A stretch of 63,886 nt of DNA, filler included, from Octopus bimaculoides (taxonomy: Eukaryota): NCBI RefSeq assembly GCF_001194135.2. It is 5 parts of 5 records of this genome, joined end to end, with 100 filler letters (N's around TTAATTAATTAA, not from the genome) between each part and the next. Parts side by side here need not be neighbours in the genome. Positions count along the whole stretch, not along the records: positions 1 to 17,952 come from NC_069003.1; 4 more parts are not named here. The stretch is one strand, 5' to 3'. Both the position numbers and the translations under genes were made by a program. How positions within the stretch are numbered: position 1 is the first letter of the stretch; each line of letters begins with the position of its first letter. Positions 1 through 63,886 of this stretch are shown one piece after another. The notes beneath the pieces are model-generated. The model was not told where the DNA came from. It worked only from the letters and a program-made list of their open reading frames with translations, and did no database searches.

Positions 1-59
<59 letters not shown>

Positions 60-309
60 ATATGTATATTGCTTCGAATTTGTGTGAATGCGTATAGAAC
101 AGTATATCAGTTGAATAAAGTTAAAACATTGTCAGGTTTTAACGTTTATTATTATGGTATTTTAACAAAATAAGCGCTTTCATACATGATGTACGCATCA
201 GATTTCAAATGTGTTTAACTAGTGCCTCTATTTCTTTTTTAGAAAACATATATATGCACACATATATATACATACGTATGTATGTATGTATGTATGTATG
301 TATGTGTGT

Positions 310-630
310 ATGTTATGAATCAGTTTCATTTCTGTATTTCTTGTCCATAGAGAAAGGGCTGGATTCTAACATAGATTCAAGGCTCCTTCATTGGAACTTT
401 GATCTACATCATCTAGGTATTTGTGCATATGTGTGTGTGTGTGTGCAGTATTTGGTGTTAGTGTATGCACAGATTTGTATGTTTGTTTTACGGATGCATT
501 TTTATGTATATATTTTCATGTCTAGATGCATGCATATGTATATATGTGCTAAATGTTTGGAAAGTTTTACATATCTTTACAGTTCCATCGATGGCTTGAA
601 TCTGTAGTCTTCTAATCAGCCTTTTTCTTT
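310..630 (-). mobile_element. R4/Dong-like non-LTR retrotransposon 3' end, flanked by (CATA)n
   Basis: Minus strand encodes KKRLIRRLQIQAIDGTVKICKTF plus a 3' UTR shared with the 35160 copy. (TATG)n on both sides. Confidence 0.7.
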
Positions 631-787
631 CGTATGTGTGTATGTATGTATGTATGTATGTAAAACTTGCCTTTCATGAAACAACAGTTTCAATTCTTTA
701 TATAATGATCTGATTCTCTCTAATTGTTTTCTTTTTCTCTTCTTTCCACAGATTCTGCTTGATCTATCGAACCCCCAAACCGAAACC

Positions 788-1390
788 ATGAAAATCTCTC
801 TCTTTGTGACTTCCGTATTGGCTGTTGTCTTTGTTACGCTCATCGCCGACAGCAAAGCGGTGAAAAAACACTCAACTAAATACGGGAAACAAGGCGAAGA
901 AGTTGCACATCACGGTACCGCCGTCGGCAAACACGTTGCCCACGGTGGATATCAACAACATGCTGCAAAGGGCATGAAAGGGGCCTTCAGTGTGGGCTAC
1001 CACAATCATATGGATGACCACCACGACAACTACGGACATCATGAACATCATGAGGACCACGGCAAACACAAGGACGACATGATGCAGAAATACGGAGCTA
1101 TGGCAGCCCATGCCGGCCACGCAGCTGCCGGAGGAGTTCATAAAGTGGCAGCTGCACATGGCGATTTCTTCGGCGTTCGTGGAGCCCATGCTGCTTTCGC
1201 AGGCCCTGGAGGCCCCATGATGGGATTCGGTGGTGGTTTTGGTGGTGGTCATGGTGGATTCGGTGGGGGACACGGTGGCAACGGAGGCCACGGTGAATAT
1301 GGCGGCGGTTACGGCGGTGGTTGGGGCGGTCACGGAGGCTATGGTGGTTTCGGTGGCTGGGGTGGATTTGGTGGGTATGGACATTATTAG
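788..1390 (+). CDS. Secreted His/Gly-rich low-complexity protein, 200 aa, single coding exon (candidate structural/biomaterial protein)
   Basis: Intact ORF with AACCATG start. N-terminal hydrophobic signal-peptide-like MKISLFVTSVLAVVFVTLIADS. About 26 His, no Cys, and a GGF/GGH/GGY/GGW C-terminal block. GC-richer than its flanks. A strong acceptor (long pyrimidine tract, CACAG at 747-751) lies 36 nt upstream, implying a 5' UTR intron. Confidence 0.88.
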   Translation: MKISLFVTSVLAVVFVTLIADSKAVKKHSTKYGKQGEEVAHHGTAVGKHVAHGGYQQHAAKGMKGAFSVGYHNHMDDHHDNYGHHEHHEDHGKHKDDMMQKYGAMAAHAGHAAAGGVHKVAAAHGDFFGVRGAHAAFAGPGGPMMGFGGGFGGGHGGFGGGHGGNGGHGEYGGGYGGGWGGHGGYGGFGGWGGFGGYGHY

Positions 1391-1426
1391 AGACAAAACA
1401 AAGGATAAATGACACATGCATGAACT

Positions 1427-1466
<40 letters not shown>

Positions 1467-2205
1467 NNNNNNNNNNNNNNNNNNNNNNNNNNNNNNNNNN
1501 NNNNNNNNNNNNNNNNNNNNNNNNNNNNNNNNNNNNNNNNNNNNNNATATATACAGGAACACCCGTGCTATGATATCACACCATCCTCAAAATAGATGAC
1601 GATTATGGAAACTCTAACCACTGCATTTCAAAAGCATCAACACCGACACAACAATAATAACCTCTTCCAATACTTCATGCTGTAATCTGATAAACTGATG
1701 TTGTACAATTAAAATAATTCCATTGAAACAAAGAACCGGTGTTATCTTATTAATTATTATATTGCATTATATTATATTATATTATATTATATTATATTAT
1801 ATTATATTATATTATATCACATTACTTCTATTGTATTATATTATTATATTATTATATTAAAAATATGATCGTATATTGAATTTTGCTGTTGTTGTTCCTC
1901 TTTGATACCAGCCTGTCAGGAACCACCGCTAACTCTATAATACAAATTTCCTGTTTCGAAATGATTTAGAATATAATTTTTCATCAAAATGTCATGTTAA
2001 TTTATGTTCTAAACACCAGCTTTAAAGAACGGCAAAGTTATTTTACAAAAGTCTTCATTATTTTCAAAATTAATTGACACATCGACATGGTATTTCAACC
2101 GAAATATGGTAACAAAAGAGTTAACAGCGTTCCATTTGTGACTATACAGTTTATCTACAACAACACCACCTAGAACAGCATTATCTAATGTATTCTATTA
2201 TTCTA

Positions 2206-2332
2206 CAGGATGTCCACAAAGTCTTGGTACACGGGGATTAACACATATTTTAAGAAATTATTATTTCTTATATTTAATTGTTTATATTATGATTTTATTT
2301 ACTCCATGTACTCAGACTTTGTGGACACCCTG
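2206..2332. mobile_element. Tc1/mariner-type MITE, 127 bp
   Basis: TIR CAGGRTGTCCACAAAGTCT; TA on both sides. Confidence 0.75.
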
Positions 2333-2370
2333 TATTATAAGTACAACCACAGATTATTTTTACTTGTAGG

Positions 2371-2410
<40 letters not shown>

Positions 2411-2477
2411 NNNNNNNNNNNNNNNNNNNNNNNNNNNNNNNNNNNNNNNNNNNNNNNNNNNNNNNNNNNNNNNNNNN

Positions 2478-2556
<79 letters not shown>

Positions 2557-2872
2557 ATATGTATATTTTTATGTATGTAAGTATATAATAGAATCTCCCG
2601 TCAAAGACGTCCTATAAGTATTCTCTTTTTGTGATTTGCTTATAGAGATCGAATGTATGAGTTGTACATTAGCTCATTCCCTCCATCAAATCGACGTAGT
2701 CTGGTGCATAAGTGTAGCAGACGACAGGTGTCGGAGTAATCGCAGAGCAACGTGAGATGAAGTGTTTTGTTCAAGAACACAACGCATCACTCAGTCCAGG
2801 AATCTTGTGGTCGTAATTGCAATATGTGTGTGTGTGAGAGAGAGAGAGAAAGAGAGAGAAAAAAAGAGAGAG

Positions 2873-2909
<37 letters not shown>

Positions 2910-3149
2910 CCAGTACTTTATTATATCGATCCTGGAGGAATGACAGGCAAAATTAACCTCGGACGGGATTTGAGTTCAGAACGCAAAACGTCGGAAGAAA
3001 TACCGGAAAGAATTTTTCCCCGATACTCTAACGATTCCGCTACTTACCAATGATAATGATAACGTTTCCTTTATGAGCCACAAGAACTCGAAAAGATACA
3101 AAAGTTACAAAAATTACATTTCGCCCCTCCAGCACTGAGTGATGAAAGT

Positions 3150-3620
3150 TCTTCCGAAACCAATACTTTAGCTTTTCGTAATCAAGAGAACCCACTTCAA
3201 AAGTTTTACAACCTTCCCTTGTGTATTTCTTCCACTCAGATCTTTCTAAAGCTAGCTCCTCCAAGTTCTACACATCGATTCGCAGTTCTTTTAGCTTGCC
3301 TTTCATGTAATCTTTGTACATGTTTCTTTGTCTGTGCAACGGATGTTTTCCTATACGCAGCTCTCTATAGAACACCTCGGAATCCTTTTATCTTCCATAT
3401 GAACACCATAACCAACCTAACGTATCTGAGTTGATATGGCGAGCGACTTGAAGCCTATGCATCCTGTCATTGCAAGAACTTTTGTGCAGGTGTTTTATTT
3501 TGCCACTTGATGTTGAGTAAGTGCCTCAACCATTTTTGTGAAAACGCTCAAGCAGCTGACGAAGTTCCAGTTGACAATAGAGTCATGCAAGGTAACATTT
3601 CTGATCCAACACTCCTTTCA
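3150..3620 (-). mobile_element. RTE-clade LINE 3' fragment
   Basis: EELALERSEWKKYTREGCKTFE resembles the RTE ORF C-terminus. Degenerate. Confidence 0.6.
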
Positions 3621-3639
3621 ATATTCTTTACTGTTCTAA

Positions 3640-3852
3640 AGCGACCCGCTGGCAGAATCCTTAGCAAACCGGACGGCATTTCGTCCGTCTTTACGTTCTG
3701 AATTCAAATTCCGCCAAGGTCGACTTCGCCTTGCATCCTTTCGAAGTCGATAAAATAAGTACCAGTTGAACACTGGGGAGAGGGGTCGATGTAATCGACT
3801 AGCTCCCTCCTCTGAATTTGCTGGCCTTGTGCAAAAATATGAAACCAATATT
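3640..3852 (+). mobile_element. SINE family A copy
   Basis: GCTGGCAGAA...GAGTTCAAATTCCGCC...GTCGATAAAATAAGTACCAG consensus, present more than 15 times in the window. Confidence 0.8.
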
Positions 3853-3952
3853 GTATGTTGTTCTACTTACGCATCCGTTCCAAATACATACATACATACA
3901 TACATACATGCATACATGCATACATACATACATACATTCATGCATACACACG

Positions 3953-3998
<46 letters not shown>

Positions 3999-4334
3999 TA
4001 AGCGGCTGACATTTTACAGAAAACCACTAATATGTATATTCAGAAGCACTATGGCAGGTCAGATTGACATACCAAATCGGTTTGCAATAGCATGGACAAA
4101 CCTTGTAGCCAAGAATGAAACCACTAAGTTGCCTGAAAATTACTGGTCATTGCTTGCCTAAACATTACGTACAAACCGTACAGAAACTGCTTCAAACAAT
4201 TCCTCCTTCCTCAGAGGGAGATTTTAAATAATTAACAGCAGAAGAGAATGAATATGTACATACATACATACATACATACATACATACATACATACATACA
4301 GACAGACAGACAGACAGACAGACAGATATACATG

Positions 4335-4882
4335 CATACATACATACATACATAACTTAGAAAATCCCTCTGTTATGGAATACATTCATAAACACCAACT
4401 CAAAGAATACTGGTGGAATATTCTCATCAAAACTTGTGTCAAATGTAAGCTTAATAGACCGGATATTGTTGTTTGGAACAGAAGGGGCAAAGGTATGTAC
4501 TATCATAGAGGTCAGCTGCCCCGCAGATATAAATGTCTCTTTGAAAATCAAAGTAAGAGAGGATATCTATGGACAACTGCTTCGAAACCTCCAGATTCTA
4601 TATCCAGTCTATGAATTCATATACATACCAATAATAATTGCAGCACTAAGTTTTGTTAGTAACTGCTTAAAGGAGATTCTGGATAAACTGGGATTTTCAG
4701 AAAGAGAAATTGACCGGCTGATTCATACATTACAAGTGCAATCCGTGAGTGGAACAGTAAAAATATGCAGGACTTTTCTCAAGTTCCAAATATGAATTTG
4801 TATGTGTTAACTACATCCCAAAGATGGAACCTTGTATCTTTGCTGGAGATCGGCTCCCACCTCAGTGAGAGATTTATAATAA
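4335..4882 (+). mobile_element. R4/Dong-like retrotransposon 3' fragment (restriction-like endonuclease region)
   Basis: RPDIVVWN...IIEVSCPADINV...YGQLLRNLQILYP...GTVKICRTF; PD-(D/E)xK-type motif; frameshifted; (CATA)n on both sides. Confidence 0.8.
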
Positions 4883-6545
4883 ACATACATACATACATAC
4901 ATACAAGTAGAGAATGTTGTGCAATGCTAATAAAGTAAGCGTCGTATAGCTAGTTATTCAAAACTTAAACTCAAACTCCTTCAAGAGTAGTTACAACTGA
5001 GGTTGAAAGTCGGCTATAAGAACAATCTTCGTCGAGCAAGTATGGAAGCAGAAAAGATAAACAGTAGGCGAAAAGAATGTATTTACAAGGAAAGTTTCTT
5101 ACACAAGTTTTATCTTGATTACTGATTCGAATAATCGATAACTAGTGCCTTAACCATGCATATTATGTAATGAGATGCGACAATATTGTAGGGATGTGGA
5201 CTGGAACGGATTTTGAGAGACTGGTAGAGTGAAGTCACCTTCACCAGAAGACACTGGCGAATAGCTTAGTAGACAACAGTGTTTCTAAATATGCATATAC
5301 GTAAGTATAAATGTACGTGTGTCCAATAGGCAAAGAAAGACAAGAGCAGAGGAAAATTTCTGATGAAAAGCATAAAGGGAGAGAGGAGATGAAAGTTGAA
5401 GGGGTGCTGAGAGAGAATTAATAATTAAAGACGTTAGTTAATGACAAGAAATAAAATAAAATTGGCCACAGAATTAAGAGTTAGAAAAAATTGTTATAGA
5501 GGCTAGATTGAAGGAAGAGTAGTGTCTGATTAAAAAGTGAGAGAGAGAGATATGGTTAAGCCAGACGATTTCAGCATAACATAAATCACGGTAGACAAGA
5601 GCAGGTAAGAAGATAAACTGATAAAAAGATAAAAGACGTTAAAAAGATGCGGTAATGCGCATTGTAAAGTGTGTCTGCCGCATCGAATATAAAAATAAGT
5701 CATACGGGTGGAGATAGGAGACGTGACGTCATACTGCTAAGAGACGGAAGAAAGCGGTAAACACAGGGGTAGACGCTAAAGATGAGAAATCTCTAAATGT
5801 ACCTAAATAGCGGTAATTGGAATACGAGTGTTAAGGAGGAAGTATAATAGAAAAGGGATAGAGTGGTATAGGAAGGCTTCATTAGTTCAGTCAGAACATA
5901 ATGATTTATGGTAATAACAGAAAGTTCTGCAATAGGCGTAGGAGTGGCTGTGTGGTAAGTAGCTTCCTTACCAACCGTGGAAGCACTGGTTTAGAGGATC
6001 ATATTTATGGTTATAGTGTGCGTTTAAGACTAGATCAGCACAGTAAATCCCCAGGAAACGTTTCAGGGGGCAGTTGGATACTCTCAACCCATGGAATATG
6101 AGCACAAACAACCTGGTGCGAGGTTACAAGTTTATACTGACACGATATATCAGGTTGACAGAGATAAGATTCTAATTCTGTAGTAACCTGGAATCTACAA
6201 AGAGTATTTACGTGATTCCGCAAAGTAATATTCCATAGTGAGACGCCATGCTTATGCCTTCCCCAAGAATTAGTTAAGTATTTATAAAACGGAGGAGAAT
6301 CGGTACAGTGTTTAACAAAATAACTTTCAATATTTCTCTCGACACTGAGTTCAAATCTTGCCATAGTTACCTTCAGCTTTCAACACTTTCGAGGGTCTAT
6401 ACAATAAAGTGCTATTTCCATAGCAACGAGTTGGTGGAATTTGGTAGAGTATCGAACTAGATATTTAGCAATATTTGTTCCGGTTAAGGCAGTGAACTGG
6501 TAGAATCATTTAGTGATATTTCGTCCGTCATTATGGTCTGAGTTC

Positions 6546-6849
6546 GTGGAGGCGCAATGGCCCAGTGGTTAGGGCAGCGGACTCGCGGTCATAGGATCGC
6601 GGTTTAGATTCCCAGACCGGGTGTTGTGAGTGTTTATTGAGCGAAAACACCTAAAGCTCCACGAGGCTCCGGCAGGGGATGGTGGCGAACCCTGCTGTAC
6701 TCTTTCACCACAACTTTCTCTCACTTTTACTTCCTGTTTCTGTTGTGCCTGTAATTCAAAGGGTCAGCCTTGTCACACTCTGTGTCACGCTGAATATCCC
6801 CGAGAACTACGTTAAGGGTACACGTGTCTGTGGAGTACTCAGCCACTTG
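6546..6849 (+). mobile_element. tRNA-headed SINE family B (truncated by a gap)
   Basis: A-box TGGCCCAGTGG and B-box-like GGTTTAGATTCC; near-identical to 23211-23594 in reverse. Confidence 0.85.
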
Positions 6850-7615
6850 NNNNNNNNNNNNNNNNNNNNNNNNNNNNNNNNNNNNNNNNNNNNNNNNNNN
6901 NNNNNNNNNNNNNNNNNNNNNNNNNNNNNNNNNNNNNNNNNNNNNNNNNNNNNNNNNNNNNNNNNNNNNNNNNNNNNNNNNNNNNNNNNNNNNNNNNNNN
7001 NNNNNNNNNNNNNNNNNNNNNNNNNNNNNNNNNNNNNNNNNNNNNNNNNNNNNNNNNNNNNNNNNNNNNNNNNNNNNNNNNNNNNNNNNNNNNNNNNNNN
7101 NNNNNNNNNNNNNNNNNNNNNNNNNNNNNNNNNNNNNNNNNNNNNNNNNNNNNNNNNNNNNNNNNNNNNNNNNNNNNNNNNNNNNNNNNNNNNNNNNNNN
7201 NNNNNNNNNNNNNNNNNNNNNNNNNNNNNNNNNNNNNNNNNNNNNNNNNNNNNNNNNNNNNNNNNNNNNNNNNNNNNNNNNNNNNNNNNNNNNNNNNNNN
7301 NNNNNNNNNNNNNNNNNNNNNNNNNNNNNNNNNNNNNNNNNNNNNNNNNNNNNNNNNNNNNNNNNNNNNNNNNNNNNNNNNNNNNNNNNNNNNNNNNNNN
7401 NNNNNNNNNNNNNNNNNNNNNNNNNNNNNNNNNNNNNNNNNNNNNNNNNNNNNATAATAAAGAATTACTCATTTGTTTACTTTGGCAAAGAGTAAAAACA
7501 CATCATCATGGCGAAGAAAAAGAAATAGCTACCATTAAGAATCGAACCTGTGTCGTAAACTTATGTCATGGGGATAGTCCCTATGATGTTGACAGCGTTT
7601 CTCTCTCTTTCTTTC

Positions 7616-7656
<41 letters not shown>

Positions 7657-7825
7657 ACACATACTTACATACACACAGGCACTCGCACAGACACATACAC
7701 ATATGTACGTACGTACGCTTATTCATCCCCACAGATGTACATGTATGTACATATGCCGGTATTCATGTATATGTGTATGTTTAGGCATGCAGTCAGAAAG
7801 ACATACAAAAAGAACAAGAAAGAAA

Positions 7826-7857
<32 letters not shown>

Positions 7858-8379
7858 AGAAAGGTGTGAGCAAGATAAAAATGTGCTCCATAATGCTTAC
7901 GACATGAAATCAGCTGTTGACAAGTATACGAAATGCTGTCGCCATAAGTTGGTCTAAAGTGGCTTTGACAAGACAATTCCGTTTTTCAAGGAGCGACGTC
8001 AAACAGAGTGAATTTCGGTAGCGTAAGCAATGGCACTGAAGTGGGAGCGGGGTGTAGTTCGGGTGTTTACGAAAATGTAATCAGAAACACAGAAATAGAT
8101 TGGTAAAATGGGGGGAAAAATTTAAAGAGGGCTTAATTTAAATTGTAAAACAATTATTTTCTTCTATGCCAACCAACTTTTCCTCTCTCACTTCTCTCAC
8201 TCTCTCTCTCTCTTTCTCTCCTTCTCTCTCTCTTTCTCTCCCCCTCTTTCTCTCTTTTTCCCCGTCTCTCGTACATACGTGCAGATGTGTGTGGGGGGGG
8301 AGATGCGTGTCTCTGGGTGGGTTGCGTGTGTGAGTATGTACGCGTATACATACACCTGTATATGCATGCATACATACAT

Positions 8380-8418
<39 letters not shown>

Positions 8419-8849
8419 NNNNNNNNNNNNNNNNNNNNNNNNNNNNNNNNNNNNNNNNNNNNNNNNNNNNNNNNNNNNNNNNNNNNNNNNNNNNNNNNNN
8501 NNNNNNNNNNNNNNNNNNNNNNNNNNNNNNNNNNNNNNNNNNNNNNNNNNNNNNNNNNNNNNNNNNNNNNNNNNNNNNNNNNNNNNNNNNNNNNNNNNNN
8601 NNNNNNNNNNNNNNNNNNNNNNNNNNNNNNNNNNNNNNNNNNNNNNNNNNNNNNNNNNNNNNNNNNNNNNNNNNNNNNNNNNNNNNNNNNNNNNNNNNNN
8701 NNNNNNNNNNNNNNNNNNNNNNNNNNNNNNNNNNNNNNNNNNNNNNNNNNNNNNNNNNNNNNNNNNNNNNNNNNNNNNNNNNNNNNNNNNNNNNNNNNNN
8801 NNNNNNNNNNNNNNNNNNNNNNNNNNNNNNNNNNNNNNNNNNNNNNNNN

Positions 8850-8892
<43 letters not shown>

Positions 8893-10083
8893 GCGAGAGA
8901 GAGAGAGAATATCTACAGATTTTATAAAGTAGTCGGATAGTGGGTTGCTAAATTTGTTTGTGCTTTTTTGCGTCTCTTCATTAATTTAGCAGTACATATT
9001 TTATGTACAATACAGCATGCTTCAGAAAGGCTGCAAGACATTTGAATTTCAGAAAGCCTAGCATTGTAAGAAACGACAGTATAATCACATTCATTGCGTA
9101 GGAAGAGAAAAAGCGAGTCTCCAAACGGACCGTTTCACGGTTTGCTGGCCGCTTCTCAGAGAACACGTACCTGCCCAATCAATACAATCGATAGCGCTTA
9201 ATATTATATTTTACCATTTGGTCGTAAAGCTGAGCACTGGGTCGATATAATCTGACTTACCCACTTCCTCGAATTTGAAACCAATACTTTTTACATGTTC
9301 TTACTTGTTTCAGTCATTAGACTGCGGCCATGCTGGGGCACAGCCTTCATGAATTTTACTCGAATGAATCGACCCCAGAACGTACGTACATATGTATGTA
9401 TGTATGTATGTGGGAGACATAAGTCGCTGACCGCCCATCCAGAGAAGAAGAAGAAGAAGAAGAAGATAAAAGACGGCAACGCAAGGCCCGGCAACTCCAG
9501 CCAAGACCATCACCCTCCCTGCCATGCGATCAATGCACGAGGCTGTTCCATTGCCGACTTGACCTTCTGAGCCATGTTAGGTTTAAGCATCGGCACAAGA
9601 TGAACCAAAATCGGACACGAGTGGTGCTGACGAGGGATGGCATTGTGAGTGGATTTGGTAGACGGAAACTGAAAGAAGCCCGTCGTATATATATATATAT
9701 ATATATNNNNNNNNNNNNNNNNNNNNNNNNNNNNNNNNNNNNNNNNNNNNNNNNNNNNNNNNNNNNNNNNNNNNNNNNNNNNNNNNNNNNNNNNNNNNNN
9801 NNNNNNNNNNNNNNNNNNNNNNNNNNNNNNNNNNNNNNNNNNNNNNNNNNNNNNNNNNNNNNNNNNNNNNNNNNNNNNNNNNNNNNNNNNNNNNNNNNNN
9901 NNNNNNNNNNNNNNNNNNNNNNNNNNNNNNNNNNNNNNNNNNNNNNNNNNNNNNNNNNNNNNNNNNNNNNNNNNNNNNNNNNNNNNNNNNNNNNNNNNNN
10001 NNNNNNNNNNNNNNNNNNNNNNNNNNNNNNNNNNNNNNNNNNNNNNNNNNNNNNNNNNNNNNNNNNNNNNNNNNNNNNNNNNN

Positions 10084-10236
10084 ATGCTGTTGTTGATGAT
10101 GATGATGATGATGATGATGGTGGTGGTGATGGTGATGATGATGATGATGATGACAATGATGGTGATGATGATGGTGATGATGATGATAACGGTGATGATA
10201 CTGATGATGATGATGATGGTGATGATGATGACGATG

Positions 10237-10267
<31 letters not shown>

Positions 10268-10385
10268 CGATGATGATGATGATGATGATGATGACGATGA
10301 TGATGACGATGACGATGATGATGATGATGATAACGATGACGGTGATGATGACGGTGATGATGATGATGATGATGAATGATGATGA
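10084..10385. repeat. (GAT)n/(GAC)n trinucleotide tract
   Basis: Simple repeat; produces spurious poly-D/M/I ORFs. Confidence 0.95.
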
Positions 10386-10609
10386 AGAGAGATTGTTGAT
10401 TTTTTTTTTTTTAAATAGCATTGAAAATGAATGAATAAAATTTAAAAAAAAAAGAAAAATAATTAATTAAAAGCAAATGACTGATTGAAAGAAAATAAAC
10501 ATTATTGTTTTACAAAGCAATTAAAATAGTCTAATGTCAGTGCCATGTCTAATTTGTGGTTAATAAGATTCTCCACTACTACTACTGCTGCTACGACTCC
10601 TAACCACTA

Positions 10610-10885
10610 CAAGATGCGGGCAGAAAGGTTGCCCCGACTTCAAAGCTTAATAAATAAATAAATAAATAAAAAAAAACAAACACATGAAGATACAAGAAAA
10701 AAACAACCTCTTCAATAACAAATGCATGATGCTGTCCACTCCAGGCCATGATGGGTACTATTTGAAATAGAAGAAAAAAATGGCATTTAAGGAACTTCAT
10801 AGAAATACAAAGTGTTTTCATGCATCTTCATGTGTTTGTTTTTTGTCAACCTTTGAAATCGGGGCGACCTTTCTGCCGCATCCTG
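10610..10885. mobile_element. Tc1/mariner-type MITE
   Basis: TIR of about 36 bp, CA(A/G)GATGCGGCAGAAAGGTYGCCCCGAYTTCAAAG; TA TSD. Confidence 0.75.
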
Positions 10886-10912
10886 TATTACTGCTGTTGC
10901 TACTATTACTTC

Positions 10913-10947
<35 letters not shown>

Positions 10948-11196
10948 GTGATGATCATGAAGGCAATAATAATGATGATGATGATTTCTTTTCAATATTA
11001 ATGATGGTGATCACAATGATCATGATGATATAAAGGAAACTGGAATATAGAGTAGCGCCCAGTAGAACTGTAACAAAAGGTTTGCCGCCTGGGCACAACC
11101 AGCATCATAGGCTAAGTTTTAGACAGTTGAAAACAACAGGCTGCATGTAGCAAGCCCCGCTACGCATGCAAGTTTCCGAGTTCCAACAAAGCCATG

Positions 11197-11246
<50 letters not shown>

Positions 11247-11254
11247 CCTTTCTA

Positions 11255-11597
11255 CTATAGGCACAAGGCCTGACATCCTTTGGGGAGGGGATCAGTCGAT
11301 TACATCGACCCCAGTGCTTATCTGGTACTTAATTTATCGACCCCGAAACGATGACAGGCAAAGTCGACCCCGGCGGAATTTGAACTCAGAACGTGATGAC
11401 GGACGAAATACCGCTAAGCATTTCGTCCGGCGTGCTAACGATTCTGCCAGCTCGCTACCTTTATAATAATAATAATAATAATAGTTTCAAATTTTGCCAC
11501 AACGGCAGTAATTTTAGGGGAGTGTTCAACTGGTACTTATTTTATCGACCCAGAAAGGATGAAAGGCAAAGTCGACCCCAGCGGCATTTGAACTCAG
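11255..11597 (-). mobile_element. Two tandem SINE family A copies within (ATA)n
   Basis: Reverse-complement match to the family A consensus. Confidence 0.8.
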
Positions 11598-11822
11598 CAA
11601 TTCTTATCATAGTGGGCGCATTAGGTGTGATAAAAAAATATTCAGACAAATACATAACAAAAACACCAGGACTAACAAATATATACAACATACAGAAAAT
11701 AGCACTACTAGGCACTGCAAACATCCTACATAAAACACTTTCAATACAGTAACCATAAGAGCATACCCAAGGCACACAGAGCTGTGCTCGGTAGTGTAGT
11801 GAAAGCACGTGATAAAAATAAG
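11598..11822 (+). mobile_element. Second R4/Dong-like family 3' end, followed by (TAA)n
   Basis: IIVGALGVIKKYSDKYITKTPGLTNIYNIQKIALLGTANILHKTLSIQ* resembles an RLE-element C-terminus. Confidence 0.65.
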
Positions 11823-11842
11823 AGCACCGAATAATAATAATG

Positions 11843-12392
11843 CCCGGATGCAGTACCAGGCAGTGGTTCTCATGGCATTTTGTCTTAACTGATTGGAAGT
11901 GTTATCATGTACGTTGTTTTGTCTTGGTATAAAAGATGGGCTATAGCAAATATTCAGCTCGATACAACAGATTTGCTTGTCAATTGTTTGACCTAAGCCA
12001 GTTGAGCATGTTCACTAGTGGCTGACAATATGTGCATCTCTGATCACGAGCAGAAGTAGTGGGGGAGCATCGTAGCAATGTGTTGAGAGGAATTCTTTGG
12101 GGTTTGAATAATTCACCCCAGGAAACATGGGTGTTTTGTTCATCATCCTTAAACAGACCTTATTCAGGGACCTAAGCGGGAAGGACTACTCGGCCTGAAA
12201 AAATATTCTAACTGGGCCCCACCTGAAGAGTCATGCGCTGTTTGTTTTGAAATGAGATCACCATGTCACGCACATATGGTTGTGATGCATACGTCTGGTG
12301 TACCCTTATCAGACGGGTAGTCATGATAGGTATATTGGGCATTGTACCCCAGTGTCATTTCGTTGGCATGTACTGCTCTTTCACTCAATAAT
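11843..12392. repeat. Interspersed repeat of about 550 bp bounded by (TAA)n
   Basis: Non-coding block between AAT runs, adjacent to the Dong-like fragment. Family not assigned. Confidence 0.4.
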
Positions 12393-12440
12393 AATAATCT
12401 TCAATAATAATAATAGTACATACATACATACATACACATA

Positions 12441-12659
12441 CGAGAGGGTGTTGAAAAGCCCCTGGCTTTGGGTAAAAGAAAATACAGGAGGATCGGTTAA
12501 TTACGATTTTATTGAACATATTCCCCTTTCAGACTCACTCACTTATTGCAGTGGTCCTTCAGTTTTTCTAAGCTCTGTAAAAGAACTCGGAAGTTTGGGG
12601 CCTCCAACCAGGCTTTTTGCGATACCCTTAAAGCGAGGAACTTTTCAGCATCTCCTTGC
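12441..12659. mobile_element. Mariner-type MITE
   Basis: Degenerate TIR CGAGRGGGTGYTGAAAAGYYCCTGGCTTT; TA flanks. Confidence 0.6.
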
Positions 12660-12662
12660 ATA

Positions 12663-12762
<100 letters not shown>

Positions 12763-13229
12763 TGTATATATATATATATATATATATGTGTATGTATGTA
12801 TATATATGTATGCAGGTGTGTATGTATGTATGTATGAATATATATGTTGTCTATATGTGTATATATATATATATATACACCCACACACACACATATATAC
12901 ATACATACATATATATATATATGTGCATATATATAAATATATCCATTTGTGTAGGGCTGGGGTGGGGGTGTATGTGTGCGTGTGTGGGTGATTGTTTGTA
13001 TATGTCTTTTATGATTCACAGGAATCATGAAATAAGAAGAGGTTACTAAAAAGTCTATTTAAATAATATAAAACAAAAACTGTTGAAATGAAATAAAATA
13101 AAATAAAATGCAAAATATTGCAGCGCCAATGACGTAATTTTCTGTTGACACTTCACATTTCACTTTGGCTTTAGCAGTTTGGGTTTTGTTGACAAAAATG
13201 TCATTATTCAGCAAGCCAGATGTTTATAG

Positions 13230-13384
13230 GAGTACAAGGAGTTCGAGTGGTTGCTGGCTGAGACCTGTGGACATAGGATATACTTCGCCTTCATCACTTC
13301 ACAGGTGAAATATGTGGAGGAGGTGTCTCGGTACAGAAAATACTACCGTCGTTTAAGAGCTCTTGAGGTGATTCCTGAAAATGT
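13230..13384 (+). CDS. Candidate exon of an unidentified plus-strand gene ([52 protein letters not shown])
   Basis: Non-repetitive, coding-like island amid microsatellites. TAG acceptor with a weak pyrimidine tract. Possible donors at 13368 (gtgatt) or 13385 (gtatgt). Confidence 0.45.
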
Positions 13385-13495
13385 GTATGTATGTGTGTGT
13401 GTATGTGTGTGCATACATTTGTGTAAGTTTGTGTGTGTGTGCAAAGTATGTGTGTGTAAGTATGTATGTGTGTAAGTATGTGTGTGGTTGTGTGT

Positions 13496-13561
<66 letters not shown>

Positions 13562-13787
13562 GTATATATGCTTGTATGTATGTATATATGTGCATACATG
13601 TATATGTATGTATATATATATGTGTGTGTGTATAACATATTTTCATTTATATGTGCATTTGTGTATGCATATGTGTGTGTGTCTGTGTGTGTGTGTGTGT
13701 GTGTGTATGAATGAGTGTGTATAAATACATATATAGTGATACAAATGTTTGTGTGCAATCATGTTGGTATGTATACATTGGTGTGCG

Positions 13788-13830
<43 letters not shown>

Positions 13831-14177
13831 TTGTATATATACATGTGTGTGTGTATATGTGTGTGTGCGCGTGTATGTTTATGCGTGTGTGTATGTACGC
13901 GTGTGCGTATGTGTACGCGTGTGTATATATATCTATGAATGCATGCATGCATGCATGTATATACATGTTTGTATGTGTGTGCTTGTGTTTCTGTAGGTGT
14001 GCAAATATATATTCACACTACATACATACACACACACACACACACGTAGAAACACTCATGTACATACAGTGAACATCTCACCTAGGCACTCATATGTATG
14101 CGTGTGTGAGTGTGTATGTGTGAGTGTGTGTGAGAGTGTGTGCGTGTGTGTGCACATACATACACACATATATATAT

Positions 14178-14209
<32 letters not shown>

Positions 14210-14327
14210 GTATGTGTGTATGTACATACATACATATGTATGTATATACACACATGTATGTATGAACATACATGCATACATGTGTATGTATGTATATATT
14301 TATGTGTGTGTGTGTGTGTGTGTGTGT

Positions 14328-14380
<53 letters not shown>

Positions 14381-14630
14381 GGAACGATTAAGAAAGTGTG
14401 CGTGTGTAAGGAAAGCATTTCAATGTACATTATATGTGTGTGTGAGTGTAGTATTGTGTATACGTGTGTGTGAGAGAGAAAGGGAGAGAGAAAGGAAGAA
14501 AGAAAGAAAGAGAGAGAGGGGGGAGAGTGCGTGCGTTTGTGTGTGAATACAAGAGATCGTTTGAAGAGAGTGTTTGAAACAATAAAAACAAAGAGTGGGT
14601 GTGACAAAATGACAGCCTCCCTCTCACCAG

Positions 14631-14715
14631 CTGGAGTAGAAAAGACTGGAAGAGCTGCTTCAAGTATTGTGATATAACGTCTCCTGCTATAAATGCTGAG
14701 CGTATAAAAATGTAG
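14631..14715 (+). CDS. Candidate terminal coding exon of the same gene (WSRKDWKSCFKYCDITSPAINAERIKM*)
   Basis: Good acceptor cctccctctcaccag. In frame with the 13385 donor. A strong donor AAG|gtaagc follows at 14759. Confidence 0.4.
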
Positions 14716-14899
14716 ACCATTTTTTCTATTGCTGAATATTTAGTCTGCAATTCTAAAGGTAAGCATCTTATTAGACATTAATATGGTTATTCCTTTCTTC
14801 GTTTTTTGTTCGTCACTCAGGGGAGCTAGGATAGCATCTATGGCCCTTCTCAAGGCCTCTGAGACTGGTGAGAAGTAGAGCAAAAAAAAATGAGGGAGT

Positions 14900-15450
14900 T
14901 ATCTTCGGCGTGGATATCTGCAACGAGTTCTCGCAATAAAAAGAAGAGAAGGTACCCAAGGACCGGACGGAGGTGTCAGACCGAACAATGGATTAATTCT
15001 ATACGACAAGAACAGGATCGATTCCCGTGTAGTCAAACACTGGTTAGGCTTGTGTAGGTAGCAGGCATTCGTCGCCGTCATGTATCGTACGCTTCGCAGT
15101 GTGCTGACAACACCACAACGGAAGTCTTTCAGATTAAGCGCGAATTCTTCCATCAGATAAAGCCAAAGCGCTACTTCGTTCTAACTTTCTCATAGTGTTT
15201 TCTTAGCAAGGATATTGGGGGTAATCTGCCATTGCCTTCCCCAACTGGGTGGCCGTTGGCCCACAAGAAACTCATCCGCCCTTCGACGGATCTTGTTTAT
15301 AAATTCTGTTGAGTCTCAGAACACACTCCTCATGGGAATAGCAAGCTACTCAAGTGGGGGAGCCGGTTTAGCCGCCGAACACTCGACCATGAAAGAAGTG
15401 GTACTAATTTACATGATACCAGTAGCAGGTTTCACCAGCCTGTGATCAGA
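14900..15450 (+). mobile_element. Possible ancient LINE RT remnant
   Basis: GGVRP... and CADNTT resemble GVRQG and YADD motifs, with stops. GC-richer island. Confidence 0.25.
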
Positions 15451-15879
15451 TCCCTGACCTGACAATAGCAGGCGTTTCTACTTTAAACTGGTTTACTTTG
15501 AGTGGGAGCCTGTATTAACTCTACATTAGCTAAACATTAATTAGAACACTCATTTGAAATTCAGTAACGTCTTCAAGCGGTTGCAACCAAAATGCGTTTC
15601 TGAATACTATTTCAGGTATCTCTGATCTGCATTAGCTATGGTTGGTCCTCAATTTCATGTTGTATGTCCGTCCTCAATTTCATGTTGTATGTCCCTGCCA
15701 ATAATATCAATGTAGTTTAGTGGGGTTTTGCCCTCTATTACTCTCCAAAATGTAACGTCTAACAAGAAGTTCAGCGCGATTGCAGTGGTAAGTAAAGCCT
15801 CTATGCCTTAAGCAATAACAATACAAATAGGTAGATGGAATAGATCTATAAATCAATCTATTCTAGTAATGAAATTGAT

Positions 15880-16350
15880 TTCAAATTTTAGCACAAGGCC
15901 AGCAATTTGTTGGGGGCAGAGGGTAAGTCGATTACATCGACCCTGGTATTCAACTAGCCCTTATTTATCGACCCCAAAGGTACGAAAGACATAGTCGACC
16001 TCGGCGGAATTTGAACTCAGAACGTAAAGACGGACGAAATGCCGCTATGCATTTTGCCCGGGGTGCTAACGATTCAGCCAGTACGAAGCCTTATTCTAGT
16101 AATGAAACTGATATATGTAAAATGTCACAAATATTATTTTCTACTCTAGGCACAAGGCCCGAAAGTTTGGGGGAGGGGGCCAGTAGATTAGATCGACCCC
16201 TGGACGCAACTGGTACTTAATTTATCGATCCCAAAAGGATGAAAGGCAAAGTCGACCTCGGCGGAATTTGAACTCAGAATGTAAAGACAGAAAAAAAAAA
16301 CCGCTAAGCATTTCACGGCGTGCTAACGTTTCAGCCAGCTCGCCGCCTTG
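15880..16350 (-). mobile_element. Two tandem SINE family A copies
   Basis: Reverse-complement match to the family A consensus. Confidence 0.8.
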
Positions 16351-16712
16351 AAGGTCACAAGTATTACTGATATTATTCCTTTCACAAACTTAAACAAAAA
16401 TGAATTAGAATATGGTTGTTGTTGTTGCTGTCGTTCTTGTTTTTGATGTTGCTGTTGTTATTGTTTTTGATGTTGCTGTTGTTTCATCGGTCGCCAGTGA
16501 GAAACTTCTTTCTTTCGATATGAAAGTTGAAACCACAATATATTTTAGCGAGAACATCATGCATAATGCAACAAAGGGCATGTATTTGTATCGCTGTGCG
16601 GTTTGCAAATTCACTGCATATCTAAGTCTATAAACAGACAGACAGACGGATAGATAGATAGATAGATAGATATTTACATGCATAAATACATTGAAATATG
16701 TATATATATATA

Positions 16713-16975
16713 CTGTTGTGTCTGGAGAGAGTCATTTTCTTATTGTGCCTTTAACGCTCTCACCGGTAAAATTTCCACTTATTTTTCTTTTTATTTTTAT
16801 TTTTTTTATTTTCCTAAAAATAAAAATTAAAAACTTAAAAAATTTAAATTTTAAAAAAAACAATAAAAAAATTAGAAAATAAAAAATATAAAAAGAAAAA
16901 TAAGTGGAAATTTTACCGGTGAGTGTGTTAAATTTTAAGGCACAATAAGAAAATGACTCTCCCCAGACACAACAG
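16713..16975. mobile_element. Palindromic MITE/fold-back, about 260 bp
   Basis: Inverted arms of about 85 bp (CTGTTGTGTCTGGRGAGAGTCATTTTCTTATTGTGCCT...CACCGGTAAAATTTCCACTTATTTTTCTTTTTA) around a T-rich/A-rich core. Confidence 0.8.
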
Positions 16976-17798
16976 AATATGCTTCAACACACGATATCAC
17001 ATTAAAAATCTTGCAAACCAAATCCAAAAACGAAATGTATATATATCGGACGATTACAGTCCTGTCAGTATATATATATATATATATACAATTATGTGCA
17101 TTAGAACATTTTAGCTCTTATTTCTAGCAATGTAGGTGTTTATAACACCCTAGTTACATTTAATGACAGTTAGTAATTGTTGCAATTTCAATTTTGCTAT
17201 ATTTAAATCATAATGTAAATTCAAATTCATAAAATGTTGCATCATTATAATCATTATAGGTCGACTTTGTCTTTCGTACTTTTGGGGTCGATAAATAAGG
17301 ACTAGTTGAATACCAGAGTCGTGCGGTGATGTTTCTGGTTGGGAACGTAATGACTAAAATTTTCTGTCACGTAGATATTTGAATCAAATTGACATGTTCA
17401 TACTATACAGCTATTTTTAAAATTTAAAAAAAGCACATTTTATATTAAAGGTGTTCTGTAATTTGAAAAAGTATAAAATAGTAATTGAATAGACGAAGAA
17501 AATTACGCAAGTTATCTTTTCAGCGCTTTTCTGATGGAAGCAGAGTGTCAACTTGCTTCCTTTTTCCTGTGTAAGTGTTACATAACAACGTAAGGTTATA
17601 TATATCATATGTATTGCGAATGGACAGAAGCTTAATCTAAGCATATAAGTATTTATTAGCATCTAAAATTATTCGTTTTCAGCTCTTACTAAAAAAACAT
17701 TGTCTTCGTGGCATTTATATCGGAAAATTCTTTTAAATATTACACCTAAAAGGATGCAACAGCTCGTGTTGCTTCCCTTGCACAGATTTTTTTTTTGT

Positions 17799-17869
17799 GT
17801 CGTCTGCCACTGGTGTCGTCTGCCACTGGTGTCGTCTGCCACTGGTGTCGTCTGCCACTGGTGTCGTCT
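17799..17869. repeat. 16-bp minisatellite x4.4 (GTCGTCTGCCACTGGT)
   Basis: Perfect tandem copies. Confidence 0.9.
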
Positions 17870-18052
17870 CAAGCTAATTCCGACAATAAAAGTCTGAAGC
17901 CTATGCTGTCATGTACTCTTTTACTTGTTTCAGTTATTTGACTGCGGCCATGNNNNNNNNNNNNNNNNNNNNNNNNNNNNNNNNNNNNNNNNNNNNTTAA
18001 TTAATTAANNNNNNNNNNNNNNNNNNNNNNNNNNNNNNNNNNNNNNNNNNNN

Positions 18053-18100
<48 letters not shown>

Positions 18101-19033
18101 CGTTAAACACCGACTTTCATTGGGATTTGGGTCGACCATTTTCCTATATTTATATCGAATGTTTGTTATTCCTTACCTACTAAGCGCATCAGTTTGAGGG
18201 AGTAACAATATAGTCATTCGTCTCTCCAGATTTAGCGCCCAAATCCCTCGTAAATCACACCTGTCGCCTTTTAAAATGAAGAACTCAGCAGACACTTTAG
18301 TCCCACGTACTAATGAAAAACTAACGCGTTGATCTTGGACGTAGCATCGATTATCGGACTACTCAAACAGCTTTAGCCTCGGTATAAACAAAACAAAAAA
18401 ACAGCCTCAAATTGTAATGGAGGATACATTAGACAGCATTGTCTTTTAAAATGAGTTGATTTTCATGACTTAAAAGTACCTTGAAGAAAGGAAGAACACA
18501 TTGAATAAAGAGACAGGATGCTCGGTACTCGAGTACAGTTGGTCATAGGTCGTTTCGTTTCATCAGAGCTGATATGGTGATTTGGATGGGTTTTGTTTCA
18601 ATATCAAAAGAAAAAGTAACATCCAAATACTTCAAGCTAAGTGATCCATCGATCTGCTAGAAGGGGCAAGCAAAGATCCTTCAAATCACACTCAACCATC
18701 AAAAACAAGGATAAATCTGGATACCATAAATCTTCGATATATTATGCCTGAAAACGAAAGACAACGAAATCATAGTAGGAAGCTTTCGCTCATTGATCTG
18801 CTTGAACAGCCATTTTGGTCCAAATATCAAAACGTACAATAGTGACGACAACAACAGCAGCAATAACAACAATAACAACAAAAGTTTTAGTTATTTATTT
18901 ATTTAGTTATGTATTTATTTAGTGTATTTCTCTGTTCATATCCTGTTGTATATCATACTCTTATCACTATTAATATTTTGTGAGTATTGTGTGAACGCGC
19001 ATGCGTGTGTGAGTGTGTGTGTGAGCGTGTGCG

Positions 19034-19069
<36 letters not shown>

Positions 19070-19222
19070 GTGTGTGTCAGTATTTTAGTGTAGGTACGTG
19101 AAAATCTTCGATGGGGAGGAAAATTTATTCATGCACGCGCATGTATATGTGCGTGAGTGTGTATATGCATATGCTCTTGTATGGGCAGTTGAATTTATAA
19201 ACATACATACGAGTGTATATAC

Positions 19223-19265
<43 letters not shown>

Positions 19266-19950
19266 GTTTATGTATGTCTGTATGAGCATGCTTGAGTGTA
19301 TTCGACCGGGTACATATGCTTGCATTTATTTAGGAACAAAGGCTTGTGTGTGTATGTCTTCGTGCGCATGTGTGTATATATATATATATATATATGTTTA
19401 TCCACGTGTTTATGTGCAGAGGTGGAGGGTGATGATGATGAAGACGTCGATAGTCGCGATCTTAGCGCTGTTGGTGAAGGTGCTGACGNNNNNNNNNNNN
19501 NNNNNNNNNNNNNNNNNNNNNNNNNNNNNNNNNNNNNNNNNNNNNNNNNNNNNNNNNNNNNNNNNNNNNNNNNNNNNNNNNNNNNNNNNNNNNNNNNNNN
19601 NNNNNNNNNNNNNNNNNNNNNNNNNNNNNNNNNNNNNNNNNNNNNNNNNNNNNNNNNNNNTTTTCTCCTATAATGTTGTCAAGACAATTGTTTCTACATT
19701 GCCTTACATAGGAAAAAAAAAACAATCACACGTCTTCCGTTAAAAGTATGTTAATTAGAGATTGGCAATTGTTGGAGGGAAAGAAATTAATGAGATTCAT
19801 GCATTTTCCCAATGTAAGGGAACCGAAATGATAATAACCGGAGATCGAATCGGAACCAATGAGAACGTTCTCCCTTCGATTTGTGATAATATCTACAGAT
19901 TGATACTTTGTCAGATTCATGATGATTATCAAAATTGTTATTACTAGTTA

Positions 19951-19994
<44 letters not shown>

Positions 19995-20235
19995 CGCATA
20001 TGTGCATGTGTATATATATATTCTGCCTGCAGTTAGGAAGATGGAGGTATATATTATAAATTCACCAAGACTAAAATCAAAATGCGTCCCGATACACATA
20101 TCGATTTACGTAACAGCGAGAATAATGTACCATATTGGAAATGGTGTTGTTACAAATGTATAAAGTTCCAAATACATGCAAATAACTTATACACAGAAAA
20201 TATATTATATGAATATACATATATACATACATACA

Positions 20236-20266
<31 letters not shown>

Positions 20267-20445
20267 GTATGTTTGTATGTACGTATGTATATATGCACGT
20301 ATGTATTATAACGTCTTTTGTATTTTACGCGAAAAAAACAATACCCTTGTTCTTTACATCTATACAGGTATGTATGTACATGTATACATACGTGTGACTA
20401 TATATATATATAATGGGTAATAAAACGGGTGGTTTACACATGGTA

Positions 20446-20494
<49 letters not shown>

Positions 20495-20523
20495 AACACT
20501 TTTATTCTGGGTCTTTTACGACA

Positions 20524-48371
<27,848 letters not shown>

Positions 48372-48839
48372 CTGAATGAAGAAGAAAAAAGTTCATTAAA
48401 ATATCTTATTTATAAACTATATATTAATAATTATCTATCAGTTGAGAGAGAGAAACAGAGAGAGTGTGGTAGATAGTTATGAATAGAATATGCATTACGT
48501 ATTATATAGTAACGCTTCGTTCCGTTTGTAGAAACAGCTGTAAGCTACTGATTTAATAAAAAAAATAGTTTTCTTATGTATATATATCTGTAAAAATATT
48601 TAACACTTATTCGGTAGCCATGATAAAACTCCGAGTTTCGGATGCCGGAGTGGGAGCCCACGCCAACATCTCTTCGGGTACAGGACGTCACCAACGGTGC
48701 AAATAACATGAAACACGTAAGCAACGAGAAAAAATGGAAAACAGGAAAGTAAATACAGAGAAAGACCCTTCATCAGTTGGCTATCTACTCCCCATAAACA
48801 AATATTTTTATTTTNNNNNNNNNNNNNNNNNNNNNNNNN

Positions 48840-48877
<38 letters not shown>

Positions 48878-49435
48878 TCAGATATATACATGCATACATT
48901 CAGACTATATATATATATATATATACATATATATAATATATACACATACATACGTTCAAACATATATATACGTGTGTGTGTGTGTGTGTGTGTGTGTCTG
49001 TCTGTCTGTGTGTCTGTGTTTACATAGGAAGTGTATTTGTTATTGCTCTCTGAAACATTAATTCAATGAGTAAAAAGATAATTTTGTACGTTAAAAGGAT
49101 AGTAAATGTAAGTTTAAAAATGGCGAAGATATGAAGATATACATTGCACACATAGACACAGACACATTCTCAAACACACACATATTCACACGCATACGTA
49201 CACACACGCACGCACTCAAAGAAAGATGGATATATATATANNNNNNNNNNNNNNNNNNNNNNNNNNNNNNNNNNNNNNNNNNNNTTAATTAATTAANNNN
49301 NNNNNNNNNNNNNNNNNNNNNNNNNNNNNNNNNNNNNNNNCATATACACATACAAACACACCTGCAAACTTACATGAGTATATGTGTGCACGTACGTATA
49401 TGTGTATATACATACATAGACACATACTTCGATAA

Positions 49436-49481
<46 letters not shown>

Positions 49482-49829
49482 GCGAGAGATAGAAAGAGAG
49501 AGAAAGGAGGGGAGGAGGGGGCAGAGGTAAAGAATAGTGGTGAGTGTATAGAAGAGGTAGTGTTGCAGAAACATTACTAAACACTTGCAACAACCGAAGA
49601 CACTGTACTATTTCACAGAGACTGTACTATTTATAAACATAGAACACTCTCTCTGTTGAAAATATTGCCATTGAACTTACAGATCGATATTCAAAGTTCA
49701 CCAGCTACATTACAGTATTCTAACGTTTTGTACACCCCCTTTATATACGCAGGCACGCACACACACACACACACACACACAACATTATTGTATTATAATG
49801 TGTTATGCACGCTATGTATGTACATACAA

Positions 49830-50295
49830 TACACCACTCTTCCCACGATACGTCTCTGTCTGTCTGTCTCTCTTCTCACAAGACACCAGTCTTTTAATCT
49901 ACAATACGCTGCTGTCTCCCTTCCCACAACACACCACTATCTGTCTCTTCCCATAACACACAACTGTGTCTCTCTTCCCACACCACGCCACTCTCACTCT
50001 TCCTACAACACGCCACTACCTCTATCTTCCCACAACACGCCACTGTCTCCCTTTCCCACAACACATCACTATCTCTATCTTCCCACAACACGCCACAGTG
50101 TCTCTGTTCCCACAACATGCCACAGTGTCTCTTTTCCCACAACGCGCCGCTATCTCTATCTTGCCACAACACGTCACTGTCTCTCTCTCCCTCTTCCTAC
50201 AACACGCCACTGTGTCTCCCTTCCCACAACACGTCACTGTCTCTATCTTCCCGAAAGACGTCACGTCACACTGCTGTCTCTCTTCCCATGCCACT
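49830..50295. repeat. Degenerate tandem repeat of about 30-35 bp (TCTCTTCCCACAACACGCCACTGTC)
   Basis: About 12 diverged copies. Confidence 0.8.
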
Positions 50296-51878
50296 GTATT
50301 TTATGCACCCGCCATCATGTATCTATGAATACTTCGTAAGAATCATTATCGCCTTCCTAACTCCAAGCTAGATGTTCTCTTTCTAATTTCAATATCTTCT
50401 CTAACCACAACAAACAAGTTACTGTTTAACATTCTCCGCGTTCTACTTCGTCTTTTCTCCGCTGTGGTTGATGTCGTTGTTGTTGAATCCAGCAGATTGC
50501 TTGTAGTGATTCTCTCCACAGTTAATCCAGATTTCAGATAAATATCATTATTTTATTGAATAAAAGGTTTCTTTAATGAATGTCAACAAAAGAGAAAACC
50601 GGTTATTTAACGAGGTTCATATTTGCAGATAGAAGTTCGCTCGGTGATTGTGTTTATGGCTAATTTAATGAAGTATCACGCTTCCACGGTAAACAGGCTT
50701 CTGTATGTACGTACGTATGTATGTGTGTATTCATATATGTGTGTACGTACGTATGTATGTATGTGTGTATGTATGTATTCATATATGTGTGTACGTATGT
50801 ATGTATGCATGCATGCATTTATGTATGTCTGTACATTTATGCATGTAAGTTAATGCATGCATGTATGTACATATGTATGTATGTATATATGTATGTATAC
50901 ATTTATGTATGTACTTATGTATGCATGTATGTATGTGTGTGTATGTATATGTGTGTATGTATGTGTATGTATGTGTGTATGTATGTGTGTATGTGTGTGT
51001 ATGTATGCATGCATTTATGCATGTATATGTGTGTATGTATGTACATATGAATATATATGCATGCAAGTATGTATATGTGTGTGCGTATGCATGCATCTAC
51101 GAATGTATGTATGCGTGTATGTATGCGTGTATGTATGGAAGTGTGTATATGTGTGTATATCTATGTATGCATACATATGTGCATATGTATCTGCGTATGT
51201 ATGTATATGCAAGCATGTGGATATGTATATACATATATGTGTATGTATGTGCTTGTGTATATTTGAATGTGTGTATGGATGTTTGTATGTATGTCCGTAT
51301 ATGTATGTACATATTCTGTGTACATGATTGTGCTTATGCATGTGCATCGGTATGTGTGTGTGTATGTATAGATGCGTGCGTGTGAAGCCATCCATCTTTG
51401 CTTGAAGTTTGTTTATTTTCGTTCATAACCAGCTGACTCGAACAATGCGCAGCTGCTGTCCCGAGAGGAAACGCAAGGCAGCGGTGATGACAGTTCCACT
51501 GCAACATCCACCATATATATATATATATATATATANNNNNNNNNNNNNNNNNNNNNNNNNNNNNNNNNNNNNNNNNNNNNNNNNNNNNNNNNNNNNNNNN
51601 NNNNNNNNNNNNNNNNNNNNNNNNNNNNNNNNNNNNNNNNNNNNNNNNNNNNNNNNNNNNNNNNNNNNNNNNNNNNNNNNNNNNNNNNNNNNNNNNNNNN
51701 NNNNNNNNNNNNNNNNNNNNNNNNNNNNNNNNNNNNNNNNNNNNNNNNNNNNNNNNNNNNNNNNNNNNNNNNNNNNNNNNNNNNNNNNNNNNNNNNNNNN
51801 NNNNNNNNNNNNNNNNNNNNNNNNNNNNNNNNNNNNNNNNNNNNNNNNNNNNNNNNNNNNNNNNNNNNNNNNNNNNNN

Positions 51879-51910
<32 letters not shown>

Positions 51911-52700
51911 TCAGAAACACACACATCGCCCGGTATGAGATTCGAACCCACGATCCCTCGACCGCGAGTCCGCTTCTCTAACCACTAGGCCATTTGCTTC
52001 CACACACATACACACACACACACACACGTGTAACATAGCAACAATAAGGAACGGTACATTAGGCAATGAATCTCTAGATGCATTATGTCTGAATAAATGA
52101 TGGGATGGTCACATTTGGAGCATCTTTTATCAAAGACTTGTTGAATCAGGAGATGAACAACAAGGAGAGACATATTAGATGTAGTCCTAGGTATACTATG
52201 CCTGATGAAAATGTGGGATGGTCACAGCGGGAACCACTTTGGCCATTGGTCTGTTGGATCAATGCTGACTTGTGGTTAAAGAGCAGCAACAATAACGAAG
52301 GATAGAGTAGGTAATATAGTCTGACACACACCATGTCTGAATAAAAAACGAGATGGTCAGAATATATATGTATTTATATACACACATTTATCTTTATTTA
52401 TATACACTCACGTCTATGCATCGATATATATATTTAATTACTTTCACATGGTTTGATATTTCTCAAATATTTTATACTCTACATATATACATTTATATTT
52501 ATATATGTAAAGAGTATGAAAGGGATAAATTGTCCTGGCGGATACAGAATCATGTCATAAAATAGTAGAGATGTGGGCTATCCACAACAGTCCAATTACA
52601 TCGTACTCCAGTATAAATAGAGATTGGTGTTTGTAAGTTCCACTTGTTGGGTCGTTCCTTGTTCCTATTCAGAACTGCAAATATTCCGTAGACTATAGAA

Positions 52701-53084
52701 TTGAAAACGAAGAGGAGAACGGAGATTTATTCACATCCAAAACTTATTAAATTAAAAAAGAATTCTACAGCATATCTATATAACAATGACCAACATATGT
52801 TTCTACTGCAGCAACTGCACACTCCTCTGTATGCAATTATGCATCCTGGTCGCTGCAATTGCTTCAAGGGTCCGTCACTTACGACGTTTTCAAAGTGAAC
52901 TAATTCAAACGTCGTGAGGAATCCTTGATGCAATTGCAGCGACTAGGATGCATAACTGCATACGGAGCAATGTGCAGCTACTGCAATCGAAACATATGTT
53001 GGTCATTGTTATATATATATGCTGTAGAAAACTTTTTAAAAAATTTGGATTTGAATAAATCTTCGCTCTCCTCTTCGTTTTCAA
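52701..53084. mobile_element. Long fold-back element/MITE, about 385 bp
   Basis: Imperfect inverted arms of about 170 bp (TTGAAAACGAAGAGGAG...GCAATTGCWTCAAGG). Confidence 0.8.
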
Positions 53085-53144
53085 GTATATATGTATGTAT
53101 GTATAAAGGAGGCATAGACTTAGAAATCGCTATCAACATTTTCG

Positions 53145-53177
<33 letters not shown>

Positions 53178-53577
53178 ACTTCGAGGTCGTGGAGAGTGAA
53201 AGAAGGAGAGGGGGAACGAAATAGTGGCAGCTACAATGCTAAACCAGTCTTTCCCAATAGAGTTATTACCAGCCGCAACAAAGTGCTGTCACTTTATTCA
53301 AGAGAGACCGTCAAAATTACGGACAGATTCCGTTAAAAGGACAAACAAGAGGAGACAACTGAATTGATCGGTCGTTCCCTAATGGGCGCCATTTTGTCAT
53401 TATGTGTTTACTTACCCGGCAGCCATTGTAGAAATATTCATGTCATGAGTCAGGCACCTTGATTAATGCGTTTTATACATACATGCATACATTCATACAT
53501 ACTTATGTATGTGTGCATGTATGCATGTATATGTGTATGCATGTTTATATATATATGTGTGTGTGTGTGTATGTATG

Positions 53578-53613
<36 letters not shown>

Positions 53614-54494
53614 GTATGTATGTAAACAGACACAAGTGAATTTAGGCGCATACATGATGACTGTACATACATACATGTATATATNNNNNNNNNNNNNNNN
53701 NNNNNNNNNNNNNNNNNNNNNNNNNNNNNNNNNNNNNNNNNNNNNNNNNNNNNNNNNNNNTATATATATATATATTATATGCCTATATTCTCACAGATAC
53801 AGAAACGCGCCGACACACACATACATGATTACACACCTAACCACAAACACACAGGCACTTACATTTCATACGTATGTATACAAACACATCTATCTATCTA
53901 TCTATCTCTTTATATTATCATATAAAACCCATATATATCATATTCATATATATACAGTCGGTCTTCAATTCTCTCTCACACACACAATTAACACACACAA
54001 ATACACATTATCACGTAAACACACAAATTCATGAAAAGATATGTTCTACACAGTTTACGTTATGAATCTAGGCTCATTGTATCTGAACGTGGTTTATGGC
54101 AAAGTGAATAAAAAATATTCAAACAAGATGGCGGATATATTAAACTAGTGTCAAAATAAGAACATAACAGACGATAGATGTCTTTTTGTACGGTTTTTCA
54201 CTGTTTGTGGAGTTTCTATTTAAAATAGAGGAGAATGGAACTAAGAAAGGTTCTTTGACGGAACGAAACTACTAACAATGAAACCATGACAGGTTTTCAA
54301 TGTAACCACACCTTTCTGTCAAAGTGTCTTCTTTATTTCTTGATTGATTGGTTTATGTATCCAGTAGGTGTCGTTGTTGTTGTTTTTGTGGTGGTATTAG
54401 TAGTGATAGTAGTGATGGTGGTGCTGTTGTTTTGCCGCAAGCTAGCTTTGATCTAACAGATCCTGTATTTGTTCAACGATGCTCCAGCTGGGAC

Positions 54495-55330
54495 CGAACC
54501 ATCTTTTATTCATAGTGCATCTAGGACTACATTATCGAATCCAATGTATCCGTCCTTGTTGTTGTTGTTGTTGTTCTTTTCGAGCAGACCTATAACCAAA
54601 GATGTTCCAATTCTGACCATCTCGTTTTTTATTCAGACATGGTGTGTGTCAGACTATATTACCTACTCTGTTCTTCGTTATTGTTGCTGTTCTTTAACCA
54701 CAGGTCAGCATTGATCCAACAGACCAATGGCCAAAGTGGTTCCCGCTGTGACCATCCCACTTTTTCATCAGGCATAGTATACCTAGGACTACATCTAATA
54801 TGTCTCTCCTTGTTGTTCATCTCCTGATTCTGCAAGCCTTTGATAAAATATGCTCCAAATGTGACCATCCCATCATTTATTCAGACATAATGCATCTAGA
54901 ACTTCATTGCCTAATGTATCGTTCCTTATTGTTGCTATGTTTTAGCCACCGGCCAGCTCTGATCCAGCTGACCAATGGTCAAAGTTATTCCAGCTGTGAC
55001 CATCCCATCATTTATTCAGGCATAATGTATCTAGGACTACATTATCTAATGTGTTCTTACTTGTTGTCTAGCTGCAGGTCACTCCTCATCCAGCAGATCT
55101 ATAATAAAATGGTGGTCCAGCTGAGACCACCTCATCTTTTATTCAGCCACAGTGTATCTAGGACTACATTATTGAATGTGTCCATCCTTATTGATGCTGT
55201 TTAGCCCAGGTCAGTCTTTATTCAGCAAGCTTTTGATAAAAAGATGATTCCAGTTGTGGCCATCCCATCTTTTAATTCAGGCCAAGGATTATCTAATGTA
55301 CACTTGTTGTCGTTTAGCCCCAGGTCAGTA
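54495..55330. repeat. About 7 diverged tandem units of 115-135 bp (GTGACCATCCCATC...ATTCAG...CTAGGACTACATTATC)
   Basis: Recurrent motif at about 54500, 54616, 54749, 54861, 54996, 55122 and 55256; related single copies at about 42400-42640 and 45700. Confidence 0.75.
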
Positions 55331-55819
55331 ATTCTTCTAAGTGCTCACACGTTCAGAAAGCTATATTCAGCCTCTACAACTCGCATACTTTACTCTCCAC
55401 CCGTTTTAACACCCCGAATCCTACGCTTGTTTTCCGCACCAATCGTTCTAGCAGCCACGGCCAACACATTCTACCTCCCCACCCACACTTCAAATCCCAT
55501 GATATGTTCCCCCCAAACCACATTCAGCATTCCCCCACATGAAAACACTTCTATCCTCTCACACATGCCACATGTTTATAATCCTACATCAATCCATTCA
55601 TTATTCATGTTAACACCACACTAAATACAAAATATTTAACAATTACCATCAACCCGTTCACACTTCACCATTTTTAAATGGCTTTATATTAAGCCATTTC
55701 ACTTGTTATTTATAGACATGCACCTATATTTATTTATATACGCACGTCTATACTTATTATATACATGTATATATACATAGAGAGAGAGAGAGAGAGAGAG
55801 AGTTATATATATATATATA

Positions 55820-55975
55820 CAGGAGTAGCTGTGTGGTAAGAAGCTTGCTTCCCAGCCACTTGGTTCCGGGTTCAGTCCCACTGCGTGGCACCTCGGGCAA
55901 GTGTCTTCTACTATAGCCTCGGGTCGACCACAGCTTTATGAGTGGATGTGGTAGACAGAAACTGAAAGAAGTATG
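55820..55975 (+). mobile_element. SINE family C copy (related copies at 5935, 9640, 57103 and 57585 minus)
   Basis: GGAGTRGCTGTGTGGTAAG...GGTTCAGTCCCACTGCGTGGCACC...GTAGACRGAAACTGAAAGAAG shared among copies. Confidence 0.8.
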
Positions 55976-56009
<34 letters not shown>

Positions 56010-56352
56010 NNNNNNNNNNNNNNNNNNNNNNNNNNNNNNNNNNNNNNNNNNNNNNNNNNNNNNNNNNNNNNNNNNNNNNNNNNNNNNNNNNNNNNNNNNN
56101 NNNNNNNNNNNNNNNNNNNNNNNNNNNNNNNNNNNNNNNNNNNNNNNNNNNNNNNNNNNNNNNNNNNNNNNNNNNNNNNNNNNNNNNNNNNNNNNNNNNN
56201 NNNNNNNNNNNNNNNNNNNNNNNNNNNNNNNNNNNNNNNNNNNNNNNNNNNNNNNNNNNNNNNNNNNNNNNNNNNNNNNNNNNNNNNNNNNNNNNNNNNN
56301 NNNNNNNNNNNNNNNNNNNNNNNNNNNNTATATATACATATATATATATATC

Positions 56353-56391
<39 letters not shown>

Positions 56392-57019
56392 ATATATTTA
56401 TATATGTATACAGACATATATCTATATTTATATACACAATCTATATTCATATATACACATATATAAGCACACCTATATTTATATATGCATGCATTTACAT
56501 ATGTATTCATATACACACATCTATTTTTATTTATATACACTCACGTCTATCCATCCATATATATATTTAATTACTTTCACATGGTTTGATATTTCTCAAA
56601 TATTTACATTGTAAACATTTCATGTAAACTTCAGATTGTCTTCAATGACAATCAACGTCATTTTTGTCCAATTAATTAATGAGTCTATAAATTAAAGACT
56701 CTATTCTTCAAATTTCAAATTCTAACCAATCGCCAACCATTTCTCCAATATCTCCAAGACAATTCTTAAGAACTTGCTAAATGTTTTTTCTTCTTTTTAC
56801 GCTTCACTGATTATCCAACCATGCATACAAAAATTCTTAAACAATTGTTACGCAATTTTCCATTCTCTATTATTAATTCTTTGAGTGATTTCCACGCTTT
56901 CTTTATTAACACCTGTTCCGTTCATACCCTCTGTCTATATCGAAATAATGGTCAAACACCGAAAAGATGACAGATTTAAACAGCTCCCTAACCGAACATA
57001 CGATTAAATTTAAAGAGCT

Positions 57020-57091
57020 CCCTTTGTTGTGTAGTGGGAAGTATCCCCGCCTGTTATGCGGGAGACCGGGGTTCCATTCCCCGCTGAGAAA
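57020..57091 (+). pseudogene. tRNA-Asp(GTC)-derived pseudogene, anticodon now GTT
   Basis: TAGTGG..AGTATCCCCGCCTGTTATGCGGGAGACCGGGGTTCCATTCCCCG matches the eukaryotic tRNA-Asp core. The acceptor stem is broken. TTTT follows at about 57099. Confidence 0.75.
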
Positions 57092-58324
57092 GCTTACATT
57101 TTAGGCGCAGGCGTGACTGTGTAGTAAGAAGTTTGTTTCCCAACCACATGATTCCGGGTTCAGACTCACTGCGTGGTACCTTAAGCAAATAACTTCTACC
57201 ATAGCTTCGGACTGACCAAAGCCTTGTCAGTGGATTTGGTAGACGCCAAAAGAAAGAAACCGCGCGCGCGCGTGTGTATGTGTGTATATATATGTGTGTG
57301 TATATGTATATATATGTGTGTGTATATGTATAAAATTATATATGCATTTACATCTTAGCTGCTTTCTCGTATACGAGCGAAGCCATTGCTAGAAAGAATC
57401 ACAGAAATGAGTCATTGTCGATGAGTCAATGTGCGGCCCTTGTATGACTCATGAGCTCGGCCATTCTGGCTGGCAGAAAGAACAGGTTAGGTCGCGCTCT
57501 AGTGCCATTGGTTGCTCTTGGGCGTTACTGGTAACATGTAGCTCAGCACTACCTGTTGCATGGTTGGGTCGTCGGCGATCCGACCTATAGTAGAAGACTT
57601 TTGCTCAAGGTCTCACGCAGTGGGACTGAACCTGGAACCATGTGGTTGAGAAGCAAGCATCTTACAACACAGCCACGACTGCGCCTATATATACGGTCCG
57701 CAGTTCTTTCGTTCTGGTGGTGGTGGTTAGCGTATCATGTGCGTCTACGACGATGAAATACTGAGGAGGATAAATTTGCGAAATGGTGAGCGGCTTTCTA
57801 AGTCGTGGAGAAAAAGTGGTTGTTATGTTTAGCTTTGAAGGATGAATAACACGCACACACATATCTAGTCATATACACACGCACGCACACATACACACCT
57901 ACATACACATTACTTAAAGTTTCGGGGGGGGGGGCGCAGATAATTTTCACGTGCGCGTAATACACAAACATACATATATATACATATATATATGTATGCG
58001 TGTACGTCTATACACACATACATGTATGGCTATATGTATATATGTCTGTGTGTACGCACACAGACACACAGATAAATCGACACACACACACCTTTATATG
58101 TCTATCCATCAATCTGTTTGATGTGTGTTGATGAAAGTATCGTCTCCTTCATCAAGAACAAAGTGAAAACAAGTGTCGGAAACGCGCACACACACAACAC
58201 GCAAACTTACATATTCATACACATACATACACACACATATATTATCATATATATATATATATATATATACATATAATATTTATATACATCTTCATACATA
58301 CATACATACATACATACATATAAG

Positions 58325-58358
<34 letters not shown>

Positions 58359-58736
58359 CATACATGCATATGTCTTTCTCTGTATAGCAAAATATATAGA
58401 AGAAAGAAAGAGAGAGGGTGAGAGAGAAGTTAAGGAATGAAAGGGTGTCGTCGGTGTCAGCGTCGGCGGTAGTGACGGTAGAGGCAGCGTTGGAGGCGGC
58501 GGTGTTGGTGGTGGTGAAAGGCAACCGAGAAAATGGAAGACATCGTCCAACGCAATGTAAAAGGTGAAGACACGACTTGACAGGATTAATAAAAACTGGC
58601 CACTGTCGTAGCAATAATGTCGTAAATATGAGGTATAATTACTTGGACGTCTAACCAACACCTCTCTCTCTCTCTCACACACACACGTGTGTGGTTGTGG
58701 ATAATATGTATATGCGCGCGTGTGTGTCTGTGTATA

Positions 58737-58782
<46 letters not shown>

Positions 58783-60009
58783 TACACACGCATGCATATA
58801 AATTTCTATATTTATCTTTATGCATATATATATATATATATATATATATGCATACATATGCCTACATATGTATATATGTTTGTTTAAAAGTGTGTACCAC
58901 GTCTATCTTTGCAATATGACTATGTATTAATATATTTGTATGAATATCATTTATATGTACGTATATATAATATATATGTACATACATGCATATATATATA
59001 TATATATATTACGTATTACACATACATAGATAAATATACATACATATACATACACATGTATGTGTGTGTCCATATAGTATAATGTACAGTCATATATGTT
59101 TACATACACACACATTCACCCAAATACATACATATAGATACCACACCCGTTTATGCACATATATTTAATTATATGTGTACGTGTGTTTGTGTGTGCGCGT
59201 GTGTGTGTGTGTGAGTGTACATATGCACATATCTACATTGGGAGATTAAAGATAAGAACACACACACATACATATATCGATAGAGAGAAGAGGAGGAGGA
59301 GATGTTTCTCATGCACATCCTCTTAGGACTTTCTTCTGTCTGCAAATCCGACCAAGTTTTCATTAGGAATCGATTTTAATGTCTCAATCCTCGATACGAT
59401 CTTAATTCTATCGACTAAGCATATTTTTTCCGTGATGATTTTGCGTTTTTCCGCCACGCAAAGTGGGTACTTTTCAGGTCAATTTACATTAGGATTGGCA
59501 GCATATATTAATCCCTGCTAATATTTATATTGACATAATTTCTGTTTAGTTTCTATATGTGCTGTGAGAAACATGCTGCACTCTTTCTATATATTGTGAA
59601 CATATGCAGTGTATCTTTGTTTAAATGTTCCCCTTGTTATTCCAATGTAACTTTTAATCTGACCTCCTTCTTTCTGCACACTGACCTTGTGATCACTTAT
59701 TTATCTATTTATCTATTCATTTTCTTCAAAGCACTTAATATTTTAAATTCCCACATGCTTGTCATCTGTCATAGATGCGAGTATTTCAGGAAAAGGGGTC
59801 CCTAACATTTTGAGTAGACATATTTTGGATGCCATACTTTTGATTATGTCTGCAGATGTGGCAAGTCAAATACATTGACCCCCACCCACAGTATTTGACT
59901 GGTACTTCATATAGTCGACCCCGATAGGATGAAAGGCATAGTTATCACTCTGTATATGTGTCTGTGTGTGTGCGCGTATGTGTGTGGGTATGTGTGTACC
60001 TACCTACAT

Positions 60010-60440
60010 AGAGCAAATATGTACTTTTCCTAAAAGCCAGCTGTCCTGCTGATGTGAATAACCCTTTGAAAATCAATGAGAAAGACGATAAATGTGGACA
60101 CACGTAATTTGAAACCCCAACTTATATATCCTGATTTATAAACTCACATTTATACATATAATAATAATTGGAGCGCCTGGTTTTGTAAGCAAATGCCTAA
60201 GAGACAATCTGGATAAGTTGGGGTTTTTACAAAAAGAAATCAACCATCTAAACTAACTTGCACATTATAAGTACAGCCTGTAAGGGGAACAATAAAAATA
60301 TGCAAGACATTTTTCAAGTTTCAAATGTGATATTGTTTTCTGTTATCTCCATTCCAAAGATAGAGCTTTGTATCTTTGTTAGAAATTAGCTCCTTCCTTC
60401 CTCAGAGGAAGAATTCAAATAATTAAAAGCAGAAAACGCA
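60010..60440 (+). mobile_element. Degenerate R4/Dong-like 3' end
   Basis: SCPADVN...IIIGAPGFVSKCL...LDKLGF; similar to the 4335 copy. Confidence 0.65.
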
Positions 60441-60582
60441 CATATATACATTATATATATACATGCATACATACATAATTACNNNNNNNNNNNNNNNNNN
60501 NNNNNNNNNNNNNNNNNNNNNNNNNNTTAATTAATTAANNNNNNNNNNNNNNNNNNNNNNNNNNNNNNNNNNNNNNNNNNNN

Positions 60583-60740
60583 GTTTACGTCCCCATAACT
60601 TAGCAGTTCAGCAAAAGAGACCAATAGAATAATTACTAGGCTTACAACGAATAATACCTGGGGTCGATTTGCTCAACTAAAGGCGGTGCTCCAGCATGGC
60701 CACAGTCAAATGACTGAAACAATTAAAAGAGTAAAAGAGT
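60583..60740 (+). mobile_element. SINE 3' body sharing its tail with the CR1-like LINE (related minus copies at about 9292-9400 and 17912-17952)
   Basis: GGCGGTGCTCCAGCATGGCCACAG tail, also found at 21207 and 41815. Confidence 0.65.
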
Positions 60741-60794
60741 ATATACATGTTTATATGTATGTGTGTGTGTGTGCATGTGTGAATGTATGTATGT

Positions 60795-61368
60795 ATGCAT
60801 GTATGTATATGTGTAGATTTGTGTTTTGTTTTCTGTATGTATTCTCATGCATATAGTTGCATATCTAGACAGGCTAGAATTTGAACTCAGAACGTAAAGA
60901 CAGACGAAATACCGCTAAGCATTTTGCCTGGCGTGCTAACGTTTCTGCAAGCTCACCACCTTAGTAACACCCCAATAATTACTGGTATAAACCTGAACTT
61001 GTAATCTGGATAAGTAACTGCAGATTTCTCAATAGTTCAGCGTAGGTATTCTCTTTTTCCCTGATCTCCAGCTTTATGTTAACATCCGCTGGGCAGCAAA
61101 TTTCCACAACTGTGCACAGTTTCTTTTCTCAATCCCAAATCATTATATCAGGTCTGTTGTGCTTACATTTTATTGAGGCCTTCACTTGGACATTCCACCA
61201 GTACTCTTTTTATTATGGGTGGCTATTGTTTCTACCATACTGTGGGTTCTTATTTCTTTGTCCTCGGGGTTATCCTTTCGACAGATTTCATTATAGAGTG
61301 TCCTAGCTGCAGCATCATGTCTCGTTGACAAATGAGACCATGATGACATTTTCAGACAACTGCCTGAT
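60795..61368 (-). mobile_element. R4/Dong-like fragment (end of CCHC region plus RLE), interrupted by a SINE piece
   Basis: ISGCLKMSSWSHLSTRHDAAARTLYNEIC, then YWWN, RPDII, CCPADVN. (TATG)n at 61369 and about 60785. Confidence 0.75.
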
Positions 61369-61399
61369 ATGTATGTATGTATGTTTTCCATATAAAACA

Positions 61400-61790
61400 T
61401 GCAGAAATTGTGAATGGAAGGAGACTCTCGTAGAAACCAAGGCTGCAATTTAAGGACTGTATCAAGTCCTCAGGACACTGACTGGGAGAACAATGCCTGT
61501 CATCGCCACAGATGGAGGAAGCAGGTTAAGGAGGGGATCCACACATTTGAGAGAGCATGTATCCAGCTTGAAGAATTTAAGTGAGCTGCGTGAAAGCACA
61601 CAGCTCGTATAGTGAATGGGGAAAGCTTAATCTGCAATGTTTGCAGTCGTGTATGTTTGTCAAGGGCAGGGCTCATTAGCCACCAATGGAGCTGCAAATG
61701 CAAAATATAAGTTAGTCCTAGAGCACACAATGTTCCCGAAGGTCGGCAATGGTCTTCCTTGGTCATGAGTGGACGGCCATCACCATCATG
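61400..61790 (+). mobile_element. RTE-clade LINE 3' end with C2H2-like finger remnant
   Basis: DWENNACHRHRWRKQVKEGIHTFE...ICNVCSRVCLSRAGLISHQ. Confidence 0.7.
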
Positions 61791-61816
61791 TATGTATGTA
61801 TGTATGTATGTATGTA

Positions 61817-61847
<31 letters not shown>

Positions 61848-61881
61848 ATGTATGTATGTATGNNNNNNNNNNATGTATGTA

Positions 61882-61912
<31 letters not shown>

Positions 61913-61915
61913 ATG

Positions 61916-61946
<31 letters not shown>

Positions 61947-62921
61947 GTAAGCAGGTATGTACATGATACTCGAATTCTAGTCCATGTATATAATATACTT
62001 AATTCTCTATCATGTATTCATGTTTTACATGAGTTTCCCTATAATATTAATAACATTGACATAAGAATGTAAATGTAGTTGTGTGTTAACAAATGTTGGC
62101 ATTAGTTAATGTTACATACACACACACACGTGGACATGCATACATGCACATACAAATACATATTCACACACGCATAGAGACACAGACACAAATAGATACA
62201 TACACACACTCAAACACACCCACATGCAGACATATACACACACACAAGCATGCACACAGATTTACCAAGTAATATTGCATTGGTAAATGTCTGCTACATA
62301 ATTTAATTTTACTTTCAATATATTCAATTTGAAAATAGATATTGTATGATTAACTCATACTAACAAGATGTAAATAAAAATACATTCACACATATCACCT
62401 AAGGACACACACACATACACACACCCATGCATATGTGTGTCTGTGTGTGTGTAGATACATATATAAAAAAAAAATATCTGCATGAATGTGTCTATGTATG
62501 TATATATACATACACACACAGACGTACATACACATGTTTGTATAAAACACAGATACACAGATATAAGCATATATAAATATAAATATGTGTGCGTTATTCC
62601 TTTATTGCCTACAAGGGGCTACACACAGAGGGGACAAACAAGGACAGACNNNNNNNNNNNNNNNNNNNNNNNNNNNNNNNNNNNNNNNNNNNNTTAATTA
62701 ATTAANNNNNNNNNNNNNNNNNNNNNNNNNNNNNNNNNNNNNNNNNNNNGTCCTCATGGAGAAAGAGGGCCGTTCCTAGGATATTGTCCTCATGGAGAAA
62801 GAGGGCTGGTCCAAAGGGCTTAAGTGGCTTCTGTCAAAATCAGTCATGGGTTGATGGCGGGGGTTAAGCCAAGTGACAGATCCTTACTTAATTACACTTG
62901 GACAAATTATTAATCACTTGT

Positions 62922-62960
<39 letters not shown>

Positions 62961-63837
62961 ATTGATTGATGAACAAAAAGATTATCAGACTGGACTGGAA
63001 AAGGTATAACACTGCAAACCCATGACATAAAGCTCACAATGATGATGGTGGTGATGATGATGACGGAGAGGAGAAGTAGTAGGAGGATGATGATGATGAC
63101 GATGATGATGATAATGAAGGGTGGTGGTAGCAAGAATGGCAAAGATGATATTGGTGGTGGTTGGCAATTATGATGGTGATGATGATGATGATGATGGTGA
63201 TGAGGCAGAAGAGGATGATGATGGTAGTGGTGGTGGTGATAATGTCAAGACACTGATGACAAAAGTGGTGGTAATGATGATGATTATGATGATGATGACT
63301 GGTGATGATGATTGAGATGACATGGTAATAATCATGAAGATGGTGGTGGCGGTGGAGGTGGTAATGATGAAACAGTGGTAACGGCAGTCAAGATGATGAT
63401 GATGATGATGGTGGTAGTGGTAAGATAATGATCGTAGCAGTGATGAGATAGTACTGATGATGATGACGATGATGCTGAGTATGACGACGATGATGCTGAC
63501 GCTGACGGTCTATTTTAAAATGCGGATGGTGAATATATTCGGTTAGACACGATACAGAAAGGATTGCAATATCGAGCGATTGTGGTATACTCCAACGTAC
63601 GGATAAATTAGATATTTCAATTAGGACTGTAGGGCATTATAGATTTTTAATTAGTCCAAGAGATAATAATTATTGGGGAGTGATATAGATATTTAATTAC
63701 CACCGATTTATAACGAACGGCTGTACGTTGTTACGGTATAGTCAGGGAAAGATGTAGAGACATTAAATTCGATAACGAAGTGGGTAATGAGTAGTATGCG
63801 GAGTTGTTCGAGAACATATATATATACATATTATATA

Positions 63838-63886
<49 letters not shown>

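What the first reader, a model, noticed from the sequence alone, without database searches (positions are those of the whole stretch)
752..1390. Orphan-like secreted His/Gly-rich protein with a modular biomaterial architecture
Seen: signal peptide; a His/Asp/Lys-rich metal-binding-like middle (HNHMDDHHDNYGHHEHHEDHGKH); an Ala/His block (AAHAGHAAAGG..AAAHG..AHAAFAG); a PGGP hinge; then a Gly-aromatic tail (GGF/GGH/GGY/GGW, ending GGYGHY). There is no Cys, and no Leu or Ile after the signal peptide. Established: squid histidine-rich beak proteins and suckerins combine Ala/His-rich and Gly/aromatic modules, form coacervates or beta-sheet networks, and cross-link via His. Inference: this may be an octopod beak, radula, sucker-cuticle or egg-case structural protein, or a His/Gly-rich antimicrobial or Zn/Cu-binding protein. 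It lacks the exact GHGxY/GAGFA repeats of squid beak proteins, so it may be a distinct family.
Basis: partly seen in the sequence, partly recalled or inferred. Interest (0 to 1): 0.78.

Follow-up and report, generated by a model that had tools for sequence, protein, structure and literature searches.

The report
Octopus secreted His/Gly-rich beak-protein-like gene
This is a real-looking Octopus bimaculoides gene for a secreted, disordered protein whose composition and module order resemble the squid beak-hardening proteins that the genome's authors said they could not identify in octopus, but it shares no detectable sequence homology with them and its tissue is unknown.

Summary
Window 788-1390 (+) is a 200-aa ORF with a signal-peptide-like N-terminus. 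After it come a basic Ala/His/Gly region, a His/Asp/Glu cluster, an Ala/His block, a PGGP hinge and a 56-aa Gly/aromatic tail. It has no Cys, and no Leu or Ile after residue 19.

The DNA is Octopus bimaculoides (GCA_001194135.2, CM046623.1), where a gene is called at the same coordinates. No Pfam, PDB or large-database relative was found, but those databases also lack squid beak proteins, so "orphan" is only weakly tested.

Compared with published Dosidicus HBP-1, composition is close (G+A+H 58.5% vs 62.1%) and the module order is the same. Homology is not detectable (BLASTP E=0.59; shuffle z 1.8). Tandem GHGxY and GAGFA repeats are absent.

Predicted charge falls from +20 (pH 5.5) to about 0 (pH 8.1).

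My best reading is a pH-switched, condensing, His-cross-linkable matrix protein of a hard extracellular tissue, analogous to squid HBPs. The tissue is untested.

One hint supports common origin: the squid HBP cluster is on Dpe12, which shares a linkage group with Obi23. This contig is Obi23 only if the accession numbering runs in chromosome order, which I could not confirm.

The parts
699..705 (+). TATATAA, a candidate TATA box 83 nt upstream of the ATG
   Evidence: Regex scan and sequence. It is the only TATAWAW between 600 and 1430 outside the (AT)n tract. Function is inferred.
716..751 (+). 3' splice-site-like sequence: CTAAT branch-point-like motif, a 23-nt tract that is 91% pyrimidine, then CAG
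   Evidence: It is the only site on the + strand of the window with at least 17/20 pyrimidines before YAG. It competes with the TATA reading, and RNA data are needed to decide.
752..787 (+). Putative 5' UTR, with A at -3 of the ATG. It is open in frame with the CDS (12 codons).
   Evidence: The nearest upstream in-frame stop is at 677-679.
788..1390 (+). Complete coding sequence, 200 codons plus TAG
   Evidence: A public gene call with identical limits exists in GCA_001194135.2.
788..859 (+). Signal peptide (residues 1-24, MKISLFVTSVLAVVFVTLIADSKA), with predicted cleavage SKA|VKK
   Evidence: Hydropathy 2.5-2.8. The -3/-1 rule was applied by eye. It is the only part of the AF2 model with pLDDT above 70.
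860..994 (+). Basic N-terminal region (residues 25-69) with VAHHG/VAHGG motifs; K+R 16%, His 13%
   Evidence: module table.
995..1078 (+). His/acid cluster (residues 70-97, GYHNHMDDHHDNYGHHEHHEDHGKHKDD): His 36%, Asp+Glu 29%
   Evidence: It sits at the same relative position as the NHAEHHDGVHD cluster of DgHBP-1.
1079..1198 (+). Ala/His block (residues 98-137): Ala 33%, His 12%
1199..1219 (+). Hinge AGPGGPM, which holds the only two prolines in the protein
1220..1387 (+). Gly/aromatic tail (residues 145-200): Gly 64%, F/Y/W 21%, His 9%, almost uncharged. It contains 14 overlapping X-G(2-3)-X units (X = F, H, Y, W, N) and ends in GHY.
   Evidence: DNA-level repeats are weak. pLDDT is 35-42.
1708..1713 (+). 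ATTAAA, the nearest polyadenylation-signal variant downstream. There is no AATAAA up to 2400. An 80-N assembly gap lies between it and the stop codon.
   Evidence: Function is inferred.

Best explanation
A genuine O. bimaculoides gene with all of its coding sequence in one exon. It encodes a ~17.7 kDa secreted, intrinsically disordered structural (matrix) protein.

Proposed mechanism (inferred, not shown):
1. In the acidic secretory pathway the 26 His are protonated and the chain carries about +20, so it stays soluble.
2. At seawater pH the net charge collapses to about 0.
3. The uncharged tail has aromatic 'stickers' (F/Y/W every ~5 residues, or every ~3 counting His) separated by Gly spacers. 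It then drives self-association or coacervation.
4. The condensate infiltrates an extracellular scaffold, most likely chitin.
5. His, Lys and Tyr side chains become sites for quinone/catechol cross-linking, and the His/Asp/Glu cluster may bind Zn or Cu. The result is a hardened, dehydrated composite.

In function it is an analogue of squid histidine-rich beak proteins. The most likely site is the beak or buccal mass, or another sclerotised chitinous lining such as the radula or sucker cuticle.
For: Shown:
- A complete ORF with a signal-peptide-like start, and a public gene call at the same limits.
- A strong compositional island against the flanks, with a protein-level rather than DNA-level repeat.
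- No folded domain: Pfam and PDB give nothing, AF2 mean pLDDT is 51 and the tail 35-42.
- Mature G+A+H is 58.5%, against 62.1% for DgHBP-1. G, H, Y, F, V, P, D and E each lie within 3 percentage points of DgHBP-1, and both proteins lack Cys and Ile.
- The module order matches HBP-1: non-repetitive Ala/His N-terminus, acidic His cluster at about 30% of the length, Gly/His/aromatic C-terminus, final ...HY.
- Computed charge is +20.2, +2.0 and -0.9 at pH 5.5, 7.0 and 8.1.

From the literature:
- HBPs are defined by more than 50% G+A+H, a non-repetitive Gly/Ala/His N-terminus and a repetitive C-terminus. They coacervate on His deprotonation through Tyr-driven contacts (PMC11931252; PMC6884462).
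- Squid beak cross-links are His-catechol adducts (PMC9716703).

Hint:
- The squid HBP cluster is on Dpe12, and Dpe12 and Obi23 form CephLG32 (PMC9068888 Suppl. Table 9). The contig is CM046623.1.
Against: - There are no expression data of any kind, so tissue and secretion are inferred.
- There is no significant alignment to DgHBP-1: BLASTP E=0.59, Smith-Waterman z=1.7-2.0 against block shuffles, and the reversed sequence scores the same.
- The experimentally defined coacervation motif is absent, namely at least 4 tandem GHGLY, or 2 with GAGFA/GHGLH spacers. Only isolated GHGEY and GHGGY occur, and there is no GAGFA or GFA.
- Leu is 0% against 11%. Lys (11), Met (7) and Trp (2) are present but absent from HBP-1. 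pI is 7.6 against about 6, and GRAVY is -0.75 against +0.20.
- It is a single copy within about 27 kb, whereas squid has a 10-gene cluster. Part of the upstream sequence is assembly gap.
- The genome's authors report that they could not identify HBPs in O. bimaculoides.
- The equation CM046623.1 = Obi23 is unverified.
Confidence: 0.5

Rival explanations
1. It is a true but highly diverged member (orthologue or co-orthologue) of the squid histidine-rich beak protein family. The family would then predate the octopod-decapodiform split, and similarity searches missed it.
For: The composition, module order and C-terminal ...HY match HBP-1. The squid HBP cluster lies on Dpe12, which shares linkage group CephLG32 with Obi23. 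The contig accession CM046623.1 would be the 23rd of a 30-chromosome series. Low-complexity families lose alignable signal quickly; the paper gives about 275 My of divergence.
Against: There is no alignment signal above composition. The defining tandem penta-repeats are absent. The chromosome identity is unverified. Linkage-group co-location is coarse, and local microsynteny could not be examined. It is a single copy.
Confidence: 0.2
2. It is a secreted structural or adhesive protein of a different material, for example egg chorion or stalk cement from the oviducal gland, a sucker or skin secretion, or stylet matrix. It would be convergent with other Gly/Tyr/His-rich extracellular proteins and not involved in beak-type sclerotisation.
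For: The signal peptide, the disorder and the Gly/aromatic X-G(2-3)-X tail are generic features of many extracellular matrix, eggshell and shell-matrix proteins (own knowledge). An unrelated eukaryotic protein, P0001, shows the same layout of a His/acid cluster followed by a GGF/GGY tail, so the design recurs.
Against: Nothing specific points to it. The full G+A+H-dominated composition matches HBPs more closely than it matches Gly/Tyr eggshell or shell proteins, which are usually poor in His and Ala (own knowledge, not tested here).
Confidence: 0.17
3. It is a secreted Gly/His-rich host-defence or metal-sequestering protein (antimicrobial, antifungal, or a Zn/Cu buffer).
For: His/Gly-rich peptides with antifungal activity exist in arthropods and plants (own knowledge). 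The HNHMDDHHDNYGHHEHHEDHGKH cluster looks like a metal-binding site.
Against: The mature size is 17.7 kDa. The only dibasic site lies next to the signal cleavage, and there is only one Arg, so no small peptides would be released. Net charge is only +2 at pH 7 and -0.9 at pH 8.1. A 56-residue uncharged Gly/aromatic tail is atypical.
Confidence: 0.08
4. It is not a functional gene: a chance or decaying ORF in a GC-rich low-complexity island that an automatic pipeline called.
For: There is no transcript evidence. No exact-protein contig other than the genome is on record, even though the index includes assemblies of sequencing runs. The antisense strand also carries a 181-aa ORF, as happens in Gly-codon-rich DNA. 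No orthologue could be retrieved.
Against: The first ATG is followed at once by a canonical signal peptide. Five compositionally distinct modules occur in a sensible order. Leu, Ile and Cys are completely excluded (p about 1e-12). The repeat uses mixed synonymous codons. A strong splice acceptor and a TATA box lie just upstream.
Confidence: 0.05

Closest known systems
Squid histidine-rich beak proteins (Dosidicus gigas HBP-1/-2/-3; 10-gene cluster on D. pealeii chromosome 12)
   Same: - Secreted, about 15-18 kDa, intrinsically disordered.
- G+A+H above 50% (58.5% vs 62.1%), with near-identical G, H, Y, F, V, P, D and E fractions and no Cys or Ile.
- A non-repetitive Ala/His N-terminus with an acidic His cluster, then a Gly/His/aromatic repetitive C-terminus ending in ...HY.
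- Charge is controlled by His titration.
- HBP-3 is described as having 'long Gly-rich repeats'.
   Different: - No detectable homology (E=0.59; z 1.8).
- No tandem GHGxY and no GAGFA/GFA. The tail period is X-G(2-3)-X, with 64% Gly and no Ala or Leu.
- Leu 0% vs 11%. Lys, Met and Trp are present.
- pI 7.6 vs about 6, hydrophilic rather than hydrophobic overall.
- Single copy. Expression unknown.
- The octopus genome paper reports that the family could not be identified in this species.
Suckerins (squid and cuttlefish sucker ring teeth proteins)
   Same: - High Gly, Tyr and His, with pI near 8.
- Ala/His-rich stretches resemble module M1.
- GGY/GYG peptides resemble module M2.
- Pro marks a module boundary.
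   Different: - Suckerins are tandem P[M1]P[M2] block copolymers with many repeats, and M2 is rich in Leu (GGLY, GLGGY).
- Here there is one pass through each module, a single PGGP, no Leu, and very little Thr or Ser.
- Octopus suckers have no ring teeth, and suckerins were not identified in O. bimaculoides.
Gly/His-rich jaw proteins of polychaetes (Nereis Nvjp-1, Glycera jaw protein), cited from own knowledge
   Same: Secreted Gly- and His-dominated disordered proteins of a hard feeding tool, where His binds Zn or Cu and pH or metal triggers condensation.
   Different: They come from a different phylum and have much higher His. No sequences were available here, so nothing was tested. This resemblance is a lead only.
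P0001, an unnamed protein on a eukaryotic contig of ENA assembly ERZ25067493
   Same: It was the only hit in 1.84 billion representatives (E=7e-4). A His/acid cluster is followed by a GGF/GGY/GGL tail in the same order, and Smith-Waterman z is 5.3 over block shuffles.
   Different: It has a Thr/Val/Leu-rich middle, and no signal peptide in the called ORF, which is an exon fragment. The organism is unknown, there is no DNA similarity to the window, and the repeat register alone can explain the score.

Membership tests
Squid histidine-rich beak proteins (HBP) | Gly+Ala+His above 50% of residues | tested here: met
   58.5% of the mature protein, against 62.1% in DgHBP-1. The criterion comes from PMC11931252.
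Squid histidine-rich beak proteins (HBP) | Non-repetitive N-terminal part with Ala-rich and His-rich (acidic) clusters | tested here: met
   Residues 25-137 include a His/acid cluster at 70-97 and an Ala/His block at 98-137. Compare HBP-1 Suppl. Fig. 1.
Squid histidine-rich beak proteins (HBP) | C-terminal tandem pentapeptides GHGXaXb (GHGLY/GHGPY), at least 4 in tandem or 2 with spacers | tested here: not met
   Only two isolated matches, GHGEY and GHGGY, with a non-hydrophobic Xa. The tail period is X-G(2-3)-X.
Squid histidine-rich beak proteins (HBP) | GAGFA / GFA motifs (optional; absent in HBP-2) | tested here: not met
   Zero GAGFA and zero GFA. The nearest match is AHAAFAG.
Squid histidine-rich beak proteins (HBP) | Detectable sequence homology to a family member | tested here: not met
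   BLASTP against DgHBP-1 gives E=0.59. Smith-Waterman scores 160 against a block-shuffle mean of 140±11, and the reversed sequence also scores 160. Only HBP-1 was available; HBP-2, HBP-3 and the D. pealeii set were not.
Squid histidine-rich beak proteins (HBP) | pI about 6 and an overall hydrophobic chain | tested here: not met
   pI 7.57 and GRAVY -0.75, against 6.04 and +0.20 for HBP-1. Charge is still His-switched.
Squid histidine-rich beak proteins (HBP) | Expression in buccal mass/beccublasts and presence in the beak | not testable with these tools
   No RNA-seq or proteome access.
Squid histidine-rich beak proteins (HBP) | Genomic position syntenic with the squid HBP cluster (Dpe12) | tested here: inconclusive
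   Dpe12 and Obi23 share CephLG32. The contig is CM046623.1. Equating that accession with Obi23 is an unverified inference, and microsynteny could not be examined.
Suckerins | [quoted passage not shown] | tested here: not met
   There is a single pass through each module, only two Pro (one PGGP), no Leu, and 2 Thr and 2 Ser in the mature protein.
Reflectins | Repeating motif MDX5(MDX5)nMDX3-4 and a conserved N-terminal domain | tested here: not met
   The sequence contains a single MD dipeptide (HMDD).
Processed Gly/His-rich antimicrobial peptides | A precursor cut at basic sites into small, strongly cationic peptides | tested here: not met
   The only dibasic site is KK at residues 26-27, there is one Arg, and net charge is +2 at pH 7. 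Activity was not testable.

The most novel reading that the evidence does not exclude
This gene is the octopod counterpart of the squid histidine-rich beak proteins. It would be either a very diverged orthologue sitting on the chromosome (Obi23) homologous to the squid HBP chromosome (Dpe12), or an independently evolved replacement. Coleoid beaks in general would then be hardened by His-switched coacervating proteins, using a different sticker grammar (X-G(2-3)-X with F/Y/W/H and no Leu) from the squid GHGxY code. The published inference that HBPs are a decapodiform innovation would need revising.
Probability: 0.25. Interest if true: 0.75.

Novelty: new variant of a known kind. Interest (0 to 1): 0.55.

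Why it matters
Octopus beaks are sclerotised chitin-protein composites like squid beaks. Beak proteins have so far been characterised in only one squid species. The chromosome-scale octopus genome paper reports that HBPs and suckerins could not be identified in O. bimaculoides and treats them as decapodiform novelties.

This gene is therefore a concrete, testable candidate for what hardens an octopus beak, or another chitinous lining. Testing it would address whether the HBP strategy is ancestral to coleoids or arose convergently.

It would also give the peptide-coacervate field a natural sequence with a different grammar from the GHGxY peptides now engineered for drug delivery: Leu-free, 64% Gly, Trp-containing, and with zero net charge at seawater pH.

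If it proves to be an untranscribed ORF or a generic secreted Gly-rich protein, it is of minor interest.

Tried and rejected
- **Pfam** on the protein: no family.
- **Word-indexed search of 5.8 billion proteins**, with the whole protein and with the non-repetitive N-terminal 147 aa: nothing.
- **Exhaustive phmmer against 1.84 billion representatives**: one borderline low-complexity hit, P0001. It lies on an unidentified eukaryotic contig with no DNA similarity to the window.
- **Control of database coverage**: the exact protein is not in the protein collection, and a query made of published HBP-1/HBP-2 peptides found nothing. These negatives therefore cannot establish orphan status within cephalopods.
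- **PDB sequence search**: only a chance short-chain dehydrogenase hit, E=0.2.
- **Metagenome contig scan**: 95 pattern matches, none confirmed.
- **Literature search for exact peptides of this protein**: none.
- **Literature search for an octopus HBP or beak proteome**: none.
- **Attempts to confirm that CM046623.1 is Obi23**, by length or accession, in the paper, its supplements and the library: failed.
- **Paralogues in the window and in 9 kb of extra upstream sequence (L001)**: none. The other tblastn hits fall on trinucleotide repeats.
- **Antisense 181-aa ORF (872-1417, -)**: rejected as the coding strand. It has no signal or module structure and is the expected mirror of GGN-rich codons.
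- **Rfam on the window**: nothing.
- **Pfam on five other ORFs in the window**: nothing.
- **AF2 model**: no fold search was run on it, because a model with pLDDT 51 would give meaningless matches.
Full report
**1. The observation**

The window is AT-rich eukaryotic DNA full of microsatellites and assembly gaps. Positions 788-1390 on the + strand hold a complete 200-codon ORF from ATG to TAG. Composition is Gly 28.5%, His 13.0% and Ala 11.5%, with no Cys. All Leu and Ile lie within the first 19 residues.

The N-terminus has the anatomy of a cleavable signal peptide. It has Lys2, an 18-residue uncharged core with Kyte-Doolittle means of 2.5-2.8, and then D-S-K-A with small residues at -3 and -1 before Val25. 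This is a heuristic reading; SignalP was not available.

The ORF is a sharp compositional island, 54.7% GC against 28.3% in the flanks. The chance of 237 stop-free codons is about 6e-9 with flank composition and about 2e-5 with the ORF's own composition. The chance of 176 residues without Leu or Ile is about 1e-12 at generic frequencies.

The Gly-rich tail is not a recent DNA microsatellite. Tandem Repeats Finder sees only short arrays with 70-88% matches, and all four Gly codons are used. The periodicity is therefore maintained at the protein level.

The antisense 181-aa ORF (872-1417) is the usual mirror of GGN-rich codons and has no gene-like features.

**2. Source and gene model**

An exact-sequence look-up places the protein on Octopus bimaculoides assembly GCA_001194135.2, record CM046623.1 (37.68 Mb). 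A gene is called there with exactly these limits, at record positions 24,539,763-24,540,365. The window starts directly after a 1.6-kb assembly gap, and much of the additional upstream 9 kb is also gap.

Two alternative 5' structures fit the sequence:
- **Splice acceptor.** A branch-point-like CTAAT, a 23-nt tract that is 91% pyrimidine, and CAG end at 751.
- **TATA box.** A TATATAA at 699-705 would place a transcription start near 730.

The 12 codons between 752 and the ATG are open in frame, so an upstream coding exon cannot be excluded. However, the ATG has A at -3 and is followed at once by the signal peptide. There is no AATAAA downstream; the nearest variant is ATTAAA at 1708, beyond an 80-N gap. 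No paralogue lies in the window or in L001.

**3. Anatomy of the protein**

| Module | Residues | Features |
|---|---|---|
| Signal | 1-24 | hydrophobic core, SKA\|VKK cleavage predicted |
| Basic region | 25-69 | K+R 16%; VAHHG/VAHGG motifs |
| His/acid cluster | 70-97 | His 36%, Asp+Glu 29% |
| Ala/His block | 98-137 | Ala 33% |
| Hinge | 138-144 | AGPGGPM, the only prolines |
| Gly/aromatic tail | 145-200 | Gly 64%, F/Y/W 21%, His 9%, one charged residue |

The tail has 14 overlapping X-G(2-3)-X units and ends in GHY.

The mature protein is 17.7 kDa with pI 7.57. Its computed net charge is +29.5, +20.2, +6.0, +2.0 and -0.9 at pH 4.5, 5.5, 6.5, 7.0 and 8.1.

AlphaFold2 run on the single sequence gives mean pLDDT 51. 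Only the signal helix exceeds 70, and the tail scores 35-42. This is consistent with intrinsic disorder but does not prove it.

**4. Relatives**

Pfam gives nothing, and PDB gives only a chance hit. The word-indexed search of 5.8 billion proteins gives nothing, whether with the whole protein or with the non-repetitive 147 N-terminal residues.

Exhaustive phmmer against 1.84 billion representatives gives one hit, P0001 (E=7e-4). Its layout is a His/acid cluster followed by a GGF/GGY/GGL tail. It scores well above block shuffles (z=5.3). However, it is an exon fragment on an unidentified eukaryotic contig with no DNA similarity to the window, and shared repeat register can explain the score.

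These negative results are weak for the question that matters. The protein collection contains neither this protein nor anything matching the published squid HBP peptides. No cephalopod genome could be searched. A metagenome scan was empty.

**5. Direct comparison with a squid beak protein**

The full recombinant Dosidicus gigas HBP-1 sequence is printed in Supplementary Fig. 1 of PMC6884462.

*Composition*:

| Residue(s) | Octopus mature | DgHBP-1 |
|---|---|---|
| Gly | 32.4% | 30.4% |
| His | 14.8% | 11.8% |
| Tyr | 5.7% | 5.0% |
| Phe | 5.1% | 5.0% |
| Val | 4.5% | 4.3% |
| Pro | 1.1% | 1.2% |
| Asp | 4.0% | 3.1% |
| Glu | 2.8% | 2.5% |
| Cys, Ile | none | none |
| G+A+H | 58.5% | 62.1% |
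| Leu | 0% | 11.2% |
| Ala | 11.4% | 19.9% |
| Lys | 6.2% | 0% |
| Met | 4.0% | 0% |
| Trp | 1.1% | 0% |

*Module order* is the same. Both have a non-repetitive Ala/His N-terminus, an acidic His cluster about 30% of the way along, a Gly/His/aromatic C-terminus, and a final ...HY.

*Homology is not detectable.* BLASTP gives E=0.59. The Smith-Waterman score of 160 is only 1.7-1.8 SD above shuffles that preserve local composition, and the reversed octopus sequence scores the same.

*The experimentally defined coacervation grammar of HBPs is absent.* That grammar is at least 4 tandem GHGLY, or two with GAGFA/GHGLH spacers (PMC6884462). The octopus protein has only isolated GHGEY and GHGGY, and no GAGFA or GFA. 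It therefore fails membership on the defining repeats and on homology, while meeting the compositional and architectural criteria summarised in PMC11931252.

Suckerins are defined by tandem P[M1]P[M2] with Leu-rich M2, and reflectins by MDX5 repeats. Neither definition is met.

**6. Context from the literature**

The paper describing this assembly reports a cluster of 10 buccal-mass-expressed HBP genes on D. pealeii chromosome 12. [quoted passage not shown]

Reviews state that beak proteins have been characterised in only one species. I found no paper reporting an octopod HBP-like protein, and none containing peptides of this protein.

Supplementary Table 9 of the same paper puts Dpe12 and Obi23 in one cephalopod linkage group, CephLG32. 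The contig here is CM046623.1. If the 30 chromosome accessions run in order from CM046601, which I recall but could not confirm, this is Obi23. That is the chromosome homologous to the squid HBP chromosome. By chromosome count the prior chance is about 1 in 30. This is a coarse hint, not evidence of orthology, and microsynteny could not be examined.

**7. Most likely mechanism**

*Shown:* a secreted-type, disordered, His-titratable chain whose net charge vanishes at seawater pH, and an uncharged tail of aromatic residues spaced by Gly.

*Inferred:* by analogy with HBPs, His deprotonation triggers Tyr-mediated coacervation that dehydrates and stiffens a chitin scaffold, and His-catechol adducts then cross-link it. 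On that basis:
1. The protein is stored soluble and polycationic at acidic pH.
2. It condenses on secretion.
3. It is cross-linked through His, Lys or Tyr.
4. The His/Asp/Glu cluster may bind Zn or Cu.

The tissue is not known. Beak or buccal mass is the best guess, and radula, sucker cuticle, stylet or egg envelope are alternatives.

**8. Verdict**

I rate it a new variant of a known kind: an HBP-like secreted His/Gly/Ala/aromatic disordered protein with a different repeat grammar, in the lineage where the genome's authors reported that HBPs could not be identified.

The interest is moderate to high for cephalopod biomaterials and evolution. It is limited by the total lack of expression, conservation and biochemical data.

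Noticed in passing
window 11279-11408, 11487-11616, 15910-16039, 16167-16296 (+); related ORF text also at 3636-3848 (-): A dispersed repeat of about 130 nt is present in at least four direct copies (63-83% identity). Spurious ORFs across it share the string ...[23 protein letters not shown].... It looks like a SINE-type or other short interspersed element of the octopus genome. Rfam found no tRNA or other RNA family in it.
   Followed up: partly
window 872-1417 (-): A 181-aa antisense ORF overlaps almost the whole gene. It is the expected by-product of GGN/GCN/CAY-rich codons read backwards, and it has no signal or module structure.
   Followed up: yes
window 1 and L001 7622-9213; window 1467-1546, 2411-2477, 6850-7453, 8419-8849, 9707-10083: The window begins immediately after a 1.6-kb run of N, and five more assembly gaps lie inside it, mostly within microsatellites. 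A promoter, a 5' exon or a neighbouring paralogue could be hidden in them.
   Followed up: partly
window 10084-10420: A long imperfect (GAT/GAC/GGT)n trinucleotide array generates poly-Asp, poly-Met and poly-Ile ORFs of 100-300 aa on both strands. These account for the spurious tblastn hits to the His/Asp cluster.
   Followed up: yes
window 4436-4795 (+): A 119-aa ORF of ordinary, non-repetitive composition ([34 protein letters not shown]...) with no Pfam match. It may be a fragment of a mobile-element protein.
   Followed up: partly
L002 9464-10117 (+) (ENA ERZ25067493, contig ctg165807_2x_l): An unidentified eukaryote encodes an exon with the same layout as the octopus protein: a His/acid cluster (HEADHHHHTADNDTVHNHADHHLHEESHH), then a Thr-rich linker, then a GYGGFGGLGYGG tail. 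This suggests the design recurs outside cephalopods. A homeodomain gene fragment lies about 3 kb away.
   Followed up: partly
PMC9068888 Supplementary Table 9 (not window sequence): Dpe12, the chromosome of the squid HBP cluster, and Obi23 are listed together as cephalopod linkage group 32. The window's contig accession ends in ...623, which would be chromosome 23 if the accessions run in chromosome order.
   Followed up: partly
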